Virus record (IMG/VR): IMGVR_UViG_3300045051_000531
Length of the DNA: 64,000 nt
Reading direction: 5' to 3' (one strand)
From: a virus
In this document: piece after piece, positions 1-64,000 of the stretch
Numbering within the stretch: position 1 is the first letter of the stretch
Layout of the letters: each line of letters begins with the position of its first letter
The notes under the pieces: model-generated
What the model was told of the DNA's origin: nothing
Seen by the model: only the letters and a program-made list of their open reading frames with translations
Database searches by the model: none
Made by a program: the position numbers and the translations under genes

Positions 1-243
1 GCCACGGGTTCCCAGCTCTCCGATGACGACATGACCAAGATCCTGATCTACCAGCGCCAGGTTAACGTGATGGAGTCCTACCGTAAAATGCTGCTCCATA
101 AGAAGCAGCAGGCCTGCCATTTCCTGTCGTCGTGGTGCGAGTGCATGAAGTCTGAACCCCAGAGTCAGGCTCAGCTGAACGCCTTGCTGCTGAACGATCC
201 CGTCGGCATCGTGGCAACCAAGGCTGCCACGAACACGGTCTAG
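1..243 (+). CDS. 3' end of a gene truncated by the window edge (hypothetical, upstream of baseplate genes)
   Basis: Frame is open from base 1 to the TAG at 241-243; same orientation as the downstream structural operon. Confidence 0.6.
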   Translation, partial: ATGSQLSDDDMTKILIYQRQVNVMESYRKMLLHKKQQACHFLSSWCECMKSEPQSQAQLNALLLNDPVGIVATKAATNTV

Positions 244-287
244 CGCGTCCCAGATCCCCGGCGAGAATAGCCACCGCAAGAGGAGCC

Positions 288-671
288 ATGGCCGAGGACT
301 TCGCTCTCCTGGAGGGCCCCGCAGAGGGCTTGTACTCGTTGACGGATCCCACCACGGATCCGCTGGAGCGCATTCGGAGCCGCTTCGTGGTCCAGTTCCT
401 GAGCCGCGAGGTCAGCCCGCGTGGATCCGTGTTCGTCACGGAGGTCCTCGCCGGTAGAGTCAAAACGAACTCCGACGTGGTCGGGCTGTTCGCGGTCACC
501 GCTGGCCGCATCATCGATGACATGCGAACCCTGGCGCTCGATATCGCTCCGGCGCGAGCCCAGCTCGACAGCTTCGAGTTCCTGGACTCCAACCGCCGCA
601 TCAAACTCAACTTTACCGTGGTCACCGAGCTTGGTTCCGTGACGGAGACCCTGACCGTGGGTGAGGCATGA
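288..671 (+). CDS. putative baseplate wedge subunit (gp25-like)
   Basis: 127 aa with RBS GAGGAG; size and position directly before a baseplate J-like gene (TGA/ATG overlap). Confidence 0.5.
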   Translation: MAEDFALLEGPAEGLYSLTDPTTDPLERIRSRFVVQFLSREVSPRGSVFVTEVLAGRVKTNSDVVGLFAVTAGRIIDDMRTLALDIAPARAQLDSFEFLDSNRRIKLNFTVVTELGSVTETLTVGEA

Positions 672-2332
672 CGAACATCAGCGAGAACATCACGCAGACC
701 GACATCGATGCGGCCACGGAGGCCAACCGGGCAGTTCTGCAGGAGCGCTTCCCGGATCTCGATATCTCCGTTGGTGGTCCCGTCGACAGCCTGTTGGTCG
801 ACGGCAACGTCGTCATCACGGCGCAGAACGATGCCAACGTCGACAAAGCCTACCTGTACCAGCAGCTCAAGGCGGTCTCCGAGGGCACCGTCACGATCCC
901 GGATGAAGATCTCGATCGCCTCATGGCGAACTACTTCCTGACCAGGCAGGAAGCCATCGTGGCCACGGGCACCGTGGTCTTCGTGGTTCGCGACAACACC
1001 CAGAGCACGTTCCAAGCCGGCTACCGGCTGACATCGTCGGGGCAGAGCTACCAGCTCGGCGCCACGTACACCGTGTACCCCGTTGGCACCACCAACGTGG
1101 ATTTCACGGTGCCCACGAATGTGCTCATGGAGCAGATCTTCGACGCCGAGACCGGCTATCAGTTCCAGTACGAGCTCCCGATCGAATCCGTCGATGCGAC
1201 GCCGTCTGCGGTCCGGGTCTCCGGCGACCGCTTCGAAGCGGCGCAGCCGTTCGACGGTCTCGGCTACATCCAGGCCGTCACGAACTTCCAGGGCGGCACC
1301 GCAGCGGAGACCAACGAGCAGTTCGCGAAGCGCGGCCTCCAGGGGCTCCTGGCGAAGACCGTTGGTGGCCAGGATCACATCGATGCCCTGGTTCGGGAAG
1401 CCGTTCCCCTGGCGGATTCCAACAGCATCGGTGTCAATGACCCCCTGATGACCCGGGACCGCGCCAACGTCTTCAACATCTCGACAGGCGGCCGTCTCGA
1501 TGTCTACGTGAAATCTGGTGCCATCGCGCAAGCCGGGTACGTCGTCACCGGTGTCGTCCTCAACGATGTCGCCCGTACGGTGTCGTTGACCCTGACGCGG
1601 GAGCAGTCCGCCGGTGTGTACCGGACCGCGGTTACCCCGGTGTACCTCTCCGCTCCTCCGACCATCGTCAGCGGCGGCATCACGGTGCAGTCCGTGGTCC
1701 ACAACGTCTGGACGGATCCCGAGGCTGGAGCCTTCAACCCTCTGATGCCGGCTGATATCGATCGGGCCTTCAGCACCCGGCAGGAGATCGTGATCACGAT
1801 CGTCGATGATCGCCAGACCGGATCCGGGTACTACGTCGACATGACTCCAGGCCCGGGCACCGAGATCGAGGACGCGTACTCCGTCGGTACCGAGTACCAG
1901 CCCGGTTGCCTCCTCGTCGACGACATCCTGATGGGCCCCGCGAATCGGCCGCCTGGTGTCGACGTCCTCGTCAAAGCGGCGGTGCCGTGCATCGTCACCA
2001 TCGGCATCACGGCCAAGAAGCCTGCGAACTACAACGGCCCCGGGGCTGATGTCCTCGCGGCTGAGGTCGCGTCGGCGATCAACCTGCTACCCGTGGAAAC
2101 CGCTGACCTCGACGGCTTCACGATCTCCAACATCCTGAAGACCGCGGCCCCGCAGCTCGTCCTGACCGGCCTCAGCATGGCTGGCACGATCTACGGCCAG
2201 GATGGCACCAACATCTCGGTGCCCCAGCTCGGCGGCAAGCTCACCATCGTCACGAACACCACCGCCAAGGTGTCCTCGGCGAACTGCTATTACACGACAA
2301 CACCACCCCAGGTGAGTGTGACCCTTGTTTGA
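668..2332 (+). CDS. baseplate J/gp47-like protein
   Basis: 554 aa; typical segments (FPDLDISVGGPVDSLL, ATGTVVF, FQGGTAAETNEQF) and operon context. Confidence 0.72.
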   Translation: MTNISENITQTDIDAATEANRAVLQERFPDLDISVGGPVDSLLVDGNVVITAQNDANVDKAYLYQQLKAVSEGTVTIPDEDLDRLMANYFLTRQEAIVATGTVVFVVRDNTQSTFQAGYRLTSSGQSYQLGATYTVYPVGTTNVDFTVPTNVLMEQIFDAETGYQFQYELPIESVDATPSAVRVSGDRFEAAQPFDGLGYIQAVTNFQGGTAAETNEQFAKRGLQGLLAKTVGGQDHIDALVREAVPLADSNSIGVNDPLMTRDRANVFNISTGGRLDVYVKSGAIAQAGYVVTGVVLNDVARTVSLTLTREQSAGVYRTAVTPVYLSAPPTIVSGGITVQSVVHNVWTDPEAGAFNPLMPADIDRAFSTRQEIVITIVDDRQTGSGYYVDMTPGPGTEIEDAYSVGTEYQPGCLLVDDILMGPANRPPGVDVLVKAAVPCIVTIGITAKKPANYNGPGADVLAAEVASAINLLPVETADLDGFTISNILKTAAPQLVLTGLSMAGTIYGQDGTNISVPQLGGKLTIVTNTTAKVSSANCYYTTTPPQVSVTLV

Positions 2333-3791
2333 TTTCGACGACATCATCACCGGAGCTCTGCGGGATCCTGAACGGGTCTGGCGGTACCTGGATTCGTTCT
2401 GGCGCACCAGGACGACGCCGACGACGCACGACCTCGTCCTGTTCGAGACCTACGCCCAGACCCTGTTGGAACTCAACGTCCTGGCGAAGTCTGACCACTT
2501 CATCCGGGCCCAGACCGTTCCCGTCATCGAAGACTTCCTGCGGGTACCGTGGTACCCCGTGATCCTGTTCCAGGATCGCCTCATCGATCAGTCCCTGGTG
2601 TTGTACGGCGAAGGCTACATCTACGACCCCCTGCCGGAAATCGTCTACGGTCAGCAGGGCCTCCCCCGGTTCCTGTATCCCATGGCGGAACCCTTGGTCG
2701 CGGTGTCCGAGATCTGCGATGCCATCACGAACACCTCGGTGGTCCTCGATGCCACGCAGTTCGCCTACGACGTCATCCAGCAACGCTTCATCTTCAGCGT
2801 GGATCCTTTCACGCTGATCCCTGCGAAGACCGATGCCGGATCGGGGCGCCAGTACATCGTGCTCTGGCTCCGGAACCCGCAGTTCGACATGGGGGTCCCG
2901 TTCGACTGGGCCGGCTGGGTCGCGAAGTACGAGCGCAGCGGCGAGAACTACGCCGCCACGTTGCAGATGATCTGGGAACTCATCCTGCTTGGTCCCAGTG
3001 TGGCCCGGTACCAGGACGGCTTGCTCCGAGCCGCCGGGCTCCCGTACGTCAGCGACGGTGAAGAGGTCGTCAGGCGGGTCGAGAACGACGGCTTCAGGAA
3101 CCTGATCTCGACGGACACCAAGGTCTACGGGGCCCCGCTGTCCGTGGTCCCCGTGGTGGCCCCCGGCGACGTCGTCACTAGGGGGACCCCGCTGACCGAT
3201 GGGATCCGGTTCATGGACTACCAGGGGGTCCTGGCGTCCACGGATGCCACGCTGCCTGGGCTCCTGCTCAAGGTCCCCCTGTCTACGGGGGTCATAGCAG
3301 AACTCAGCTTCGCCAACGTGACCGACGCCTGGACCTATGATGCCCTGAGACCGTCTCCCTGGCGGTTCCCCGTCGGTGGCGACCCGACCTCCGTGGAGCA
3401 ATTCTGGGTCGATGTGGACACCTTCGCCACGGCCAATGGGATCGATTTCCAGACACTTTACGGACTCCCGGCAGCCGTGAACCCCATGAAGCGGATCGTC
3501 GAGGATCTCCTCCAGAACAGCCTCTACGTGGCCTCCCTGCGGCTCAGCGAGATGCCTGACGTCTTCGGGGGCTTCAGCGACCGCGCCAGGCTCCTGTTGC
3601 CCGGGGACGTCCTCATCGTGCTCCAGCAGTTCCTGGACTCCGTGTCGGACAGCTTCGATCTGGGCTCCGAGACTTCCGATACCGTGGGATACGGCTACCA
3701 TGCCGCGGTACCCACAGAGATTATCTCGGTACCCGGAAATGGGACCGACCTGACGTACTACGACTACACCCCCTTGGTGGTGACGACATGA
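2325..3791 (+). CDS. putative baseplate/tail structural protein
   Basis: 488 aa coupled to the baseplate J gene; no specific motif recognised. Confidence 0.45.
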   Translation: MFDFDDIITGALRDPERVWRYLDSFWRTRTTPTTHDLVLFETYAQTLLELNVLAKSDHFIRAQTVPVIEDFLRVPWYPVILFQDRLIDQSLVLYGEGYIYDPLPEIVYGQQGLPRFLYPMAEPLVAVSEICDAITNTSVVLDATQFAYDVIQQRFIFSVDPFTLIPAKTDAGSGRQYIVLWLRNPQFDMGVPFDWAGWVAKYERSGENYAATLQMIWELILLGPSVARYQDGLLRAAGLPYVSDGEEVVRRVENDGFRNLISTDTKVYGAPLSVVPVVAPGDVVTRGTPLTDGIRFMDYQGVLASTDATLPGLLLKVPLSTGVIAELSFANVTDAWTYDALRPSPWRFPVGGDPTSVEQFWVDVDTFATANGIDFQTLYGLPAAVNPMKRIVEDLLQNSLYVASLRLSEMPDVFGGFSDRARLLLPGDVLIVLQQFLDSVSDSFDLGSETSDTVGYGYHAAVPTEIISVPGNGTDLTYYDYTPLVVTT

Positions 3792-4339
3792 TCAAAGACT
3801 CCATCGCCCTGAACCGCGTCCTCCGGGGCTACGTCCGGGTCCGCAACGAAGCCGGGGTTGAGGTCCACAGCCACAACCTCGTCGTCTACAACGGCGGCGA
3901 CATCATCGCCAAGCTCCTCGGCGGCAACGAGGAGTACCGGATCTCGCACATGTACTTCGCCTACGAGAACACCGTGGGGGTCCCGGCGCCGCCAGCCGCG
4001 GCACGCTCGGATACCGCGGCGACGACGTTTCACGCCCTGGCGCCGCCCGATGACTTCCTCCGGGCCCCCGTGCTGGATCCCCCGCAGTACCAGGCCGCTG
4101 ACGCCAACCACCTCTTCAACCGCGTCATCTTCAACGCCATCGCGTCGGACACCGTTGGAGTCCTCGGGCTCCCCTTCGGCGCCGCGAACAACTCCAAGGT
4201 GTACGGGGTCGGTCTGATCGCGGCTCCTACGGGCGCCTACCTCGGTGACCTGCTCTACGCATACTTCGTGTTGCCCACAGCTCTGCCTGCAGCTGGTTCC
4301 GGCCAGATCTCGGCGTCCTGGGCAACGGAGGCCAACTAA
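3788..4339 (+). CDS. putative virion structural protein
   Basis: 183 aa, overlapping stop/start with neighbours in the baseplate operon. Confidence 0.45.
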   Translation: MIKDSIALNRVLRGYVRVRNEAGVEVHSHNLVVYNGGDIIAKLLGGNEEYRISHMYFAYENTVGVPAPPAAARSDTAATTFHALAPPDDFLRAPVLDPPQYQAADANHLFNRVIFNAIASDTVGVLGLPFGAANNSKVYGVGLIAAPTGAYLGDLLYAYFVLPTALPAAGSGQISASWATEAN

Positions 4340-6093
4340 TGGCTACCTTCGTTCCCACGGTTCGCGTCATCGTTGATGGGACCCCCGTCGACGCCGCGAA
4401 TACCAATGGTCCCATTGCGGATCTCACCCAGCGGACCCAGTGGCTCAAGGATCAGCTCTTGGCCCTCCAGGCCGGGACCCAGCTCATCCTGCGGAACCAG
4501 ACCATCGATCCCGCGGTGATCCCGGGCACCCCGGTGTACCTGGATACCGCCACGGACACCTTCAAGCCGGCGATGGCTGAAGTCGACACCACGAACCTGA
4601 ACCAGGCCTCTGATCGGGCGTTCTGGCAGGGCATCGCGTTGACCGCATCAGGCACCGTTGGCGACATCGTCATCGGTGGCGACATGGTCTTGCCCCCGGC
4701 GACCTGGGCTGCCGCGTTCGACACCGGGATCTTCGCGGCTGGCGACATCTTCCTCGGTGGCGTCGTACCCGGGAAGCTGTCGACGTCAGCGGGCACCGCC
4801 GGGATCTACCTGGGTCACATGCGGATCTCGGGCGAAATGTTGGTCCGTCTGGGCAACCCGGGCGCCTTCCTGGAACACATCCACCTCCAGCGCTTCCTGG
4901 TCGGGTCCCCAGCAGACAGCGCTCCGACGACACCAGCGGTGAACACCCCGCAGACCATCGGAACCCCGGACCCCTCGCAGCAGGGCTGGTTGCCTGCCAA
5001 CGCGACGTACTTCCCGGGCTTCGTGATCGGTGTTCAGATCCCCACGGGTGCCGTGTTCGGCTACAACATCCAGCACCCCGCGGAGACCGCGCTGCGCCAG
5101 GTCTTCCCGGTGCTTCCGCCGGAGAACGCGCAGTTCGATCAGGACGGCCAGGTTCTCAGCACGGATCTCGTCATCATCAACCAGTTCGGGATCTGGTGGA
5201 TGGATGACAGCTACGGACAGGCTCCGTGGCCCGTGGATTACGCGACGTCGTCAACGGCCCCCGAGATCACGCTGTGGACCACGCGGCTCATCGCGGCGGC
5301 CTCCGTCGTGGATCTCGCCGTCAACGAGCTCATCGCGCAGCTCAACGCCGGTCTCGCCGCGGACTTCTCGGTGACCAAGCTGTTCACCTCGGACGCCGGG
5401 ACCATCGAGATCGCGGCTTCCGAGGGTGACGGCGTCACGGGCTACCATGGCGTCGTCACGCTGACTCCCAAGGCAGTGAATGCAGCCAGGTACCGTCGTG
5501 GCATCCTGATCGAATCGGCGTCCTCGCTGGGTGACAACACCACGGGCTACAAGGGCATCATCGACGCCGAGTTCAACGCGGATCTCGAGGCCAAGCACCA
5601 GTTCACCTTGGTGACCGCGGCGCCACAGGACACCATGGCCCCGGTGAGCACCAACGGGTTCTCCGTGGGTGCCGACATCGGGCTCCGTGGCCACCGTCTC
5701 GGCGCCAACGTCGCCGACTTCATCGACTTCCTGATCACTGGTGGTCGGGATCTCGTCGTGGCACCAGCGGAGTACCGGTTGTCGCCGGTGTTCCACTTCG
5801 CCGTGAACACGGCGGCAGCGGTTCCCGTGATCCGGAACTTCGAGGTCCGGTTCTACCGCTTCAAAGTGGGTTCCCCGCTGAGCTCGACGCAGCTCGTGAA
5901 GACCGTCCAGGTCGACGCCCAGACCGGGGTGCCCGGACAGCTCCAGACCGCGGCTCTGGGTCCCTACGCTGACGTCGTGCTCCAGCAGAACGAGCACATC
6001 CTGGTTCGCATCGTGAACAGCACTGGTGGCAACCCGCTGCCCGTGGACACCCTGCGCGTGGTCTCCCTGTACTACGGTCTCACGGAGGCCTGA
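4339..6093 (+). CDS. putative tail/baseplate-associated structural protein
   Basis: 584 aa, beta-rich; N-terminal DGTPVDAANTNGPIADLTQRTQWLK resembles tail-fibre attachment segments. Confidence 0.45.
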   Translation: MATFVPTVRVIVDGTPVDAANTNGPIADLTQRTQWLKDQLLALQAGTQLILRNQTIDPAVIPGTPVYLDTATDTFKPAMAEVDTTNLNQASDRAFWQGIALTASGTVGDIVIGGDMVLPPATWAAAFDTGIFAAGDIFLGGVVPGKLSTSAGTAGIYLGHMRISGEMLVRLGNPGAFLEHIHLQRFLVGSPADSAPTTPAVNTPQTIGTPDPSQQGWLPANATYFPGFVIGVQIPTGAVFGYNIQHPAETALRQVFPVLPPENAQFDQDGQVLSTDLVIINQFGIWWMDDSYGQAPWPVDYATSSTAPEITLWTTRLIAAASVVDLAVNELIAQLNAGLAADFSVTKLFTSDAGTIEIAASEGDGVTGYHGVVTLTPKAVNAARYRRGILIESASSLGDNTTGYKGIIDAEFNADLEAKHQFTLVTAAPQDTMAPVSTNGFSVGADIGLRGHRLGANVADFIDFLITGGRDLVVAPAEYRLSPVFHFAVNTAAAVPVIRNFEVRFYRFKVGSPLSSTQLVKTVQVDAQTGVPGQLQTAALGPYADVVLQQNEHILVRIVNSTGGNPLPVDTLRVVSLYYGLTEA

Positions 6094-6491
6094 TGCCATT
6101 CACGGTCACCTTGGTTCGTCAGTTCAGCGACAACGTCGCCACGAACGCCAATCAGCCCTGCGATAACCAGCAGGTCCGGATGACGGAGACCGTGACGGCG
6201 TACACCGGACTCCAGGATGGCGGTGTCTTCGTGTACCGCGTCGATCCGGTCACCTTGGTGCCCAGGTACGATCACATCGCGGTGCCCTGTGATCTGCAGC
6301 GCTACAACCTGAACGTGGTCACCCCAGGTGCCGAGTTCATCCGGAAGACCGCGATCGATCTGTACTACGCCACCGCCCAGGACGCCCAGGAAGGTGCCGT
6401 GGTCATCGAGAACTCCGTGCAGGATCTCGTCGATGAACTCGAAGCTCTCCAGAACATGTCGCCCTCGGTGACCACCACGATTTCGTCATGA
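6093..6491 (+). CDS. hypothetical protein
   Basis: 132 aa, TGATG coupling to the previous gene. Confidence 0.6.
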   Translation: MPFTVTLVRQFSDNVATNANQPCDNQQVRMTETVTAYTGLQDGGVFVYRVDPVTLVPRYDHIAVPCDLQRYNLNVVTPGAEFIRKTAIDLYYATAQDAQEGAVVIENSVQDLVDELEALQNMSPSVTTTISS

Positions 6492-6778
6492 CCCCAGTCG
6501 CGGTCACGAAGTCCTACCTGATCCGGTTGGCACGGGATCCCAAGTACAACTGGATGTCGTCGCTGCGCGCGATCCGGGAGACCTACGTGATCGCTGGGCT
6601 CCAGCAGCCCACGAAGAAGTGCTGTGGGCAGCGGAAACCTGCAGTGGCGGTTCCCGATACCGCTATCGCACGGGTGACCTCGGATCCCAGGTTCTTGAGC
6701 GATCTCCGCGCCCTGAAAGTTCGGGAACAGTTCGGTCCTGTTGTCATCAACGTCGGCAGCTTACAGGCGCGCCTCTAA
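6488..6778 (+). CDS. hypothetical protein
   Basis: 96 aa, ATGA coupling; last gene of the plus-strand block. Confidence 0.55.
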   Translation: MTPVAVTKSYLIRLARDPKYNWMSSLRAIRETYVIAGLQQPTKKCCGQRKPAVAVPDTAIARVTSDPRFLSDLRALKVREQFGPVVINVGSLQARL

Positions 6779-7627
6779 CTCGGCGATCAGTTCAGCCTTC
6801 TTCGGCATCTTCTTCTCGATCCGGCAGGCCAGCAGCTTCATACCATTCACCGTGGGCTGCCCGTTGGCATCGGTGCCGATCTCTTCGACGACGTGCGGGC
6901 TGTTCTTGTAGCGCCCGAACAACAGGGTGTCGCCTTTCTCGATGTCGAGCGTGATCGCAGCCGTTTTCTCCTGAGCGGGCTGGAGCTGGATTCCGATGTT
7001 GCCGAGCTGCTGGATCAACTCGACGATCTTGGAGTCCAGCCAGATATCGACTTCGTTGGCGCGTTCCTGCGCGGATCCCCAGGCTCCGGCGTAGTACTGG
7101 GGGTCACTGAAGCCTTCGTTCTTCACGATCTTGGAACCTGCGAACTCCAGCGCCTTGGGAGCGATCGTGAAGCCTTCGTCGTCGAGGACGACGCGGACGT
7201 ACTTCTGGATGTTGCGGCTCCATGGCGACGCCGGATCTCTGGTCACCGGATCGGGATCCACGAGACCGATTTCGGTGACCGCCCAGGCGACGTCGTCAAC
7301 GGACGGGACCCCCTTCTGTACCCCGACGCCGTCACCTGCCAGGGCTGAGACGGTCTCATCGAAGATGGCGACGTCCTTGTAGACGGAGTCCGTGGTCACC
7401 GCGGCGATCAGCGCCATGAGCTTGTCGTAGACCCGACGCGGCATCTCGACACCGAAGTCATCTTTGACTTCGAGCTCGATGGTGGCGCCATCCCAGTTCA
7501 TGGCCTCGATGCCGAAGGCGGCGACGACACCGCAGAGCAGTGTGGTCGCGAAGCACTCCCGTTCACCGCTGAGATACGGGGTCAGGCCTTCTTTGAGAGC
7601 GCGAGGCAACATTGTCCGCGCGGACAC
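6761..7627 (-). CDS. hypothetical protein, possibly virion-associated
   Basis: 288 aa with phage-like codon usage; compact C-terminal module LDIEKGD..GRYKN...GQPTVNG. Confidence 0.65.
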   Translation of the reverse strand: MSARTMLPRALKEGLTPYLSGERECFATTLLCGVVAAFGIEAMNWDGATIELEVKDDFGVEMPRRVYDKLMALIAAVTTDSVYKDVAIFDETVSALAGDGVGVQKGVPSVDDVAWAVTEIGLVDPDPVTRDPASPWSRNIQKYVRVVLDDEGFTIAPKALEFAGSKIVKNEGFSDPQYYAGAWGSAQERANEVDIWLDSKIVELIQQLGNIGIQLQPAQEKTAAITLDIEKGDTLLFGRYKNSPHVVEEIGTDANGQPTVNGMKLLACRIEKKMPKKAELIAELEARL

Positions 7628-7629
7628 TA

Positions 7630-8577
7630 TTAGGCGAGGCGGACCAGGAGATCGGCGTCACCCCGTGGCAGCGTGGGGAGCACCGCGGCGAGCTCCTCGG
7701 AGCCCAGCTTGGCGAGCGCGGGGTCCACGGCGGCCAGGGCTTCCTTGGAGAGCTCCGCGATGTCCACCGTGGCACCGTTGGTCAGTGCGACGGCCTGCTT
7801 CGAGATCCCGGCCAGCTTGGCGAGCTTCTCGGTGGTCTGCGCGGAGTCGATGATCTCCTCGGGGAGCTCGACTGAAGCCGTCTTCACCGCGATGCCGGTC
7901 TCGACGTCGAAGTGCTCCAGGGCGGCCACGGCTTCCTTGACGAAGTCGTCGTCGTAGCGGAGCTCAGGCTTCTCGGTCATGACCTCCACGAGGGAAGCCA
8001 GCTTGTCGAAGAGCTCGGGGTGGGTCTCCAGGGCACCGACGCGCTGATCCAGAGCGGCCTGCAGGGACTCCGCCGAGGGGTACCCGAAGCCGGCTGACTT
8101 GTGCAGGCTGGTCTCGACGTACTCCGGGAGATGGGCTCCGAAGCGCTGGGCGCGCTCCAGGAGACGAGCCGCGGCTTCCTTGCGCCACTCCAGCGGGTAG
8201 CTCCGCTTGGTCTCCGCGAACTGGACCGCGGACGCGATCACCGAGGGGGCATCGTAGGCCGCGAACTTCCGGACCTCGAGGCCGCCGTGCTTGGCGACCA
8301 TGGCGAAGTCCTTGGCCTCGAGCTCAGCTGGCTTGTAGGTGGCCACCTTGGCCACAGCAGCTTCGCAGTCCGCCAGGTTGCCCCAGAACGCGGCGTGATC
8401 CCGGCAGGTCTGCTTGGTGGCCTCAGAGGCCTTCTTGACGTACGCCTGGACGAAAGAGATCATCGTTGCATCGCGGCTATTGAAGAGATAGTCTTCGTCG
8501 CGACGCGCCACGGCGGTCTTCGCGAGACCGGCGTGGCCGGCGAGAACGAGAGCTTTATCAAGGGGCAGCTGGCTCAT
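7630..8577 (-). CDS. hypothetical protein, possibly virion-associated
   Basis: 315 aa, helical, with several K-x-A motifs; ends 2 nt before the next minus-strand gene. Confidence 0.65.
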   Translation of the reverse strand: MSQLPLDKALVLAGHAGLAKTAVARRDEDYLFNSRDATMISFVQAYVKKASEATKQTCRDHAAFWGNLADCEAAVAKVATYKPAELEAKDFAMVAKHGGLEVRKFAAYDAPSVIASAVQFAETKRSYPLEWRKEAAARLLERAQRFGAHLPEYVETSLHKSAGFGYPSAESLQAALDQRVGALETHPELFDKLASLVEVMTEKPELRYDDDFVKEAVAALEHFDVETGIAVKTASVELPEEIIDSAQTTEKLAKLAGISKQAVALTNGATVDIAELSKEALAAVDPALAKLGSEELAAVLPTLPRGDADLLVRLA

Positions 8578-11029
8578 GCGGATCGACCCTCATCATGTCT
8601 TCAGGCTGGTGGGCATCGGTGAGGTAAGTAGGTACCCCGTGACGGTGGATTGTCCGCTCTGTTCCGGCGTCAGCAAGTTGGAACTCCGGACCCCGGATCA
8701 CGTCCAGTGCCGGAGCTGTCACTTCAGCGGCGACCTGGTCTCCCTGTACGCCAAGAAGACCGGGGTCGAGATCGCGGATGCCGTCGGTACCCTGCAGCAG
8801 CTCGGTGCCCTGGATCTCCGAGGCGCCGAAAGTGGCCCCTACGTCGACGACGCCAAGCGTCAGGACGCCATCAAGGGGCTCATCGCGAAGCGGCTCGCCT
8901 GGATCGCCAAGGAAGGCTTCGGGTTCGCGATCCCGTCGATCCTGGATCGCCTGAACTGCAGGCAGTACATCCATGGGCTCCCCGCGTTGCTCCCACACGT
9001 GATCCCGCTGCGCCGTGAGGACCTCATCGGACCCGTGTTCGCGAGCTCAGAAGCGGTCCCCAAGGAGTGCAAGCAGACCTGGGTGTGGTGGTCCAATTAC
9101 TCGGCACTCACGGTCCCAGTATATCATGGCACCGACATAATCGGCTTACACGTCATGACTTCCAAGGAGACCCGGTATCTCCCGTTCGTCGGTGGATCCA
9201 AGCGGATCCACGTTGGTGCCGCGTTCGGGCTGCTACCGTCGTACCTGGATCCAGCGGTGCTCGTCGTCGACGACGTCCACGTCGCCCTGCGGTACATGCT
9301 GTGGAGCCTGGCTGACCACGGCAGAGTGGTCCCCTTCGTGGCGCCCCAAGGGATCCGGGACACCGTGGAGTTCTACCAGGGTGGTCGTACTGTGTTTTGG
9401 TCCCCGCGCGGGGACCCCAAGCACTACCTCCGCGCCATTGAGACCCCACGGGCTCAGACCCTGGACCACACCTACGCCGGGAAGTTCGACGTCGACCGCG
9501 ATCTCCCGTTCCGGGGCAGCTTCGGGCAGCTCATCGCCGCAGCCCAGGAGTCCGTGCCAGCCCACCAGGCCGCCGCGGTACAGCTCTGCCGGATGCCGGA
9601 GCCTGAGGCCAGAACGGTGCTGGCCACGGTCCGCCTGGACGCCGCGGATCGCGCCAAGGTGCTCGCCTACGTCGGTGGTGACGACGCCAGGCACGTCGCC
9701 AGCCTGTTCGAGAACGCCGTGCACGACGAAACCATCACCTGGGGTGGCGACATCATCACGGACACCCAGGACGGCTGGATCTCTCGGGGCCGCGTGATCA
9801 GCTCGGCGAAGTTCTACATCGAGAAGATCAGGCCACAGGGCAACTCAGGCGAAGCCATCGCTGAAGGCGTCATCCTGTACCGGACCCCAACCGGGAATCG
9901 GGTCAGCTTTAAGTTCGTCGAACAGATCACCGCGATGCGCAAGGACACCGGGGAGTGGCTCCAGCGCCGTGTCATCTCAATAACCGGATTTACGCCGTTC
10001 GTTGATCCACCGTGGTCCAAGAAGCTCATCGAGATCGCGCAGCAGTTCCATGCCCCGGTTCCGATCCTGGGGACCCAGTACTACGGCTGGAACGAGGACG
10101 TCCTCCGGATGCCGAACTTCACCGTCGACGCGAACGGGCTCCAAGGGGCTCAAGCGCTCGTCGAGGGTCCCATGCTGCTGCTCCCGGCCCCGCTCAGCGA
10201 CGCCGAGTGGGACGCCTTTACCTCGGAGACCTTCTGCCGCGTTTTCCTGGCGTTCCTCGGCAACGTGATCCGGACCAAGCAGGGTCGCCCCGGGTTCGCT
10301 ATGTTGCTCGCCAACGAACCACACGTCGTGTTCCGACTCGCTGATGCCTTCGCAGCCCAGGTCGTCACGAACCCGCGTCGGGATGTCCTCGAAGAGGCCA
10401 CGCTGCAGCCCTTGCCGGTGTTCGTGGAGTTCAGTCATAAAGCGGCTAACGACTTCTTCCTGTACCACCAGAACCCAGCTAACGTGGTCGTCAACACGGA
10501 CAGCAAAACAGCGCTGTTTGCCGCGTTCCGGTCGACCTGGTTGAAACTCGACATCCAGGGGGCCATCAACTACGGCGCCCTGCGTGCGATCTTCCTGGCT
10601 CTTCCGGAAATCATGCGGGCGCCAGCGATCCAGCTTGACCGCGATGATTTCTATCGACGCATCGTCCACCTGCTCGGGTTCATCCAGATGTTCCAGGTCC
10701 ACCGCACCGAGCTGCTCGCGGCTGCGGCACACCTGGACACCAAGGCGATGTACTCCTCGTCGACCCTGGCTCGTCGAGTCATGGAGACCATTGTCAGTGC
10801 TCACCGGGCCGGAGAGCTCGAGATCCATCGGACCGAGAACTACGTCAGGGTCTCCACGCTCGCCTTCATGGCCGCGGTGTCGTCCCCGATGCTGCCGCCT
10901 CCTGACATCAAGGCGATCACGCTGGCCCTGGTTGCGGCGCGGTTCATTACGTCAGGGAAGCATCTCAAACAGGAGTGGGAGTTCCCGGTGTCGATGTGGG
11001 ACATCCATATGTCGATGGTGCTGTCGTGA
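8576..11029 (+). CDS. primase-like Zn-finger protein with a DUF927-like region
   Basis: N-terminal CPLC...CRSC zinc motif followed by GDLVSLY, as in primase zinc-binding domains; 817 aa. The DUF927-like assignment is tentative. Confidence 0.5.
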   Translation: MRIDPHHVFRLVGIGEVSRYPVTVDCPLCSGVSKLELRTPDHVQCRSCHFSGDLVSLYAKKTGVEIADAVGTLQQLGALDLRGAESGPYVDDAKRQDAIKGLIAKRLAWIAKEGFGFAIPSILDRLNCRQYIHGLPALLPHVIPLRREDLIGPVFASSEAVPKECKQTWVWWSNYSALTVPVYHGTDIIGLHVMTSKETRYLPFVGGSKRIHVGAAFGLLPSYLDPAVLVVDDVHVALRYMLWSLADHGRVVPFVAPQGIRDTVEFYQGGRTVFWSPRGDPKHYLRAIETPRAQTLDHTYAGKFDVDRDLPFRGSFGQLIAAAQESVPAHQAAAVQLCRMPEPEARTVLATVRLDAADRAKVLAYVGGDDARHVASLFENAVHDETITWGGDIITDTQDGWISRGRVISSAKFYIEKIRPQGNSGEAIAEGVILYRTPTGNRVSFKFVEQITAMRKDTGEWLQRRVISITGFTPFVDPPWSKKLIEIAQQFHAPVPILGTQYYGWNEDVLRMPNFTVDANGLQGAQALVEGPMLLLPAPLSDAEWDAFTSETFCRVFLAFLGNVIRTKQGRPGFAMLLANEPHVVFRLADAFAAQVVTNPRRDVLEEATLQPLPVFVEFSHKAANDFFLYHQNPANVVVNTDSKTALFAAFRSTWLKLDIQGAINYGALRAIFLALPEIMRAPAIQLDRDDFYRRIVHLLGFIQMFQVHRTELLAAAAHLDTKAMYSSSTLARRVMETIVSAHRAGELEIHRTENYVRVSTLAFMAAVSSPMLPPPDIKAITLALVAARFITSGKHLKQEWEFPVSMWDIHMSMVLS

Positions 11030-11598
11030 CTGTTCCGCACATATTCGAGGAACCACAGTTCGGTCAGAACTGGTTCACGTACGCCGGGTTCTACAAGCAG
11101 CTCATAAGAAACGCGCCGCGCGGTGCCGTGATAGTCGAGGTTGGATCCTGGAAGGGTAAAAGCACCGCGTTCCTCGCCGTTGAGGCCATCAACGCCAACA
11201 AGAACATCAGCATATACGCGGTGGATCTGTGGCTCGGGTTGGATGACCCAGCGTACCTGGCTGATCACGATGTTAAGGCAGGGACACTGTACGCCAGGTT
11301 CCTGGACAACATGAAACCGTTGAGAAGCGTGGTTACCCCGCTTCGGATGCCGTCGTTGGACGCCAGCCGGTTGTTCCAAGATGGCGCCGTCGATGCGGTG
11401 TACATCGATGCCAGCCATAAATACGAAGACGTGCGGGCCGACATTGCAGCGTGGCTTCCCAAGGTTAAGCCGGGCGGTGTCCTGGCTGGACATGATATCC
11501 ATATTCCAGATGTCGGGCGCGCCGTATTGGAAGCCAAGCTGCCCGGCATAGGCTACAACTCAACCGAGGACATCTGGGTACACTGTAAACCGACGTAG
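11026..11598 (+). CDS. class I SAM-dependent methyltransferase (Methyltransf_24-like)
   Basis: Motifs VEVGSWKGKST, YIDASHKYEDV and GGVLAGHD; GTG start overlaps the upstream TGA. Confidence 0.85.
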   Translation: MTVPHIFEEPQFGQNWFTYAGFYKQLIRNAPRGAVIVEVGSWKGKSTAFLAVEAINANKNISIYAVDLWLGLDDPAYLADHDVKAGTLYARFLDNMKPLRSVVTPLRMPSLDASRLFQDGAVDAVYIDASHKYEDVRADIAAWLPKVKPGGVLAGHDIHIPDVGRAVLEAKLPGIGYNSTEDIWVHCKPT

Positions 11599-11669
11599 TC
11601 GCGTCACCAGGATTCGAACCTGGTCGCCGGGTGTCAAAGACCCAGATGCTGCCGTTACATCATGACGCG
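11599..11669 (-). tRNA. tRNA-Gln(UUG)
   Basis: Cloverleaf; anticodon loop CTTTGAC; T-loop TTCGAAT; no encoded CCA. Confidence 0.85.
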
Positions 11670-11670
11670 G

Positions 11671-11744
11671 TGGTTGGGGAACTAGGATTCGAACCTAGGT
11701 TGCCGGAGTCAGAATCCGGAGTCCTACCGTTGAACGATTCCCCA
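11671..11744 (-). tRNA. tRNA-Gln(CUG)
   Basis: Cloverleaf; loop TTCTGAC; encoded CCA. Confidence 0.92.
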
Positions 11745-11819
11745 TGGCTCCGAGGGCAGGGCTCGAACCTGCGACCTTGGCATTAACAGTGCCTTGCTCT
11801 ACCGCTGAGCTACCTCGGA
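11745..11819 (-). tRNA. tRNA-Asn(GUU)
   Basis: Cloverleaf; loop CTGTTAA; encoded CCA. Confidence 0.92.
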
Positions 11820-11824
11820 ATGAA

Positions 11825-11911
11825 CCCTGTGCGCAGGATCGGCCTGCATCTCCGTCGATACGGGACGTTGAACATTCTGGCGGTATTCATTTCCGCTTAC
11901 GCCAGCACAGG
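11825..11911 (-). ncRNA. atypical tRNA-like element with a possible UCA triplet
   Basis: 7-bp terminal stem CCTGTGC/GCACAGG, T-like arm GCAGG-CCGAT-CCTGC and an extra arm, in a tRNA-sized slot inside the array; anticodon stem is weak. Confidence 0.4.
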
Positions 11912-11913
11912 TG

Positions 11914-11990
11914 TGGTCTGAACGAGAGGATTCGAACCTCCGGCCCCTTGGTCCCAAGCCAAGTGCTCTGCCAGGCTGAGCTACGTTCAG
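11914..11990 (-). tRNA. tRNA-Pro(UGG)
   Basis: Cloverleaf; loop CTTGGGA; encoded CCA. Confidence 0.93.
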
Positions 11991-11993
11991 GTG

Positions 11994-12069
11994 TGGTGCT
12001 GTCCACCGGAGTTGAACCGGTAACCCCCTGCTTACGAAGCAGGTGCTCTGCCAGTTGAGCTAGGACAGC
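11994..12069 (-). tRNA. tRNA-Thr(CGU)
   Basis: Cloverleaf; loop TTCGTAA; encoded CCA. Confidence 0.9.
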
Positions 12070-12070
12070 A

Positions 12071-12141
12071 TGCCACCGCCGGGAATCGAACCCAGTCCCC
12101 CTGCTTACAAAACAGGAGCTCGGCCTTAGAGCTTCAGCGGC
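12071..12141 (-). tRNA. tRNA-Thr(UGU)
   Basis: Cloverleaf; loop TTTGTAA; no encoded CCA. Confidence 0.85.
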
Positions 12142-12154
12142 GAACTACGTCATA

Positions 12155-12196
12155 GATAAAATAAAAGAGCGGAGCCCCGACCACTGGCCGGGGCTC
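12155..12196 (-). terminator. intrinsic terminator-like hairpin with U-tract
   Basis: Stem GAGCCCCG/CGGGGCTC followed on the minus strand by CTCTTTTATTTTAT. Confidence 0.6.
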
Positions 12197-12304
12197 TCTG
12201 GGAGATCTGAAGCGAGGGAATCGCTTAGACGCCGAGAACCGCGGCCAACCGTGTCGGTGGCTGTTGCGTGTTCGTCGGATTGGGCGTCGAAGCGGTCATC
12301 TGGG

Positions 12305-12694
12305 CTACAGCGTAACGTCGATTTCGAAGTGTCTAGCGACAGCGGCCCAGTCCACGCAGGGCCGCTTGAAACCCTCAGGCTGGATCAGTGGGCATCCGAA
12401 CGCGGCGTCATCGATGTAGAGCTGGGCGTACGCTTTCGGGGATGCCGTCCAGGTGTGCTGTTCCGGGTTCTCCAGGATCCCCCACAGCTTGATGCCGTGA
12501 CGTGTAAACCACATCACGGCATCGGCGAGCTGGGGTCCGCTGCGCATCGTCCACAGGATCAGCTTGGTCCCAGCCGCTTCCATGGCTCGCAGAACAGCCA
12601 CAGATCCTGGAGCGTCGATACCTACGGCAGGGAACCGGTGATCGACGCAGGTCCCATCGAAGTCGACGGCGACAATAGCGGGGAGGTCAGGCAT
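12305..12694 (-). CDS. HAD-superfamily hydrolase (phage type)
   Basis: HAD motif I VAVDFDGT, motif II LILWTMR and C-terminal YIDDAA. Confidence 0.85.
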   Translation of the reverse strand: MPDLPAIVAVDFDGTCVDHRFPAVGIDAPGSVAVLRAMEAAGTKLILWTMRSGPQLADAVMWFTRHGIKLWGILENPEQHTWTASPKAYAQLYIDDAAFGCPLIQPEGFKRPCVDWAAVARHFEIDVTL

Positions 12695-12733
12695 CTCAGA
12701 TACCTAGCGGTGCCCAGCCGTTTTGCAAGAGGC

Positions 12734-13210
12734 TTAGACGTTATCTGGCGGCAACGTGTTCAGGTAGTTGACCTTCAGGCGGATCTTTCCCGCAGTGAAA
12801 GCTTTGTCGTTGTCGGAGCCGCGACAGGTGATCGTGATCGGCAGCGCCGAAAACGAGAACGTGGCAGTCAGCTGCGTGTTGCCTGAGAGCGTGTACACGT
12901 TCGACTTCTTCGTGTTGACGAAGACATCATCCAGATTGGCGTAGCGGCTGCCGATCTGAATCTCTGCCCAAGGGGCCTCATCGGTGGTCACGAGCTCTTC
13001 GATGATGATCGCCGAAAACGAGTACAGCCCAGCCTCTGCTGGGACCTGGAACGGTAACGTGACGATGTGGTCCGTGTTTCCAGCGAAATCGATGATGGTG
13101 TCGATCGTGGTGAAATCGCTGGTACCGCCGCCTTGCCCCGCCGCGAGATCATCCAGCGCGGTCTTATGGCGGCTCAGATAGCGGACCGAGGAGGATGGCA
13201 GTGTGGTCAT
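12734..13210 (-). CDS. hypothetical beta-rich protein
   Basis: 158 aa between the two tRNA clusters. Confidence 0.55.
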   Translation of the reverse strand: MTTLPSSSVRYLSRHKTALDDLAAGQGGGTSDFTTIDTIIDFAGNTDHIVTLPFQVPAEAGLYSFSAIIIEELVTTDEAPWAEIQIGSRYANLDDVFVNTKKSNVYTLSGNTQLTATFSFSALPITITCRGSDNDKAFTAGKIRLKVNYLNTLPPDNV

Positions 13211-13273
13211 GTCGACAAGTTACCGGCGTCTCCTGGTCCCAGCAACAGCAGCTCTACGGGCTCAATTTGCAAG

Positions 13274-13361
13274 TGGCGGAAGCGGAGGGAGTCGAACCCC
13301 CAGTGCCAGTAAGGCACGGCAGTTTTCAAGACTGTTGAGCGCGCCAGTGCTCAGCGCTTCC
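13274..13361 (-). tRNA. tRNA-Ser(UGA)
   Basis: Cloverleaf with long variable arm; loop CTTGAAA; encoded CCA. Confidence 0.92.
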
Positions 13362-13364
13362 AAG

Positions 13365-13437
13365 TCGCCGCGGAGGGATTCGAACCCCCAACATCTACGA
13401 CCTCAACGTAGCGCCTCTGCCAGTTGGGCTACGCGGC
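13365..13437 (-). tRNA. tRNA-Leu(GAG), short variable loop
   Basis: Cloverleaf; loop TTGAGGT; A73; no long variable arm. Confidence 0.8.
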
Positions 13438-13438
13438 G

Positions 13439-13515
13439 TGGTACGCCTGGGTGGACTCGAACCACCAACTGACTCCATTTTGAGTGGAGCACCTCTGCCG
13501 TTGGGTTACAGGCGC
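13439..13515 (-). tRNA. tRNA-Leu(CAA), short variable loop
   Basis: Cloverleaf; loop CTCAAAA; encoded CCA. Confidence 0.85.
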
Positions 13516-13518
13516 GTC

Positions 13519-13608
13519 TGGTGGGATGGGGAGGAGTCGAACCTCTTGCCCCGAAGGGAACTGGTTTACAGCCAGCCGCACTGCCGTCGTACCTTATGAC
13601 CTCATCCC
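13519..13608 (-). tRNA. tRNA-Tyr(GUA)
   Basis: Loop CTGTAAA, variable arm, encoded CCA; D-arm enlarged and irregular. Confidence 0.82.
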
Positions 13609-13611
13609 ATG

Positions 13612-13688
13612 TGGTACCGGAAGTGGGAGTCGAACCCACATAGATCTTGGTTCTGAGCCAAGCATGTCTCCTGTTGCATCATTCCGGC
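13612..13688 (-). tRNA. tRNA-Leu(CAG), short variable loop
   Basis: Cloverleaf; loop CTCAGAA; encoded CCA. Confidence 0.85.
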
Positions 13689-13698
13689 GTGAATTATC

Positions 13699-13737
13699 AA
13701 AGAAAAGGGCCACCTCCGGGATTCCGGGGGTGGCCCT
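13699..13737 (-). terminator. intrinsic terminator-like hairpin with U-tract
   Basis: 14-bp GC-rich stem at 13706-13737 followed on the minus strand by TTTTCTTT. Confidence 0.6.
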
Positions 13738-13862
13738 AAAAGCGGAACCCCCGGCCTAGCAGCCGGGGGTCCATCACAACCGCGATGAAGCTCCCAGCTC
13801 TACTGCGTAAGCAGTGAGGACAAATAGGAGCGAACTAACGAGATCTTGGTCACGACGTTAGC

Positions 13863-13890
13863 ACCGTATGTGTTCCTTTGAACACGTCAA
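13863..13890 (-). promoter_or_regulatory. possible sigma70-type promoter for the tRNA cluster
   Basis: TTGACG, 16-nt spacer, TACGGT on the minus strand. Confidence 0.3.
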
Positions 13891-13894
13891 GTTT

Positions 13895-14227
13895 CTAGCG
13901 GCGGACACCCTGGCTTATGCCAGAGGCCAGGGGCGCCGACGGTGACGCTTCGATGAGTTCACGGATCGAACGGATCACATCGAGGCGCTCGCGGCGCTGC
14001 ACTTCCAAGACGGATACGAGATCAGACAGTCCGCCACCACAGCACCCCTTGCCCTCGGTCTTCTCGGCGGCCGGGGAGGGGCCATGGATCTGGTCATGGA
14101 GGGTATTGCGGACGAGCTCGAGCAGCGCCAGCTCCTCGATCTGATCCTTGCGCAGCGTGTCGAGATCGCTGCTGATGCCCCGAAGGGTAGACGGGGAGCG
14201 GGTGGTTGGGTTGGATGAGCTAAGCAT
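13895..14227 (-). CDS. hypothetical coiled-coil protein
   Basis: RBS GGAGG before the ATG at 14227; 110 aa. Confidence 0.6.
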   Translation of the reverse strand: MLSSSNPTTRSPSTLRGISSDLDTLRKDQIEELALLELVRNTLHDQIHGPSPAAEKTEGKGCCGGGLSDLVSVLEVQRRERLDVIRSIRELIEASPSAPLASGISQGVRR

Positions 14228-14288
14228 GTGGGCCTCCTGGTGGTAGTGGTTTACTCGGTTCACGAGTACGTTAGTGGGTCTGAGCGCC

Positions 14289-15974
14289 TCAGGTTTCGCG
14301 GTACGTCGGCACACCCGGCTGCGCCTCGACCTTTTTATAGGTCTTCTGGATATCGGCCTCCAGCGCGGCATCGACGGGGTCCGGGTGGTTCGACGTACTG
14401 TATTTCCCGACGTCAGCCGTGATCCCGTAATACGCCCTGATCTCATCGGGCGTCCAGTTCATGATGCGCTGCCGTTCCCCCTCGTTCAGCTTGCCGTGCA
14501 TTTTGTCAGGGAAACAGCTGGGGGTTCTGGTGTGAGCGAAGTGAACCAGCGGAGCCCGGAGTTGGATCGCGGGACCATAGATCTTGGTGTACCGGAGCAG
14601 GAGTTCGTCGTCCTCGGCACCCCAGCCCCAGAACAGCTCGCTCATGCCCCTGGCGTGTTTGAACTTCGCGGTGTTCAGGAACACGCAGGCCTGGGCCACC
14701 GCCATGTTGATCTTCCAGAGAACTTCCTTGGGGTCATTGACGACACCGAAGTTGAAGCGACCAGCTTTGACCGCGGCGAGATGTTTCCGACCGATGTGGT
14801 AAAGCGTGTTGAACGGCGTCGCGGCAGCATGCCCGGCCTTGGTGACAGCGTAGTAGGCCCCAGTGACTTGCCCCATGGAGATCAGGGCGTCGGTGTCCCA
14901 GATCGCCACGGCCTCTGTTTCGACCCACTGCAACGCGGTGTTCACGGGCCTCGTCCTGGACCACAGCGCCCCAGGTTCCCGCTGCACGAAGAAGTACCGG
15001 ATCCCCGGCTTATCCAGGAAGAACTCAGCGAGCCTGGGACGGGTGTCGTACTCCACGATGAAGATCTGCGGGATGCAGAGCCGCTCCAACATGTAGGTCG
15101 TCACCGTCATGATGTTTTCGAAGCGGTCCGTGCTGTCGATGCACACCGGCATGATCGCGGTGAGATCCAGTGCCGGCTTATCGAAGTACTTCCGTATCGC
15201 GGCGTGGTACGAGTTCTGCATCTCGAAGACGCCGATCTCCGAGGCGAACTGCAGGTAGTACCAGTTCACGGACAGCCCGAGCGCAACGATATAAGCTGAG
15301 TCCATGGGATACGAGGTATCCATGAACATTCTGGACTTACCTTCATCAGTCCAAGCTGGGACAGGATTCGGTTCGGTCCGGAGTCCGATGAACTGACCGG
15401 GAAGCTTATCGGCTACGGTCTTGAACGCGCGTTTGGTGAACACCGCGTTCCGCTCATCGAAGTCGCCTGGCTCATCGTAGGCCAGCAGGGCCTGCAGCAC
15501 GATATGTTTAACCGGGGCTGCGAGGACCGAGGATACCAGCGAGACTTCGCCGTTTCCCCAGATCTCTTCACAGGCCATGACGACGTCGTCGTTCCAGGCC
15601 GGCATCGAACGAATTGGCTTCAGGAAGATGGAGTCGATGTCGGCGTAGATCCCGCCATGTTCATAGATGATCTCGAACCGCGCGAAGTCCGTCATCAAAC
15701 CAGGATACGGGATCCGACGACCCTTATGGACGTGCTTGAACTCCTTGTACCTAGCCTCAATGGGAACCTTATAGAAGTCCCGGGCCCGAATCACGGCGCG
15801 CTCGAACCACTCCAAGCCATCCATGGGCCCATCGGACCACACCACGATGCGGTCCGGCTTCTGGGTCTCCGCGCAGGACAACAGGGCGGCGTACTGCATC
15901 CCGCAGAACGGCACCATCTGTTTCCCGTTCAACGGCTTCTGGAGATGGATGAAGTGCCAGGTGTTTGGGATCAC
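14289..15974 (-). CDS. two-domain glycosyltransferase (GT32-like DxD domain plus GT2/GT7-like domain)
   Basis: N-terminal DFARFEIIYEHGGIYADID; C-terminal WDTD and FWGWGAEDDE; GTG start overlaps the upstream TGA. Confidence 0.85.
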   Translation of the reverse strand: MIPNTWHFIHLQKPLNGKQMVPFCGMQYAALLSCAETQKPDRIVVWSDGPMDGLEWFERAVIRARDFYKVPIEARYKEFKHVHKGRRIPYPGLMTDFARFEIIYEHGGIYADIDSIFLKPIRSMPAWNDDVVMACEEIWGNGEVSLVSSVLAAPVKHIVLQALLAYDEPGDFDERNAVFTKRAFKTVADKLPGQFIGLRTEPNPVPAWTDEGKSRMFMDTSYPMDSAYIVALGLSVNWYYLQFASEIGVFEMQNSYHAAIRKYFDKPALDLTAIMPVCIDSTDRFENIMTVTTYMLERLCIPQIFIVEYDTRPRLAEFFLDKPGIRYFFVQREPGALWSRTRPVNTALQWVETEAVAIWDTDALISMGQVTGAYYAVTKAGHAAATPFNTLYHIGRKHLAAVKAGRFNFGVVNDPKEVLWKINMAVAQACVFLNTAKFKHARGMSELFWGWGAEDDELLLRYTKIYGPAIQLRAPLVHFAHTRTPSCFPDKMHGKLNEGERQRIMNWTPDEIRAYYGITADVGKYSTSNHPDPVDAALEADIQKTYKKVEAQPGVPTYRET

Positions 15975-17092
15975 TGGAGCCCCATGAGTCCGAGCCACTC
16001 CGAGGCGCACCGCGTCCAGGCCCACTCGGAACCCTTGCGGTGGGTCTCTACGAGACAGACATCCCGGATCTCCTTATGAAGATCCGTCGAGAACGCCTTC
16101 GCGATGCGTTCCGCGGCGGCGTCAGGCAGGACACGTCTCCGGAACTCCGGCCTGATCTCAAGGAGCCCAGCTGGCAGCTCGATACCACGCTTCCCTTCGA
16201 TGAGTTCCAGCCAGATGTGGTCATCCGGAGCCGCGACAACACATCCCGCAGCCTGGGCTTCCAGAATGTCGCCAGGCCAACCCGACGCGGTGTCCGCGCA
16301 GAGGTAGACGTCGGCGGCGTTGTAGACCAGGTTCCGGGTTCCGGCGTCGGGGATCCCGTACAGAGGCCTGACATCGGTTCCGAAGACGAGATCGAGACCG
16401 GAGCATCTGGCCTCGATCCAGGGATGCTTGGCGAGCAGGGCCACGACGACCCGCCGCGGTGCCATGCGGTCCTTGAGCTGCTTGATCGTCGCCAAGGTCA
16501 CCGCGGTATCGTGGGCCCAGGTGACTACGACGAAATCGGAGTCCGTGACGTCGCCGAAGATGGCTTCCCGGATCTCGGCCCGGCTGAAGTCCCGCTTGAA
16601 GGGATCCATGGGAACAAACGTCTTGGTGTCCGTACCAGGCCTGATCACCTTGGTTTCATAGGCCCCCTTGAACACCGCCTTGGGGACCTTGCCGTTGAGA
16701 TCGAGGAGCACGTTGCGGTATGCCTGTGCCGCCATGTTGGAGGTCGCCACGAAGAAGTCGAAGTGCGTTGCCAACGGGGCCACGGTGCGACCCAGGAACG
16801 GGGTCTCGATGAAGGCGTACGCGTAGACGATCGCGGAACTCGCCGTGGACGTGATGCCAGCGGCGACGTACTGCTCCAGGTCAGCTGGGGTCCCCATGAC
16901 GACGACATGGGTCCAGGCTACAGCAGCCAGTGCTGCCGGTAACTCGACGTCAGCTGGGTAACTCTTGAACCCAGGGATCTCGGGGCCGTGGATCCCGACG
17001 GTCTCGAACTTCGCAGCGATCAGGGGTACCAGGGCAGCCGGGATCCCGGTGTAGGACCCCCTGGCGGGGGCGACAACGAGAAGGGCAGCCAT
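15971..17092 (-). CDS. GT-B (GT4-like) glycosyltransferase
   Basis: RPGTDTKTF and YNAADVYL...GWPGDILEAQAAG (degenerate E-x7-E motif). Confidence 0.75.
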   Translation of the reverse strand: MAALLVVAPARGSYTGIPAALVPLIAAKFETVGIHGPEIPGFKSYPADVELPAALAAVAWTHVVVMGTPADLEQYVAAGITSTASSAIVYAYAFIETPFLGRTVAPLATHFDFFVATSNMAAQAYRNVLLDLNGKVPKAVFKGAYETKVIRPGTDTKTFVPMDPFKRDFSRAEIREAIFGDVTDSDFVVVTWAHDTAVTLATIKQLKDRMAPRRVVVALLAKHPWIEARCSGLDLVFGTDVRPLYGIPDAGTRNLVYNAADVYLCADTASGWPGDILEAQAAGCVVAAPDDHIWLELIEGKRGIELPAGLLEIRPEFRRRVLPDAAAERIAKAFSTDLHKEIRDVCLVETHRKGSEWAWTRCASEWLGLMGLQ

Positions 17093-17340
17093 TCCCGGAC
17101 CGTAGTGGTACCTAGGGTAGTTGTCAATAAATGGAGTACCCCGGCCAGGGGGTCCCAGGGGGCCAGATCCCCCTGACCGGGGATCGATCCCCCTGGGGAG
17201 GCATATACCCCCTACCGGGGGTACTTAATAAACACCCCATATGTCGCATAATACCTTGAGTCCCCTATAGCTCTCACGAACTAATAGAGATTCAGGATCC
17301 AGCAGGTTCAAGCTTCGGCTTGGATCTGAGGGGTACCTAT
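17093..17340. promoter_or_regulatory. divergent intergenic region rich in palindromes
   Basis: Strand-switch point with several G/C-run inverted repeats and AT-rich patches. Confidence 0.4.
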
Positions 17341-17343
17341 CAC

Positions 17344-17420
17344 TGCAGAATGGAGGAGAGGTTGTCCTCGCTGGGCTCATATCCCAGAGACCGCTGGTTC
17401 GAATCCAGCTTCTGCACCCA
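17344..17420 (+). tRNA. tRNA-Met(CAU), initiator-like anticodon stem
   Basis: Cloverleaf; CTGGG-CTCATAT-CCCAG; encoded CCA. Confidence 0.88.
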
Positions 17421-17440
17421 TAGCCCTTCGGGGCTGCATA

Positions 17441-17625
17441 ACGGGGGTAGCGCAGTCTGGTAGCGCGTCGGGCTCTGTCATACGAGGTCTCCCATCCTTT
17501 AGCCGGGACAGTGGGATCTCAGACAACTTTAGGAGATGTTGAGACCGGGTCGGCTAAACCCGGTTTTGATGTTGCCTGAAGCGATGACCCGAAGGTCGGT
17601 GGTTCAAATCCATCACCCCGTACCA
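17441..17625 (+). tRNA. tRNA-Met(CAU), initiator-like, interrupted by a 108-nt insertion (17476-17583)
   Basis: 5' half ends TCGGG-CTC and 3' half starts ATGA-CCCGA; joining them gives a 77-nt fMet-like cloverleaf with CCA. Confidence 0.85.
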
Positions 17626-17633
17626 TTCATGGA

Positions 17634-17700
17634 ACCGCCAGACCACGTAGCCGCTGGAGCCGGTGCTCCAACGACCGCGTGGTCTGGCGGTATGTTTTTC
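17634..17700 (+). terminator. long hairpin followed by a U-tract
   Basis: Perfect 14-bp inverted repeat (17634-17647 / 17678-17691) then ATGTTTTTC. Confidence 0.55.
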
Positions 17701-17724
17701 TTTACCTATTACACAGGAGGTCAG

Positions 17725-18324
17725 ATGCGCTCAGATCTCGAAGCTTTGGTCGCCCGGTTCGCCGCCAAGGCGCACCTCGGCCAGGTCCGGAAGTACGTCG
17801 CGGCGCCGGAGATGGTGCCCTACATCTTCCACCCCGCCGCCGTCGCCGACATCGTCCGCGACTTCGGTGGAACGGAATCCATGATCTGCGCGGCGTGGCT
17901 CCACGACGTCGTCGAGGACACCCCGGTGACCTTGGCGGACATCGATAGGGAGTTCACGCGGGAATCCGGTCACGGCATCGCGGAGCTCGTCGGCTGGCTC
18001 ACCGATGTTGCCAGACCCAGCGATGGGAACCGTAAGGCTCGGGTCAAGCTGAACCGGGAGCACTCCTGGGCGGCCCCTGTGGAGGCCCAGGTCTGCAAGG
18101 TGGCGGACTGCATCCATAACACGTACAGGATCTACGTGCTGGCTCCCAAGTTCGCTCCGATCTTCATGGCCGAGATCAAGGAGCTCATGGGTGGTCTCGA
18201 TAAGGTCGACCCCAAAATCAAACAGGTCTGGTATGACATGACCGGAACCGATGCGGACGACTTCAAGTACGAGGTCGCATCGCCGGAAACCCGTCAGCTT
18301 ATCGGATCACTAACCGGGCCGTAA
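17725..18324 (+). CDS. HD-domain small alarmone hydrolase-like protein (SpoT/Mesh1-type)
   Basis: Motifs PYIFHP, AAWLHDVVEDT and CKVADCIHN; RBS GGAGG. Confidence 0.85.
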   Translation: MRSDLEALVARFAAKAHLGQVRKYVAAPEMVPYIFHPAAVADIVRDFGGTESMICAAWLHDVVEDTPVTLADIDREFTRESGHGIAELVGWLTDVARPSDGNRKARVKLNREHSWAAPVEAQVCKVADCIHNTYRIYVLAPKFAPIFMAEIKELMGGLDKVDPKIKQVWYDMTGTDADDFKYEVASPETRQLIGSLTGP

Positions 18325-18360
18325 CTGGCCCACAGCGCCCCTCGGGGCAGAAGGAGACGT

Positions 18361-18861
18361 ATGCCATCGATACTGCGTTTCGAGAAAGACGGGATCGCGT
18401 TCACCGCGTTCCTGACCAATCTGTCGTGCGCCTACCAGTTCATCGGCGAGGAGGGCGTCCTCCTCAAAGATATCTGCGAGGCGCACGAGGACTGGATGCA
18501 GCACTTCAACTTCCTGGGCTGCGCGGGCATCAAGAACGCCGTGATCCGGGCCACCGGCGCCAGCGAACCCAGGCAGTCCTTCCAGATCCGCGACCTGGAC
18601 AGCAGGAACAACCACGTCCTCAGCGTCACGTTCTCGGAGGACCACCGGATCACGGTCCTGAAGGCTCAGGAAAACAAGTGGTCGGAGTCCGCCTTCCAGA
18701 CCGCGATCCAGGATGCCAACGAGTTCCTCAAAGCCATGCAGGATGCCGAGGAGCGCGCCAAGACGAAGCGTGCCCTGGCGGAGCGCGAGGCCAGGCTGCG
18801 CGAGCAAGAGATCGATGAGGAGGCCGAGGAACGCTCCAGGATGTACGGGAGGGCCCCGTGA
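18361..18861 (+). CDS. hypothetical protein
   Basis: 166 aa with RBS AGGAG. Confidence 0.65.
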   Translation: MPSILRFEKDGIAFTAFLTNLSCAYQFIGEEGVLLKDICEAHEDWMQHFNFLGCAGIKNAVIRATGASEPRQSFQIRDLDSRNNHVLSVTFSEDHRITVLKAQENKWSESAFQTAIQDANEFLKAMQDAEERAKTKRALAEREARLREQEIDEEAEERSRMYGRAP

Positions 18862-19496
18862 ACTACCTGACCCAATTCGAGGCCGGGGAATGGCTCGGAC
18901 ACCTGAAGACCGCGATCCGAGAGTTCAGCGACATCGAGGAACGCCGGCGGCCCACGAAAAAGGAGCTCACGGAGCTCCTCTACAACGTCTTGAACACGAT
19001 GCCGACCGACCCCTGGAACGCGGATCAGGACGACCGGCTGCAGATCGTGGAGTGCGACCTCCGGGTCCACTACACGTTCACCGGGCTCTGGCTCCGGGAG
19101 GTTCGAAGGATCTCGGCGTGGTTCAAGGTAGCCCTGGAGTACGACGACTGGGCCAGGGCGCGCGATGAGAACACCGCTGAGTTGAACGAAGTCGGTGCCA
19201 AGCAGGGCTGGTATGTGGTGCACGTGCTCCGTGCGTTGGGGCACACCCCGGACGTGTACAAGTATGACGATGCCACGTTAGGCAGGCACTTCTGGGCCAA
19301 GGCTTCCGAGGGCCACAATACGTACGACCCGATCTCCAAGTGGAAGCGACTGGACCACATCCAGGGCAACCTGGATAACGTCAACAAGGTCATACGTACC
19401 CAAGGGTTGAACTACGACCGGCACACCCGGCGGGAGAAGCTGGAGCAAGGGAAGGCCGAGCTTTTGGACAAGATCAGCAGGCGAGTCGTCGCTTAA
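18858..19496 (+). CDS. hypothetical protein
   Basis: 212 aa, GTGA coupling. Confidence 0.65.
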   Translation: MNYLTQFEAGEWLGHLKTAIREFSDIEERRRPTKKELTELLYNVLNTMPTDPWNADQDDRLQIVECDLRVHYTFTGLWLREVRRISAWFKVALEYDDWARARDENTAELNEVGAKQGWYVVHVLRALGHTPDVYKYDDATLGRHFWAKASEGHNTYDPISKWKRLDHIQGNLDNVNKVIRTQGLNYDRHTRREKLEQGKAELLDKISRRVVA

Positions 19497-19566
19497 ACAG
19501 TCACCTATCAAGCCCATGTCGAGAAGGTCTCGGCGTGGCAGCGCAATCACCCCCACAGGAGACCAT

Positions 19567-19812
19567 ATGCGCAAACACATCAATCCCATTTCCGGCCGGG
19601 CCGGTTTCGAGACGGTCGAGGTGCTCATCGCCCTCGTCCTGCTCATCGCCGTGGCCGTGCTGCTGGTCCCGGCGTTCGTCGACCTGCGCCCGGAGCGCGA
19701 GGTCATGACGGCGCCGAAGCCGGTGGCCACGGTGGCCAAGCCGGTCGTCAAGCCGGCCAAGCCCGTGGTCAAAGAGGCCCCCAAGGAGACGACGCCGTCG
19801 CCGCGGCACTAG
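19567..19812 (+). CDS. small prepilin-like protein with class III signal peptide
   Basis: MRKHINPISGRAG|FETVEVLIALVLLIAVAVLLVPAF, then a Pro/Lys-rich tail; RBS AGGAG. Confidence 0.6.
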   Translation: MRKHINPISGRAGFETVEVLIALVLLIAVAVLLVPAFVDLRPEREVMTAPKPVATVAKPVVKPAKPVVKEAPKETTPSPRH

Positions 19813-19980
19813 TGCCGTGATCTGAGCTCTTTCTCATCTTTCCCTGCAGAGGGGCACCCGGATGGACCGGGTGCTAATGCCCCCGCGGTGGCCCGCGGAC
19901 CGTCCCAAGGCGGCTATTGCAAGTCTGAGATCTGTCATTAGTGTTCCGTCGTTGACAACTAAACGCAATACCATGGTTAT

Positions 19981-20051
19981 GGCGGGGAGCCTCAGAGGTC
20001 GGCTGGTCTCATAAGCCAGCTTAGATGGTTCGACTCCATCCCCCGCAACCA
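19981..20051 (+). tRNA. tRNA-Met/Ile2-like (CAU) with truncated D-arm
   Basis: Loop CTCATAA, T-loop TTCGACT, encoded CCA; D-arm has only a 3-nt loop; G1.A72 mismatch. Confidence 0.65.
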
Positions 20052-20055
20052 CTTA

Positions 20056-20118
20056 GAGGCGCAGCGGCGTCAGGGTTACTTCTTGGAACGAAACACACCC
20101 TGGCTTCATTCTCGCCTC
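20056..20118 (+). ncRNA. Y-RNA-like unit 1 (short)
   Basis: Paired termini GAGGC/GCCTC with shared CAGCGG, GTTACTTC and ATTCTC motifs. Confidence 0.7.
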
Positions 20119-20130
20119 GTTGACAACTTC

Positions 20131-20250
20131 GCCGGCAGCGGTGATCGGGTTACTTCTTTAGTAAAGAAGAGGTCGTTGGTTCGAGTCCAACCAGGGGCAA
20201 CCCTGTAGCTCAGTGGCAGAGCGCTAAACACCTGATCTTTATTCTCCGGC
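20131..20250 (+). ncRNA. Y-RNA-like unit 2 with permuted tRNA module
   Basis: Shared motifs plus anticodon-like arm, T-arm, capped acceptor hairpin and D-arm. Confidence 0.78.
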
Positions 20251-20260
20251 TTTTAGCTTC

Positions 20261-20384
20261 GGCAGTAGCGGTGATTGGGGTTACTTCTCTGATAAAGAAA
20301 AGACCTGGGTTCGACTCCCAGCAGGGCTTCGGCTCTGTAGCTCAACGGTAGAGCGTAAAAACACCTCGATCTATATTCTCTGCC
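20261..20384 (+). ncRNA. Y-RNA-like unit 3 with permuted tRNA module
   Basis: Same architecture as unit 2; loop CTGATAA. Confidence 0.78.
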
Positions 20385-20395
20385 TTTTCAATTTC

Positions 20396-20519
20396 GGGCG
20401 CAGCGGTTCTAGAGTTACTTCTATCCAATCTGCTGGACCGGTTCGACTCCGGAAGGTCATAGACCTTAGTGTAACGGCAGCACAGCGGACCCAAAAGCCT
20501 CTAGGCAGTATTCTCGCCC
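20396..20519 (+). ncRNA. Y-RNA-like unit 4 with permuted tRNA module
   Basis: Shared motifs, T-arm, acceptor hairpin and D-arm; anticodon-like stem poorly paired. Confidence 0.72.
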
Positions 20520-20528
20520 TTGTTCTTC

Positions 20529-20657
20529 GGTGGCAGCGGTGGTCGCGTTACTTCTATACTAAAGAAAAGGTCGGTAGGTTCGACTCCTACCCCAGGGGGC
20601 CAGATCCCCTGGTAGCTCAGCGGTAGAGCGTAAAACACGCGGCTTATATTCTCCACC
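20529..20657 (+). ncRNA. Y-RNA-like unit 5 with permuted tRNA module
   Basis: Same architecture as unit 2; loop ATACTAA. Confidence 0.78.
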
Positions 20658-20666
20658 TTGTCTCTC

Positions 20667-20732
20667 GGTCGCAGCGGCGTCACGGTTACTTCTCTCATAA
20701 AGAAACAACCACCGTGGCGGCTATTCTCGACC
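20667..20732 (+). ncRNA. Y-RNA-like unit 6 (short)
   Basis: Shared motifs; TTCT-CTCATAA-AGAA stem-loop. Confidence 0.7.
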
Positions 20733-20741
20733 TTTCTCCTC

Positions 20742-20803
20742 GCTGGTAGCGGTGCCCCGGTTACTTCAGCCATACGAAACCACCGGTGCGATTATTCTCC
20801 AGC
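20742..20803 (+). ncRNA. Y-RNA-like unit 7 (short)
   Basis: Shared motifs; paired termini GCTG/CAGC. Confidence 0.68.
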
Positions 20804-20813
20804 TTTTCACCCG

Positions 20814-20846
20814 AAGCCCGACGGTAACCCCGTCGGGTTTCTTTTT
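20814..20846 (+). terminator. intrinsic terminator after the ncRNA array
   Basis: GCCCGACGG/CCGTCGGGT stem followed by TTTCTTTTT. Confidence 0.65.
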
Positions 20847-20859
20847 CGAAGGGAGCCCT

Positions 20860-22401
20860 ATGGGCAGGTTCGCAACAAATCCGGCGCTCGCCGCCGGTGC
20901 GGTTCGCGCCGCTGATACCACGAACGCGGCCGGAGGCCGCGCCTACGCCAACGACCCGAAGACGTCGCTGGCCATCCAGCTCGTGTCGAGCTTCGCCTCC
21001 GGTGACCACTACCGGGACGAGGCCGCCCAGCTCAAGGGTCTCCTGGACGCCGTCCAGAAGGTCCCCGATCTCCAGTGGGTCGCCAAGGCGGCGATCTATG
21101 CCCGCGACGTCATGGGCATGAGGACCACGAGCCACTTCGTGACGGCCTGCATCGCGGTCTTGGGCCACGGCCAGCCTTGGCTCAGGAAGTTCTACCAGCG
21201 CGTCGTCCTGCGCCCCGACGATATGTGCGAAGTGTTGGGGGCGTACTGGATGCTGAAGGGCCACACCGGGAAGGGCAAGACGGCGGTGCCGAACGCGCTG
21301 AAGCGCGGCTTCGCGGACCGCTTCGCCCAGCTCACCGGGTACGCCCTGGCGAAGTACCGCGGCGGTGGCCGCGCCGTCAAGCTGATCGACGTGGCCCGCT
21401 TGGTCCACGCCAAGGGCGACCTGGTCACCCAGCTCTGCAAGGGCACCCTGCCCCCGGCGGAGACCTGGGAGGTCGGGATCTCCGGCGCCGGCGATGCCGC
21501 GGCTCGTACCAAGGTCTGGGGCGACCTGCTCCGCACCGGCAAGCTGGGCTACATGGCCACGATGCGGAACCTCCGCAACATCGCCAAGGACGCCCCGGAT
21601 CACCTCGCAGCGGCCCTGGAGGTCATCCGTGACACGGAACGGATGCGCAAGGCCCGGGTGTTCCCGTTCCGCCTGTTCACGGCCTACCGGCTCTTCGAGA
21701 CCACTGAAGGTGCCGAAGGTCTGACCAGGGCCCAGATCCGCGAGATCCACGAGGCCCTCTCGGTGGCCCTGGACGCCTCGACAACCACGGTTCCTAAGTT
21801 CGAGGGCGACTCCTTGGTCGTCATCGACACCTCGGGGTCCATGGAGTCCACGGTGTCCCAGAAGTCGTCGGTCCGCTGCGTCGAGGCAGCGGCGGTCATG
21901 GGGGCCACGGTGCGCCGCCAGAACCCGAAGTGCGACATGGCGATCTTCGCGGACACCTCGAAGTACATCACCACGGGCCCCGCGGCCCGCCCGGTGGTGG
22001 ACGTCGTCGCAGGGGTCCTCGGCAAGATCGGTGACGTCGGGCACGGCACCAACATGAGCTCGATCTTCGGGCTCATCGATCTGGCGCAGTTCAGGCGCAT
22101 CTTCGTGATGTCCGACATGCAGAGCTGGTACGGGGACGAGACTGCGGCCACGAACTGGCTGAACAGGAACCCCAAGAACCACCTCTACGTGTGGAACCTG
22201 CATGGCGACGGGTCCACCCTGGCGGCCCCGGAGAACAAGCGGGTCATCCAGCTCGGCGGGTTCAGCGACAGGATCTGGGATACGATCCCGATGCTGGAGC
22301 AGGGCCCCGCAGGTCTGGTCCAGGCGATCGACGCCTGGGACCCCTGGGCGAAGAAGGCGGCCGATGCCGCCGAGGATCCCGGGGCGGACCCGGTTTCCTG
22401 A
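20860..22401 (+). CDS. rsr: Ro60/Rsr-like TROVE-domain RNA-binding protein with C-terminal VWA domain
   Basis: TTNAAGGRAY, ETWEV..S, LGYMATMRNLRNI, PFRLFTAY, and MIDAS-like IDTSGSM ... VMSDMQ. Confidence 0.92.
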   Translation: MGRFATNPALAAGAVRAADTTNAAGGRAYANDPKTSLAIQLVSSFASGDHYRDEAAQLKGLLDAVQKVPDLQWVAKAAIYARDVMGMRTTSHFVTACIAVLGHGQPWLRKFYQRVVLRPDDMCEVLGAYWMLKGHTGKGKTAVPNALKRGFADRFAQLTGYALAKYRGGGRAVKLIDVARLVHAKGDLVTQLCKGTLPPAETWEVGISGAGDAAARTKVWGDLLRTGKLGYMATMRNLRNIAKDAPDHLAAALEVIRDTERMRKARVFPFRLFTAYRLFETTEGAEGLTRAQIREIHEALSVALDASTTTVPKFEGDSLVVIDTSGSMESTVSQKSSVRCVEAAAVMGATVRRQNPKCDMAIFADTSKYITTGPAARPVVDVVAGVLGKIGDVGHGTNMSSIFGLIDLAQFRRIFVMSDMQSWYGDETAATNWLNRNPKNHLYVWNLHGDGSTLAAPENKRVIQLGGFSDRIWDTIPMLEQGPAGLVQAIDAWDPWAKKAADAAEDPGADPVS

Positions 22402-22422
22402 TCTCATCAACAACGGAAAGCA

Positions 22423-22459
22423 GACGACGCCGTGGTGATCCCACGGCGTCGTCGTTTTC
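22423..22459 (+). terminator. intrinsic terminator
   Basis: 13-bp stem GACGACGCCGTGG/CCACGGCGTCGTC followed by GTTTTC. Confidence 0.6.
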
Positions 22460-22478
22460 ACAGACGAAAGGAGCCACT

Positions 22479-22997
22479 ATGTGGCTGCACGTGTTACTGG
22501 CTATCGCCTCGGTCCTGCTCAGCGCCGCTGAGCCCGAGCTCCCCATCGGCGCCCAGCGCGCCTTGGGATCCTACAACACCGCTGAGACCTCGGCCCGCGC
22601 CGCCTTGGTCAAGTCGCTGGAGGCCGAGCAGGCCAAGGCGACCAAGGCCAACAAGCTCGATGAAGCCCTCGCGATCCGCGCACTCATCGAGAAAGCGCAA
22701 GCCGGGGAACCGCTCCCCGCACCAGCCAAAGATGATCTCCTCGGCGACGGCGCCGGAAAGTCGGTCTTCGTCGGTAAGTATGAGGGCAAGATCAAGCTGG
22801 AACTTCTAGCAGATGGATCTGCTACGACTCCATGGCAGCGAGTGCCAGGTAAATGGACCGTCGAAGGTGGCAAGGCTGTGGTCCGTTGGACTACAGGTCA
22901 GATCGACTACATGAGCCCACCCGATAAAGACGGCGTCTTCGAAGTCGTGAACGGCGAGGGGCAGCGATATCAGCAGCGCAAGGAGGCCAAGAAGTGA
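22479..22997 (+). CDS. secreted or membrane-anchored hypothetical protein
   Basis: Signal-peptide-like MWLHVLLAIASVLLSAAE, then helical and beta regions. Confidence 0.6.
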   Translation: MWLHVLLAIASVLLSAAEPELPIGAQRALGSYNTAETSARAALVKSLEAEQAKATKANKLDEALAIRALIEKAQAGEPLPAPAKDDLLGDGAGKSVFVGKYEGKIKLELLADGSATTPWQRVPGKWTVEGGKAVVRWTTGQIDYMSPPDKDGVFEVVNGEGQRYQQRKEAKK

Positions 22998-23115
22998 AGT
23001 GCCTCCACATCGCCCTGATCTCGGGCATCCTGGGGCTCGGCATCGGCCTCGCCCTGGGGGCCACGATCGCGTCCCGCCAACTCAGCAACCAGGCCCACGA
23101 GGCCGGGAGGTCCAA

Positions 23116-24030
23116 GTGACGTTCAGGTACCAGTTCTCGGTGGATCCCCTCAACGCGGCCCACGTCGGGGCCCTGGGGACGATCTTCAAGGTCCTCTCGG
23201 ATGCCGGGATCAAGATCATCGCCGGGGCCCCCGAGGCGGCCCAGCAACCGGTTCCGGCTCCGGCGCACCCCGTGCAGCCGCAGAAGGTCGACCGGCTGCC
23301 GAAGCCCCGTCGGGTCACCAAGTCGCAGTCCCCGAAGAAGACCGGTATTCCACCGGTGGACGTCGACATCGTAAGCGAGTCCCTGGACCGCAAACTGGTG
23401 GTGCGGCGCCGCGACAACGGTGAAGAGCTCCTCTCCAACCTCGGGCTCGCCGAGGTTCTCGGGATCTCATACAAGGCCTGCAAGATGCAGGACCGCCGGC
23501 TGACCTCGCTGTGGGTCAAGGCGTCGACCCAGAAGCCGTTCGTGGCGGCACCGATCCGCGGGCTCTGGGAGGCCCTGCGCGGCATCCAGTGCCTCGGCAT
23601 CGACAAGTTCCCCGATGAGGCCTCGTTCCTCAAGGACGTCGCCGCGCTGCGAACGCTGGGGAACAAGGAGCCCGAGAGCAAGGGCCCCGAGGAGATCGTG
23701 ACGCCGCAGGAGCCCGATCCACCGGCATTGCCGCCGGTGCCTCAGGCCAGGCCGGTGGCAGTTGTGGCCCAAGCCGCTGCAGCGGTGGTGAAGAAGGGAC
23801 CCAAAATCCCTGTAATCACCAACAACTCGTCGATTCGTGACATCGATGAGGTCGTCGAGTTCCTCAAGGGCTCCATGACCCACACCAACGGCGGCAAGTG
23901 TCTCCGGATCTGGACCCCCAGGGGTTCCACGGAGCTCGGGGTCGGCTGGAAACACGTCCCCAGGGCCGTGTTCCGGAAGCTGAACCGTTGGGTCGAAGAT
24001 CAGCTCGAAGCGGAAGGCCGGCACCGCTAG
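23116..24030 (+). CDS. hypothetical protein
   Basis: Likely GTG start after GGGAGG; about 304 aa. Confidence 0.6.
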   Translation: MTFRYQFSVDPLNAAHVGALGTIFKVLSDAGIKIIAGAPEAAQQPVPAPAHPVQPQKVDRLPKPRRVTKSQSPKKTGIPPVDVDIVSESLDRKLVVRRRDNGEELLSNLGLAEVLGISYKACKMQDRRLTSLWVKASTQKPFVAAPIRGLWEALRGIQCLGIDKFPDEASFLKDVAALRTLGNKEPESKGPEEIVTPQEPDPPALPPVPQARPVAVVAQAAAAVVKKGPKIPVITNNSSIRDIDEVVEFLKGSMTHTNGGKCLRIWTPRGSTELGVGWKHVPRAVFRKLNRWVEDQLEAEGRHR

Positions 24031-24090
24031 ATCAACTGTTGGCCCACCAGGACATGGCATCCTGGTGGGCCCCGAACCACTGGAGAACAC

Positions 24091-24300
24091 ATGCATCATA
24101 AACTTAACGAACTTGAACTGCGCCGGGATCAGCTCGGCCAGATGATCTGCGCGATGCCCGACGACGTCACCTTACTCGAGGCTGAACTCGAGCAGGTCGA
24201 GGGCGCCATCGCTGTGATCGAAGCCGATAACAGGCGTGCCACCATCCAGGTGGTCGTCGCCGAGGCTGCGGAACCCGAGCTCGTCCGGAGTCCTGCTTGA
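24091..24300 (+). CDS. hypothetical protein
   Basis: 69 aa with RBS GGAG. Confidence 0.55.
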   Translation: MHHKLNELELRRDQLGQMICAMPDDVTLLEAELEQVEGAIAVIEADNRRATIQVVVAEAAEPELVRSPA

Positions 24301-24845
24301 TCCCCGACGCGGACCGGATCACGGAGATGTTCCACGCGATGCACTCGCATCGCGGGATCATCACCGAGAAACGGCAGACCGAGTTCCGGCTGCTCCTGGT
24401 TCCTGGGAAGATCCCGTTGCCGGCAGCCATGGATGCCGTGGAAGCCATCGAGGGCAACACGATCCAGGGCGACATCGAGATCCGCCCGGAGCGGACCGTG
24501 TCGGCGTGGTCCGTTCTGAAGTCATCTGCAGGTATGATTTCCGGCTATCTGTGCCGGACGATCCGGGAGACCCTGGAGCGCCTGGAGCGCGTCGGGTCGT
24601 TGGAGAAGATCGAAGAGACCGAGCACGGCGCGATACGCCGGCTGGTCGCCGCACTGGGGCTCATCGAACCCCTAATGCGGCTTGATCGCAGGTGGATCCT
24701 GCTCGGCCATGATCACGTCGAGGATCTCCTCGACAAAGTCACCAAGCTCTACGCCGCGGTTCCCGAACAGGATCGCAGCTCGTTTCCTCTCGTCGATCTC
24801 GAAGCCCTCGCCACCTGGCGAGATGAGGTCGTCGAAGGCGTCTAG
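24297..24845 (+). CDS. hypothetical protein
   Basis: 182 aa, TTGA coupling. Confidence 0.55.
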   Translation: MIPDADRITEMFHAMHSHRGIITEKRQTEFRLLLVPGKIPLPAAMDAVEAIEGNTIQGDIEIRPERTVSAWSVLKSSAGMISGYLCRTIRETLERLERVGSLEKIEETEHGAIRRLVAALGLIEPLMRLDRRWILLGHDHVEDLLDKVTKLYAAVPEQDRSSFPLVDLEALATWRDEVVEGV

Positions 24846-24894
24846 GTTGAACCCATCCCCGCTAGCTGGACGGATATATCCAGCAGGAGTACCC

Positions 24895-26031
24895 ATGGCC
24901 AAGAGCCAGCACCACAACACGCCCCGCCACCACGAGACCCGCAAGGGCAACCAGGAGGGCCGCGGGGGCCCCGTCGAACGGGACTACACCTTGTTCTTCG
25001 ACAAAATCGTTCCGGATATGACCCCCGGGGAAGTCGCGAAGCGACTGGACCGTTCGGTCCTGTACTTCGGCGTCTCCGCCCTCAGGGAGCAGGTCGAGGC
25101 CTACGCCGACGCGAAGCGCCGGGACCCCACCCTGGCGCCCCACGGCGTCGTCGCCAAGATCCTGGCGAACGCGACCATCAAGCTGGTCATGCAGGGCCTG
25201 GGCTGCGAACACCAGCAGGGCAAGCAGAAGATCGCCGTGATCACGGCGACCGCGCTGCCCAACAAGTGGTACCGCGGCGAGGACGGCTTGCCGTACACGG
25301 TGACCCCCGTGAAGGCGGCCATGGAGGCCATCGCCAAGGCTGACGCCGTGATCCGCAGCCTGATCACCTACGGGCGCTGGGCCCAGAAGGTCCTGGAGGC
25401 CTGCTCGGCGCTGCGGACCCCGGGCGAGACCGTGGCGCTGCCCGAGGACATCGGGGAGATCCCCGAGTTCGGGACCTACCACAAGTGGGTCTACGGCTGC
25501 ATCTGGCGCGACGCCTACATCGAGCTCAAGAAGGCCGTGGAGGCCGTCAACGAGCACGAGCGCGCCCTGGCGACGTCGACCGCCCTGACCATCGTGGCGG
25601 CCGGCAACCAGACCGAACCCGAGGAGGTCGTCGTGGGGGTCACCACCGAACAGCTCGAGGAGAACCTCGTCTGGGTGGAGAAGTACCTCCCCGAGGGCCA
25701 CGAACTCAGGTCGCTGCGTGACCTGACCACCCGCGGTGCCGTGACTGCGGATGATGCCGTGACGGCGATCAAGAAGGAGCACAAGGCCATGATGGACCGC
25801 AAGGCGGTCATCGACGAGGCCGCCGCTCAGGCCCAACAGGAGAGGGAACAGTTCCTGGGCACCCTGAAGCACTTCGAAGACGTCGCCCCCGATGGCGACG
25901 ACGTCCACGCCATCCGGGACATGCTGGACAAGGGCGAGGTCACCCTGGAGCAGGCCGAACAGCTGCTCACGGCCTACCTCGACGACATCAAGAAGAAGGA
26001 GGCCGCCGCGGCGGAGCCCAAGCAGGACTGA
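24895..26031 (+). CDS. hypothetical protein with coiled-coil C-terminus
   Basis: RBS AGGAG before the ATG at 24895; strong phage codon bias. Confidence 0.7.
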   Translation: MAKSQHHNTPRHHETRKGNQEGRGGPVERDYTLFFDKIVPDMTPGEVAKRLDRSVLYFGVSALREQVEAYADAKRRDPTLAPHGVVAKILANATIKLVMQGLGCEHQQGKQKIAVITATALPNKWYRGEDGLPYTVTPVKAAMEAIAKADAVIRSLITYGRWAQKVLEACSALRTPGETVALPEDIGEIPEFGTYHKWVYGCIWRDAYIELKKAVEAVNEHERALATSTALTIVAAGNQTEPEEVVVGVTTEQLEENLVWVEKYLPEGHELRSLRDLTTRGAVTADDAVTAIKKEHKAMMDRKAVIDEAAAQAQQEREQFLGTLKHFEDVAPDGDDVHAIRDMLDKGEVTLEQAEQLLTAYLDDIKKKEAAAAEPKQD

Positions 26032-26068
26032 CACTGCCGCTTAGCCGAGCGCATCGGCCGCACTAAAA

Positions 26069-26181
26069 ACCTCATAACTACCCGACCACACCTGCATACA
26101 CCACTGCAGGGCGTTGGTTCGGGTAGTTATGAGGTCGCGTTGCTTTACTCGGTAATGCTTTATTTTTTACCTATCACACAG
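26069..26181 (+). promoter_or_regulatory. long hairpin plus TTTACCTATYACACAG box
   Basis: Perfect 17-bp inverted repeat (26069-26085 / 26119-26135); box at 26166-26181 matches 17701-17716 except one base. Confidence 0.45.
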
Positions 26182-26191
26182 AGAGGATACC

Positions 26192-26440
26192 ATGCGTGAT
26201 TTATCCGCCGTGATCGACAAGCTGCTCGAAACGATCCCGAAGTCTGAGAAGTCGTTGATCGCTGAGCTCGACGACATCAAGTCGAGTTACGAGTTCGCGT
26301 CGCCGGAACTCCGCTCGATGTGGTGGCGTGAGGCCGCCGAGATCCTGGCGAACGCCATGAAGACCCCGACCAAAGACTGGGAGTGGGACTGCTGCGACAT
26401 CTTCGCTGACAAAAAGTTCCCCAGGGTGACGGCTTCATGA
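26192..26440 (+). CDS. hypothetical protein
   Basis: 82 aa with RBS GAGG. Confidence 0.6.
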   Translation: MRDLSAVIDKLLETIPKSEKSLIAELDDIKSSYEFASPELRSMWWREAAEILANAMKTPTKDWEWDCCDIFADKKFPRVTAS

Positions 26441-27783
26441 AAGACCTCTTCGCACCGGACCCCAAGCCGCCGGCGCAGAAGCCGGGAGACGGGGTCACCT
26501 TGTCTCCAGGTCAGGATGAAGCCGCGAAGCGCGTCCTGGCTCCACAGGGTCGGGTCTCCATCCTGACGGGTCCAGCTGGTTGTGGGAAATCCACGATCAT
26601 CAACCATCTCCGCGAAACGGTGCCCTGCACGATCGCCGCGACGACTGGCAAAGCCGCGATGCACATCGACGGCTGCACCGTGGACTCCCTGTTCTGTTTC
26701 AACCGGGACAACTACCGGGTCTGGAACGAGGACTTCCTGACGTACGTGATGAGGGAAGCCGCGGATCTCATCATCATCGACGAGGCCTCCATGATCGGGA
26801 AAAGGATGGCCAATCTGATCTACGAGATCGCCGTGGCCCACAAAAAGCGGCTCCTTCTCGTCGGTGACTGGGCCCAGGCCCGTCCGGTCAAGGATGACTG
26901 GATCACGAACTCCAAGATGATGGCGGACTACGACCTCATCAAGTTGACGGAGTGCCACCGGCAGAGCGAGGGCCCCTACCTGGAGGCCCTGAACGATGTC
27001 AGGCTCGGGCATATCTCCGAAGCCACGGAAGCCCTGTTCAAGTCGCGTGTCGGTTTGAAGCCGCCGGAGGGCAGCCACGTCATCCGGGCCTTCGCGACCA
27101 ACGCGAAAGCTGACGCCTTCAACCAGGCCAACCTGTGGAGGCTCGTCGCCCTCGGTGGCGCCACGGCGTTCCGGCTCTTCGCGACATACCACGATGCCCG
27201 GGATCCCAAGAAGCAGGCCGATAAGCCGCGGGACGAGGGCTACAAGCTGGACGCCATCGAAGCCACGAACTTCGCTCACGGGGAACCCTTCGCGCTGGGG
27301 TGCCGCGTCGTCTGCACCTACAACGAACCCGAGTTCAAGTCTTACGTCAACGGTGACACCGGGGACCTCATCGGGGGATCCTGCCAGGACGGCAGATCCC
27401 TGCAGTCCGCGCTGGAGGCCTTCGCGAAGAACGAGACTCCGTTTCGGATCGAGGCTCTCCAGATCAAGCTGGACCGGGGCCCCGTGGTCCTCGTCAGGAC
27501 CCTGGAGCGGGAGAAGAAGGATGCCCTGGACCGCGTCCAGGACGTCATCACCGGGTTCCCGCTGCGTCTCGGTTACGGGATCACGATCCATAAGAGCCAG
27601 GGCATGACGGTGCAAGCCGCACAAGTCGACCTGGAGTCCTTACTGGCGTTCCCCGATAAGGAGAGCCGCCACGGACTCGCGTATGTTGCCCTGAGCCGAA
27701 CCAAGACGCTCGAAGGGCTCTATCTCCGCAACTGGGCCCCAGAAGCGATCTTCTGCGACCCCGAGATCAGAGGATTCCTATGA
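26437..27783 (+). CDS. SF1B helicase (Pif1/RecD/Dda-like)
   Basis: TGPAGCGKS, IIIDEASM, LVGDWAQ, GITIHKSQG and AYVALSR. Confidence 0.92.
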   Translation: MKDLFAPDPKPPAQKPGDGVTLSPGQDEAAKRVLAPQGRVSILTGPAGCGKSTIINHLRETVPCTIAATTGKAAMHIDGCTVDSLFCFNRDNYRVWNEDFLTYVMREAADLIIIDEASMIGKRMANLIYEIAVAHKKRLLLVGDWAQARPVKDDWITNSKMMADYDLIKLTECHRQSEGPYLEALNDVRLGHISEATEALFKSRVGLKPPEGSHVIRAFATNAKADAFNQANLWRLVALGGATAFRLFATYHDARDPKKQADKPRDEGYKLDAIEATNFAHGEPFALGCRVVCTYNEPEFKSYVNGDTGDLIGGSCQDGRSLQSALEAFAKNETPFRIEALQIKLDRGPVVLVRTLEREKKDALDRVQDVITGFPLRLGYGITIHKSQGMTVQAAQVDLESLLAFPDKESRHGLAYVALSRTKTLEGLYLRNWAPEAIFCDPEIRGFL

Positions 27784-28097
27784 CCCGTGTCGTCGAGGTC
27801 GTCCTGCGCGAAGTCAGGGAGCAAAAATATCTCATGGAGATCCCAGACGATCGCGAACTGGAATGGATCAAGCGGTACTTCTGGGACGCCAACATAAGCT
27901 CGTATGTTGATCCGATCGACGAGGACTACGTGGAGACCGATGTCACGCGCGTCGAAGGACTGGATTCTGACGTCGTCGAAAAGATGCCGGGGCACATAAC
28001 GCGCAAGATCCGGTATCTCGATGCCGACGCAGCCGCAGAGGTCGATGGTGTGTTCGAACAGCTCCGGCGAGAAGCTCAGGCCACGACGAACCGGTAG
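27780..28097 (+). CDS. hypothetical protein
   Basis: 105 aa, ATGA coupling; ends at TAG just before the suppressor tRNA. Confidence 0.6.
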   Translation: MTRVVEVVLREVREQKYLMEIPDDRELEWIKRYFWDANISSYVDPIDEDYVETDVTRVEGLDSDVVEKMPGHITRKIRYLDADAAAEVDGVFEQLRREAQATTNR

Positions 28098-28103
28098 CCC
28101 CAG

Positions 28104-28176
28104 GCGTCCGTACCTCAGTGGCAGAGGAGCGGTTTCTAAAACCGGCCAGTCGCGGGTTCGATCCCCGCCGGACGCA
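28104..28176 (+). tRNA. amber-suppressor tRNA (anticodon CUA)
   Basis: Canonical cloverleaf numbering puts CTA (28136-28138) at positions 34-36, with U33 and A37; G1-C72, A73; no encoded CCA. Confidence 0.85.
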
Positions 28177-28216
28177 GTACCTTGCTCAATCAACAGGAAC
28201 CCATAGAAAGGGAACC

Positions 28217-28540
28217 ATGCGCCAGTAGCTAACTCACTTCTTCGTTTGGGTCAGAACCGACTTATCGGTCCCCCAGCAACTCGTTCAGGCCGTCCATGCC
28301 GCTCACACGGCTGGGGCCAGGTTTACAGATCTCCCTGATCAACTCAGCGTTGTGGTTTGCGCGCTTCCCGATGAAGCCGCGATCGATGAGCTCGTCAAGT
28401 ACCTCGATCTCGTTGGGATCACCTATGTCGTGTTCCGGGAACCCGACCTCGGCGACACCAGGACCTCCGTTGCTACGGCGCCACTGACGGCGTCGCAGCG
28501 TCGCGCCCTGAGGCACTACCAGCTCTGGGGGTCCCAGTGA
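28217..28540 (+). CDS. PTH2-like (peptidyl-tRNA hydrolase II fold) protein with in-frame TAG at codon 4
   Basis: RBS GAAAGGGA, then ATG CGC CAG TAG; continues FVWVRTDLSVPQQLVQAVHAA...VFREPDLGDTRTSVATAP...RRALRHYQLW. Confidence 0.72.
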
Positions 28541-28614
28541 CCCCATACCTGGCTAGAGGCCCTCCGAGACACCTGGATGCCCGACGTAACCCAACCACCC
28601 AACATGGAGTCTGT

Positions 28615-28899
28615 ATGCCCACCAACACCGCCGACACCGTCGACTTCTACCGCCAGTTCACCGAAGAGGAGCGCGCCGCGTTCCACGCCAAGCGCATCGC
28701 GCTTCGCGACCAGATCAAGGAGCTCGCCGGTCACCAAGTCCTGGCCAAGGAGACCCTGAGGCAGCCGCATCACGAGGTCTTCAAGGTCGGCCCGATCATG
28801 GCGCACGCCCACTGGCGCGCCAAACGGATCACGGATCTGCTCCGGGAATACCACGTTCACCGGAGAACCGGCAAGGAGGCCGCGCACCACGTGGCCTGA
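28615..28899 (+). CDS. hypothetical protein
   Basis: RBS GGAG; 94 aa. Confidence 0.6.
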   Translation: MPTNTADTVDFYRQFTEEERAAFHAKRIALRDQIKELAGHQVLAKETLRQPHHEVFKVGPIMAHAHWRAKRITDLLREYHVHRRTGKEAAHHVA

Positions 28900-28950
28900 A
28901 CAAGACCCAGCTAGCTGGAAACAGCTGGCTGGGTCGCATTGAAAGGAATT

Positions 28951-29376
28951 ATGACCTACGAGCAGCACGACAGGCTCAAGATAATCGGCGGGGTCCTGCT
29001 CATAGCGGCCCTTATAGCCTGGGTGGTCGCTGAGTTCGCCGTGACGAAGTCTTTCGTTGGGGCGCTGGTCAGTAAGGGCATCTCGGTGTCCTACAGCCGG
29101 GACTACGAGGACGACGAGACCACGGCGACGAAACGCTACGAGCTCACGTTCTACGTCGACGGTAACATGAAGACCGTTCTCGTTGAAAAACAGCGGGCCA
29201 CGCGCATCGGCTGGAGTGAAGCGGCTGCCCTCCAGAAGCTGGAGGCCAACAACTCGGAACCAGCTGAGTTCACGCACGCCAAGGTACAGAGGCAGTACGT
29301 CGTCAAGACGCGCGGCTGGATCATCGATGACACCGTTATCGAGATCACCGATCTCGCAACTATAAAAGCGGAGTAA
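28951..29376 (+). CDS. hypothetical membrane-anchored protein
   Basis: One N-terminal hydrophobic segment. Confidence 0.6.
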   Translation: MTYEQHDRLKIIGGVLLIAALIAWVVAEFAVTKSFVGALVSKGISVSYSRDYEDDETTATKRYELTFYVDGNMKTVLVEKQRATRIGWSEAAALQKLEANNSEPAEFTHAKVQRQYVVKTRGWIIDDTVIEITDLATIKAE

Positions 29377-29378
29377 CC

Positions 29379-29810
29379 ATGAAAACACTCGAACAGATCA
29401 TGGGGTACCAGTCCGAGGCCCTCGACGGCCGTGACCTTTACAGGCTCATGGACTTCATCCCAGAAGCCGATCTACCCAAGCTCAAGCTCGAACTGAAACC
29501 CGAGTACGTCGGGAAGCACGCCGCGGTTCCCCTGACCCGCGAAGCCGTTCTGGAGCGCCTGAAGCGCGATCTCGAGTTCGCCTTCGAGAAGGCGCTCAAC
29601 AAGCGTGGGATCTCGGCCAGCCTGATGGTCGAGGTCGTCGCGATGTGGAATTGGGTCCTGGAAGAGGGGCTCGAGAAGTGCCCCGAGGACATGTACGCCC
29701 AGTACGGGCTCCCGTTCCTCAAGGCCACCGCGCTGAAGCATGGGTTCGAGAACCCCATCGGCGATGACCGCGGTGACGAGTTCAAGTACAGCGCTGAAGG
29801 CGAGTACTGA
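29379..29810 (+). CDS. hypothetical phage protein
   Basis: 143 aa with RBS GGAG. Confidence 0.65.
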   Translation: MKTLEQIMGYQSEALDGRDLYRLMDFIPEADLPKLKLELKPEYVGKHAAVPLTREAVLERLKRDLEFAFEKALNKRGISASLMVEVVAMWNWVLEEGLEKCPEDMYAQYGLPFLKATALKHGFENPIGDDRGDEFKYSAEGEY

Positions 29811-29811
29811 T

Positions 29812-30249
29812 ATGACCTATTTCAAGGACACCAAAAAGCCGTTCATGATCAACCAGGACTTCAAGTTCCGGATCAACTCCTGGGTGATCTCGTACTGGCA
29901 GACCGGCATCGATACCTCGTTCAGGCGTAATGAGTCCTTCAAGTCGTACGACGCCGTGCGAGCCCGAGTCAAAGAGATCAAAGATCCCAGCACCCCAGGG
30001 ATCTACTCCAGCCTGGGGGTCCGCTATATCACGAAGCACAACAAGGCCAGATACGTGCAGAAGCCGAAGCCGGATCCCAAGACGATCACGTTCTCGGAGC
30101 TCAAGCGGCTCGCGTTCTGCAACTCGAAGAAACTGCCGAGGCGGGTCTGGCTCCCCAACGGCCACTTCATGGAGTGGGTCGGGATCGGCTGGATCTCTGT
30201 TGGCAAGGGGACCCCCAGCGACAGCGATATCAGGGTCGTCGACGGATGA
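29812..30249 (+). CDS. hypothetical protein
   Basis: 145 aa, starts 1 nt after the previous stop. Confidence 0.6.
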   Translation: MTYFKDTKKPFMINQDFKFRINSWVISYWQTGIDTSFRRNESFKSYDAVRARVKEIKDPSTPGIYSSLGVRYITKHNKARYVQKPKPDPKTITFSELKRLAFCNSKKLPRRVWLPNGHFMEWVGIGWISVGKGTPSDSDIRVVDG

Positions 30250-30455
30250 AGGAGTCCACTCGCATCATGTTGGCAGCGTTCAGCACTGCCGCGATCCTTC
30301 TCGTCGTGCTTCTCGGCGGATCCGTGCTCATCGCTCACTACGCCAGGCCGCCGTGGTCGTACATCGCGTCTGGATGCTGGGGATTCCTGGTGGCCAGTCA
30401 GTTCAGGTGTTTGATCCCGTTTCTGATGCACCACGTCTTCGGTATAAAGGAATAA
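30246..30455 (+). CDS. small membrane protein
   Basis: Two hydrophobic segments; ATGA coupling. Confidence 0.55.
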   Translation: MKESTRIMLAAFSTAAILLVVLLGGSVLIAHYARPPWSYIASGCWGFLVASQFRCLIPFLMHHVFGIKE

Positions 30456-30457
30456 CC

Positions 30458-31162
30458 ATGGGCGATTTCTCGATCCGTTGCTCGATCAGCGGGGTTCCGA
30501 TCCCGTGCAACACGGACGTCCTCGTCATCAAGATGCAACGTAGCGTGAACCACCCCGAGTACCGGTACCCGGTGTCGATGCCGGTACCTGGGCTCATGGG
30601 TAGCTACGGCTACGTCGACGACGTCAGTGACCACAACGATAACGACAAAGTCACCAGTTATCTCCACGTTCTCCCGAACCTGTGGAAAGCGGCTGGTGAT
30701 ATCTGGGAACGCGGCATGTTCGGTAACAAGGTCCCAAGCCTCACCGAGGAGATCGAAGCTGAGCGCGAGAAGTACAGGAACGCGCTCGCGGAGTACGCTC
30801 AGTTCAAGGACAGCGGGGCCTACGAGTCGCTCGTCGAGCTCCGCATGAACGACGGTGGCGAGTGGCTCAGGCGGCTCAAAAACATTGTGTTGTTCGCACC
30901 AGACTTCGGGAAGACCAATCCGATTTACACCGGAGTTCTGGACATGATCAAGCAGAAGAAGGCGCCTGCTCAGGAGGAGATCGAGAAGCTCCACGACCTC
31001 ATCGCAGCGTTCATGTCATCAGGCATCACCGGGGTATCGCTAGGTGGTGGAACCGAAGGCGGCTACCCGTTCGAGCAGTACCCCGAGCTGAAGTGGGACC
31101 TGCTCTGGCACCAGGCCATCGTTAAGGAGATCAAGCTGCTCCGTACCGAGATCCACTCCTAG
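30458..31162 (+). CDS. hypothetical protein
   Basis: RBS AAGGA; starts MGDFSIRCSISG. Confidence 0.65.
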   Translation: MGDFSIRCSISGVPIPCNTDVLVIKMQRSVNHPEYRYPVSMPVPGLMGSYGYVDDVSDHNDNDKVTSYLHVLPNLWKAAGDIWERGMFGNKVPSLTEEIEAEREKYRNALAEYAQFKDSGAYESLVELRMNDGGEWLRRLKNIVLFAPDFGKTNPIYTGVLDMIKQKKAPAQEEIEKLHDLIAAFMSSGITGVSLGGGTEGGYPFEQYPELKWDLLWHQAIVKEIKLLRTEIHS

Positions 31163-31171
31163 GAGGACCCC

Positions 31172-31642
31172 ATGGACGAAACGGATACCCTCAGCGGTCG
31201 CTACGGCACCGCCAAGATGATTATGCCCGACGGGCAAGAGATCCCCTGCTTGGCCCGCAAGGTGCCCAGGGGTGACGGTTCATTCGGCTGGGTCATCATC
31301 GATGACCGCGTCCTGGCCTACGAGGCCTCCCAGGCCCACACCGACTACAAGGCCGCGGATCACATCGACGCCGCTACGGAGGCCATCACTAAGCGGCCCA
31401 CGACGATCTCGACGACCTCCGAGGACCGCAAGGGCATCAGCCTGGATCTCCTCCAGTTCCTCGGTGACCCGGACCCCGTGATTGCCAACGGTGGCTTCCC
31501 TCCGGAGAAGCTCGCCGCGTTCAAGGCGCACCCGCTGTCCGTGACGATGGCGCGGCGGCTCTGCCTGGTCTACGGTGGCAAGTGGGCCACGGTTCTGAAG
31601 TTCCTCCCGAAGTTCTACCCGGATAGCCGTCCCGGTGGCTGA
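31172..31642 (+). CDS. hypothetical protein
   Basis: 156 aa with RBS AGGAGG. Confidence 0.6.
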   Translation: MDETDTLSGRYGTAKMIMPDGQEIPCLARKVPRGDGSFGWVIIDDRVLAYEASQAHTDYKAADHIDAATEAITKRPTTISTTSEDRKGISLDLLQFLGDPDPVIANGGFPPEKLAAFKAHPLSVTMARRLCLVYGGKWATVLKFLPKFYPDSRPGG

Positions 31643-31868
31643 GGAGACCGCCACGGTTGAAGTCGTCACCAGCGGAGGCCCTGACATGGTCTGGGCCTCC
31701 GACCTGATCCAGGTTCCCAAGCAGGACTTCCTGGACGCCGTGGCTGCCTTCAAGTCAACGGGGGCCTGCTGTTGCGACACGAAGCGGCGATTCATCGTCG
31801 ACATACCGGGGTATCCGATGGACATCCGGAGGTGCGCGGTCTGTGACCGTTCCCTAGGTGGCGTATGA
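31635..31868 (+). CDS. small Cys-containing hypothetical protein
   Basis: CCCD and CAVC motifs. Confidence 0.55.
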   Translation: MAEETATVEVVTSGGPDMVWASDLIQVPKQDFLDAVAAFKSTGACCCDTKRRFIVDIPGYPMDIRRCAVCDRSLGGV

Positions 31869-31975
31869 CGCCACGACGGATCACGCGCTCCGCGTTCTAC
31901 CGCAACGGCGGTTTCTCCAGCACCAGCCAGTTCCGTTACATGCGTAGCGGGATCTGGCGTTACTACACGTACTAA
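31865..31975 (+). CDS. 36-aa small ORF not in the ORF track
   Basis: ATGA coupling upstream; its TAA overlaps the next RBS; MTPRRITRSAFYRNGGFSSTSQFRYMRSGIWRYYTY. Confidence 0.5.
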   Translation: MTPRRITRSAFYRNGGFSSTSQFRYMRSGIWRYYTY

Positions 31976-31984
31976 GGAGGCCAG

Positions 31985-32209
31985 ATGCCTGATCCAGCTC
32001 AGTTCTATGTGTCCGATCTCGTCAAAACCGATTCGGGCTTATACACTATGACCCGGCACAAGTCGGCGGAGGAGGCCGTCGAGTTCATCGAGAAGCGCCT
32101 GACGACCTCACCGAGCGGCTCCAAGCTGTACCTGCTGCAGAGCGTGGCGACGTTCACCGTCGAAGCCAAGATCAACCGCGAAGACATCGGGGCCGCAGAT
32201 GGCGGCTGA
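31985..32209 (+). CDS. hypothetical protein
   Basis: 74 aa with RBS AAGGAGG. Confidence 0.6.
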   Translation: MPDPAQFYVSDLVKTDSGLYTMTRHKSAEEAVEFIEKRLTTSPSGSKLYLLQSVATFTVEAKINREDIGAADGG

Positions 32210-32420
32210 TGTCCACAAACAGCTTGTCCACATCGCTACGACACACGGGATAAACCTCGCGAAAGTAGCCCGCGTGGCCAAGCTGCTCGGGCACACCGAC
32301 GAACAGAAAATCGTGGAGTACATCCGACAAAGCGGGTTCGCTGTTGTCCGAAATGTGTCCGATGGTAAGGGCGGTTTTCGGCGTCAGACCGAGGAGGAGT
32401 TCGCCGATAAGTTCAAGTAA
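32199..32420 (+). CDS. hypothetical protein
   Basis: 73 aa, overlaps the previous stop. Confidence 0.55.
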   Translation: MAADVHKQLVHIATTHGINLAKVARVAKLLGHTDEQKIVEYIRQSGFAVVRNVSDGKGGFRRQTEEEFADKFK

Positions 32421-32446
32421 TTAGGTACTCCTATATCGCCGAACGG

Positions 32447-32530
32447 GGTGTGGCGGGGCGGGGCGGGGCGAGGCGTGGCGGGGCGCGGCATGGCAGGGCA
32501 GGGCAAGGCCAGCTCTTTACGAAGCGCTGG
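32447..32530 (+). repeat. GGY-NN pentamer array 1 (13 units) with terminal UACG-loop hairpin; candidate guide RNA
   Basis: GGY every 5 nt from 32447 to 32511; hairpin at 32509-32530. Confidence 0.9.
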
Positions 32531-32560
32531 GGTTGACGAACTCATACGTACCACATCCGC

Positions 32561-32664
32561 GGCATGGCAAGGCTAGGCCTGGCATGGCAGGGCGATGCGG
32601 GGCGAGGCGTGGCAGGGCCTGGCATGGCAAGGCTTGGCGAGGGTTTCTTTTTACGAAAAGAAAC
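32561..32664 (+). repeat. GGY-NN pentamer array 2 (16 units) with terminal UACG-loop hairpin; candidate guide RNA
   Basis: GGC every 5 nt from 32561 to 32640 (one TGC variant); perfect 9-bp hairpin at 32643-32664. Confidence 0.9.
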
Positions 32665-32701
32665 GGTCGGCGGACCAATACGCATAAGAATGAGAGGCTT
32701 A

Positions 32702-33151
32702 ATGAACGGCTATGTGTACGTTCTGACTGACGGAACCGCGTTCAAAATTGGTTACACGAGTGATCGTCCGATTGTACGGCAATGGGGTTGCCAAGTCGGA
32801 AACCCGATTCAGTTAACCTTGGTACTAACGATACAGAGCAATGAGCCTGACGTGCTGGAGCGTGAGTTGCATCGACGTTACTGGCATCGAAAGGCGTTAC
32901 CACATAAACAAACCGGGGAATGGTTCAACCTGACCCCTGAGGATCTCAAGGAGATCCAGGAGAACTATCATGTCAAAAAACCTTACGATCCAATTTCACC
33001 TGGTGGGCACTCGCCCTTTGATGTTCGACCGGTACCCCGGGGACAACAAGACCAAGCTCCCGGACGACGAGAAGATGTACCTGGACGAGCATCGCCATTT
33101 GACGATCCCAACGATCAACCTGTTTTCGATGCTGGTGGCCGAAAATACTAA
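32702..33151 (+). CDS. T5orf172/GIY-YIG-like nuclease domain protein
   Basis: GYVYVL...FKIGYT...LERELH...GEWFNL; lower GC; the last about 60 codons overlap the next gene. Confidence 0.78.
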   Translation: MNGYVYVLTDGTAFKIGYTSDRPIVRQWGCQVGNPIQLTLVLTIQSNEPDVLERELHRRYWHRKALPHKQTGEWFNLTPEDLKEIQENYHVKKPYDPISPGGHSPFDVRPVPRGQQDQAPGRREDVPGRASPFDDPNDQPVFDAGGRKY

Positions 33152-33596
33152 ATCAGTTTGCAAACTGTTTCTTGGTAAAAATGGCAGAGAGGTCGCATTA
33201 GGCATCACGACGTTCTGCACGATCGAGCCGTTCGAGATCCCGATATGCGACGAAAAGGGCCCCATCACGTTTGCCGATTTCAACGACAAGGTTCGCGTGG
33301 TGAAGCACGTCGCCAGGTTGAACAAGGGTGTTCCGAACCCGAAGTCACGCCCGCTGATCGAGCTCCCATGGAGTATTGCCGGTACGATCACGTACACCGA
33401 GAACCCCTACTGCCCGTACCAGACTTTGCGCGACTGTTTCATCAAAGGAGGTATCATCGGGCTCGGGACGTTCCGACAGCACTTCGGCAAGTTCAGACTC
33501 GCACGATTCGAAACCGTCGCTGAAAGCGAGAGCGGGTTCGACATCGAGAAACCCGTGGACGACACTGAAGAGGCTCCTGCGGTCAAAAAGACCTGA
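32970..33596 (+). CDS. stand-alone RAMP/Cas7-like protein
   Basis: N-terminal strand IQFHLVGTRPLMF, central LTIPTINL and C-terminal Gly-rich loop GGIIGLGTFRQHFGKF; RBS AGGAG. Confidence 0.65.
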   Translation: MSKNLTIQFHLVGTRPLMFDRYPGDNKTKLPDDEKMYLDEHRHLTIPTINLFSMLVAENTKSVCKLFLGKNGREVALGITTFCTIEPFEIPICDEKGPITFADFNDKVRVVKHVARLNKGVPNPKSRPLIELPWSIAGTITYTENPYCPYQTLRDCFIKGGIIGLGTFRQHFGKFRLARFETVAESESGFDIEKPVDDTEEAPAVKKT

Positions 33597-33604
33597 ACGC
33601 AGCC

Positions 33605-35371
33605 CTACTTCCGCGGCAGGACCTCGTCGGCGATGAACGCCTTGGTCACCGCCGGCCAGGCCTGCGCGGAGTGGAACAGCGCCATGCAGGCGAAGTTGAT
33701 GGCGTGCAGGATGTCGTCGCTGCGACGCGACATCCGCTTCACGAGTCGAGTCGGGGACCCCCTGGGGTTCTCGATGGCTTCCTCGTAGACGTTGAGGAGA
33801 TCCCTGAGGTGATCCTTGAGGTACCGCTCGGAGTCCGGGAGCCGAACCATGCCGCGTTTGATGAGCTCGAACAGGAGCAACAGGGAGCGCGGCTTGTCCA
33901 GGGTGTAACTCGACCTGGCACCAACGACGAGGGCCCGGTTGTAAAACACGATCGGCTTCGTGACCCCGAGGACGTTGTAGGTGAACGGGACGATCCTGGT
34001 CTCGGGCCAGCCGTGGGCCCGGATCTGACCTTCCTGGACGTTGCCTTGGCCGCCGTAGTCCAAGGCGATCCAGTTCGCCTTCGACATCGCACCGACACGG
34101 ACCGCCATCTCGGTCTCCTGGGACTGATCGATCTCGTAGGGCACCTTGTGGAGCCACTTGATGTCGATGGAGCCGTCGCCACGGAGCCCAGCCAGCGCCA
34201 TCGCGGTGTTCGAGATGAAGTCGTCGGTATCCGAAGCCTTCTCTTTACCGCGACCACCCCAGTCGATTCCCAGGGCGACCTGGATGTACTCCGACACCGG
34301 CATGTTCTCAGGTTCACACGGCTTCACCGTTGCTGCGGCGACGAGTTGATCCTGGGTGAGCAGCTTGGCACCGACGTCGAAGCTCTCCCCGAGGACCTCG
34401 TTGTAGTAGATGTATTGCGGTTTGTCCCGGCGGACATCCAGGATGATTTCCCAGTCCTTCGGGGACTCGTAGTGCATCGGCAGGATGACCTGGGGGACAT
34501 GGTACCCCGCGAAGCTTCGCTGCCGTTCCGGGTAGTCGTGGACATAGAACCCGGCTCGGCTGTTGGCCTGGCGGCCACACTTCGTGCAGATCAGGGTTCG
34601 ATGGGAGCCGTCATTCCGTTTCCCGTCGCCGACCATCTTGAGGAGATCGGCGTCGGTGCAGCACCGGTTCAGGTGACCGCAGATGCAGGGGATATGCCAG
34701 TGGGCCTGCGAGCTGTCCTCCCAGAACAGGTGGGCAGTGTTATCGAAGGTCTTCGGGGTCCCCGTGAGCCGGACCAGCTTGAACGGCGACGCCGCCAAGC
34801 TTTGCTCCACGATGGGGAGATCGGAGTGATCCATGTCCTGGACCTCATCGCAGTCCAGTTCGTCGGCTGGGGTACCACGCAGGCGGGTTGGATCGCCAGA
34901 GCTGTACCCGTAGTACAACGAGCTCCCGTCCCCGATGTTGCGCTGCAGCACGGAGTCCATGGTGAGCTCACCGATGATGTGCTCCTTGATGGGGCTCATC
35001 GCGATGAACGGTCTGACGTAGTTCTGGCTGAACTTCCTGACCTGCTCGTACAACGGCATCACGGTCAGGATGTTGTAGTTCGGCTGGATCCGGGCCCGCA
35101 AGATCTGGGCAGCAGCTTGGGAGGTCGACTTCGATACCTGGCGTCCACAGAGCAGGAGAAGCCGTCTACTGACTTCTCGGATCTTGAAGAACGGTTCAAA
35201 CATGAAGTGAGACCAATCCAGGCTGTACGGTTTCGACCGTAGCCTGAAGATCAGCGGGAGCAGTTTGACCAGGGAGTCCTGGCGACCCGCAACGAGGTCC
35301 CGCTTCAACTTGATCAGGGCGCCTTCCAGAGCAGCGAGCTGCTCCGGTGACACCTTGGTGACTTCACGCAT
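33605..35371 (-). CDS. terL: terminase large subunit (gpA-like)
   Basis: Walker A-like CGRQVSKST, LDCDEVQD, GTPKT, CICGH/CTKCG and nuclease ALGIDWG. The start is uncertain (ORF track extends to 35716). Confidence 0.85.
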   Translation of the reverse strand: MREVTKVSPEQLAALEGALIKLKRDLVAGRQDSLVKLLPLIFRLRSKPYSLDWSHFMFEPFFKIREVSRRLLLLCGRQVSKSTSQAAAQILRARIQPNYNILTVMPLYEQVRKFSQNYVRPFIAMSPIKEHIIGELTMDSVLQRNIGDGSSLYYGYSSGDPTRLRGTPADELDCDEVQDMDHSDLPIVEQSLAASPFKLVRLTGTPKTFDNTAHLFWEDSSQAHWHIPCICGHLNRCCTDADLLKMVGDGKRNDGSHRTLICTKCGRQANSRAGFYVHDYPERQRSFAGYHVPQVILPMHYESPKDWEIILDVRRDKPQYIYYNEVLGESFDVGAKLLTQDQLVAAATVKPCEPENMPVSEYIQVALGIDWGGRGKEKASDTDDFISNTAMALAGLRGDGSIDIKWLHKVPYEIDQSQETEMAVRVGAMSKANWIALDYGGQGNVQEGQIRAHGWPETRIVPFTYNVLGVTKPIVFYNRALVVGARSSYTLDKPRSLLLLFELIKRGMVRLPDSERYLKDHLRDLLNVYEEAIENPRGSPTRLVKRMSRRSDDILHAINFACMALFHSAQAWPAVTKAFIADEVLPRK

Positions 35372-35512
35372 CACTAGTTCGTAGCGACTCCACCCCTGTT
35401 TTGCAAGGATGGTGTCCGCGCGAACAATTTCACGGTACCTGCCGTGGAGCCCCAGGACACGTTCTGTCGGTCCCAGTCCTGGGGACCATTGGACCGATGA
35501 AGGTAACTCTTC

Positions 35513-35728
35513 ATGCTCCGTCGCGCTCCTAAACGGACCCAGGAAACGAACCTGGATTCCGCCGCTCAGGGTCTGGTCTATCTCGGCCTCCTGATCCTCG
35601 TAATCGGTGTCCTCGGTAGCATCATCAAGTTCATCCTGGGGCTCGTAGTCCCCATGCTGATCATCGGTGGTGTCTCCGCGTTCATATTCTTCGTCGTTAT
35701 CCCGTGGCTGAACCACAGGTACCGCTGA
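35513..35728 (+). CDS. small membrane protein (tentative)
   Basis: Two long hydrophobic segments; lies antisense to the upstream extension of the terL ORF. Confidence 0.4.
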   Translation: MLRRAPKRTQETNLDSAAQGLVYLGLLILVIGVLGSIIKFILGLVVPMLIIGGVSAFIFFVVIPWLNHRYR

Positions 35729-35824
35729 CCGGACTAGACCCGGCGCTCACGACATAGAGGCTGCTGATGGTCCAACAACCTAGGCCCGCGGGTGACCCCC
35801 GCGGGCTGCCTTTAGAAAGGATAC

Positions 35825-36625
35825 ATGGAACTGCGTGATGAGTTCGGGCTGTTCCGGTGGTACCAGGGTATCTTCTTTCCGCACACCCTGAACGACCCCA
35901 ATTTCGATTACCAACGGATGTATGGTCTGCTGACCAAGCTGCAGATCATGTTTAACTCATGGACCCCGAAACCGTGCCGCGGCATGAAGTTCATGACCCC
36001 CGGGCTTCGGGCCAACGACCTCAAGGGGCACCAGTACTGCGGGCACCCGCTATGCCCGACCTGCTGGCATCGCCGCCAGACCGAGCTGATCCAAGCCCTA
36101 GCTGAGATCCCTGAGGTCCCCTGGCTGTGCTTCCGGTCGACCTGGTTCGTGAAGTGGGACATCGATGTGCATCCCCGCTGCGTGACCCGGTTCAAGGGAG
36201 CCGGGAGCCGGTACAAGCTGCTGGCCTACACGCTGAACTGGGACGCCAGCGTGGCCTTCCTGGACGACGAAGACGCCAAGCACGACGAGTTCGGTGGCCA
36301 GCTCTCCTACCAGCTCCTCGGCCTGTTCTGGTCACACCGCGAGGTCCGGGATACCCAGGACACCGCCGGGCAGGTGAATGTCCGTTTAGACCCTACAACG
36401 GGGCACAGTGAAACCATCGGGATCGTCGACAAGGACTACGTCGCCAGGGACCAACTCCTGCCGACCTGGTGGGCCAAGCTTCGGCACCCCTGGCAGTACC
36501 GCGGGCACACCTTGTTCCGGGACTACATCGAGCGGTTCTACGACTACAAGCCAGCCGGGAAGTCGTGGACCCGGATACAGAGTCAGAACAAGGATGAGTC
36601 CAAACAGACAACCAAGGCTAAATGA
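35825..36625 (+). CDS. hypothetical protein with Cys/His cluster
   Basis: CGHPLCPTCWH; RBS AAGGA. Confidence 0.6.
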   Translation: MELRDEFGLFRWYQGIFFPHTLNDPNFDYQRMYGLLTKLQIMFNSWTPKPCRGMKFMTPGLRANDLKGHQYCGHPLCPTCWHRRQTELIQALAEIPEVPWLCFRSTWFVKWDIDVHPRCVTRFKGAGSRYKLLAYTLNWDASVAFLDDEDAKHDEFGGQLSYQLLGLFWSHREVRDTQDTAGQVNVRLDPTTGHSETIGIVDKDYVARDQLLPTWWAKLRHPWQYRGHTLFRDYIERFYDYKPAGKSWTRIQSQNKDESKQTTKAK

Positions 36626-36772
36626 TCCTCTCGGTTTACACGAGAGTGGCTTACGCCTAGGTCTTTTTTCTCTTCGGTTATCGAGGTACCTACTATACCT
36701 AGATAAACTCATCCTCTCGGGTTACAGCAGAGAAAAGATACCTACGTAGTCTCTGTCGTAAACCGAGAGGAT
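36625..36772. repeat. three copies of ATCCTCTCGGKTTAC (two direct, one inverted)
   Basis: Copies at 36625-36639, 36711-36725 and 36758-36772 (reverse) in an AT-richer intergenic region. Confidence 0.85.
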
Positions 36773-36855
36773 GTATCTCAGACCCCAGATACCTGGGATA
36801 TAGAGATACTTGAAACCCCAGCTCTATTCACCACATTCACCGTATAGGAGATCAC

Positions 36856-37374
36856 ATGAAAAAGTCTATTGGTCGTGTCCGGGTCCGCAAGAGTCCGGTA
36901 CCGTCGACCCCGCCGATCGTCGATCAGGAGACCCGCGAAGCCTTCGTGAAGGGCGCCGGTGTTCCTCGGCCCCATATGGACTCCGGAGTAGCCGCTGAGC
37001 TCGTCAGCCGGAACCGCGACATCCCGGTTCAGCGACAGGGCGGCTCCCCGATGGTCCCGTATCCGCGGGATGGGGTCCTGGCAGCCTCAGGGATGCCCAA
37101 GGTGACCCGATCGGGTCTCACCCTGCTCTCCGAGGCTTCAGCCAAGGAACTCGAGCCTACGGCCCCGGAAAGCGTCGCGGCGCAGTGCGACGGCCTCGCC
37201 AGGCTGGCGGACCGCGTGGTCCCCCGGTTGGCGGGTCTGAGGTCCTCGTTCGTCGTCGATCGTCTCGGCCCCTCGAAGCTGACGTTGACGGAGCACATGG
37301 CGGAGCTCGAAGAGCTCGCCGTGCAGGCCGTCCAGCTCAGGAACTGTCTCGCCATCTATGCCGCCGACCTCTGA
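36856..37374 (+). CDS. hypothetical protein
   Basis: 172 aa with RBS AGGAG. Confidence 0.6.
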   Translation: MKKSIGRVRVRKSPVPSTPPIVDQETREAFVKGAGVPRPHMDSGVAAELVSRNRDIPVQRQGGSPMVPYPRDGVLAASGMPKVTRSGLTLLSEASAKELEPTAPESVAAQCDGLARLADRVVPRLAGLRSSFVVDRLGPSKLTLTEHMAELEELAVQAVQLRNCLAIYAADL

Positions 37375-38482
37375 CCCGGCGTTCATAGCTGCTGGCGACA
37401 TTCATCTGACCCCGTTGATCTGGCGACCCCAGGTCAACATCACCGGGGACGCCGAGCTCGCCTTCGCGGCGCTCATCGATGTCGCCATTGAGAACATGCT
37501 CCCGTTGGTCCTCGTTGGCGACATCTTCGACACCGTGGAGCCCGGTCCCCAGATGATCCGGTTCTTCCGGAAGCAGATGGACCGGCTCTACGATGAACGG
37601 GTCCATGTGTACGCCATCGATGGGAACCATGATAAACGGAGTCCTTCGTGGTCTTCCGCGGTACATGAATGGGTCCAGTATATTGGTGATGGTCACCAGG
37701 TCACCATCGGCGGGGTCAACTGCCGTGGTCTCGATTACGCGCTCAAAGATGACATCGTGGAGTCCCTGGCCAAGCTGACCCAGGACCCCGAGATCGGTAA
37801 GACCCAGGTCTTGTTCCTGCATCAGGCCGTCAAGCAGGCCCTGAAGTGGGAAGGGAAGTGGAACTGTGATCTGGACTGGGTTCCGAAGTCGATCCCGTTG
37901 GTGGTCATGGGGGACATCCATGTGGAATGGGATCACGATCTCGGGGCCGGGCGTCGAGCCCTGTACACCGGTGCCACGCATCTCCGTGACATCGGACAGC
38001 GCGGCCCGAAGAGCTGCGTCCTGGTGAACCGTGATCTGACGTGGTCCAGGCTGCCGTTGCCGTACCGGCTCGTGGAACGCTTCAACCTGAGCAAAGCGGA
38101 GGACGTCGATGCCGTGGAAACCTGGCTCAAGGAAGCAACAGCGACGGTGCCAGAACTGCCACCGGTCGCGTACTGCTTCCATGTCGGTGCCTGCAAGGCC
38201 CGGCTTGGCGAGTTACGACGGACGTACAACGCCTCAGCGTTTATCGTCATGGAAGCCGTCCAGACGCCGGAGGAGCTCACGCTGGACCAGGAGCTCCTCG
38301 CGGATCTCCCCGTGGAAGCCCGGCCGCAGGATCAGCTGATCACACCTGAGGAACTCCTCAAAGAGATCATCGATCCGGAACGTGAACCCGATGCGTTCCA
38401 GTTCACCTTGGATCTCCTGCAGTCCAAGCAGAGCGTGTTCGACATGATCAAGGAGCGTCGCGAGAAGTTCTTCGCGGCTTAG
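37358..38482 (+). CDS. sbcD: Mre11/SbcD-like metallophosphoesterase nuclease
   Basis: GDIH, VGDIFD, DGNHD, FLHQ and MGDIH motifs. Confidence 0.88.
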   Translation: MPPTSDPAFIAAGDIHLTPLIWRPQVNITGDAELAFAALIDVAIENMLPLVLVGDIFDTVEPGPQMIRFFRKQMDRLYDERVHVYAIDGNHDKRSPSWSSAVHEWVQYIGDGHQVTIGGVNCRGLDYALKDDIVESLAKLTQDPEIGKTQVLFLHQAVKQALKWEGKWNCDLDWVPKSIPLVVMGDIHVEWDHDLGAGRRALYTGATHLRDIGQRGPKSCVLVNRDLTWSRLPLPYRLVERFNLSKAEDVDAVETWLKEATATVPELPPVAYCFHVGACKARLGELRRTYNASAFIVMEAVQTPEELTLDQELLADLPVEARPQDQLITPEELLKEIIDPEREPDAFQFTLDLLQSKQSVFDMIKERREKFFAA

Positions 38483-38508
38483 TCCACAAACATCTGAAGA
38501 GGGAGCAC

Positions 38509-40041
38509 ATGCCCGCCGAAACCACCGGCAGGACGGTTTACTACGTCCTGCGAGATGCCGTCTCCAAGGAGCGGCTCGAAGAGCTCACGATCAGGATCAT
38601 AGCCGAGGAGACCCTCGGCTTCGAAGAGGACCCCGTCGAGGAACCGATTCCGTGCTGGGCCATCGCCAAGGCCGGAGTCCAGAAACTGGCCGAGTACGGC
38701 TACGACGCCAGCGTGGTGACCCCCACGGGTTACGACGGCATCATGTTCGTCGCGCTGGCGAACCCCGATGGGACCCCGGCCACGGTGGCCGTGGATCCCA
38801 AGTTGATCAAGGTGGTCACGTTCGCGTCCTGGATCGGGACACCCGATCGCGCCGTCATCAAGGCGATCATCCAGCGGGTCCTGACTCCCGCGATCGGGAA
38901 GCACGTCAAGGTGTTCTGCCCTGGTGGGAACCGGCTCCAGCCACCGCCGGTGGATGACAACACCGTGGCGGTGATCTTCCACAGCTCGACCGACGGCGGC
39001 GAATGGTTCCCGTCGCCAGCCATGTGGGGCCGCGACGTCAGCAATCAGAACCGTGCTCTGTTCGCTCCCTGGGTCGGTGGAGAACCGATCACGTCGTCCG
39101 AAGGTGAAGAGGTCGGTGCCGCGGGACCCAAGCATCTCTACATCTACCCGGATCTCCTGACGGTCGGCAACGCCAACGATCTCTTCATCCTGGAGAAGTT
39201 CTTCGAGAGCTACATCGAGCTCGCCAAGACCAACTTCGGCGGCACCCCGGACTACGACAACATCGAGAAGCGGTACGTCACGGCGTGCCGGAAGCGCGTC
39301 GATAAGCGCAAGATCGAGCTGAAGCACGAGTTCGACGAGGCCATGCGGGAAACCCAGGAGTACGAGAAGAACCTCGTTCTGGCGATCCAGCGCGGTCGCC
39401 AGGCCAGGCATGAGCTCGACAACTTCGACAGCTACATCAAGGACGTCGATGGCGGCCTCCGCAAGGAGTTCCGCGGTCTGCTCAAGGTTCCCAAGGTGGC
39501 CAACGTGAACTGGCGTGGTGACAACCTCACGATCACCACGAAGCACTGCTACTGCCAGCATCCCAACGGCACCGTCTACGACATCGGCGTCTTCAAGCTG
39601 ATCGTGGATCACAGGACCTCCGAGGTCCGGTTCTTCAACCAGACCCGACGGGTGAACTCGTTCCAGGATCAGATGAATGGTCCCCACCTGTTCCCGGATG
39701 GGAGACCGTGTCTCGGCAACATGCGGGAGGTCATCCCGCAGCTCGTCGCCGGGTACCAGTGGTCCGCGCTGACGCAGGTCTGCTTCGCGTTCATCGAGGC
39801 CGTCAATCTCGATGACAACGCAGGCCAGGGCATCGTGAAGTGGCCCGTCGCGCTCACCAAGGAGCAGCTCGAGGAATACGCCAAGCTCGCCAAGAAGAAG
39901 CCTGGCGAGGTGCTCAAGGATCTCGGCATCGAGTACTCCCACACGGATGTCCTCCAGCGCCTCCAGGAAGGCAAGATCATCAAGGAGGTCGCCGCTGAAG
40001 CGGTGCCCGCAACCCCTGCAACCGTAGCAACCCCAGGCTAA
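38509..40041 (+). CDS. coiled-coil plus prokaryotic E2/UBC-like protein (cassette 1)
   Basis: C-terminal PHLFPDGRPCLGN...FIEAVN (PH-x-G-x-C-x-G pattern). Confidence 0.65.
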   Translation: MPAETTGRTVYYVLRDAVSKERLEELTIRIIAEETLGFEEDPVEEPIPCWAIAKAGVQKLAEYGYDASVVTPTGYDGIMFVALANPDGTPATVAVDPKLIKVVTFASWIGTPDRAVIKAIIQRVLTPAIGKHVKVFCPGGNRLQPPPVDDNTVAVIFHSSTDGGEWFPSPAMWGRDVSNQNRALFAPWVGGEPITSSEGEEVGAAGPKHLYIYPDLLTVGNANDLFILEKFFESYIELAKTNFGGTPDYDNIEKRYVTACRKRVDKRKIELKHEFDEAMRETQEYEKNLVLAIQRGRQARHELDNFDSYIKDVDGGLRKEFRGLLKVPKVANVNWRGDNLTITTKHCYCQHPNGTVYDIGVFKLIVDHRTSEVRFFNQTRRVNSFQDQMNGPHLFPDGRPCLGNMREVIPQLVAGYQWSALTQVCFAFIEAVNLDDNAGQGIVKWPVALTKEQLEEYAKLAKKKPGEVLKDLGIEYSHTDVLQRLQEGKIIKEVAAEAVPATPATVATPG

Positions 40042-40048
40042 GGAGCCC

Positions 40049-40795
40049 ATGTTCAATCCCAGAGTGTTCAAACCCACCTTCCATGGTGTCCCCACGATCA
40101 AGATCAAACAGAAGTGTCTCGAGGACATGTGGCACCTCGTCCAGATCGTCGGCATGGAGGTCGGCTGGCTCGTCGTGACCCACGAGACCGAAGACGGTGA
40201 CTTCGTGCTCAGCGAAGTCGTGCTCCCCGATCAGAACTGCCACGGTGCCACCACCGAGCTCAACGAGCAGGGCCTCGCCGACGCCGCCATGCGGCTCATC
40301 GACGAGGACAGCAAGGCCGGCATCCAGGCCAAGGATCCCGGGTTCCGTGCCAACCATCTCAGCACGTGGTGCCACTCCCACGTCGACATGGGGGTCAGCC
40401 CCAGCGGGCAGGACGACGCCCAGATGGAGCAGTTCTGCAAGATGTATGCTGGCGACCAGGACGCCTGGATCCGCGGCATCCTGAACAAGAAGGGGGACGC
40501 CGAGTTCACCGTCTACTTCCAGTGCGGGAAGTCGTGGAAGCCGATCAAGGACGTCCCCTGGGAGGTCATCCCGGACGTCGAGAACGAGCGCTTCAAGTTC
40601 TGGCGCGGCATCGTCGATCAGCGCGTCAAGGGGTTCACGGAGCCCGTTCGCGGGGCCTACGTGCCCATGGGTGTTCCGCTGGCCGGTGAGCCGCCGTACA
40701 AGCACGGCGACTTCCGGGACCGCAGCAAGGAGGTCATCGTGCCGACCAGGCACCCGCGCGGGGGCTCCGGCCGCCGTAAGGAATGGTGGACCTGA
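40049..40795 (+). CDS. JAB/MPN+ metallopeptidase (cassette 1)
   Basis: N-terminal EVGW and HSHVDMGVSPSGQD (HxH-x7-S-x2-D). Confidence 0.88.
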   Translation: MFNPRVFKPTFHGVPTIKIKQKCLEDMWHLVQIVGMEVGWLVVTHETEDGDFVLSEVVLPDQNCHGATTELNEQGLADAAMRLIDEDSKAGIQAKDPGFRANHLSTWCHSHVDMGVSPSGQDDAQMEQFCKMYAGDQDAWIRGILNKKGDAEFTVYFQCGKSWKPIKDVPWEVIPDVENERFKFWRGIVDQRVKGFTEPVRGAYVPMGVPLAGEPPYKHGDFRDRSKEVIVPTRHPRGGSGRRKEWWT

Positions 40796-41502
40796 TGGCG
40801 GCGAACAAGACGGATCCGCTGCGACACATGTCGGTCTTCAACCCGGATACCTTCGGGGATCGCAGGGTCGACATCATCGGTTGCGGAGCCACGGGTTCCC
40901 GCATCGCCATGGAGATCGCCAAGCTGGGGGTCACCAACCTCCATCTGCACGACTTCGACAAGATCGAGGCGCATAACTGCGCCAATCAGCTCTTCGGTAT
41001 CAACGATGTCGGCAAGCTCAAAGTGGATGCCCTCGCAGACCGGATCCTCGCGGATACCGGTCTGGAGGTCACCAAGCACCCCGAGGCCGTCACGGGGCGC
41101 AGCGAGCTCGGCAACGTGGTCTTCCTGCTCACGGACACCATGAAGTCCCGCAAGGAGATCTGGGAGGGCGCCATCCGGTTCCATCCCATGACCGAAATCA
41201 TGATCGAGACCCGCATGGGGGCCTCGGAGGGACGGGTCTACATCGTGAGACCGTGCATCCCTGGTGACATCAGGTTCTGGGAATCCACGCTCTGTGACGA
41301 TGACGAGGCCGCGGAGTCCCTGTGCGGGGCCCGTACCTCGGTGGGACCCACTGCTGCTCTGATCCATGCCCACGCGGTGTGGTCCATGATCCGTTGGTTC
41401 GCGAACGCCAAGGACGCCGAGAAACACGAGCGACCCCAAGCTGAAGCGATCTTCTATGCCGACCCGCCCATGGTGATGACCAGGCAGGCTGGCGCGTTCT
41501 AG
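40783..41502 (+). CDS. ThiF/E1-like activating enzyme (cassette 1)
   Basis: IIGCGATGS, DFDKIEAHNCANQ, ETRMG and a C-terminal Cys (SLCGARTS). Confidence 0.9.
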   Translation: MVDLMAANKTDPLRHMSVFNPDTFGDRRVDIIGCGATGSRIAMEIAKLGVTNLHLHDFDKIEAHNCANQLFGINDVGKLKVDALADRILADTGLEVTKHPEAVTGRSELGNVVFLLTDTMKSRKEIWEGAIRFHPMTEIMIETRMGASEGRVYIVRPCIPGDIRFWESTLCDDDEAAESLCGARTSVGPTAALIHAHAVWSMIRWFANAKDAEKHERPQAEAIFYADPPMVMTRQAGAF

Positions 41503-41562
41503 TTGTTCATCTGATCCATCGTTTCAGTCAACCTCTTCTCATCTCAGAAAGCGAGTTTCCAC

Positions 41563-41769
41563 ATGCCCAACGTTCGCGCAGGCCGTATGCCCGGCAAGAT
41601 CGACGACTTCAACGTGCCCGAGGGCACCACCGTCGGCGCCGTCCTCCAGCAGGCCGGTCTCGATGCCAACGGCTTCGAGATCCGTCTCGACGGCCAGGAC
41701 ACCACCACGGACACCGTGGTGCGGGACGGCCAGACCATCCTGCTGGTGCGTAAGGTCAAGGGCAACTAG
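41563..41769 (+). CDS. ubiquitin-like beta-grasp protein (cassette 1)
   Basis: 68 aa; VPEGTTVGAVL...IRLDG...VRDGQTILLV; ends KVKG-N. Confidence 0.82.
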   Translation: MPNVRAGRMPGKIDDFNVPEGTTVGAVLQQAGLDANGFEIRLDGQDTTTDTVVRDGQTILLVRKVKGN

Positions 41770-41783
41770 CCCAGGGAGACGCC

Positions 41784-44183
41784 GTGCTCATCAAGCGCGT
41801 CCAGATCAAGAACTTCACCATCCATAGGGATCTCGACCTGGTCTTCGGACCCGGGATCAATGGGATCGTCGGGACCAACGGGTCCGGGAAGTCATCCGTT
41901 CTGGACGCGATCCGATTCGCCATCACCGGTACCAGTATCGGTGATGGCGGCAAGACGGACAACGTCACGTTCGGCGAGACCCAGGGTCGCGTCGTCGTGC
42001 AATTCGAACACGGCGACTCCGCGTACACGATCAGGCGGGACTTCGGCAAGAAGAACGCCCAGATGCTCCAGAAGCCCGACGGGACCGTCATCGACAAGCT
42101 CGCCGAAATCGATGCGTTCATCGAAGGGCTCCTGGGCACCACGATCCAGTCGTTGCTGGAGAACGTCTTCGTGCCGCAAGGCGCCATCGAGAGCATCCTG
42201 TTCTCGACGACGACGAAGCGGCTCAAGGAGATCCAGCAGATCGTCGGGCTCCAGCGTGCCGCCGATGCCGAGAAGGCGTTGGGGGCCGAGCTCGGTCGAT
42301 ACAACGTGACCATCGGTTTGAAGGAGCAGCTCGATTCCGCTGAGGGTGCCCGCAAGGCATCCAAGGTGGCGTTGCAGTCCAAGGTGGACGAACTCGAGAA
42401 GCTCCGCGGTGACGTCGAAAAGCTCAGGGTGTCCGAGGCCTTCCTTAACGGAGTCCTCGCTGCCCAGGCCAACAACGGCGCCATCAAACAGGCCACGGCT
42501 CGCGTAAAGTCGACCGGGACCGATCTCAAGGAGGCCGAGGAGGCCAGGGAACGCGTCGCCGCAGATCTCAAGTTGGTCGAGGAGACCGTCGAAGCTCTGG
42601 CTCCGCTTGCTGAAACAGCGAGGAAGCAGATCATCACGGCGGAAGCTCACCGACACAACGCTGATCGTGTCAAAGAGCTCAAGAAGCAGCTCGAGGAGGC
42701 CCAGGCTGGACTCGTCAAGATTGGCGAGGCTCCTTCCGAGGAGGACGTCGCCAAGGCGGAGTCCAAGCATGGCACCATCGCTACGGCGCTGCGGACCAGA
42801 ACCGCACAGCTCAATGGAACCATGGCCAGACCGGAGATGCCCGGCGAGAAGGAGGCTTTAGAAGCCCAGGCCAAGGCCGAGGAGGCCTACAGGGAGCTCC
42901 GGAAGATCGACCCGACGGTCGATACCAAGGAGGACTACGCCCTGCTTGAGACCATCAAGCGGAAGGAAGCCGATCTGAAGACGTTCGAGTCGGGGACCTG
43001 TCCGACATGTCATCAGCCCGTTGCCAACTTCGATGTGGCCGCAGCGAAGGTCGAGATCGAGCAGCTCACTGTCAAACTGGTGGCGTCACGGACGGCGCGG
43101 CGTGGAGCCCACGAGGTCGCCGTTCAGGCCGCCATAGAAGCCAGGCGGCAGACCACGACGGCTGTCATGGCCATCGAGGATGCCGCTAAGTCGGCGTTGA
43201 AGAAGGTCGTTGAGAGACTGACTTCCGAGGAATCGGAGGCCAGGGCTCACCTGACGAGGTTGCAGGCACAGCTGTCCGCATGGAAGAACCTGACGAGCCG
43301 GGCGGACATGTTCCGCGGCCAGCTCGGTTCCGTGAAGGATGGTCCCCTGGACGATGTGGACACTTCGGCTCTGCAGAAGTGCGTCGACGATCACCAGACC
43401 GCGAAGCTCCGTTGTGCCGAGCTTCGCAACAGCCTTGGACACCATGTCCAGAGCGTAGGGAAGGCCAAGCAGGAGTACGATGGTGCCCGAGCTGCGCTGG
43501 AGCAGCTGGGCCGGTTAGCTGAGCTCCCGTCGGAAGAAGAGGTTGCCAAGGCCAAGCAGGATTGCGCGGCTCTGGCGACTCGTAGTGCCGAGTTCAGGGC
43601 GGCGTCAGACGACGTCTCCATGCTCGAGGTCCGCGAACAGCAGTACGCGGAAGCCGTTGCACGTCTGAAGCGTCAGATGGAAGCCGAAGCCAAGGATGCT
43701 GCTTGGGTCGGACTCGTGAAGCGCACCAGGGAAGCCCTGCACGTCAACGGGTTGCCATCGATGCTGATGCGGGAGTACGCAGCCGTCCTGAATCGGCGGA
43801 TGGCGTACTATCTCCGCCTCTGGGAAGCTCCGTTTGTTATGTCGCTCGATGATGACCTCGCCTTCGTGGCCGAGTTCAATGACGGCATGGTGCTGAGTGC
43901 CGGCAGATTGTCGGGTGGTCAGAAGATCGTAGGTGCGACGTCGTTCCGGTTCACCATGGCGGACACCTTCGCACGCCAGGTAGGCCTGCTCATCCTCGAT
44001 GAGCCCAGCAACTACCTGGACAAGGACAACGTGGTTCATCTCCAGCAGCTCCTGCTGAAGCTCAAGGATCTCGCCGGCTCGACCGGCAAACAGATCATCC
44101 TCGTTACTCACGAGGAATCGCTCAAGGGTTTCTTCGATCGTTCCATCGTCATCACATCAACCCCCGCACATGCGGAGGAGTAG
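41784..44183 (+). CDS. sbcC: Rad50/SbcC-like SMC ATPase
   Basis: GTNGSGKS, coiled coils with central CPTC hook, LSGGQ and LILDEPS. Confidence 0.92.
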   Translation: MLIKRVQIKNFTIHRDLDLVFGPGINGIVGTNGSGKSSVLDAIRFAITGTSIGDGGKTDNVTFGETQGRVVVQFEHGDSAYTIRRDFGKKNAQMLQKPDGTVIDKLAEIDAFIEGLLGTTIQSLLENVFVPQGAIESILFSTTTKRLKEIQQIVGLQRAADAEKALGAELGRYNVTIGLKEQLDSAEGARKASKVALQSKVDELEKLRGDVEKLRVSEAFLNGVLAAQANNGAIKQATARVKSTGTDLKEAEEARERVAADLKLVEETVEALAPLAETARKQIITAEAHRHNADRVKELKKQLEEAQAGLVKIGEAPSEEDVAKAESKHGTIATALRTRTAQLNGTMARPEMPGEKEALEAQAKAEEAYRELRKIDPTVDTKEDYALLETIKRKEADLKTFESGTCPTCHQPVANFDVAAAKVEIEQLTVKLVASRTARRGAHEVAVQAAIEARRQTTTAVMAIEDAAKSALKKVVERLTSEESEARAHLTRLQAQLSAWKNLTSRADMFRGQLGSVKDGPLDDVDTSALQKCVDDHQTAKLRCAELRNSLGHHVQSVGKAKQEYDGARAALEQLGRLAELPSEEEVAKAKQDCAALATRSAEFRAASDDVSMLEVREQQYAEAVARLKRQMEAEAKDAAWVGLVKRTREALHVNGLPSMLMREYAAVLNRRMAYYLRLWEAPFVMSLDDDLAFVAEFNDGMVLSAGRLSGGQKIVGATSFRFTMADTFARQVGLLILDEPSNYLDKDNVVHLQQLLLKLKDLAGSTGKQIILVTHEESLKGFFDRSIVITSTPAHAEE

Positions 44184-44186
44184 AAC

Positions 44187-44492
44187 ATGCCCACCGAACC
44201 CACCGGCCCCCTCGCCGACATCACCGTCCCGCCCGGCAACCAGGTCACCGTCAAGGCCAACGACGGCGTCGTCCGCGTGCTCGTCATGAAGAATGACGGC
44301 AGCGGCATGGTCGGCTACAAGGACCTCCCGGCCGGCGCCAAGGTCCAGGACGCCGTCGGCGACACCCGCAACGCGGAGATCCGCGTGAACGGCCAGCCCG
44401 CGGCGCCCACCGCTCCCCTGAAGGACGGCGACAAGGTCTCCGTCACCCCCAAGAACATCGAGGGCGCCCACGGCCGTCGGTTCTGGTTCTGA
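44187..44492 (+). CDS. ubiquitin-like beta-grasp protein (cassette 2)
   Basis: LPAGAKVQDAV...IRVNGQPA...LKDGDKVSV; ends NIEG-AHGRRFWF. Confidence 0.78.
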   Translation: MPTEPTGPLADITVPPGNQVTVKANDGVVRVLVMKNDGSGMVGYKDLPAGAKVQDAVGDTRNAEIRVNGQPAAPTAPLKDGDKVSVTPKNIEGAHGRRFWF

Positions 44493-44564
44493 TCCCACCG
44501 GTCTGAACAGCTCGGCCCCATCGGAGGCAACTCCGGTGGGGCCACCCATTTCCTGAAAGGACAT

Positions 44565-46607
44565 ATGCCAACAGTCAATCTCGACGCTCTTCCGGCCGAT
44601 CCTCCGGTGGCCGGTAAAGAACCGAAGAAGGAGCTCACGCCTGAGCGGATCGCCAAGTTTCGTACCGCAGCCGACATGCTGGAAAAGATGTATGCGATAA
44701 CCACGGTCGATATGGTGACCAAGCTGCGAGATGAGATGATCGATAAGGCTCGTACCATGGAGTCGGTTTCAAACCGGGTTCGAGAGAACGTCGTGCAGAT
44801 ATTCGAGAAGATGACCGAGATCATGCGGTATCGTCGTGTCGGAGCCGCAGAGGCGCTGCGGGAAATCCGGACAGACACCAATCTGTATGAGCGAATCAAA
44901 CACACTGGTATCGGGATCCCGAGAATCCATGAAATGGCCGGGCAGGTCGATGCCGACATCGAGGCGCTGTTCTCCGGCAACGTCGACAACAATTTGGCCG
45001 AGTTCCAGAACCCGGCAACACGGGCCGGGGTCAAGCTGAACGGAGACCATTTCTTCAGGGAGCTCTGCGCGGTCTATACCAGTCCAGATTTCCTGGATCT
45101 CCGAGTCGTACTGCCTGGTGATCAGGAGTTCGCGAAGGGGACCAGTAAGGGGAACCGTTGGGATGGCATGCCACGCCTCGTGGCTGTTACGCGAAGCATC
45201 ACGATCAACGATCAGGACGGGGATCCCGTCGAGTTCCCGCCGTGGCAGCTCGAGTTCCCACTTGATTCGAAAGCCGCTGGTCTCCGCGATCTCGCAGAAG
45301 CCGATATGACCTATTCGGTGCGGTTGTCTGTTGCGGCTGGTCGTGAACCCAACACGCGCCGCGGCGGAACCATGTGGCATCCGCACGTCCAGCAGGGGGG
45401 TCAGGTGTGCGGTGGAACCGCCGCCGGTCCCGGCAACGTCTCGTTGAGGAACGGGCAGATATCCGACACGTTCTTCGTGTTCTTCCAGCTCCTGAGCTCG
45501 TATAACCACGAGGGCGATTTCAACGATCTCAGGCACTGGAGTCCGACCAAGGTCCGGTGTTCGGCGTGCAACGGGCGAATCAAGCCTGGCGAGGACCGCG
45601 TCGTTATCAACGATGGCCGGATGACGCTGCACAAGACCTGTGCGGTGGAGTACGAGGGTCACTACTACCATCCGCGCGACATGTACCGGTGCCCGCTCTG
45701 CGGATCCGCCGGTCCGACCGGTCCGACGCGGCGCATCTTCAACGGGAACCTGTGCTGCGTGAAGTGCGTGGACGGCTTCAAGCAGGAGGCCGAGGCTGCT
45801 GCAGCTGGTGAGTACCTCTGTCACAGCTGCCGTACCAAGTTCCCACGCGATCAGGCCGTCAATGCTCAGGTTCCGGTGCGAAACGGCTGGACCTTCTGCA
45901 CGAGCTGTCTGACTCCGACGGATGCAGTCGGTGACGCCGGTGAAAAGATGTTCCGGTTCCAGGCGAACGGCAACCTGCTCTCTACACTGGCTCCTCAGTT
46001 CAGGAATAACAGGCCGACCCCGAAGATCCGGGAAGCGGTGATGTGTGCGTGCGGAGCCTGGGCTCCCAAGGAGGAGGTCCGCGATGACTTCTTCAGGATC
46101 GCCAAGTGCTGTCCGGTCTGCGATCCCGGTGGTCTCCAGTTCTCTCAGGCTTTCCTCAGGGACGTCGCGTACCTCGAGGGCTGGATCCAGAACTTCTGGG
46201 CCATGTTGCTGGATGACGTCACCAAGGAGTACGTGACTCCGATGTCGTTCCTGGCGAACGAGACCCCGCTTGCCGAAGCGGTCGAGATCGTGAAGCGGCT
46301 CCGCCTCGTCGAGCTCGGACAGCTCAACATGCCGCCGATCATGCAGCTGTTCCTGAAGGAATACTGCGCTGCCGTTAACCAGCTCATCGATGGTGTCAGC
46401 AGGCAGCCCCTGCTGGTACTGACCGCATCCACCGAAGAGGAAGCTTTCTACAATGCCGAAATCCACAAGCGAACCGGTCGTGACGTCCGGGACGCAGATC
46501 GTGCCCCCGGAAACGACACCGTCGGTGTTGACCTCGCCGCAGTCGTCAACGACGACGTCCACGACCCCGATGACGGGGGCGACGGTGACCCCGACGCCGA
46601 CGCATAA
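44565..46607 (+). CDS. prokaryotic E2-like protein with multiple Zn-finger-like Cys motifs (cassette 2)
   Basis: WHPHVQQGGQVCGG...LLSSYN, followed by several CxxC pairs. Confidence 0.65.
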   Translation: MPTVNLDALPADPPVAGKEPKKELTPERIAKFRTAADMLEKMYAITTVDMVTKLRDEMIDKARTMESVSNRVRENVVQIFEKMTEIMRYRRVGAAEALREIRTDTNLYERIKHTGIGIPRIHEMAGQVDADIEALFSGNVDNNLAEFQNPATRAGVKLNGDHFFRELCAVYTSPDFLDLRVVLPGDQEFAKGTSKGNRWDGMPRLVAVTRSITINDQDGDPVEFPPWQLEFPLDSKAAGLRDLAEADMTYSVRLSVAAGREPNTRRGGTMWHPHVQQGGQVCGGTAAGPGNVSLRNGQISDTFFVFFQLLSSYNHEGDFNDLRHWSPTKVRCSACNGRIKPGEDRVVINDGRMTLHKTCAVEYEGHYYHPRDMYRCPLCGSAGPTGPTRRIFNGNLCCVKCVDGFKQEAEAAAAGEYLCHSCRTKFPRDQAVNAQVPVRNGWTFCTSCLTPTDAVGDAGEKMFRFQANGNLLSTLAPQFRNNRPTPKIREAVMCACGAWAPKEEVRDDFFRIAKCCPVCDPGGLQFSQAFLRDVAYLEGWIQNFWAMLLDDVTKEYVTPMSFLANETPLAEAVEIVKRLRLVELGQLNMPPIMQLFLKEYCAAVNQLIDGVSRQPLLVLTASTEEEAFYNAEIHKRTGRDVRDADRAPGNDTVGVDLAAVVNDDVHDPDDGGDGDPDADA

Positions 46608-48504
46608 GGCGGGTTCCAAGATCGATCTCAGGACGGGGACCACGATCCCGCCGACGGTGGCCCCCGACAAGTACAAGCAGGAGGAAAAGCTCCGGCCGAT
46701 CGTGGTGAAGGCTCCGTTGCTGGAGCCGCTCGCCACGACCAAGCTGCAGTTCAGCCCCTACGCGTGGGCCAAGCTGAAGTTCATGTGCGCCTCGGTGAGC
46801 ACCGAGATCGGCGGCATGGCGATCTCGGATCTCGAGGACCCTCTCTTGATCGTCGATATCGCGATCCCGAAGCAGGTCGTCAATGCGGCTTATGTCCGGT
46901 TCGATGACACCGCGTACGCCGATCTGATGTTCGAGCTCTGCGATCCGGATGGTGAGTACAAGTTCCAGCCGGTGCAGTGCCAGCGCATCTGGATCCACAC
47001 GCACCCGGGTACGAGTCCGTACCCGAGCGGGGTCGACGAGGCCACGTTCGCGCGGACCTGGGGGGCCTGTGACTGGGCCGTCATGTTCATCCTGGCCAAG
47101 GGTGGCGAGTTCTACGCCAGGCTGGAGGAGCGGCACCAGAACGGTCTGTGCACGGTGCACAAGCTGGATGCTCTGGTGCGCTGGGAGCTCCCGTTCCCGG
47201 CGGCGGATCACGAGGCCTGGGCGACCACGATCCGGGCGAACGTCCAGGAATCCTACTTCATGGCCTACGACTATGGCGCGCGCAACCCGCTGTGGGCGCA
47301 GGGGGTCGATGCCGTCAGGAGGCCGAAAAGTTACGCGCCGGCGGCAACGCCGGGGACGCAAGCCCAAGGCACGGGGTACCGCGGCGGATACGACGGACGA
47401 GGGTACGACGGGTACTACGAGGGGGATGACTGGTTCATGAGGGAATACGGCTACGCGCCTCCGCCACCCGCTGGGGCGCCGTTGCCGAAGACCCCCGAGG
47501 AGAAACGGTTCGACCATGAAGCCAATCGGGACGACCCCGTTGGTTTCCGCGTTCTCCAGGCGCCCAAGGGGTGGTTCCCCAAGGTGTCAGCGATCATGCA
47601 GGCCGGCAGGGCCAAGCTGACGCTGTTCGAGTTCAGGTACCACGACCTCCTGTACTACCTGGACTCCTACGCGCAGAACATCCTGGCCAACAACGTCAAG
47701 GCCAAGGATCTCACGCACGCGATCCGGCAGAACCTCGAGGAAAACGACATCAAGATCACCGGTGAGGACGTCAATGGTGACGTCATCGTGAGCTACACCG
47801 ACAAGGACAGCAAGGTCAGCTACACCGGGCACCCCAAGGGGCTGCTGCGGTTCGGTGAGTACGTCGGCGACAAGGTCCGGTTCGATGTCGAAGACGACCT
47901 CAAGGTCGCCGAGGCCGTCCTGAAGCGGGTCGCCGAGTTCAGGAACCCGCTGATGTCGGATCTCGTCACGTACACGGACACCGCCGGGAATCCGGTGGAT
48001 AGCCTGTACCCGTGGGTCCTCATGGATGGCACCACGGTGATCTGGCTGACGACCGCCGAGATCGAGATGCTCTCGGACGTCAGGTCCGGGCATCTCAGCG
48101 CGGCCAGGTTGGAATACGATCTCTGGCAGTACAGCCAGGAAGTCGCCGTTGAGAACAAGCAGGCGGAACGGGACCAGCTGTCCGACGAGGACCAGTGCTT
48201 GCTGGAGACCTTCGAGTTCGCCATGGCGGTCACCGAAGGGAACCGGATCAACGAAAACATGTTCGACGTCACCAAGGTCGAGAACGGGTTCGCGAACCTG
48301 CTCAAGGGCGCCAAGACCGGCGGCTGGGGTGATGTCTGCGTGAAGGTCCTCAACGCGTTCCGGCGTCACGGCTATGACTGCCACAAGGCGGCGGCCGATC
48401 TGAACATCGTGCTCCAGGATCCCGATCAGGAGAAGACGCGTGAGCTCGCCCAGGTGCAGCCCACGGTCGATGAAGCCAACACAGCACTGAAACGCGAGGA
48501 ATAA
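46453..48504 (+). CDS. JAB/MPN+ metallopeptidase with long C-terminal extension (cassette 2)
   Basis: EIGG and HTHPGTSPYPSGVD. The start is uncertain (155-nt overlap with the upstream gene). Confidence 0.82.
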   Translation: MPKSTSEPVVTSGTQIVPPETTPSVLTSPQSSTTTSTTPMTGATVTPTPTHKAGSKIDLRTGTTIPPTVAPDKYKQEEKLRPIVVKAPLLEPLATTKLQFSPYAWAKLKFMCASVSTEIGGMAISDLEDPLLIVDIAIPKQVVNAAYVRFDDTAYADLMFELCDPDGEYKFQPVQCQRIWIHTHPGTSPYPSGVDEATFARTWGACDWAVMFILAKGGEFYARLEERHQNGLCTVHKLDALVRWELPFPAADHEAWATTIRANVQESYFMAYDYGARNPLWAQGVDAVRRPKSYAPAATPGTQAQGTGYRGGYDGRGYDGYYEGDDWFMREYGYAPPPPAGAPLPKTPEEKRFDHEANRDDPVGFRVLQAPKGWFPKVSAIMQAGRAKLTLFEFRYHDLLYYLDSYAQNILANNVKAKDLTHAIRQNLEENDIKITGEDVNGDVIVSYTDKDSKVSYTGHPKGLLRFGEYVGDKVRFDVEDDLKVAEAVLKRVAEFRNPLMSDLVTYTDTAGNPVDSLYPWVLMDGTTVIWLTTAEIEMLSDVRSGHLSAARLEYDLWQYSQEVAVENKQAERDQLSDEDQCLLETFEFAMAVTEGNRINENMFDVTKVENGFANLLKGAKTGGWGDVCVKVLNAFRRHGYDCHKAAADLNIVLQDPDQEKTRELAQVQPTVDEANTALKREE

Positions 48505-49184
48505 TGACCGAAGCCGCAACCGCCGCTGCCCCCGCCGTGCCTGTCCGGTTCAGCCGGCAGGCCGGCATCCTGCCCACCGAGGGTCTGTTCACCCACCGCG
48601 TCGTCGTCGCTGGCGTCGGCGCCGTGGGTGGCCAGCTCGTCCGCCAGCTCGTCCTGTGCGGACAGCGGGATGTCACGTTCTACGATCACGACGACGTCGA
48701 GGAGGCCAACCTGTACCCGCAGGGCTGGGCGGAGAGCGATCTCGGGAAGTCCAAGGCTGTGGCGTTGAACGACGCCCTGCTGGCGACGGGGCGCAAGGCC
48801 ACGATCAACGCGGTCCCGACCCAGGTTCCCTACGATGGCGTCGAGGCCGATGTCATGTTCCTCTGTGTGGATTCCATCCACACCAGGAAGCTGCTCTTCG
48901 AGGCCTACAAGCACAAGGTCAAGCTGATCGTCGACACCCGGGTCGCTGCTGACACGATCCGCGTTCTCATCGCTTGCGATGAGATCGGGTGGGACTACTA
49001 CAGTTCCACGATCTTCGACGCCAAGGACCGCTTCGACGGTGGCTGCACGACCAAGATGACCCTGCATCACGCCAACCTGGCGGCAGGTCTCGCGGTCCAG
49101 CAGTACTCCCTCTGGATGCGGAAGATCCCGCTGATGAAGGACATCCTGATGAACCTCGTCGCCATGGAGATGTCCTCGAAATGA
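48504..49184 (+). CDS. ThiF/E1-like activating enzyme (cassette 2)
   Basis: VAGVGAVGG, DHDDVEEANLYPQ, VDTRV and a C-terminal Cys (GGCTTK). Confidence 0.88.
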   Translation: MTEAATAAAPAVPVRFSRQAGILPTEGLFTHRVVVAGVGAVGGQLVRQLVLCGQRDVTFYDHDDVEEANLYPQGWAESDLGKSKAVALNDALLATGRKATINAVPTQVPYDGVEADVMFLCVDSIHTRKLLFEAYKHKVKLIVDTRVAADTIRVLIACDEIGWDYYSSTIFDAKDRFDGGCTTKMTLHHANLAAGLAVQQYSLWMRKIPLMKDILMNLVAMEMSSK

Positions 49185-50671
49185 CCGTTGAGTTGGCGTA
49201 CCTGGGCCGTGCTCTGAGGCTGTCACCAGCCGTGTACGGCGAGCTGTTCCACGACACCTGTACGGTGATCCGCATGGAAAATGTCGTGGAATGGAAAACA
49301 GAACGGGACGCCATGACCGGCGAGGAGCGCACCTACCCGGTTCGCACCAGGAAGCCGGTGCCGGTGCCCCTGTTCTGGTACGCCGACGGTAAGGATGACA
49401 GCAAGTTCTTCTGCACCTACGCGGGGTACGGACCTCGACTCGAAGCCATGCTGCGGAGGCAGGGGCTCGAAGTCGAGGTCCGGGACCTCGTCTCGGACGG
49501 ACTCCCGGCGCCCGATCTGACCAAGATCGCGGATGTCGTCTGGAGGCCCAAGCAGGCCGCGGTGTTCGCCAGGCTGTTGGCGCACAAGCGGGGTCGCATC
49601 GTGTGCCCGACGGCATTCGGGAAGACCTACATCGCGAAGCAGCTCGCCAAGGTGTACCCGAAGTCGGAGATCATCCTGACGGTGCCCTATCAGGACGTCG
49701 CCAAGGACATCTACAAAGATCTCGTCATGCAGCTCGGTCCGCAAACCGTGGGGCTTGTCGGTGCCGGGAAAATGAACCCGAAGCGGCTCACGGTCGCCGT
49801 GAGCCACTCCCTGCACCACTGCCCCAAGGACGCCAGCATCATCCTGGCCGATGAGTGCCACGCCCTGATGACGGACCACTTCATCAAGCTGCTGAACCGA
49901 TTTTATCGGGCCCGGTTATTCGGGTTCACGGCGACGCCGAAGGGTCGCAGTGATCGGGCCGATGCGCTCGGTGAGGCCGTGTTTGGACCTGTGCTGGTGG
50001 ACATCTCGTACCAGGAAGGCGTCGACGCCGGCAACATCGTACCCATCAAGGTCCGCATGTTCCGGTCCGAGGTCGGACCCGATGTCGCCGCGGTGGCCGA
50101 CAAGAACAAGGCCAAGGCCGACAGGCTCGGGCTCTGGCTCAACATGGCTCGAAACGGACTCATCGCGAAAAGTGTCCGCGCGGTCGAAAAGGAACTCGGG
50201 CCTGACGCCCAGATCCTCGTGGTCGTCGACAAGACCGAGCACGCCTACGCCATGGGGCAGTTGCTCCCGGACTACGCCGTGGTCAGCGGGGAACCCACCC
50301 CGGATCGCGTCAAGCAGATGCTGAAGCGTGGCGCCATGCTGCCCACGCAGGCGATCTGTACGCAGGCCATGCGGGATCACTACCGGACCGAGTTCGAGGC
50401 GAACCGGCTCAAGCGGGTGATCTGCACCAAGGTCTGGCGACAGGGCGTCGACTTCCGCGATCTGGCCTGCTTGGTCCGAGCTGATGGGACCGCGAGTCCC
50501 ATCGACTCAGGCCAGGTGCCCGGTCGACTCTCCCGACTCGGTAGGGAGACCGAGAAGAGCCACGGGCTCCTCTTGGATTTCTATGACACGTTCAGCTCCA
50601 ACCTGGAGTCCAGGTCCAAGCAGCGCGTCACCGTGTACCGGAAGAACAAGTGGTCGATCGAGAACAGGTAA
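49181..50671 (+). CDS. SF2 DExD/H helicase (UvsW-like)
   Basis: PTAFGKT, LADECH, TATP, QGVDF and QVPGRLSR. Confidence 0.9.
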   Translation: MTVELAYLGRALRLSPAVYGELFHDTCTVIRMENVVEWKTERDAMTGEERTYPVRTRKPVPVPLFWYADGKDDSKFFCTYAGYGPRLEAMLRRQGLEVEVRDLVSDGLPAPDLTKIADVVWRPKQAAVFARLLAHKRGRIVCPTAFGKTYIAKQLAKVYPKSEIILTVPYQDVAKDIYKDLVMQLGPQTVGLVGAGKMNPKRLTVAVSHSLHHCPKDASIILADECHALMTDHFIKLLNRFYRARLFGFTATPKGRSDRADALGEAVFGPVLVDISYQEGVDAGNIVPIKVRMFRSEVGPDVAAVADKNKAKADRLGLWLNMARNGLIAKSVRAVEKELGPDAQILVVVDKTEHAYAMGQLLPDYAVVSGEPTPDRVKQMLKRGAMLPTQAICTQAMRDHYRTEFEANRLKRVICTKVWRQGVDFRDLACLVRADGTASPIDSGQVPGRLSRLGRETEKSHGLLLDFYDTFSSNLESRSKQRVTVYRKNKWSIENR

Positions 50672-51243
50672 ACCCGTTCTATCGGTTGGATGTCGTGGAC
50701 GCCGACGGTTCCCATCACGTCGCAGACCGCGAGACCGCTGAGCTCGCGTTCCGTATTTTACGGCAATACGAGGCCATGCGGCCGATCTACGTTCCTGGTA
50801 TCGCGCGGGTCTCGAAGACGCATTACCCCGTGTTTTACCGTGCCGCTGAGCTCTGTAAGCGTCGCGGCATGACAGCTGAAGCCTTCGTGAAGACGCAGCT
50901 CGAAGGCATGGCGATGCTCGGCACGTTCTGGCCGTCAGCCATCGCTTCAGAAAAGTTCGAACGAACCCTGACGGACCACAACAGATCGGGGGTTCGTTCC
51001 GCGAGGCACTACCTGAGCCAGTTGCACATCTTCGCGGAGCGCAGTAGACTTGATGGTCCTCACCTCGTCCTAGCAGACGACACGATCCAGTTCACACCGC
51101 TCTTCCGAGCGGTCATGGCAGCCAAGTACGACCTCGACGACATCGTCGAGGCCAACAGAACTGCCGCCCTCCGTGAGCTGGAAGGTGTCCCTCTCGCTAA
51201 GGAGATTTTCAAAGGGATGTTGGAGTTCCTCGATGCGAAATGA
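50650..51243 (+). CDS. hypothetical protein
   Basis: 197 aa within the replication operon. Confidence 0.55.
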   Translation: MVDREQVNPFYRLDVVDADGSHHVADRETAELAFRILRQYEAMRPIYVPGIARVSKTHYPVFYRAAELCKRRGMTAEAFVKTQLEGMAMLGTFWPSAIASEKFERTLTDHNRSGVRSARHYLSQLHIFAERSRLDGPHLVLADDTIQFTPLFRAVMAAKYDLDDIVEANRTAALRELEGVPLAKEIFKGMLEFLDAK

Positions 51244-52741
51244 CGATGACGAGACCAAGGCCATTCCGAAACAGACGTACAGGAAGGAGCACTACGACAT
51301 CCTGCTGGGGCAGTTGATGCGGAGCCCGACGCTCCTGCATCTCGCTGTCCAGCACCTCGAAGGACATCACTTCATAGACAAGCGGATCGGAGGGACCGTC
51401 ACGCAGTCCCTGCTGTTCGACACCATCAAGCGGTACTACACCGAGCATAAGGTGGTCCCCGATGGAGCCGTGATCCTGGCTGAGGTCAGGATCCATGTGG
51501 ACCGGTATTTCCGGGACCCTGAAAAACGGAAGCTCGTCGTCGACGAGGTCCAGCAGTTCCTGGTCCTCTGCGGACAGGTGACCGAGAAGAGCGAGCCGTT
51601 GGCCCGCAAGCTGATCCAGCAGGTCGCAGACACCTGCGTGTTCTCGGAAGCCATTGGAGCCGAGATCGCTGAGTTCCAGGAGACCGGTGGGATCGCCCAG
51701 TTCAGGCAGAAGCTCGCCGATATCGAAACCAAGCAGGCCGCCATGAATGGCGGCCTTTCTTTTAATGGGATCGTTGGGGCCGAGCTGGATGATAACGGGG
51801 CCCGGGTAAGTACCCATATTCCGTGGTTCGATAGCCGGTTCGGTGGTGGCATGGGACCCGTGGTGGGCTCCCTGATGGCCATCCTGGCTCCGCAGTCCTG
51901 CGGTAAGACCACGCTGGGGATCCAGCTGGGTGTCTGCCAGTCGTTGTCCGAGCAGCACGTCCTCTTGGTGCTCGCCGAGGAAGGGTTCTCGCTGTCCGTG
52001 CGCAGCAAGCTGATCGGCTGCGCTCTGGGCATCGACTACACCCTGATCCGTGACGCCCCGGTCCGGAAGTTCGCTGAAAAGCTGGAGCACGCGATCAGCG
52101 GGCTCAACATGGACCGCCAGTTGGTGGCACAGAAGCTGAACCGTCTGAACAAGTACTTCCACGTCCTCGACCTGGTTCAGAAGAACGTCGACGCCAACCC
52201 GCTGGAGGTCATCGAAGGTGAAATCGAGAACCTGAAGTCGCGCGGCATGATGCCGAAGTATGTCTACGTGGATTGGGCTGGCATCATCGCGGACAAGATC
52301 GCGTCGCTTTCCGGACGCACCAAGGAGCAGGAGCTCAAGACGTTGAGCTACACGCTCAGCAACATCGCTTATCGCCGCGACATCATTGTTGCGGTGAGCC
52401 AGCAGATGGCTCCGACCATCGCTTCGAAGGGGCCCTTCCAGTTGCATGACCAGTACTGCGCCGCGGACTGCAAGGGTTTCACGGAGCCCGCGAAGTACTG
52501 CTTCGTCGTTGGGCCCCAGGATACCAGGTTCAAGTACTCCACGTTCACGGTGGCCAAGAGCCGTGACGATGCCAGAGGTGACCGCTCCGTGGTGCATCTC
52601 CGTGGCGAACTCGCCACGTTTTACGACATCACCGACAAGTTCGACGTCCGCGGCAAGCGGTTCGTCGGCAAGGATAGCAAGGATAACTCCACCAAAGTTC
52701 CCAGTGAAACCCGTAAGAAAGTCGAGGATAAAGTAGAATAA
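51233..52741 (+). CDS. DnaB-like replicative helicase
   Basis: ILAPQSCGKTT, YVDWAG and VSQQ; adjacent to the primase. Confidence 0.78.
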   Translation: MRNDDDETKAIPKQTYRKEHYDILLGQLMRSPTLLHLAVQHLEGHHFIDKRIGGTVTQSLLFDTIKRYYTEHKVVPDGAVILAEVRIHVDRYFRDPEKRKLVVDEVQQFLVLCGQVTEKSEPLARKLIQQVADTCVFSEAIGAEIAEFQETGGIAQFRQKLADIETKQAAMNGGLSFNGIVGAELDDNGARVSTHIPWFDSRFGGGMGPVVGSLMAILAPQSCGKTTLGIQLGVCQSLSEQHVLLVLAEEGFSLSVRSKLIGCALGIDYTLIRDAPVRKFAEKLEHAISGLNMDRQLVAQKLNRLNKYFHVLDLVQKNVDANPLEVIEGEIENLKSRGMMPKYVYVDWAGIIADKIASLSGRTKEQELKTLSYTLSNIAYRRDIIVAVSQQMAPTIASKGPFQLHDQYCAADCKGFTEPAKYCFVVGPQDTRFKYSTFTVAKSRDDARGDRSVVHLRGELATFYDITDKFDVRGKRFVGKDSKDNSTKVPSETRKKVEDKVE

Positions 52742-53835
52742 TGCTGAATCCCCAGCTGTTCGCGGTTCTCGCGAAGAACTTCGGGGACGTCAGGGTGACG
52801 AGCGAGGGCATCAAGCGCGTCGAAGATCGCGCCCCCGGTCGGAGGCCTGTCGTCAAGGAGCGAGGCGAACACTACATGGTGTGCTGCCCGCTCTGCGGCG
52901 ATGACCGCTACCGGCTCTCGATCAGTTATCTCTGGCTCACCAAGCCGCCGCTCTCGGGGCGACGGAGATCAGAGCTGGCGCACTGCTACAACGAGGACTG
53001 CAAGGTCACCGCACCAGAGTTCTATAACGATCTCCTGCAGGATCTCCATGCTGCTGAGCTCGGGCTCCTGCAGGAGGAAGTCGACAAGGCCAAGAAGCGC
53101 GGTTCCGCTGGCCCCAGGAAGCGCGTCGCGATCAGGCTGCCGAAAGGCTTGGTCCCGCTGCACGAGCTCCGCAAGGACCACCCAGCGCTCCAGTTCCTGT
53201 GCAAGAACTACCCCGCCTTCGGTAAGGCCGGGTCTGATGTCATCGCTCAGTACCTCGGAACCCAGTACGGCGCCGCGTTCGCTGAGATGCTGGATGACTT
53301 GTACCCATTGGTGCGTGGTCGAGTCGTGTTCCCGATCTACAACGATGGCGCCCTGGTTGGTTGGCAGGGTCGCGCCATCGACGCAACCGTGGAGCCCAGA
53401 TGGCTTCTGCCGCCCGGGTTCCTGAAGACGTTTTACAACGGTGATCGCGTTGCACCGCATGAGACCCCGGTGATCTCAGAGGGGATCACCAACGCGATCT
53501 GTTCGGGTCCCCGTGGCGTCGCGATATTCGGTAAGGAGCTCAACACGATACGTGCCGAGGAGTTCGGGAAGCGGTGGAAGTCAGCGATCATAGCTACGGA
53601 TCCTGACACCTTCGTTCCTGATAATCGTAAGGGTGGTCGTGGGCGTATCTTCGCCTACGAGCTCCGCGATTTACTCGTCAAGCACGTCCCACGGGTCCGC
53701 ATGATTGCGTGGCCCAAAGAAGTCCTGGAGGCTGCCACCGTGAATAACAACGGAACTAAGACCAAGGTGCCTGACGCCGCGGATCTTGGATTCGCGGTGA
53801 TGCACAAGCTCATCGACGCGGCAGATCATGCCTAA
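52741..53835 (+). CDS. DnaG-type DNA primase
   Basis: CPLCGD...HCYNEDC zinc domain, GWQGR, and TOPRIM ISEG...ATDPD. Confidence 0.85.
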   Translation: MLNPQLFAVLAKNFGDVRVTSEGIKRVEDRAPGRRPVVKERGEHYMVCCPLCGDDRYRLSISYLWLTKPPLSGRRRSELAHCYNEDCKVTAPEFYNDLLQDLHAAELGLLQEEVDKAKKRGSAGPRKRVAIRLPKGLVPLHELRKDHPALQFLCKNYPAFGKAGSDVIAQYLGTQYGAAFAEMLDDLYPLVRGRVVFPIYNDGALVGWQGRAIDATVEPRWLLPPGFLKTFYNGDRVAPHETPVISEGITNAICSGPRGVAIFGKELNTIRAEEFGKRWKSAIIATDPDTFVPDNRKGGRGRIFAYELRDLLVKHVPRVRMIAWPKEVLEAATVNNNGTKTKVPDAADLGFAVMHKLIDAADHA

Positions 53836-56800
53836 GCAGGTAGACAACGCAGCTCTGGCCCCTGAGCACGTCGAGTACCGGAACGACAACTATCCGGAGC
53901 TCGACGACGGCCAGTTCATCGAGCAGGTCTGCTGTGGCGGTCTCGTGCTTCCCGAGATCGATGCCGGGGCCTCCTGGCACATGCCGGCCTGCTGGCTTGG
54001 TGACGAAGCCAAGGAGGCCATGTTGCCGGAGGACCGGCGCGTGCAGGAGCGTCAAAGGCTCGGCTGGCGCCCCGCGCAGTACCTCATCATCCTGGGCGCC
54101 CCGAATCAGCTCGACATCCAGCGGAAACGGGCTCTGCACCCGTTGTCCGATGGCGGCGGCTTGATGCGCGACGAGCTCAGGAGTGTCGGGATTCCGCTGA
54201 CGGCCTGCGTGGCAACCTACGTGACCAGGTTCGGGCTTCCCCGCACCGTCAGGCAGTACGCCCCGAAGCACAAAAGGGCTGGGCTGCCGTTCCTCCAGGC
54301 CGACATCCAGCACGTCAACCCGGACGTCATCATCGCCTGTGGTGCCGACGCCGTGAAGGCGCTGTACGGCAAGGACGCCAAGCTGGACACCGTGCGCGGC
54401 AACGTGTTGACCTACAACGTAAATGGCCGCGAGATCCCAGTGATCCCGACGGTGAGCCACCTCGCCTTCCTCGGTGGGTACGCCAACATCGAGGTGTTCA
54501 GGGCTGAGATGCGTCGGGCCATGGAGATCGCGAACCGTGTTCACTCTGTGAAGCGGCGCATCACGGATTACCGGATCTGCAAGACGGCTGCCGAAGTCGT
54601 CGCGCTGTGCGATGAGATCCGTGCCGCGGCGCCACCCTACATCGCCTTCGATACCGAGTTCGGCAATGACGTCGCCAGGGAGGAGTACAACTACACGCTC
54701 TCGATTCAGCTGGCCTGGGGGCCAGGGAAGGCGGCGTTCATCCAGCTCCGGAAGCAGCACCAGCGGGACTCGTTCTGGGTCACGGAGCCATTCGGAAAGG
54801 CGAAGAAGGACGGGACCAGGAAGGTCAGGACGAAGTTCATCGTGCCGGAGCCTGACTGCGGGCTTCCCATGCACAGCCCCGAGGACCTCCATACGATCTG
54901 GTCCACGGTCCAGGCGTTGCTGTTGGACAAGAAGTGGAAGCTGGCTGCACACCATCTCCGCGTCGACGTCGAGCAGTTCGCCCGTAACGGGTACCCGATC
55001 GATGAGCGTATCGAGGACAGCTACGACACCATGCTGCTGCACCATCTCCGTTACGGGGATGAGGACCAAGGTCTTGATCACGTCGTCAGGAAGTATCTCC
55101 CGGAGTTCGGGGCTTTCTGGATGGAGCTCGAGGAATGGCTCAGCGCGAACCAGCGCCAGAAGCGGCTCAAGCATGGGTACCGTGATATCCCGCTGCCGAT
55201 CATTACGCCGTACGCTCTCCAGGACGCCGATGCGACCTGGCAGGTGGTCCCCAAGGTGCTCGCCGACTTCGAGGATCACCCCGGGCTGCTGGAGCTGTAC
55301 TGGAGCCACGTCGCCCCGACCAGTCTGCACTTGCTCGATGTCGAGCGGGAAGGGCTCCTCGTCGACGAAGCCGTGCGTGCCGAGATGCACGATGCCTACG
55401 AGCCCGTCTACAACGAGCTCCTGAGCCGGCTGCGCGGCATGATCAACTGGCCGGACTTCAATCCGGGATCGTCGGACCAGATGGTGGCGCTGCTGTTCAG
55501 TGACTACCCGTACCGCGGTAAGAAGCTCCACAAGTGGGACGACGGCACCGAGCATCTCCTGCCCAAGGGGGTCCGCGGGCTCCACCTCAAGCCGCTGTAC
55601 AATACGGAGAAGTACCCGAAGCCGTGGGAGCTCATCGAGGAGGCCGGCGAGACCGACCTGCATGCCCCGTCGACCAAGGCAGCCATCCTGGATCTCCTGT
55701 ACCATCAGAATCCCGGGATGCAGGAGCTCAGGCTCCTCAAGCATCTCTCTGTGGTCGGCAAGTTCTTGAACAGTTACCTGAGGCCGCAGGAGCTCAACGA
55801 GTTCGGGGTTCCCGAGGACGGCGACGGGTTCCACTGCAACATCTGGCGTGACGGTAGGGTCCGGACGCATCTCAACCAGCTCACCGAGACCGGACGGTAC
55901 TCCTCGTACAAGGCGAACCTGCAGACCAAGCCGAAGAAGCAGGAAGCCGCTGCGTTCGCAGCTCTGGTCGACTACCAGTTCGGCATCACCGTCGAGCAGT
56001 ACGAGAAGCGCACTTTCGATGGCGAAAAGGATGACTCCGGTGCCTGGAAGAAGGGCAAGGAGCCGTACTCCGGCGCCGATCGCATCGAGTTGAAGGATCG
56101 CATCGCGGTTCCCAAGTTCGCGAAGTGCTTCATCGCGAGGCCAGGCTATGTCCTCATCGAAGCTGACTTCAAGACCGCGGAACTCTTCGTCTGGGCGTAC
56201 TGCTCAGGCGACGCCAAGCTGATCCAGGTTGTCGATACCGGGCGAGACCTGCACTCCGAGGTCGCCGCTACGGCGTTCAATCTTCCCGAGGCAGCCGAGC
56301 TGCCTGGCTGCATCGCGACGCTCAACGCCGGTGACCGCACCGCCTACGACAACTGGTGTGAACTCATCAAGCACAGGCATGGAGCCCTGCGTGTCGCTGC
56401 GAAATCGGTGAACTTCGGGGTCATGTATGGGCGCGGTGCCGCTGCCCTGATGCGCGAGATCAACAAGGTCGTCAAGACGCCGGTGACCGTACAGGACACC
56501 CAGCGTATCATCGATAGCCTCGCCAAGGGCTTTCCAGTGGCGTGGCGTTGGCTGGTCGACAACAGCGAGGACGCCATCAGGAACGAGTACATCGCCAACG
56601 CGTTCGGTCGTCGGCGGTACTTCCAGGGCGCCAACCAGATGGGTGACTTCGAGAAGGCCGCGATCCGTCGTGAGGCCAAGAACAGCCCGATTCAGGGCTG
56701 CGTCGCCGATCTGCTCGCCAGAGCTGGCTACAAGATGAGGCGGATTCTGAAGACGCTGCCGCCCGGCACGCTGGACATGCGGATCCTGTTGCCGGTCCAC

Positions 56801-57016
56801 GACGCGTTCATCTGTGAGGTCAAGTTGGAGCACGTCGCCAAGGCCATCAACCTGCTCGATCTCTGCATGTCGAAGGACAACCCGATCCCGGGGACCACAC
56901 ACAGTCTCGGTATCGACATCGAAGTTCTCCCGCACAGTTGGGGAGACAAGGGCGCCAACCCGCGTAAGCCTGGCGCCCTCAAGAAGCTAGTCGAGAAGCT
57001 CCGGGCCGCTGCATGA
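53828..57016 (+). CDS. family A DNA polymerase with N-terminal UDG-like domain and 3'-5' exonuclease
   Basis: AFDTE exonuclease motif; TETGRYSS, ADFKTAE, AKSVNFGVMYG and VHDA; N-terminal IIACGADA...IPTVSH. Confidence 0.92.
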   Translation: MPKQVDNAALAPEHVEYRNDNYPELDDGQFIEQVCCGGLVLPEIDAGASWHMPACWLGDEAKEAMLPEDRRVQERQRLGWRPAQYLIILGAPNQLDIQRKRALHPLSDGGGLMRDELRSVGIPLTACVATYVTRFGLPRTVRQYAPKHKRAGLPFLQADIQHVNPDVIIACGADAVKALYGKDAKLDTVRGNVLTYNVNGREIPVIPTVSHLAFLGGYANIEVFRAEMRRAMEIANRVHSVKRRITDYRICKTAAEVVALCDEIRAAAPPYIAFDTEFGNDVAREEYNYTLSIQLAWGPGKAAFIQLRKQHQRDSFWVTEPFGKAKKDGTRKVRTKFIVPEPDCGLPMHSPEDLHTIWSTVQALLLDKKWKLAAHHLRVDVEQFARNGYPIDERIEDSYDTMLLHHLRYGDEDQGLDHVVRKYLPEFGAFWMELEEWLSANQRQKRLKHGYRDIPLPIITPYALQDADATWQVVPKVLADFEDHPGLLELYWSHVAPTSLHLLDVEREGLLVDEAVRAEMHDAYEPVYNELLSRLRGMINWPDFNPGSSDQMVALLFSDYPYRGKKLHKWDDGTEHLLPKGVRGLHLKPLYNTEKYPKPWELIEEAGETDLHAPSTKAAILDLLYHQNPGMQELRLLKHLSVVGKFLNSYLRPQELNEFGVPEDGDGFHCNIWRDGRVRTHLNQLTETGRYSSYKANLQTKPKKQEAAAFAALVDYQFGITVEQYEKRTFDGEKDDSGAWKKGKEPYSGADRIELKDRIAVPKFAKCFIARPGYVLIEADFKTAELFVWAYCSGDAKLIQVVDTGRDLHSEVAATAFNLPEAAELPGCIATLNAGDRTAYDNWCELIKHRHGALRVAAKSVNFGVMYGRGAAALMREINKVVKTPVTVQDTQRIIDSLAKGFPVAWRWLVDNSEDAIRNEYIANAFGRRRYFQGANQMGDFEKAAIRREAKNSPIQGCVADLLARAGYKMRRILKTLPPGTLDMRILLPVHDAFICEVKLEHVAKAINLLDLCMSKDNPIPGTTHSLGIDIEVLPHSWGDKGANPRKPGALKKLVEKLRAAA

Positions 57017-57094
57017 ACCCACTGGACGTGACACGATATTCCGTACGCTCGCTCTGCTCCCAAGTCGCAACCCAACCCTTAGAAAGGGAACCAC

Positions 57095-58234
57095 ATGGCC
57101 GTACTCGGCGCTGTCGGTAAACACGAGAAGAAGAACTTCCACCAGTCCGTACTGGACCCCAACCTCCTGCAGGCCGTGAGGCCTTCGACGGAGAAGGGCA
57201 TCACGATCTTCCGGCCGATCCCGGAGGTCTCCGCGGACGGCACCATCCGTCCCATGATCCTCGGCGACACCCCGGCGGGCCCGGACTACTCCGCGATCCG
57301 CATCGAACAGGTCGTCATCAACTCCGGGCTCGACAGCCGGTTCAGCGGTCTCGCCAAGCCGAGCGATCGGCCCGATGCCGCCGAGGCCGAGATGCCCTTC
57401 CCAGGGCTCTACATCAGGCTCAAGGGCAAGCTGAACCGCAAGGACTTCGAGAAGGGCGATCCGATGAAGGATCGCATCGAGGAGCTCTTCGCGGGCGGCA
57501 TGAAGGCCCCGCTGCGACAGGTCAGCACGATGACGATGATCCAGTGCGTCGTCTTCAGGCTCAATGACAAAGAGCTCGAGAAGCCGGCGAGTCGCCAGGT
57601 CCTCTTCCTGACGTCCACGGCGGCCGAGGCGCTCAACGAGCTCTTCAAGGAGGCCCACTCCAAGGGCATCGACGTGTTCTCCCCGGAGACCGGCTGCCAG
57701 ATCATCCTGGAGCCCGAGAAGCAGCGCGGCTCCGACATGAAGTTCTTCAACGCCACGCTGGGCGAGCGGATCCCGCTGAACGTGAAGACCTGCCAGAAGC
57801 TCTGGGTGCCCTGGGAGAAGGCCCTGCGGTTCCACAAGTACGACGATCATCTCAAGGCGCTCCTGGCCGCGTTCGGGCGCGACATCGTCGAGCAGGCGTT
57901 CTCGAAGCGCGAGGTCGCCCGCGTCCTCGGTGAGGAGTTCGTCGCGGAGACCAAAGTCACCACGACGGCAGCCAAGGAGTCCTCGGGAAGGACCACGACG
58001 GTCACCACCCCGGCGTCGACCACGCCGAAGGGCGCCGTCAAGGAGCTCCAGATCGACATCGACGGTCCCCCGCAGACCATCGACGACGAAGGCGAGGGCC
58101 CCGAGGAGATCCAGGTTCCGGCGACCGAGAAGGCGCCCTCGGACGCCAACAAGGCTGGCAACGGCACCAAGCTGCCCACGGATCCCGCGGCCCTGGCTGC
58201 GCACTACGAGAGCGTGCTCGGTGGCGACGTCTGA
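57095..58234 (+). CDS. putative single-stranded DNA-binding protein
   Basis: Position between polymerase and recombinase and a low-complexity acidic C-terminus; no decisive motif. Confidence 0.35.
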   Translation: MAVLGAVGKHEKKNFHQSVLDPNLLQAVRPSTEKGITIFRPIPEVSADGTIRPMILGDTPAGPDYSAIRIEQVVINSGLDSRFSGLAKPSDRPDAAEAEMPFPGLYIRLKGKLNRKDFEKGDPMKDRIEELFAGGMKAPLRQVSTMTMIQCVVFRLNDKELEKPASRQVLFLTSTAAEALNELFKEAHSKGIDVFSPETGCQIILEPEKQRGSDMKFFNATLGERIPLNVKTCQKLWVPWEKALRFHKYDDHLKALLAAFGRDIVEQAFSKREVARVLGEEFVAETKVTTTAAKESSGRTTTVTTPASTTPKGAVKELQIDIDGPPQTIDDEGEGPEEIQVPATEKAPSDANKAGNGTKLPTDPAALAAHYESVLGGDV

Positions 58235-58307
58235 TAGGTAAAGAAAAGCGACGGTGCGCGGTAACCCCGCGCACCCGCATTTCACCTATTCGATCCAGGA
58301 GGGCCAC

Positions 58308-59594
58308 ATGGCCAAAGAGAAGAAGTCCGCTACCGCGGCTGAACCGCACGATCTCATCGCCGACCTCGTCGGCACCCTGAATCAGAAGTCTACGTCGGAG
58401 ACGGCGTGGCTTCAGGGTGACGAGGCGAACTCGTTGTGGGGCGTCCCGATCCCGTACCTGATCTTCGCGTGGCTCAACGGGAGCTGCGGAGTGATCCCAT
58501 GTCAGCGCTACATCGGCGTCTCCGGCGAGGAGAAGTCGTTCAAGTCGACACTGGTGACCGAGATCGGGAACTGGTTCATCAATGCCAGCGGGGTCCATCT
58601 GCACTGGGACTCCGAGCACAAGCTCAATAAGGGTGAGAAGAACACCACCATCGACGCCCTGACATGGTGGAATGGCATCGCCAAGAAGCGGGCCCGCGTC
58701 GTGAAGAACTGTGCCTCCATCGCGGAATGGCAGGATCTCACGACGGCTGCCATCGTGCACAACCGCACCAAGGTGAACCCGCGTCCGCCCGGCAAGCGGA
58801 TGCCTGTCCTGGTCACCGTGGACTCCCTGACTGGGCGCAGCACGGAAGGTGCCGATGCCAACATCCGTAAGGAGGGCCACGCCGAGGAGCGCGGGTACCC
58901 GGTTGCCGCGAACCAGGTCACTCAGTACCTCGAAGCGCTGAACCTGCTGGGGACCACGGTGACGGTGTCCTGGGTCCAGCACATGAAGCAGGCCATGGAG
59001 ACCGACAACTACGGTAACGCGATCTTCAAGGAGAAGGGGGCCAAGGCCTCACAGTTCGCCTGCAGCCTGCATCTTCGGGTCAGCTGCGTCCAGACGCCGA
59101 TCCGGCGTGCCGCACATCCCTCGGCGCCCTACGAGGGCACCGTTGAGGGCCACACGATCTGGATCAGCACGGCACGGACCTGCGTGGGGCCCGGGAAGCG
59201 AGCGATCCCAGTGGATCTGCTCTGGCAGTACACCAAGGATCCCGAGACCGGCCAGAATCGTCAGGTCATGTGGTTCGACTGGTACGGCGCCCTGGGTGTC
59301 ACGCTGTGCCGGATGCAGTACGACGAGAACTTTAAGCCGAAGCTCTTCGAGGGTGACAAGGAGAAGCTGAAGGCTGCTCTGAAGTTCTCGGAGGAGAAGA
59401 AGGACGTCGTGAACTGCAAGGAGCTCGGGCTCGAAGGGGTCAGCTACCACGAGTTCGGCAAGGCCATCGAGAACAACCCCGAGGTCAGGGCGCGCATCGC
59501 CGACTTCCTCGGCATCACGGCGTACCCGTCTGTCCAGGATACCGAGATCGACTTCGAAGCTGGCGACCTTGTCGAGAAGAAGTCGAAGAAATGA
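58308..59594 (+). CDS. RecA/UvsX-like recombinase
   Basis: GVSGEEKSFKST, WDSE and TVDSLTG. Confidence 0.75.
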   Translation: MAKEKKSATAAEPHDLIADLVGTLNQKSTSETAWLQGDEANSLWGVPIPYLIFAWLNGSCGVIPCQRYIGVSGEEKSFKSTLVTEIGNWFINASGVHLHWDSEHKLNKGEKNTTIDALTWWNGIAKKRARVVKNCASIAEWQDLTTAAIVHNRTKVNPRPPGKRMPVLVTVDSLTGRSTEGADANIRKEGHAEERGYPVAANQVTQYLEALNLLGTTVTVSWVQHMKQAMETDNYGNAIFKEKGAKASQFACSLHLRVSCVQTPIRRAAHPSAPYEGTVEGHTIWISTARTCVGPGKRAIPVDLLWQYTKDPETGQNRQVMWFDWYGALGVTLCRMQYDENFKPKLFEGDKEKLKAALKFSEEKKDVVNCKELGLEGVSYHEFGKAIENNPEVRARIADFLGITAYPSVQDTEIDFEAGDLVEKKSKK

Positions 59595-60094
59595 CGGAGC
59601 CTGGTGATCTCGTCGACCTCTTCGGCAAGGAGTCCGACGAGGACAAAGAGGAGCGCTTCGAGGAGTCCACCCTCAAGATGTTGTTGCAGCAGCTCGGCGC
59701 CACTCCGGCACAGGTCCGGAAGTGGCGTTACGAGGAGCCGTTCAATGTCGACTGGTTCAATGACCTCGGGGTCATGAACTCCAGGCTGTATATGAAGTTC
59801 TTCCGGCGGGTCTCCATGGTGGAACTCATCGAGACCCCGTCGAAGAGCGAGCTGGTCCAGTTCTGGATCAACAACGTGCAGCCTGGGGTTGACCCGGGTT
59901 CCGCAGCACCAGCTTTTCTGATCTACGATACCGCCCACTTCAAGGGCCGTAAGGTGTGCACCAACGTGGCGCTCCCTGACCGGGGCCACATCCATGTCGC
60001 CTATCGGACCCTGAAGCTCAACATCACCCCGTTCTCAGCGTTCTTCGCGGAACGCTACGGACCTTGCATCACAGGAGATCTCGATGCCCAATGA
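59591..60094 (+). CDS. hypothetical protein
   Basis: 167 aa, ATGA coupling. Confidence 0.6.
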   Translation: MTEPGDLVDLFGKESDEDKEERFEESTLKMLLQQLGATPAQVRKWRYEEPFNVDWFNDLGVMNSRLYMKFFRRVSMVELIETPSKSELVQFWINNVQPGVDPGSAAPAFLIYDTAHFKGRKVCTNVALPDRGHIHVAYRTLKLNITPFSAFFAERYGPCITGDLDAQ

Positions 60095-61040
60095 AGTCAC
60101 AGCCGATCAGAGGCGCTACGACGCCTTGGTCGAGAAGATCGCGTTGCAGTACCGCACCGCGGAAGCCGGCAACCTGCGCCGTTACCACACCATCGGTGAG
60201 CTCGTCTCGGAGTTCGTCGCCGGGCTGGACAGCAAGCGTTATGGTGACGCCACGATCGAAAAGCTCGCCGCTGATCTCCAGGAGCGCGGCTCCCTCGGCG
60301 ACGTCAGGGATCCCGGTCGGTTCCTGTACTGGGCCAAGAACCTCAGCGATGCCTACCCGGATTTCAAGCAGCTCGAAGCGCTGAGCCAGGTCGGCTTCAC
60401 GGTGTCCCACGCCAAGCGGATCTTCACGCTGGCCAAGGAGGTCCGTGAGGAGGTCGAGCAGGGCATGATCAAGGATGGCCTCGTGATCTCGACGCGGGAT
60501 CTCGACACCCTGATCGGCGCCGTGAACCAGCGCCGCATCGCAGCGGCCTCAGCCGCCGCTGCGGCGGAGTTCAAGGACACCAAGGATGCCGCGCCAGCAG
60601 CTCCGGGACCGCGGGTCGCCGTCGCCGCCGGCGCGGACGAGGACCTCCTCGAAGACGGTGTCGCCGGTTCTCCGCCACAGGAGCCCGCCGATGCTCCGGC
60701 GGATCCCGCTGCGGATCCCAAGGCGGGAACCGTGGGTGCCGTGGCTCAGCGGGAGCGCACCGTGGGGTCGCCTCTCAAGGTGATCTCGACGGTCGAGAAG
60801 GCGCTCACCAAGGCCAACGCTGGGCTCCCTGATGCCTTCATCGTGGTCCGCGAAGCCGCTCAGATCGGCTTCGACTCCGATGTCGCCCTGGCCAAGTACA
60901 ACGAGCACCTCAGCAACCTGAAGGCGGCGGCGAAGTCCCTGAAGGAGCCGTTGGAGGAACTGCTCAAGGCGATCGAGGGCGAGCTCGATGCGACCGCTGC
61001 CGTGGCTCCACAGGCAGCTCGGCGTACCCGGAAGCGGTGA
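60084..61040 (+). CDS. hypothetical protein
   Basis: 318 aa with RBS AGGAG. Confidence 0.65.
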   Translation: MPNEVTADQRRYDALVEKIALQYRTAEAGNLRRYHTIGELVSEFVAGLDSKRYGDATIEKLAADLQERGSLGDVRDPGRFLYWAKNLSDAYPDFKQLEALSQVGFTVSHAKRIFTLAKEVREEVEQGMIKDGLVISTRDLDTLIGAVNQRRIAAASAAAAAEFKDTKDAAPAAPGPRVAVAAGADEDLLEDGVAGSPPQEPADAPADPAADPKAGTVGAVAQRERTVGSPLKVISTVEKALTKANAGLPDAFIVVREAAQIGFDSDVALAKYNEHLSNLKAAAKSLKEPLEELLKAIEGELDATAAVAPQAARRTRKR

Positions 61041-61882
61041 TGACCGTTCCGGCGATCCCGAAGATCAAGCTGGGGGTCATCGAGGCCCGCGTCAAAGCGG
61101 TCCTCGGCGCCATCATGCAGGGCACGCCGGAGCCCTGGGATTACGCGAGGTGTCAACGGCTCGCGCTTTCGTTGCACTACATCATCGATGAACGCGATGT
61201 CCCAACGGGGCACATCTTCCAGACCTTGGTGCAGTACTGCGGTCGTCCTGTCGACCTGCGGTGGGCCGCTGTGTTGGCCTGGCAACTCGTAGCCCGCAGC
61301 TTTGAACTCAAGCTGGGAGCCCTGCAGCCCTATGAGAACCCGATCCGGGATGAATGGGTTCCCATGGAGATCTACGGGGCCACGCCGGCTCCGTGGCGTG
61401 AGGACAAGCGCGGCCAGTTGCTGACCCTGCATTGTCTCGCTGGAAGCCCGGCTGGGCACCGGCTCCGGAAGAAGTTCCCGGAGGACTGGCTTGCCTTCTT
61501 GGCGTACCGGATCGGGTACAACAGGCGGATCCAGTACGATCACGAACCCAAGGACCTCCTCGGGTTCCGGTTCTGGGGGTACCTCAAGGTCCCCAAGACG
61601 GGCGCCACCGATGAGCTCGACTTCGAGGACTGGCAGGTCGACAAGCAGACCAAGACGCACAATGTTGCCATACTTCGCCTGAGAAAACGCTTCGAGCTAG
61701 ATCTGGAAAAGGTTTCCGAGGACAACATAGAACAGTACTCTTGCCCTTTTGGGTACGACCACTACTGTTCGAGCTGTCATCGGACCGCGGCGAGCTGTAT
61801 CGCTGCTCCGAACCGGGAGCGTGTCGATGTCGGAAGACCACTCGTGGATGGAACGCCCACCGGCGATCCTGAACCCAGTTGA
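61037..61882 (+). CDS. hypothetical protein
   Basis: 281 aa; C-terminal CPFG..HYC..C....C cluster. Confidence 0.6.
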   Translation: MMTVPAIPKIKLGVIEARVKAVLGAIMQGTPEPWDYARCQRLALSLHYIIDERDVPTGHIFQTLVQYCGRPVDLRWAAVLAWQLVARSFELKLGALQPYENPIRDEWVPMEIYGATPAPWREDKRGQLLTLHCLAGSPAGHRLRKKFPEDWLAFLAYRIGYNRRIQYDHEPKDLLGFRFWGYLKVPKTGATDELDFEDWQVDKQTKTHNVAILRLRKRFELDLEKVSEDNIEQYSCPFGYDHYCSSCHRTAASCIAAPNRERVDVGRPLVDGTPTGDPEPS

Positions 61883-62462
61883 GGCCGCCAAGGCTGAAGC
61901 CATCTTGGCTCGGCCATCGAATGTCCCGCGTGGTCACGAGAAACTGGATGACCTCAAACCGATCCACCGTGAAGAGGTTGCGCCAAGCCCGGCTCAGCTA
62001 ACCGCTGACCGGGCCTGGTTTTTCCCAGGTCTGGCGTACTGCATGATGGGGATGGATCGCTCCCTGTTCGAGTTGTTCAGCCACGGGCTCGGACAGGCCG
62101 TAGCGGTTACCACGCATCGAACCTCGGATCCCGTGGTACTGTTCGACGGTGTCGATGTCAGAACGAACCCATGGTTTCACACGATTCAGGGTATCGATCC
62201 AGCCCTGCTCTCGCCGTTTTGCGAGTACATCGAAACCTTCCGGTTCACGGACCCCCGGAAACAGGTCGATTGGATTTTGTCCGCGCGGACACTCCGCATC
62301 GCTGATCCGTTCGTGAGTTCCACAGCTAAAGTCGGAGTCAACGTGGTCACGCTGCTGCCGACTTGTTTGTCGACGCGTCGAGAGGTAGTCGTCCGGCAGC
62401 AGGCCGGGTTGACTCTGCAGCCCGTGGTGCTTGGGATCAGGCGTCAGCGGGACCCCGCATGA
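61848..62462 (+). CDS. hypothetical protein
   Basis: Continuous plus-strand ORF; start uncertain. Confidence 0.5.
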   Translation: MERPPAILNPVEAAKAEAILARPSNVPRGHEKLDDLKPIHREEVAPSPAQLTADRAWFFPGLAYCMMGMDRSLFELFSHGLGQAVAVTTHRTSDPVVLFDGVDVRTNPWFHTIQGIDPALLSPFCEYIETFRFTDPRKQVDWILSARTLRIADPFVSSTAKVGVNVVTLLPTCLSTRREVVVRQQAGLTLQPVVLGIRRQRDPA

Positions 62463-62776
62463 AACAGGCTGTGTTACGTCTCGATCGCAGGTACCGGGGC
62501 CCCGTAGCTGCGATGACGTACGGAGGTGGATGCGGACCCCTGCAGGAATCCGAGCCCGATAAGTACTTCGCGTTCACATCGACCCGTGGGTCGTCTCCGC
62601 GGGTCTTCGAGTACGACGACGACCCCGATGGTGTCGAAGCGCTCTCCAATCTGATCAGAGCTGAGGACATCATCGCCTTGATCCATGGGAAGCGCGTCGT
62701 GTTCGAGCAGGCCTCGCTAGTCGAGCTTTCCGTCGGGAAGCAGCGCATCGAACATAAACTGAAGATCGGCGGGTAA
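62459..62776 (+). CDS. hypothetical protein
   Basis: ATGA coupling; 105 aa. Confidence 0.55.
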   Translation: MKQAVLRLDRRYRGPVAAMTYGGGCGPLQESEPDKYFAFTSTRGSSPRVFEYDDDPDGVEALSNLIRAEDIIALIHGKRVVFEQASLVELSVGKQRIEHKLKIGG

Positions 62777-62778
62777 CC

Positions 62779-63258
62779 ATGGGAAGGCTGCGGCGTGTCC
62801 CCAAGAAGTTCCCGATCCGTTGGACCAACGCGGACGGTTCTACGATCGAGTACGTCGACCGCGCGGAGTCCGAGTTACGCGCCGAGCTTGAACGCGTCCG
62901 GGATCATGGGTTCCGGGCCGCCAAGGTGCTGAGCCGGATCCGGACCGGGCGCCACGTCGTCATCGTAGCGGCGCGGTTCGAGTTGGAGCACTGCCAACGC
63001 GTCGTTCCAGATGATGCCAGTTCGGCGTGGTTGTCTGCCGAGATCGCTCGCCTCAGTTACGTCTACCAGCAGACCCTGGAGCTCCTGAATCGGCTTTCGA
63101 ACTCCAGGATACATTGGCTCGAAGAAACCAGATTCTTGCTCACGTACGGCCAGACCCCGAAGAAGCGGGAAGCGGCTGGAAACTTTACCTCACGCGGGTC
63201 ATCCTATGAGCCCGAGGGGGTCCAGGACCCCGAGGAAACCACTAACAGCGAGGACTAA
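62779..63258 (+). CDS. hypothetical protein
   Basis: 159 aa. Confidence 0.55.
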   Translation: MGRLRRVPKKFPIRWTNADGSTIEYVDRAESELRAELERVRDHGFRAAKVLSRIRTGRHVVIVAARFELEHCQRVVPDDASSAWLSAEIARLSYVYQQTLELLNRLSNSRIHWLEETRFLLTYGQTPKKREAAGNFTSRGSSYEPEGVQDPEETTNSED

Positions 63259-63259
63259 T

Positions 63260-63901
63260 ATGGGAACGATTGCAATGCGAGATGGTAAGCTCGAACTCCA
63301 CGGGGCTCCGTTGTACGAGCTGCCCGAGCAGATCTCAGCTGAACTGGTCCAAGCGCTGTTCGCAGCTCAGCCCGGTGACGAGGACTTCATTGCCGACGTC
63401 GCCAGGGCCATGACTCCGGCGAGCAAGGACAAGCTTCGACTGGCCTGCCACGCCATCGGTGGCGATCTCTGGAAGACGTACTGCCGTAACGCGGTGCGCT
63501 GGGCGGCCCTGGTGAACTCCGACAACGTCTGGCATCTCGAGGACTTCGAACCGGTCTACGAGGCCCAGATCAATGCGTGGTGGGCTCACAACGTCATCGT
63601 GACCAACGCCAACATCCGGTTCGTGACGACCCCTCGGGGCCTGTTCACGTTCCCGGAGTTCAAGCTGACCTACGGCAAGGATCTCATCGAGCACATCCAG
63701 GACTACCGGGCAGCCCGGAACGATGAGCTCCTCGAGATCATCACGCACATCACGTCGCCACTGGTCAAGAAGCGGGTCACCCTGGCTGATGATGCCGGGC
63801 GCCTGATCACGCGCGAGATCGTTGTCCTGGACTCCCTGGAGCAGCAGCTCTGGCGACTTCCGGCGGGAACCAAGCTGATGTCGATCGACGATAACGGTTG
63901 A
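63260..63901 (+). CDS. hypothetical protein
   Basis: RBS GAGGA; 213 aa. Confidence 0.6.
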   Translation: MGTIAMRDGKLELHGAPLYELPEQISAELVQALFAAQPGDEDFIADVARAMTPASKDKLRLACHAIGGDLWKTYCRNAVRWAALVNSDNVWHLEDFEPVYEAQINAWWAHNVIVTNANIRFVTTPRGLFTFPEFKLTYGKDLIEHIQDYRAARNDELLEIITHITSPLVKKRVTLADDAGRLITREIVVLDSLEQQLWRLPAGTKLMSIDDNG

Positions 63902-63954
63902 CATCTGTATATGGCTCTTGCATATTCAGAGCCTAACCACTACGGAAGGACAAC

Positions 63955-64000
63955 ATGACCGACGTCACCCAGTACGCGTTCGAAGTGCACGCCCCGACGG
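63955..64000 (+). CDS. 5' start of a gene truncated by the window edge
   Basis: RBS GAAGGA, then ATG at 63955, open to the end. Confidence 0.5.
   Translation, partial: MTDVTQYAFEVHAPT

What the first reader, a model, noticed from the sequence alone, without database searches (positions are those of the whole stretch)
17441..17625. tRNA-Met(CAU) split inside the anticodon by a 108-nt insertion with miniature group-I-like topology
Seen: removing 17476-17583 restores the loop CUCAUGA, so the insertion lies between C34 and A35, and it ends in G. It can form: a P1-like hairpin at the 5' junction (CTC/GAG); a P3-like helix GGTCTC 17486-91 / GAGACC 17541-46; a crossing P7-like helix TCAGACAAC 17519-27 / GTTGCCTGA 17571-79 (one mismatch); and a P8-like hairpin whose loop CGGCTAA is complementary to TTAGCCG in the upstream hairpin loop (kissing loops). 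CAGACAA and GATGTTGCC echo the group I CAGACUA and GAUAUAGUC motifs. Known: group I introns are usually well over 200 nt, and enzyme-spliced tRNA introns sit at 37/38. Inference: a very small self-splicing or protein-assisted intron that gates, or shields from anticodon nucleases, an initiator-like tRNA.
Basis: partly seen in the sequence, partly recalled or inferred. Interest (0 to 1): 0.85.

Follow-up and report, generated by a model that had tools for sequence, protein, structure and literature searches.

The report
Kissing-hairpin insert splitting phage tRNA-Met
An initiator-type methionine tRNA gene of an uncultured 191-kb phage is split inside its anticodon by a tightly folded 108-base two-hairpin RNA; the insert failed the group I tests that gave a clear result and I found no relative, so how or whether it is removed remains open.

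Summary
The split is real. ARAGORN with introns allowed, and the Rfam tRNA model, both call a tRNA-Met(CAU) at 17441-17625 with 108 nt (17476-17583) between C34 and A35.

The group I reading is not supported:
- No Rfam group I match, even at E<=10.
- The last exon base is C, not U.
- There is no P4-P6 domain.
- The proposed P3 and P7 helices have zero ensemble probability and cost 14-24 kcal/mol.
- 4% of shuffles give an equally good crossing pair.

What is significant is a different fold: a 4-bp basal helix plus two hairpins at -46.6 kcal/mol (0 of 2000 shuffles reach it). The antisense strand folds no better than chance. The two apical loops are complementary over 8 nt (0 of 2000 shuffles).

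The complete phage genome has no recognisable RNA ligase, splicing endonuclease or RNase III, and no second copy of the insert. I found no homologue in any collection searched, so covariation cannot be tested.

My best reading (0.4) is a non-self-splicing intervening sequence that needs trans-acting enzymes. The main rival (0.3) is an unspliced tRNA-framed stable RNA like phage T4 rnaC.

The scan has noted similar designs on other DNA (phage mini-introns, tRNA frames with kissing arms), but no sequence look-alike of this insert.

The parts
17344..17420 (+). Upstream uninterrupted tRNA-Met(CAU). It has a GGG:CCC anticodon stem, loop CUCAUAU and an encoded CCA, lies 20 nt before the split gene, and is in the same transcription unit by position.
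   Evidence: ARAGORN; Rfam tRNA 56.6 bits
17421..17440 (+). 20-nt spacer that can form an AGCCC-UUCG-GGGCU tetraloop hairpin.
   Evidence: read
17441..17475 (+). Exon 1: acceptor 5' strand, D arm, anticodon-stem 5' strand, then C32 U33 C34.
   Evidence: ARAGORN -i; Rfam tRNA alignment; best E. coli matches are annotated tRNA-Met genes
17476..17583 (+). 108-nt insert between C34 and A35; its last base is G.
   Evidence: MFE -46.6 kcal/mol, z -4.08; 0 of 2000 shuffles as stable; antisense z -1.2
17476..17525 (+). Arm 1. Basal helix UGUC 17476-79 / GACA 17522-25, then hairpin 17484-17520 with apical loop 17499-17504.
   Evidence: MFE and centroid structure; unchanged in the cloverleaf-constrained precursor fold
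17527..17581 (+). Arm 2. A 23-bp hairpin (7 G.U pairs, one A.G mismatch) with a 7-nt apical loop at 17551-17557.
17498..17505 (+). Loop-1 segment UUUAGCCG, complementary to 17551-17558.
   Evidence: duplex -9.8 kcal/mol
17551..17558 (+). Loop-2 segment CGGCUAAA, the kissing partner of 17498-17505.
17584..17625 (+). Exon 2: A35 U36 G37 A38, anticodon-stem 3' strand, variable loop, T arm, acceptor 3' strand, A73, encoded CCA.
   Evidence: the best E. coli match (H82) is an annotated tRNA-Met gene, while the other listed matches lie under no annotated feature
17634..17703 (+). Long G+C-rich hairpin followed by a T run: a terminator-like end of the two-tRNA unit.
   Evidence: scan; hairpin drawn in the chance MIR860 alignment

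Best explanation
This is a genuine initiator-type tRNA-Met gene in a two-tRNA transcription unit. Its anticodon loop carries, after C34, an autonomous 108-nt RNA domain: a 4-bp basal helix and two hairpins locked tip to tip by an 8-nt loop-loop pairing. It is not a group I intron and most likely cannot splice itself. I read it as an intervening sequence of the poorly understood kind seen in large phages. The precursor would be trimmed at its ends like any tRNA (RNase P; CCA is encoded). The insert would be cut at C34|U and G|A35 by a protein nuclease. The halves, held together by the cloverleaf, would then be resealed by a ligase that the phage does not visibly encode, for example a host RtcB. 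The product would be tRNA-Met(CAU) with loop CUCAUGA. Shown here: the split, the fold statistics, strand specificity, the intact cloverleaf, the absence of group I features, the absence of phage ligase or endonuclease families, and the same gene spacing in three assemblies. Inferred: transcription, end maturation, excision, ligation and the enzymes involved.
For: 1) Excision restores exactly a 7-nt loop with U33 and CAU, matching the initiator-type body with three G:C pairs closing the anticodon stem. The same uninterrupted 18-nt stem-loop occurs in another phage's tRNA-Met, L002. If the flanks had been drifting freely, this restoration would be very unlikely. 2) The cloverleaf is intact apart from G7.A66. 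3) There are no flanking direct or inverted repeats (read) and no second copy in the genome, which looks intron-like rather than transposon-like. 4) The fold is RNA-level and strand-specific. 5) In the cloverleaf-constrained precursor fold (-75.6 against a free MFE of -76.0) the insert keeps its fold, and U33-A38 and C34-G37 extend the anticodon stem to the junction. 6) The GT-to-HD gene gap is 632 nt in two further assemblies, so the insert is probably fixed. 7) Precedent exists: unexplained introns in phage tRNAs (PMC6784885).
Against: No bacterial or phage protein-only tRNA splicing pathway has been demonstrated (my knowledge; none found). The complete phage genome has no match to RtcB, RNA_ligase, RNA_lig_T4_1, tRNA_int_endo, DNA_ligase_A_M or 2_5_RNA_ligase2, only a sub-threshold AAA_33 match in a helicase, and no RNase III. 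For RNA_lig_T4_1 the control genomes did not ring either, so that one result is uninformative. The insert is not tRNA-shaped, so the RNase P / RNase Z route proposed for Lak-type inserts does not apply. There is no bulge-helix-bulge motif. An upstream Met tRNA makes this gene dispensable. No homologue was found, so there is no covariation and no intron-less allele.
Confidence: 0.4

Rival explanations
1. It is an unspliced tRNA-framed stable RNA. The tRNA body only provides RNase P and CCA maturation and stability, as in phage T4 rnaC or engineered tRNA scaffolds. The kissing-hairpin domain stays in place as the working part, and the RNA cannot decode. It may act as a decoy or binding platform for a factor that handles initiator tRNA.
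For: T4 rnaC has the same design principle: an acceptor/T-arm frame plus two hairpins whose loops UUGACG / GCGUCAAC are invariant in five diverged homologues. No splicing machinery is needed, which fits the absence of ligase and endonuclease genes. This phage already invests in non-decoding tRNA mimics: a Y-RNA array with permuted tRNA modules next to Ro60. A relative carries a tRNA frame with an aberrant anticodon arm beside its HD gene (L028). The very stable, tertiary-locked domain looks selected for its own sake.
Against: Exact retention of CUC...AUGA, a complete D arm and a 5-bp initiator-type anticodon stem is unexpected for an old scaffold RNA; rnaC has lost these parts. There is no sequence similarity to rnaC or to anything else in the phage collection. 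The function would be unknown.
Confidence: 0.3
2. It is a recently disrupted, non-functional tRNA gene. A structured intron-like element from elsewhere landed in a redundant tRNA-Met copy and is neither removed nor useful.
For: Two other CAU tRNAs exist in the genome. The acceptor stem has a G7.A66 mismatch. The locus is an orphan: relatives at about 50% protein identity lack it. No splicing enzymes were recognised.
Against: The gene keeps its terminator-like signal and encoded CCA, and every other stem is intact. The gene spacing is the same in three assemblies. No donor copy was found anywhere. Phage genomes usually lose dead DNA quickly (general knowledge).
Confidence: 0.15
3. It is a self-splicing mini-ribozyme: a pared-down group I core as the first reader drew it (P1/P10 guide, P3-P7-P8 pseudoknot, terminal G, a loop-loop brace replacing P4-P6), or a new chemistry.
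For: The helix order P3, hairpin, P7, P3', P8, P7' can be drawn. Insert bases 9-11 (GAG) and 3-6 (UCAU) can pair with the exon ends CUC and AUGA in the P1/P10 order. The last base is G. A crossing pair this good occurs in only 4.2% of shuffles. The review PMC3984707 lists a paper by Ikawa et al. [quoted passage not shown]
Against: No RF00028 match or any ribozyme family at E<=10, and none elsewhere in the genome. The splice site has C-G rather than U.G. There is no P4-P6. A 13-nt linker sits where P7 normally runs almost directly into P3'. P3 and P7 have pair probability 0.0 and the forced folds are 14-24 kcal/mol worse. The motif echoes were found post hoc.
Confidence: 0.07

Closest known systems
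Group I introns in bacterial tRNA anticodon loops (Azoarcus tRNA-Ile, cyanobacterial tRNA-Leu and tRNA-fMet; Rfam RF00028)
   Same: An insert inside the anticodon loop of a bacterial-type tRNA, a terminal G, and short pairings of the insert's 5' end with both exon ends are possible.
   Different: About half the size of the smallest natural examples (~200 nt, from my memory). No CM match. C instead of U at the 5' splice site. No P4-P6. The core helices are not supported. The review PMC3984707 states that up to 2014 all phage group I introns were in protein genes.
'Enigmatic' tRNA introns of Lak megaphages (Devoto et al. 2019, PMC6784885, Table S6)
   Same: A phage tRNA gene split in the anticodon loop by a roughly 90-110-nt insert that fits no Rfam class and has no shown splicing route. 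A leading hairpin is followed by a longer helical module.
   Different: The Lak insert I read holds a nested tRNA look-alike with a true TTCGAAT T-loop. This insert has no T-loop motif and ARAGORN finds no tRNA in it even at 60% thresholds. Its two loops pair with each other instead.
Phage T4 species 1 RNA (rnaC, NC_000866 70908-71046)
   Same: Encoded in a tRNA cluster; an acceptor stem and T arm frame two hairpins whose loops are complementary and conserved.
   Different: rnaC has no D arm, no anticodon stem and no restorable anticodon loop. There is no sequence similarity. The rnaC hairpins replace the tRNA core, whereas here they sit inside an otherwise complete tRNA.
Archaeal enzyme-spliced tRNA introns at non-canonical positions (bulge-helix-bulge, EndA plus RtcB)
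   Same: A protein-dependent route that can remove introns from many tRNA positions.
   Different: No bulge-helix-bulge can be drawn. No EndA or RtcB in the phage. The genome has bacterial-type signals such as Shine-Dalgarno sites and hairpin/T-run terminators.

Membership tests
Group I intron (RF00028) | Significant match to the family covariance model | tested here: not met
   cmscan of 17300-17800 with permissive filters, E<=10: only tRNA and chance hits. Gathering-threshold scans of the window and the rest of the genome: none.
Group I intron (RF00028) | U as last exon base forming the U.G wobble in P1 | tested here: not met
   The last exon base is C17475; the P1-like pairing would be C-G.
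Group I intron (RF00028) | Terminal G (omega-G) | tested here: met
   G17583; the chance expectation is about 1 in 3 at this G+C content.
Group I intron (RF00028) | P4-P6 scaffolding domain (PMC3984707) | tested here: not met
   Only one short hairpin (insert bases 17-40, 24 nt) lies between the P3-like and P7-like 5' strands.
Group I intron (RF00028) | P3-P7-P8 pseudoknotted catalytic core with a G-binding site | tested here: inconclusive
   The helices can be drawn. However, pair probabilities are 0.0, forced folds give -22.8 and -33.1 against -46.6 kcal/mol, and 4.2% of shuffles match. No homologues were available for covariation.
Group I intron (RF00028) | Self-splicing with G addition in vitro | not testable with these tools
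   Needs a bench experiment.
Lak-type tRNA-shaped phage tRNA intron | Nested tRNA look-alike with acceptor-like stem and canonical T-loop | tested here: not met
   ARAGORN on the insert alone finds none, even at -ps60. There is no GTTC and no canonical GTTCRA-type T-loop; one loose TTYRANN match at insert base 90 lies in the hairpin-2 stem. The Lak example has TTCGAAT.
Lak-type tRNA-shaped phage tRNA intron | Insert within the anticodon loop of a phage tRNA, with no Rfam class | tested here: met
T4 rnaC-type tRNA-framed stable RNA | Acceptor stem plus T arm framing two hairpins with complementary loops | tested here: met
   This locus. T4 and four diverged homologues.
T4 rnaC-type tRNA-framed stable RNA | Sequence homology to rnaC | tested here: not met
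   blastn of the locus and of the insert against 50,697 phage records (which include 748 rnaC holders) finds no rnaC match.
T4 rnaC-type tRNA-framed stable RNA | Accumulates unspliced as a stable RNA | not testable with these tools
Archaeal BHB intron | Two 3-nt bulges separated by a 4-bp helix at the splice sites; EndA present | tested here: not met
   In the constrained fold the 5' site lies at a helix-helix junction and the 3' site in a 4-nt linker. PF01974 is absent.

The most novel reading that the evidence does not exclude
The 108-nt insert is a natural self-splicing RNA about half the size of any known group I intron. It would be either a stripped P1-P3-P7-P8 core braced by a loop-loop contact in place of P4-P6, or a new splicing chemistry, switching out of its resting two-hairpin fold.
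Probability: 0.06. Interest if true: 0.95.

Novelty: new variant of a known kind. Interest (0 to 1): 0.55.

Why it matters
Bacteria and their viruses are only known to remove tRNA introns by group I self-splicing. A growing set of large-phage tRNA genes carry small inserts that fit no intron class.

This case differs from the others in three ways:
- The insert is neither ribozyme-like nor tRNA-shaped.
- The phage has no recognisable ligase or endonuclease.
- The fold is a kissing-hairpin module, as in the 50-year-old unexplained T4 rnaC.

If it is spliced, an unknown host-dependent tRNA splicing route exists. If it is not, phages build non-decoding RNAs on complete tRNA frames. Either answer can be obtained with one Northern blot or a junction RT-PCR.

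Tried and rejected
1) Homologue searches, all negative:
- blastn 'distant' of the locus and of the insert alone against phages.
- megablast of 10 kb around the locus.
- Eight IMG/VR scans. They covered an exon-anchored gap pattern, the intron-less stem-loop, each tRNA half, a pattern that excludes intact tRNAs, and three protein queries. They returned only ordinary tRNAs or chance hits.
- One metagenome scan.
- One scan of 185,579 species genomes: 46 chance hits, no tRNA.
- Contexts of Ro60 and HD-hydrolase relatives at about 50% identity (L003, L005-L007, L028-L030): no split tRNA.
- The scan's own index: no look-alike.

3) Other tRNA introns in the genome: ARAGORN's 'tRNA-Ser with a 360-nt intron' lies inside a 513-aa ORF with no Rfam hit, and its 'tRNA-Arg with a 54-nt intron' is a pair of Y-RNA units. 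Both are false.

4) Hammerhead and hairpin-ribozyme motifs, checked by eye at the splice sites, are off register or lack core bases. Rfam finds no small ribozyme.

5) A Ro60-binding Y-RNA motif (GCAGCGG ... UAUUCUC) is not present in the insert (read).

6) Trans partners for the two loops: each 7-mer occurs once more in the window, less often than expected by chance.

7) An ORF starting at 17536 inside the insert is only the upstream extension of the HD gene's frame. The coding signal and the AGGAGG-ATG start begin at 17725.

Full report
CONTEXT. The window is the minus strand of bases 83875-147874 of a 191,518-bp IMG/VR virus record. The record has direct terminal repeats, is estimated complete, and has 62.6% G+C. 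It is a very novel phage:
- No nucleotide or tblastn match to 50,697 phage records for the regions tried.
- Seven of its ten largest proteins match no PHROG.
- Bacterial-type signals are present: AGGAGG-ATG starts, hairpin/T-run terminators, encoded CCA.

All 13 credible tRNA genes lie in the window.

THE OBSERVATION.
- The Rfam tRNA model aligns end to end at 44.2 bits with a 112-nt insertion in the anticodon loop.
- The spliced sequence is a 77-nt cloverleaf with loop CUCAUGA, three G:C pairs closing the anticodon stem, A1:U72, A73 and encoded CCA. Its only non-standard stem pair is G7.A66.
- The best E. coli matches of exon 1, and the top match of exon 2, are annotated tRNA-Met genes.
- An identical uninterrupted 18-nt stem-loop exists in an unrelated phage tRNA-Met, L002.
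- Two further assemblies of nearly the same phage have the same 632-nt gap between the flanking genes, so an assembly artefact is unlikely.

WHICH FOLD. The minimum-energy and centroid structures of the insert agree. Both show a basal helix (insert bases 1-4 with 47-50), hairpin 1 (9-45) and a 23-bp hairpin 2 (52-106), at -46.6 kcal/mol.
- None of 2000 dinucleotide shuffles is as stable.
- The antisense strand reaches only -31.2 kcal/mol, z -1.2. The structure therefore lies in the RNA of the tRNA strand; seven G.U pairs in hairpin 2 explain the asymmetry.
- The two apical loops are complementary over 8 nt, UUUAGCCG / CGGCUAAA. A loop-loop run of 7 or more occurred in 1 of 2000 folded shuffles, and 8 or more in none.
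- The fold survives unchanged when the cloverleaf is enforced on the 185-nt precursor (-75.6 against -76.0 unconstrained). U33-A38 and C34-G37 then extend the anticodon stem up to a three-way junction.

- Their pair probabilities are 0.0.
- Forcing P3+P8 gives -22.8 kcal/mol and forcing P7+P8 gives -33.1.
- Helices of this size are common in shuffles (58% and 24%), and a comparable crossing pair appears in 4.2%.

NOT A GROUP I INTRON. The review PMC3984707 defines the class by P1/P10 substrate helices, a P4/P6 scaffold, a P3/P9 catalytic domain and a G-site in P7. Here:
- No covariance-model match at E<=10, and none elsewhere in the genome.
- C rather than U precedes the splice site.
- Nothing stands for P4-P6 beyond one hairpin.
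- A 13-nt linker lies where P7 normally abuts P3'.

Only the terminal G and short P1/P10-like pairings fit. I keep self-splicing at about 0.07. [quoted passage not shown] I did not read that paper.

OTHER KNOWN KINDS.
- No bulge-helix-bulge motif can be drawn.
- The Lak megaphage intron I read contains a nested tRNA look-alike with a TTCGAAT T-loop. This insert has none, even at relaxed ARAGORN thresholds.
- T4 rnaC shares the design principle. Its loops UUGACG and GCGUCAAC are invariant in five homologues whose stems have diverged. It lacks a D arm, an anticodon stem and any sequence similarity.

MACHINERY. The complete genome gives no match to RtcB, RNA_ligase, RNA_lig_T4_1, tRNA_int_endo, DNA_ligase_A_M, 2_5_RNA_ligase2 or RNase III. 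AAA_33 gives only 14 bits, inside a helicase. The RNA_lig_T4_1 control rang nowhere, so that one result says little.

HOMOLOGUES. None was found by any route (listed under Tried and rejected). Covariation, intron-less alleles and flank conservation therefore cannot be assessed. Relatives at about 50% protein identity lack the locus.

WEIGHING. Exact restoration of an initiator-type anticodon loop, the intact cloverleaf, and the lack of terminal repeats or other copies all argue that the insert arrived as an intron-like element. They also argue that the gene is, or recently was, selected as a tRNA.

Several points argue the other way. No enzymes or processing mimicry are recognisable. The domain is very stable and tertiary-locked. 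This phage also makes many tRNA mimics: the Y-RNA array plus Ro60, and a tRNA frame with an odd anticodon arm in relative L028. These suggest the RNA may simply stay whole.

My estimates:
- Protein-dependent intervening sequence: 0.40
- Unspliced rnaC-like stable RNA: 0.30
- Dead gene: 0.15
- Self-splicing: 0.07

Earlier notes of this scan supplied the Lak and rnaC leads. I checked both on primary data here, and they are not independent evidence.

Noticed in passing
window 20056-22401: A tandem array of Y-RNA-like units, several with permuted tRNA modules (T arm, closed acceptor hairpin, D arm), lies directly upstream of a Ro60/TROVE gene (20752-22401; Pfam TROVE 7e-25). A tRNA-Met at 19978-20051 precedes the array. 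The order tRNA-Met, Y-RNA array, Ro60 recurs in L005 and L006 (Ro60 51% identical).
   Followed up: partly
window 17725-18324: A 199-aa HD_4 (RelA/SpoT-type small alarmone hydrolase) gene starts 100 nt after the split tRNA. More than 2000 homologues exist, many in phage-sized contigs. It could counter alarmone or tRNA-pyrophosphorylating defence toxins; this was not tested.
   Followed up: partly
L028:10615-10696: A relative (196.7-kb Logan contig) carries an 82-nt tRNA-framed RNA 30 nt after its HD gene. Acceptor, D and T arms and CCA are normal, but the anticodon arm is long and aberrant and contains GCAGCGG, the motif shared by the Y-RNA units.
   Followed up: partly
window 28104-28176: A tRNA with anticodon CTA (amber suppressor; ARAGORN labels it Pyl) scoring 58 bits in Rfam.
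   Followed up: no
window 17344-17420: The upstream tRNA-Met is itself unusual: an initiator-like GGG:CCC anticodon stem but loop CUCAUAU (U38), U1:A72, discriminator C and an atypical D arm.
   Followed up: no
G000 contig bases 49584-50041 (L016) and window 20199-20330: With introns allowed, ARAGORN also calls a tRNA-Ser with a 360-nt intron and a tRNA-Arg with a 54-nt intron. The first lies inside a 513-aa ORF with no Rfam hit. The second is two adjacent Y-RNA units. Both are false positives.
   Followed up: yes
L027:909-1047 (T4 rnaC) and alignment A1: In five diverged T4-like phages the rnaC loop segments UUGACG and GCGUCAAC are invariant while the stem of the first hairpin is largely replaced. 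This suggests a conserved loop-loop contact in this old RNA of unknown function.
   Followed up: yes
L128, L143, L068 (metagenome contigs): Isolated 3' halves of tRNA-fMet (from CTCATAACCCGAAGG to CCA) occur without a 5' half. They look like integration-site remnants of mobile elements targeting the initiator tRNA gene.
   Followed up: no
whole genome G000: Seven of the ten largest proteins match no PHROG family.
   Followed up: partly

What the first reader, a model, noticed from the sequence alone, without database searches (positions are those of the whole stretch)
20056..22401. Array of seven Y-RNA-like units in front of Ro60/TROVE
Seen: seven tandem units with U-rich spacers. Each has covarying paired termini (GAGGC/GCCTC, GCCG/CGGC, GGCA/TGCC, GGGC/GCCC, GGTG/CACC, GGTC/GACC, GCTG/CAGC), an invariant internal loop (GYAGCGG opposite ATTCTC), a second covarying helix and GTTACTTC. 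A terminator and a Ro60 gene follow. Known: bacterial Ro60 binds adjacent Y RNAs, some of them tRNA mimics (YrlA), and acts in RNA decay and repair. Inference: one phage Ro60 loaded with seven interchangeable RNA partners.
Basis: partly seen in the sequence, partly recalled or inferred. Interest (0 to 1): 0.8.

Follow-up and report, generated by a model that had tools for sequence, protein, structure and literature searches.

The report
Seven Y-RNA genes before phage Ro60
A complete 191-kb phage carries seven small RNA genes in a row, all with the same conserved "handle" and four with a tRNA look-alike body, just in front of its gene for the RNA-binding ring protein Ro60. It is a large, somewhat divergent example of the known Ro60/Y-RNA partnership, and similar arrays turn out to be common in phages.

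Summary
tRNA-Met (19978-20051) is followed by seven units (20056-20803), a terminator (20813-20841) and a Ro60 gene (20860-22401; Pfam TROVE 5.9e-25 plus vWA_Ro60).

All units share one handle:
- a covarying 5-6 bp terminal stem;
- a bulged pyrimidine;
- an AG:CU pair step;
- an internal loop (CGG opposite AUU);
- a covarying second stem;
- GUUACUUC.

Units 2-5 also carry a circularly permuted tRNA-like body (T arm, closed acceptor hairpin, D arm), as in YrlA. Units 1, 6 and 7 are minimal.

Rfam YrlA matches only below threshold (42.7 against 69 bits), and the published GNCGAA motif is replaced by G-Y-AG.

Four relatives with 48-52% identical Ro60 have the same layout (tRNA-Met in three of them, then 4-6 units, terminator, Ro60). 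A covariance model finds 1-5 units beside Ro60 in most of about 80 other phage loci. By eye there are about 8 in the cultured Caulobacter phage CcrColossus. Seven is therefore high but not unique.

Binding to Ro60 and processing into discrete RNAs are inferred, not shown. A new detail is an anticodon-loop-like hairpin that canonical YrlA lacks. This scan has already found comparable arrays on other DNA.

Verdict: real, and a new variant of a known kind.

The parts
19978..20051 (+). tRNA-Met (CAU) that heads the array. The same tRNA precedes the arrays of relatives L124, L126 and L127.
   Evidence: ARAGORN. Rfam tRNA scores it only 26.8 bits, against a gathering score of 29.
20056..20118 (+). 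Unit 1, minimal: the handle plus a small hairpin (loop UUGGAAC).
   Evidence: Models: R1 53.4 bits, R2 45.4 bits, R3 38 bits.
20131..20250 (+). Unit 2, long: handle, anticodon-loop-like hairpin, GAGGUC, T arm, closed acceptor hairpin, D arm.
   Evidence: Rfam YrlA 42.7 bits, E 8.2e-8. R2 103.2 bits. Fold.
20261..20384 (+). Unit 3, long, YrlA-type body. Hairpin loop is CUGAUAA.
   Evidence: Rfam YrlA 36.1 bits on the tRNA-like body. R2 101.9 bits.
20396..20519 (+). Unit 4, long, YrlA-type body with a divergent D arm and no canonical small hairpin.
   Evidence: R2 71.7 bits. R3 68.6 bits.
20529..20657 (+). Unit 5, long, YrlA-type body. The acceptor-like stem has 7 bp and its loop reads G-CCA-GAU.
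   Evidence: Rfam YrlA 26.1 bits. R2 107.6 bits. Sequence read directly.
20667..20732 (+). Unit 6, minimal. Hairpin loop is CUCAUAA.
   Evidence: R1 76.3 bits. R3 34.2 bits.
20742..20803 (+). Unit 7, minimal.
   Evidence: R1 63.6 bits. R3 30.6 bits.
20813..20841 (+). Intrinsic-terminator-like hairpin (12 bp) followed by a U tract, between the array and the Ro60 ribosome-binding site. An equivalent hairpin sits at the same place in L124, L126 and L127.
20860..22401 (+). Ro60 (TROVE + vWA) gene, 513 aa. The vWA metal-site residues D323, S325, S327, T397 and D419 are invariant across 18 relatives.

Best explanation
The seven units are Y RNAs of the YrlA/YrlB kind, the RNA partners of the phage's own Ro60.

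Most likely they are transcribed together with tRNA-Met as one precursor that mostly stops at the hairpin at 20813-20841. Ro60 mRNA would then arise by read-through, which keeps the RNAs in excess over the protein. The precursor is cut in the pyrimidine-rich spacers into seven RNAs.

Each RNA offers the same handle to the Ro60 ring: terminal stem, bulged pyrimidine, AG:CU step, CGG/AUU internal loop, second stem, and a GUUACUUC//AAAC junction. The variable apical part is either a circularly permuted tRNA-like body (units 2-5) or a bare hairpin (units 1, 6, 7). As shown for Deinococcus Yrn1 and phiLo Yrl RNAs, that part would gate the ring or tether it to different partners, such as host PNPase or tRNA-binding enzymes. 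That would redirect structured-RNA decay or surveillance during infection.

Shown here: the sequence anatomy, covariation, the identity of the protein, and conserved linkage to Ro60.

Inferred: co-transcription, processing, binding, and the effector partners.
For: - The motifs occur seven times in register and nowhere else in the window or the whole phage genome.
- Both handle helices covary.
- On 63 units from 35 phage loci, 96% of pair cells are standard pairs, against 61% in shuffles and 42-50% when partners are slid. 29 of 30 pairs show compensatory change, including the AG:CU step.
- YrlA is the only Rfam family hit by the units (relatives).
- The gene that follows is Ro60.
- Relatives with 48-52% identical Ro60 have the same layout; three of the four keep the tRNA-Met in front.
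- R2 and R3 find units on the Ro60 strand, mostly just upstream, in most of about 80 further phage Ro60 loci and in the cultured phages CcrColossus, Kikimora and Atuin.
- The handle loop is uniform within each array but differs between Ro60 lineages, which points to co-evolution with the adjacent protein.
- Literature: Y RNAs lie within a few kb of Ro60, each studied species has at least two, M. smegmatis processes its two from one precursor, and 22 phages have them (PMC4201824). phiLo Ro60 binds two upstream Yrl RNAs and forms a complex with host PNPase (PMC12135203). A Listeria phage has highly abundant transcripts upstream of its Rsr-like gene (PMC12282133).
Against: - There are no expression or binding data for this phage.
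- Rfam YrlA scores stay below the gathering score (42.7 against 69 bits).
- The published Ro-recognition motif GNCGAAN0-1G is absent as such. Only G-Y-A-G is kept, and the rest of that position lies in a freely covarying stem.
- No promoter was found, though the phage may use its own polymerase.
- The A5 alignment used for the pair counts was fitted to the model, which flatters the structure.
Confidence: 0.8

Rival explanations
1. The units are tRNA mimics that act on their own, for instance as decoys or sponges for host tRNA-targeting nucleases or tRNA-binding enzymes. On this reading Ro60 is only a neighbour, or merely stabilises them.
For: Four units keep a full tRNA elbow. Five of the seven have a 7-nt hairpin loop with U at position 2 and A at position 6, each with a different central triplet. 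The region is rich in tRNA genes.
Against: The most conserved part of every unit is the non-tRNA handle, and three units have nothing else. The handle changes in step with the Ro60 lineage. Linkage to Ro60 holds across very different phages.
Confidence: 0.08
2. The array is a cis-acting leader of the Ro60 mRNA: a series of attenuator or protein-binding structures that controls read-through of the terminator, rather than a set of trans-acting RNAs.
For: The terminator lies between the array and the ribosome-binding site, with no room for a promoter. The arrangement is conserved.
Against: Seven independently closed, covarying units with tRNA-like bodies are not needed for attenuation. In Arthrobacter phage Atuin and loci L179 and L189 the units lie downstream of Ro60. 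Homologous YrlA RNAs are known to be stable trans-acting RNAs (PMC4201824).
Confidence: 0.05
3. The long units are circularly permuted tRNA genes that mature into working tRNAs. RNase P would cut them, and CCA would be added or exposed.
For: Unit 5 has a 7-bp acceptor stem and an encoded G-CCA in its loop. M. smegmatis YrlA is cut by RNase P and receives CCA (PMC4201824). tRNA finders misread such units as tRNAs.
Against: The other acceptor stems have 5-6 bp with 3-4 nt loops and no CCA. The handle would remain inserted between the D arm and the small hairpin. Three units have no tRNA body. The invariant handle has no role in a tRNA.
Confidence: 0.03
4. The array is decaying debris of duplicated tRNA genes and has no function.
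For: The units are plausibly derived from tRNA dimers (a model discussed in bioRxiv 10.1101/312249).
Against: Compensatory changes keep every helix intact. Motifs are invariant across loci whose Ro60 proteins are only 30-50% identical.
Confidence: 0.02

Closest known systems
YrlA / YrlB Y RNAs with bacterial and phage Ro60 (Rsr): Salmonella, M. smegmatis, mycobacteriophages, CcrColossus (Chen et al. 2014, PMC4201824; Rfam RF02553; YrlA structure, bioRxiv 10.1101/312249)
   Same: - Same strand as Ro60 and within 1 kb of it.
- A basal stem-loop-stem module plus an apical body ordered T arm, closed acceptor hairpin, UA, D arm.
- The conserved UA after the second stem: UUAC here, CUAc in the Rfam consensus.
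- A mix of tRNA-like and short hairpin RNAs.
- Probably one precursor.
   Different: - Seven units instead of the two studied per species.
- The GNCGAAN0-1G motif is reduced to G-Y-A-G followed by CGG.
- An extra 4-5 bp hairpin with an anticodon-loop-like 7-nt loop sits between the UUAC and the variable-loop-like GAGGUC. [quoted passage not shown]
Thermus phage phiLo Ro60 with Yrl1 and Yrl2 (PMC12135203; PDB 9KOP, 9L5Y)
   Same: A phage Ro60 with Y-like RNAs directly upstream. The protein is homologous over its full length (E 1e-19). Binding and a ternary complex with host PNPase were shown there.
   Different: phiLo has two RNAs with a CGAA motif and no tRNA-like body. My models find no significant unit upstream of phiLo Ro60.
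Metazoan Y RNAs bound by Ro60 (Xenopus structures 1YVP/1YVR)
   Same: A terminal helix with a single bulged pyrimidine followed by a short paired step and an internal loop. Several Y RNAs serve one protein.
   Different: No sequence similarity. The vertebrate genes are dispersed and transcribed by Pol III. They have no tRNA-like body.

Membership tests
Ro60 / TROVE protein | TROVE (HEAT-repeat ring) domain followed by a vWA domain with a metal-binding site | tested here: met
   Pfam TROVE 88.8 bits (cut-off 23) and vWA_Ro60 30 bits (cut-off 27.7). Full-length match to 9KOP. D-x-S-x-S, T and D are invariant.
YrlA (Rfam RF02553) | Score at or above Rfam's gathering score (69 bits) | tested here: not met
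   Best scores are 42.7, 36.1 and 26.1 bits. Relatives score 38-42 bits. At the gathering score there are no YrlA hits even in CcrColossus.
YrlA (Chen et al. 2014 criteria) | Encoded within 4 kb of a Ro60 gene, usually on the same strand | tested here: met
   The units end 57 nt before the Ro60 start codon, on the same strand.
YrlA (Chen et al. 2014 criteria) | GNCGAAN0-1G motif near the 5' end | tested here: not met
   The invariant word is G-Y-AGCGG. The bases before it covary freely as a stem, and three of the seven units (1, 4, 6) happen to read GNCG there. CcrColossus units read GGCGYAG, which is intermediate.
YrlA (Chen et al. 2014; Wang et al. 2018) | tRNA-like domain: T stem-loop, acceptor-like stem closed by a loop, UA linker, D stem-loop, in that order | tested here: met
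   Units 2-5 have it. RNAalifold predicts all three arms with compensatory changes. T loop UUCGA and D loop GG are kept. Units 1, 6 and 7 lack the domain, as YrlB-type RNAs do.
Y RNA (functional definition) | Physically bound and stabilised by Ro60 | not testable with these tools
   This needs RIP, EMSA or a co-structure.

The most novel reading that the evidence does not exclude
The arrays may be a phage 'library' of handle-tagged, circularly permuted tRNAs that keep an anticodon-like stem-loop, with a different triplet in each unit. Ro60 would display or protect these as decoys or sensors for host tRNA-targeting defences, or use them to recruit tRNA-specific enzymes. The retained anticodon arm, and units that embed a whole normal-order tRNA, would also be living intermediates for the proposed origin of YrlA from tRNA dimers.
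Probability: 0.12. Interest if true: 0.75.

Novelty: new variant of a known kind. Interest (0 to 1): 0.5.

Why it matters
Ro60/Y-RNA particles are studied as one protein with one to four RNAs. Here a complete phage genome carries seven, and comparable arrays appear beside Ro60 in many phages, including about eight units read by eye in the cultured phage CcrColossus.

This suggests that phages use Ro60 as a platform loaded with a panel of tRNA-like adaptors. It gives a concrete, mutable handle for binding studies and points to a tractable host-phage pair for them (Caulobacter and CcrColossus). It also shows that the Rfam YrlA model misses every phage unit I tested it on, so some are annotated as tRNAs.

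Tried and rejected
- **Pattern scan of IMG/VR.** A scan for GCAGCGG-N7-8-GTTACTTC gave 118+ single hits. About that many are expected by chance for 15 specified bases. A structure-aware script found the full unit only in the window's own clade, so I dropped those hits.
- **Single-protein locus search.** The search for related loci with the protein alone found nothing. An 18-protein alignment was needed.
- **Short-unit model R1.** It does not recognise the long units.
- **TTGACA as a promoter.** TTGACA words in two spacers looked like -35 boxes, but no -10 box follows, and the promoter scan found none.
- **Alternative closing helix.** A helix UUUAG/CUAAA in unit 2 is not conserved in the other units.
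- **RNA-repair partners.** I looked for them in the phage: there is no RtcB and no CCA-adding enzyme. The neighbours are mostly unannotated, apart from an HD_4 hydrolase and a helicase.
- **Supplementary tables.** Those of Chen et al. 2014, which give copies per genome, are not held, nor is the 2020 Annual Review.

Full report
**What is there**

The window belongs to a complete 191.5-kb phage record with terminal repeats. ARAGORN finds a tRNA-Met at 19978-20051. Seven units follow directly, at 20056-20118, 20131-20250, 20261-20384, 20396-20519, 20529-20657, 20667-20732 and 20742-20803. They are separated by pyrimidine-rich spacers of 9-12 nt.

After the units come a 12-bp terminator-like hairpin with a U tract at 20813-20841, a ribosome-binding site, and an ORF at 20860-22401. 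That ORF matches Pfam TROVE (5.9e-25) and vWA_Ro60. It aligns over its whole length with the solved Ro60 of Thermus phage phiLo (E 1e-19).

GTTACTTC occurs seven times in 64 kb, all in this array, against 0.56 expected. AGCGG-N7-8-GTTACTTC occurs seven times against none expected.

**Anatomy of a unit**

Every unit has the following parts:
- a 5-6 bp terminal stem whose sequence differs in all seven but always pairs;
- a bulged C or U;
- AG paired with CU;
- an internal loop (CGG opposite two to four variable bases plus AUU);
- a second stem of 7-8 bp;
- the word GUUACUUC, facing an A-rich AAAC(A) on the 3' side.

The second stem covaries. Each 5' strand binds its own 3' strand at a mean of -10.8 kcal/mol, against -5.2 for non-cognate strands. 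For the seven window units the true assignment is the best of all 5040 permutations.

Units 2-5 carry an apical body in this order: small hairpin, GAGGUC-like linker, T arm (GGUUCGAnUCC), an acceptor-like hairpin closed by a 3-7 nt loop, UA, and a D arm (AGCUCAGYGGYAGAGC). RNAalifold predicts all of these arms with compensatory changes. Units 1, 6 and 7 have only the small hairpin.

**What it resembles**

YrlA (RF02553) is the only Rfam family hit by the units. It scores 42.7, 36.1 and 26.1 bits (E 8e-8 to 5e-3 in a 1.3-kb search), below the gathering score of 69. The order of T arm, closed acceptor stem, UA and D arm is the published YrlA body (PMC4201824; bioRxiv 10.1101/312249). So is the conserved UA after the second stem.

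Two published features are not met:
- The GNCGAAN0-1G motif is reduced here to G-Y-A-G, with the preceding bases free to covary.
- Published YrlA 'lacks the anticodon loop', whereas these units have an extra hairpin at that place.

**Relatives**

The four closest Ro60 proteins (48-52% identical) come from metagenomic contigs. Each has a gene-free stretch of about 800 nt upstream.

In three of them that stretch contains a tRNA-Met followed by units with the same handle, then an equivalent terminator hairpin. L124 has 5 units, L126 has 6, and the cut contig L127 has at least 4. The fourth, L122, is more divergent and gave only two model hits, at 4571-4635 and 4653-4752.

Some units in the relatives carry other bodies. 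These include a T arm only, or a whole normal-order tRNA-like sequence that ARAGORN calls a tRNA (L124 2146-2219).

**Breadth**

At least 580 IMG/VR contigs encode a relative of this Ro60. A covariance model of nine long units (R2) found full-length matches in most of the 80 loci fetched. The matches lie on the Ro60 strand, mostly just upstream of the gene.

Sixty-three of these units from 35 loci were aligned to the model. 96% of pair cells are standard pairs, against 61% after shuffling and 42-50% when partners are slid by 1-3 columns. 29 of 30 pairs show changes on both sides, including the two AG:CU pairs next to the bulge. The alignment was fitted to the model, so these figures lean towards the structure. 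The independent RNAalifold run and the duplex test agree with them.

A broader model (R3) counted 7 units in the window at E below 0.01, and 5 or fewer in each of the other 82 loci searched. Reading the sequences by eye adds short or divergent units:
- about 8 in L200 and 6 in L202, the latter interleaved with tRNAs;
- 8 upstream of the TROVE gene gp139 of the cultured Caulobacter phage CcrColossus;
- 4 in Brevundimonas phage Kikimora;
- 3-4 downstream of Ro60 in Arthrobacter phage Atuin.

Rfam's YrlA model reaches its gathering score in none of these. One CcrColossus unit is annotated in GenBank as tRNA-Gln. Seven is therefore at the high end but not unique.

**Why Ro60 is the likely partner**

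The 5' loop of the handle is uniform within each array but differs between Ro60 lineages:
- YAGCGG in the window clade;
- UAGYGAU in L145;
- UAGUGA in L174 and L188;
- YAGUCA in L156;
- YAGUAA in L191;
- GGCGYAG in the Caulobacter and Brevundimonas phages.

One shared, co-evolving trans partner encoded next door is the simplest explanation. The geometry also recalls the Ro-binding site of animal Y RNAs: a helix, a single bulged pyrimidine, a short paired step and an internal loop.

The literature supplies the mechanism by analogy:
- Y RNAs gate Ro60 and tether it to PNPase (PMC4201824).
- phiLo Ro60 binds two upstream RNAs and forms a complex with host PNPase (PMC12135203).
- A Listeria phage has very abundant transcripts just upstream of its Rsr-like gene (PMC12282133).

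Nothing here shows binding or processing for this phage.

**Expression logic (inference)**

There is no room for a promoter between the terminator and the Ro60 start codon. Ro60 mRNA would therefore have to arise by read-through, which leaves the RNAs in excess. No sigma-70-like promoter was found.

**The small hairpin**

In the window, five of the seven units have a 3-5 bp stem starting in UUC with a 7-nt loop. That loop has U at position 2 and A at position 6, and the central triplets all differ: GGA, AGU, GAU, ACU and CAU.

In the wider family, 30 of 63 long units have such a hairpin and 18 of those have 7-nt loops. In these 18 loops, position 2 is U in 16, position 6 is A in 16 and position 7 is A in all 18. 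The variable stem positions change in a compensatory way: UCGA/UCGA, UCGU/ACGA, UCGC/GCGG, UCCA/UGGA and UCUA/UAGA.

This looks like an anticodon stem-loop kept in its proper place before the variable-loop-like linker and the T arm. Topologically it could equally be a long variable arm. Its role is unknown.

**Context**

The phage has no RtcB and no CCA-adding enzyme. Nearby genes are mostly unannotated, apart from an HD_4 hydrolase and a helicase.

**Earlier notes of this scan**

Other agents reported comparable Ro60-linked RNA arrays in other phage genomes. First readers also noted the anticodon-like loops on this same stretch. I reached the structure and the loop statistics from my own analyses. 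The recurrence means that this is a family trait rather than a singular find.

**Verdict**

The feature is real and well conserved, and it is best read as a seven-member Y-RNA array serving a phage Ro60. The kind is known: YrlA/YrlB with Ro60, phages included. What is new is the variant handle, the extra anticodon-like hairpin, and the size and diversity of the arrays. I found no paper in the held library that describes such arrays.

Noticed in passing
window 19845-19914 (+): A Twister-P5 ribozyme-like sequence lies between ORF 19516-19812 and the tRNA-Met that heads the array. It scores 31.8 bits against a gathering score of 37.6 (E 2e-4 in a 1.3-kb search). It keeps the GCAGAGGG, UAAUGC and GUCCCAAG core words and three hairpins. 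If active, it could cut the RNA array free from the upstream mRNA. I did not see it in relatives, whose flanks are short.
   Followed up: partly
window 19978-20051: The tRNA-Met in front of the array has an odd D arm. It scores only 26.8 bits with Rfam tRNA (gathering score 29), whereas the equivalent tRNA-Met genes of L124, L126 and L127 score 62-73 bits.
   Followed up: partly
window 20529-20657 (unit 5): The acceptor-like hairpin has 7 bp and its loop reads G-CCA-GAU, that is, an encoded discriminator plus CCA. This resembles M. smegmatis YrlA, which RNase P cleaves. The other window units have 5-6 bp stems and no CCA.
   Followed up: no
L124 2107-2239; L126 190-317: Two units in relatives carry a normal-order tRNA-like body (D arm, anticodon arm, T arm) inside the same handle. 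ARAGORN calls L124 2146-2219 a tRNA with a 4-base anticodon.
   Followed up: partly
L208 (Caulobacter phage CcrColossus JX100810.1, record about 108500-109700): About eight Y-like units lie upstream of the TROVE gene gp139 in a cultured phage. One of them is annotated in GenBank as tRNA-Gln. Rfam YrlA at its gathering score finds none of them.
   Followed up: partly
L202 2018-2960: In this distant phage, six Y-like units are interleaved with three tRNA-like genes. Rfam tRNA hits two (2163-2223, 2371-2442), ARAGORN calls one (tRNA-Lys 2371-2445), and the third was read by eye. All lie upstream of Ro60. ARAGORN misreads the 5' half of one unit as tRNA-Asn.
   Followed up: no
window 22424-22459 (+): A second strong hairpin with a U tract follows directly after the Ro60 stop codon. 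Ro60 therefore looks like the last gene of this transcription unit.
   Followed up: no
window 17536-18321 (+): An HD_4 (RelA/SpoT-type HD hydrolase) domain protein is encoded 1.6 kb upstream of the array, within the tRNA-rich region.
   Followed up: no

What the first reader, a model, noticed from the sequence alone, without database searches (positions are those of the whole stretch)
20080..20778. Each Y-like unit displays a different anticodon-like loop; four units are circularly permuted tRNAs
Seen: after GTTAC each unit has a TTC(T)...(A)GAA stem with a variable loop. U1 TTGGAAC (GGA), U2 TTAGTAA (AGT), U3 CTGATAA (GAT), U5 ATACTAA (ACT) and U6 CTCATAA (CAT) are 7-nt loops with U33 and a purine at 37. 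U4 ATCCAAT (CCA) has a poor stem and U7 has an 8-nt loop. Units 2-5 continue with T-arm, capped acceptor stem and D-arm, i.e. a tRNA opened at the D/anticodon junction. Known: in YrlA the Ro-binding stem replaces the anticodon arm. Inference: non-chargeable anticodon decoys on a Ro60 scaffold that titrate or redirect host anticodon nucleases or modifying enzymes; the loop is the variable specificity element.
Basis: partly seen in the sequence, partly recalled or inferred. Interest (0 to 1): 0.82.

Follow-up and report, generated by a model that had tools for sequence, protein, structure and literature searches.

The report
Anticodon-arm mimic in phage Y RNAs
A 191-kb phage carries seven Ro60-partner Y RNAs in a row, and the small hairpin in four of them copies a tRNA anticodon arm, including the letters that mark tRNAs for the t6A modification; hundreds of related Y RNAs share this overlooked feature, which gives a testable lead to what these RNAs bind.

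Summary
The sequence facts are right. Seven YrlA/YrlB-type Y RNA units (20055-20807, + strand) lie between a tRNA-Met gene and a phage Ro60/Rsr gene. U2, U3 and U5 carry T arm, closed acceptor stem and D arm; U4 is a decayed copy; U1, U6 and U7 are short.

The hairpin after GUUAC is the 'V stem-loop' described for YrlA in 2014. My comparison shows it has anticodon-arm geometry: 5 bp, 7-nt loop, then a 5-nt variable loop and the T arm.

In 100 unique viral units whose loop was left free by the search:
- pair 31:39 is kept in all 100, with four pair types;
- U33 98, purine-37 98, A38 93;
- 36-38 is UAA in 71 (28% in 940 real tRNAs from the same loci);
- 36-37 is GG in 19;
- positions 34 and 35 are nearly free.

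UAA is the strict t6A determinant and GG the TrmD determinant. U2, U3, U5 and U6 fit the UAA class. U1 and U7 belong to other conserved short-unit loop classes.

So the loop is a selected anticodon-loop mimic, but only two or three of its positions vary. The decoy function is untested, and the feature also occurs on bacterial chromosomes. The permuted-tRNA likeness and the nuclease-inhibitor idea are already in print.

The parts
19978..20051 (+). tRNA-Met (CAU) gene directly upstream of the array; its anticodon loop is identical to the U6 loop
   Evidence: ARAGORN; Rfam tRNA model 26.8 bits, below the cut-off of 29; sequence read
20055..20121 (+). U1, short Y RNA unit (YrlB-like). Closing stem, AGCGG motif, middle stem, GUUAC, then a 3-bp hairpin 20080-20092 with a 7-nt loop of the conserved UUGG class.
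   Evidence: MFE fold; homologous short units with UUGG loops
20129..20254 (+). U2, full YrlA-type unit. Anticodon-arm mimic 20153-20169 (5 bp, loop N-U-AGU-A-A); variable loop and T arm 20170-20191; closed acceptor stem 20192-20205; UA and D arm 20206-20222.
   Evidence: Rfam YrlA 42.7 bits; the Rfam tRNA model aligns the hairpin as an anticodon arm at 27.6 bits; fold; coordinates
20259..20388 (+). U3, full YrlA-type unit. Hairpin 20285-20299 (4 bp, loop C-U-GAU-A-A); V loop and T arm 20300-20321; acceptor stem with UUCG cap 20322-20337; D arm 20338-20354.
   Evidence: Rfam YrlA 36.1 bits
20394..20523 (+). U4, decayed YrlA-type unit. No convincing hairpin after GUUAC (20419-20433); 4-bp T arm 20438-20452; acceptor-like hairpin 20453-20467; weak D arm 20469-20483.
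   Evidence: No Rfam YrlA hit at E<=10; fold; coordinates
20527..20661 (+). U5, full YrlA-type unit. Hairpin 20552-20566 (4 bp, loop A-U-ACU-A-A); V loop and T arm 20567-20591; 7-bp acceptor stem 20592-20612 whose loop begins G-CCA; D arm 20613-20629.
   Evidence: Rfam YrlA 26.1 bits
20665..20736 (+). U6, short unit that nevertheless carries the UAA-type hairpin 20690-20704 (4 bp, loop C-U-CAU-A-A). It is the only such case among 72 short units surveyed.
20740..20807 (+). U7, short unit. 3-bp hairpin 20765-20778 with an 8-nt loop; a near-identical loop occurs in a short unit of viral contig L197.
20813..20841 (+). Intrinsic-terminator-like hairpin with a T run, closing the Y RNA array before rsr
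   Evidence: Terminator scan: 12 pairs, 8 G-C
20860..22401 (+). rsr, phage Ro60 orthologue (513 aa) with TROVE and Ro60 vWA domains
   Evidence: Pfam PF05731 E 5.9e-25 and PF25045 E 6e-7; 229 TROVE relatives, the closest at 49-51% identity

Best explanation
This is an array of seven Y RNAs, the RNA partners of the phage's own Ro60/Rsr protein. Each unit docks on Rsr through its terminal stem (AGCGG motif on the 5' side, UAUUCUC on the 3' side).

In U2, U3 and U5 the apical module is a whole tRNA body. It has an anticodon-arm mimic, a 5-nt variable loop, a T arm, an acceptor stem closed by a loop, and a D arm. The Ro-binding stem is tethered at the 26/27 junction by single-stranded linkers.

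The hairpin is the published 'V stem-loop' of YrlA, re-read here as an anticodon stem-loop under purifying selection. U33, A37 and A38 are kept. Positions 36-37 are almost always UA (with A38, the strict t6A identity element) or GG (the TrmD m1G37 identity element). Positions 34 and 35 drift.

Inferred mechanism: the loop, stacked under the D stem, is read by host proteins that recognise the 'D stem plus anticodon loop' branch of tRNA. The most parsimonious candidates are the position-37 modification enzymes (TsaBD with TsaC, and TrmD). This would complete the tRNA mimicry that lets the Rsr-Y RNA particle engage tRNA-handling factors.

Shown: the anatomy, the covariation and the conservation pattern. 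Inferred: stacking on the D stem, modification, and any decoy or recruiting role.
For: Anatomy in the window.

The hairpin is real:
- Pair 31:39 is kept in 100 of 100 unique viral units in which it was left free (CG 40, AU 35, UA 15, GC 10).
- On the Rsr-anchored set the same pair is AU 25, CG 13, GC 4, UA 1.
- RNAalifold predicts 5 bp, 7-nt loop, 5-nt linker and T arm.

tRNA geometry: of 59 unique Y modules, 30 have at least 4 bp closing a 7-nt loop, against 5.8 in shuffles. Other loop sizes are at background, except 9 nt (18 units), which I read as the same hairpin minus its innermost pair.

Loop rules:
- U33 98, purine-37 98, A38 93, UAA 71, GG 19 of 100. No G36-A37 or U36-G37 at all.
- The Rsr-anchored set agrees: U33 28, R37 29 and UAA 21 of 30.
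- Control: 940 real tRNAs from the same loci have UAA in 27.7%, and A-A, C-A or G-A at 36-37 in 48% against 6% in the Y loops. Fisher p = 3e-17 and 7e-19.
- Entropy is 1.80 and 1.77 bits at positions 34 and 35, against 0.16, 1.13, 0.84 and 0.47 at 33, 36, 37 and 38.

Literature:
- 36-UAA-38 is the strict t6A determinant. [quoted passage not shown]
- TrmD needs G36-G37 plus the D stem and anticodon arm (PMC5372744).

Other support:
- ARAGORN calls several of these Y units as tRNAs, five of them among the T-to-D modules; 67 of its tRNA calls carry a Y-type motif. GenBank annotates one in Gordonia phage VanLee as tRNA-Arg(tct).
- Units without the hairpin carry a tetraloop-capped helix after the D arm. 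A helix at that place therefore seems needed, but a 7-nt loop is not.
Against: - No modification, binding or expression data exist for any hairpin-bearing YrlA. The two YrlAs studied at the bench lack an anticodon-like hairpin: S. Typhimurium has no hairpin there, and the M. smegmatis sequence, inferred from a published probe, shows no 7-nt-loop hairpin.
- t6A enzymes are reported to need full-length tRNA. Here the 25-26-27 strand that normally bridges the D and anticodon stems is interrupted.
- A32 is 20% in the Y loops against 2% in tRNAs, whereas the TsaBD structure uses U32 in a base triple.
- The hairpin is not universal. About half of the T-to-D modules in the Rsr-anchored set lack it or carry a GGGA-type loop. 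RNAalifold on that mixed set predicts only the T stem.
- The closest Rsr relative with DNA in hand (L214, 49% identity) has other loops.
- The units are related, so counts are not independent events. No phylogeny-corrected test was run.
- The phage encodes no TsaD and no RtcB.
Confidence: 0.6

Rival explanations
1. Evolutionary relic with a structural role only. Y RNAs arose from a tRNA dimer (Sim and Wolin model, quoted in 10.1101/312249). The hairpin would be the leftover anticodon arm of the first tRNA, probably a tRNA-Asn-like one. It would be kept only as a helix that props up the tRNA-like core, and its loop letters would have no reader.
For: - The commonest loop is the tRNA-Asn loop: GUU triplet in 24 of 100, and the exact tRNA-Asn-type loop in 19.
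- ARAGORN reads the 5' two-thirds of several units as tRNA-Asn.
- Encoded N-CCA follows a 7-nt first strand of the acceptor stem in 12 of 149 units, and in U5, as expected for a former tRNA 3' end.
- Hairpin-less units replace it with a tetraloop helix elsewhere.
Against: - A relic without a reader should decay evenly. Instead 34 and 35 are near saturation while 33 and 36-38 are held.
- The double change UA to GG is common (19), while the single-step intermediates GA and UG are absent.
- A structural prop does not need a 7-nt loop.
Confidence: 0.2
2. Each unit is a decoy for a particular host anticodon nuclease or modifying enzyme. The anticodon-like triplet sets the specificity, and the phage array broadens the coverage.
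For: - Arrays with two or more such hairpins always show different triplets. The window has AGU, GAU, ACU and CAU; L294, L312, L155 and L395 each have two.
- Outside the window the UAA-class triplets are mostly real ANN-decoding anticodons, with A34 in only 4 of 71.
- Hughes et al. suggested that YrlA may competitively inhibit an anticodon nuclease (PMC7790460).
Against: - 13 of 16 possible 34-35 pairs occur, and two of the window's four triplets have A34, which bacterial tRNAs of these families do not use. That reads as drift rather than mimicry of given tRNAs.
- Old paralogues would differ at free positions anyway.
- The same hairpins occur singly on bacterial chromosomes.
- S. Typhimurium YrlA was not cut by the damage-induced nuclease, but it also lacks the hairpin.
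- No nuclease was tested here.
Confidence: 0.13
3. Permuted or split tRNA genes. Some units (U5 above all) would be cut in the acceptor loop by RNase P and 3' trimmed. That would give a two-piece tRNA held together by the Ro stem, which could be charged and used.
For: - U5 has a 7-bp acceptor stem followed by G-CCA and a 3-nt spacer.
- M. smegmatis YrlA, with a 7-bp stem, is cut by RNase P and receives CCA in vivo (PMC4201824).
- N-CCA is enriched (12 of 149, p = 5e-6).
Against: - U2 and U3 have 5-6 bp stems capped by tetraloops and no CCA.
- The anticodons ACU and AGU are not used by bacterial tRNAs.
- The D/anticodon strand is interrupted.
- No aminoacylation identity was examined.
Confidence: 0.04
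4. The published reading: the hairpin is a tRNA variable arm (V), and the Ro-binding stem stands in for the anticodon stem (Chen et al. 2014).
For: - It lies between the conserved YUAY and the T arm, as described.
- In the crystal structure of the hairpin-less S. Typhimurium YrlA, the stem formed by the 5' and 3' strands occupies the anticodon-stem position.
Against: - A 5-nt linker of the canonical class I form (N-GGUC) follows the hairpin in most units.
- The loop obeys anticodon-loop rules rather than being free.
- A long, A/U-rich single-stranded linker separates the D arm from the Ro-side stem in hairpin-bearing units.
Confidence: 0.03

Closest known systems
YrlA / YrlB bacterial Y RNAs with Rsr (Rfam RF02553; Chen et al. 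2014, PMC4201824; Wang et al. 2018, 10.1101/312249)
   Same: - Encoded just upstream of rsr and on the same strand.
- Terminal stem with a Ro60-binding motif.
- T arm, then closed acceptor stem, then D arm, with tRNA tertiary-contact nucleotides.
- The conserved YUAY before a 'V' stem-loop.
- Several Y RNAs per locus.
- Already known from phages.
   Different: - Seven units in one array.
- All units score below the Rfam threshold.
- The V stem-loop here, and in a large clade of relatives, has anticodon-arm geometry and conserved 33 and 36-38 letters, which the papers I could read do not describe.
- Neither YrlA studied at the bench has an anticodon-like hairpin: S. Typhimurium has none at all, and M. 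smegmatis (read from a probe sequence only) none with a 7-nt loop.
Anticodon stem-loops of ANN-decoding tRNAs, the substrates of t6A synthase TsaBD/TsaC (PMC13276492)
   Same: 5-bp stem, 7-nt loop, U33, U36-A37-A38, free 34 and 35, and a D stem in the same body.
   Different: - Not part of a decoding tRNA.
- The strand joining the D and anticodon stems is interrupted by the Ro stem.
- A32 is frequent.
- Modification was not shown.
Circularly permuted tRNA genes of red algae and archaea (Soma et al. 2007, as discussed in 10.1101/312249)
   Same: The 3' half precedes the 5' half, and the acceptor stem is initially closed by a loop. Wang et al. already drew this comparison for YrlA.
   Different: - The break point lies between the D arm and the anticodon arm, and the ends pair into a Ro60-binding stem. 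I did not look for a bulge-helix-bulge splice site.
- No evidence of maturation into a tRNA.
tRNA-shaped Y RNAs with the Ro module in the anticodon arm
   Same: tRNA body plus Ro60-binding module next to phage rsr genes. I saw units with GUUACUUCG followed by D, anticodon and T arms in normal order.
   Different: The wiring is the opposite of the window's units. Those notes are unchecked leads.

Membership tests
YrlA-type Y RNA (RF02553) | Encoded within about 4 kb of a Ro60/Rsr gene and on the same strand | tested here: met
   The array ends at 20807 and rsr starts at 20860, both on the + strand. TROVE and Ro60 vWA domains are present.
YrlA-type Y RNA (RF02553) | 5' and 3' ends pair into a stem carrying the GNCGAAN0-1G Ro60-binding motif near the 5' end | tested here: inconclusive
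   Closing and middle stems are predicted in all seven units. The motif is present as the variant AGCGG(U/C)G. Relatives show AGCGA or AGUGA. Binding was not tested.
YrlA-type Y RNA (RF02553) | T arm, closed acceptor-like stem and D arm, in that order, with conserved loop nucleotides | tested here: met
   Met by U2, U3 and U5. U4 is degenerate. U1, U6 and U7 lack them (YrlB-like).
YrlA-type Y RNA (RF02553) | Score at or above the Rfam gathering threshold (69 bits) | tested here: not met
   42.7, 36.1 and 26.1 bits. The 14-nt hairpin is treated as an insertion by the model.
Functional tRNA | Open 7-bp acceptor stem with a free 3' end; detected by tRNA finders | tested here: not met
   ARAGORN finds no tRNA in 20055-20807. 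The Rfam tRNA model gives 27.6 and 21.9 bits, below 29. The acceptor stems are closed by loops.
Functional tRNA | 5-bp anticodon stem, 7-nt loop with U33 and purine-37, then a 4-5 nt variable loop and the T arm | tested here: met
   U2 meets it exactly. U3, U5 and U6 have 4-bp stems. The family-wide frame is shown.
t6A substrate anticodon branch | 36-UAA-38 in a 7-nt loop | tested here: met
   U2, U3, U5 and U6; 71 of 100 relatives.
t6A substrate anticodon branch | A D stem stacked on the anticodon stem in a full tRNA body | not testable with these tools
   A D arm is present in U2, U3 and U5 but absent in U6. Stacking cannot be judged from sequence, because the 26/27 strand is interrupted.
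t6A substrate anticodon branch | A37 actually carries t6A | not testable with these tools
   Needs RNA from an infected or expressing cell.
Circularly permuted tRNA gene | Processing signals that restore a continuous tRNA (bulge-helix-bulge at the joined ends, ligation) | not tested
   The ends form a long Ro-binding stem with internal loops. No splice motif was searched for. No RtcB in the phage.

The most novel reading that the evidence does not exclude
In a large clade of bacterial and phage YrlA RNAs, the so-called V stem-loop is a working anticodon stem-loop. On this reading it receives t6A37 or m1G37 from the host's essential position-37 enzymes. It would then serve as the handle by which the Ro60-Y RNA particle senses, sequesters or competes with proteins that read tRNA anticodon loops, anticodon nucleases included. 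A phage array would present four such handles at once. Some units (U5-like, with encoded CCA) might even mature into split, CCA-ended tRNA-like molecules.
Probability: 0.22. Interest if true: 0.85.

Novelty: new variant of a known kind. Interest (0 to 1): 0.62.

Why it matters
What the tRNA-like half of bacterial Y RNAs binds has been open since 2014. Work so far has pointed to the tRNA 'elbow'.

This analysis shows that most relatives of this phage's Y RNAs also keep an anticodon loop with the exact letters that two essential tRNA-modifying enzymes require. That names concrete candidate partners (TsaBD/TsaC, TrmD, and nucleases that read such loops). It also names simple experiments: map position 37, mutate U36 or A38, and pull down partners.

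It further explains why tRNA finders and GenBank records mislabel some of these RNAs as tRNAs, and it adds detail to the tRNA-dimer model of Y RNA origin.

Tried and rejected
- Megablast of the locus against GenBank phages found no match.
- The search for related loci with the single Rsr protein in viral contigs found nothing.
- A 15-base motif scan of viral contigs gave about 120 chance hits, one per contig; it was useless.
- A metagenome scan with the alignment of the five closest Rsr proteins gave one short contig with 99 nt upstream.
The contigs of three of the four closest Rsr relatives (P0002-P0004, about 50% identity) could therefore not be read. The fourth (P0005) was recovered as L214.
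- MFE folding of the isolated 20-nt segments was misleading, because variable-loop letters pair with the loop. I replaced it with frame counts and covariation.
- RNAalifold on the mixed Rsr-anchored alignment predicted only the T stem.
- Pseudoknot between UUA of GUUAC and U36-A37-A38: rejected. GG-class loops keep GUUAC unchanged, and the loop lengths are sterically poor (my own reasoning).
- Covariation between loop class and the linker after the D arm: none seen.
- A crude either/or test of a 5' hairpin against a hairpin after the D arm was inconclusive, with many weak A/U stems.
- Searches for RtcB and TsaD in the phage genome found neither.
- The supplement of Chen 2014 and the 2020 Annual Review (PMC10870794) are not held. 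I cannot exclude that the loop pattern is mentioned there.
Full report
**What the window is.** The window lies in a complete 191.5-kb IMG/VR phage record with direct terminal repeats.

**What is at the site.** Between a tRNA-Met gene (19978-20051) and a terminator-like hairpin (20813-20841) lie seven tandem units (20055-20807). After the terminator comes a 513-aa gene with TROVE and Ro60 vWA domains (20860-22401).

Each unit has, in order:
- a closing stem;
- an AGCGG(U/C)G motif;
- a middle stem ending in GUUAC;
- an apical module;
- the returning strand of the middle stem;
- a UAUUCUC motif and the returning strand of the closing stem.

GTTACTTC occurs seven times in 64 kb, all of them here.

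- U2, U3 and U5 contain a T arm, an acceptor-like stem closed by a loop, and a D arm. They are weak matches to Rfam YrlA (42.7, 36.1 and 26.1 bits; gathering score 69).
- U4 is a decayed copy.
- U1, U6 and U7 are short units of the YrlB kind.

So this is a Y RNA array in front of a phage rsr gene. That arrangement is known in principle from Chen et al. 2014, who reported YrlA-like RNAs near Ro60 in 254 bacteria and 22 phages (PMC4201824).

**The hairpin.** The Rfam tRNA model itself aligns U2's hairpin as an anticodon arm, followed by a 5-nt variable loop and the T arm (27.6 bits).

[quoted passage not shown] The hairpin here is that element. The crystal structure is of S. Typhimurium YrlA, which has no such hairpin. 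Its 5' and 3' strands form the anticodon-stem equivalent.

**Relatives.** The closest Rsr proteins are about 50% identical.

I collected 80 viral loci and 80 genome loci whose Rsr is 31-49% identical to the window's. A T-arm-then-D-arm search found 59 unique Y modules in them, after ARAGORN tRNA calls were removed and five that turned out to be Y units were restored. Nearly all are preceded by GUUACUUCG.

- The exact tRNA frame (5-bp stem, 7-nt loop, 5-nt linker, T stem) is fully paired in 25 of 71 unique upstream segments, which still include true tRNAs, against 0.95 per frame after shuffling.
- 30 of the 59 Y modules have at least four contiguous pairs closing a 7-nt loop, against 5.8 expected. 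Other loop sizes sit at background, except 9 nt (18 units), which I read as the same hairpin minus its innermost pair.
- The pair next to the loop covaries: AU 25, CG 13, GC 4, UA 1.
- The window uses CUUCU/AGAAG where most relatives use UUCGN/NCGAG. That is a compensatory G-C to U-A change at the fourth pair.

**An independent sample.** I scanned IMG/VR with a fixed-length pattern that specified GUUACUUCG, two stem letters, GGUC and the start of the T arm. It left positions 31, 39 and the seven loop letters free.

- Positions 31 and 39 pair in all 100 (CG 40, AU 35, UA 15, GC 10; chance would be 37.5%).
- Loop composition: U33 98, purine-37 98, A38 93, U36 73, UAA at 36-38 in 71.
- Positions 36-37 are UA in 73, GG in 19, CA in 4 and AA in 2, and never GA or UG.
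- Entropy is 1.80 and 1.77 bits at positions 34 and 35. It is 0.16, 1.13, 0.84 and 0.47 at 33, 36, 37 and 38.
- Among 46 distinct loops, 23 are UAA and 13 are GG. 13 of the 16 possible 34-35 pairs occur in the UAA class.
- RNAalifold on 48 of these units plus U2 and U5 predicts the anticodon-like arm, the 5-nt linker and the T arm.

**Control.** 940 unique real tRNAs predicted in the same loci have:
- U33 95%, purine-37 97%, A38 72%, UAA 27.7%;
- at 36-37: UA 34%, AA 20%, CA 16%, GA 13%, GG 11%.

The Y loops are thus as tRNA-like as tRNAs at positions 33 and 37. They are strongly skewed to the UAA class (Fisher p = 3e-17) and depleted of AA, CA and GA (p = 7e-19). A32 is commoner than in tRNAs (20% against 2%).

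**What the letters mean.**
- 36-UAA-38 is the strict and universal determinant of t6A37. [quoted passage not shown]
- TrmD needs G36-G37 and the D stem plus anticodon arm (PMC5372744).

The free positions are the ones those enzymes ignore. This is a sequence-level match. No modification has been measured.

**The window's units in this light.**
- U2, U3, U5 and U6 have loops of the form N-U-N-N-U-A-A, with triplets AGU, GAU, ACU and CAU. They belong to the UAA class.
- With four such hairpins, the window has the largest array among about 280 loci. Other arrays have at most two, always with different triplets.
- U6 is unusual. It is the only one of 72 surveyed short units with this loop type.
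- U1's loop belongs to a conserved class of short units with a UUGG core, closed by CUUC/GAA and followed by A-rich ACA.
- U7's 8-nt loop recurs almost unchanged in a short unit of viral contig L197. That contig also has a short unit with a UAA-type loop.
- U4 has no hairpin.

**Topology.**
- In hairpin-bearing units, a long A/U-rich single strand separates the D arm from the returning strand of the middle stem.
- Three or four unpaired letters (UUAC) precede the hairpin.
- The linker to the T arm is the canonical N-GGUC in most units.

It fits a class II variable arm less well.

Several units without the hairpin carry a G+C-rich, tetraloop-capped helix just after the D arm. A short helix at the anticodon position therefore seems to be wanted, but the 7-nt loop is not needed for that. 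A crude test of mutual exclusivity was inconclusive. Which helix stacks on the D stem cannot be settled from sequence.

**Origin.**
- ARAGORN calls several of these Y units as tRNAs, several of them as tRNA-Asn; 67 of its tRNA calls carry a Y-type motif.
- GenBank annotates the type-A unit next to the Ro-like gene of Gordonia phage VanLee as tRNA-Arg(tct).
- U5 has a 7-bp acceptor stem followed by G-CCA. 12 of 149 other units have N-CCA at that place (p = 5e-6).

All of this agrees with the tRNA-dimer origin model quoted by Wang et al.. The likeness to circularly permuted tRNAs is discussed in the same paper, so that part of the finding is not new.

**Function.** Nothing here tests function.
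- The hairpin also occurs in Y RNAs on large bacterial contigs and chromosomes (Holophaga, Holophagaceae, Sericytochromatia, Lewinellaceae). A purely phage counter-defence role is therefore unlikely to be its primary meaning.
- The phage has no RtcB and no TsaD.
- Hughes et al. speculated that YrlA could competitively inhibit an anticodon nuclease.

My reading is that the loop is kept because host proteins that read the D stem plus anticodon loop act on it, or are bound by it. Position-37 modification is the most economical guess (0.6 for the selected-mimic reading as a whole, and less for modification itself). The relic-only reading (0.2) does not explain the uneven conservation or the UA/GG coupling.

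**Limits.**
- Counts are over related sequences and are not phylogenetically corrected.
- The second sample is restricted to units with the common stem letters.
- About half of the units in the unbiased sample lack the anticodon-like hairpin, and RNAalifold on that mixed set does not predict it.
- The nearest relative I could read (L214) has other loops.
- I could not read the supplement of Chen 2014 or the 2020 review. The loop pattern may have been noted there.
- Earlier notes of this scan describe related tRNA-shaped Y RNAs on other DNA. I used them only as leads.

Noticed in passing
window 19845-19914 (+): Match to the type-P5 twister ribozyme model (31.8 bits, gathering score 37.6, E 1.7e-4), with the conserved core letters aligned. 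It lies just upstream of tRNA-Met and the Y array and could process the 5' end of the transcript.
   Followed up: no
window 20592-20612 (U5 acceptor-like stem): A 7-bp stem whose loop begins G-CCA, that is, a discriminator plus an encoded CCA, then a 3-nt spacer. N-CCA at this place is enriched in other Y units (12 of 149, binomial p = 5e-6). M. smegmatis YrlA, with a 7-bp stem, is cut by RNase P and CCA-tailed.
   Followed up: partly
L417:2617-2688 (Gordonia phage VanLee, NC_073474.1): The feature annotated as tRNA-Arg(tct), right upstream of the Ro-like gene, is a Y RNA unit. It has UUAC, an anticodon-like hairpin (UCU triplet, UAA class), a T arm and then a D arm. In my loci, 67 ARAGORN tRNA calls carry a Y-type motif and look like similar miscalls.
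   Followed up: partly
window 19950 and 20118 (+): The 10-mer CGTTGACAAC, which contains TTGACA, occurs only twice in the 64-kb window: before tRNA-Met and in the U1-U2 spacer. These are possibly two promoters. The sigma-70 scan found no full promoter.
   Followed up: no
L265:2520, L241:1538, L276:2484, L244:107 and others (Saprospiraceae MAG loci): Y units in which GUUACUUCG is followed directly by a D arm, an anticodon arm and a T arm in normal tRNA order. This is the opposite wiring to YrlA, and the same kind as the 'tRNA-shaped Y RNAs' noted earlier in this scan.
   Followed up: no
L186:2704, L267:2804, L273:2834, L280:2814, L286:2828: YrlA-like units without the 5' hairpin carry a G+C-rich hairpin capped by a tetraloop (often GCAA) immediately after the D arm.
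   Followed up: partly
L128-L130 (low-GC viral contigs): Three Y units with the same AGCGG, GUUAC and AUUCUC frame, embedded in a tRNA gene cluster. No rsr gene was seen in the parts of the contigs I read. Two of them have 7-nt UAA-type loops.
   Followed up: no
L401 and L405: Two units 93% identical overall that differ in the loop by the double change U36-A37 to G36-G37. This is a direct example of the coupled switch.
   Followed up: partly
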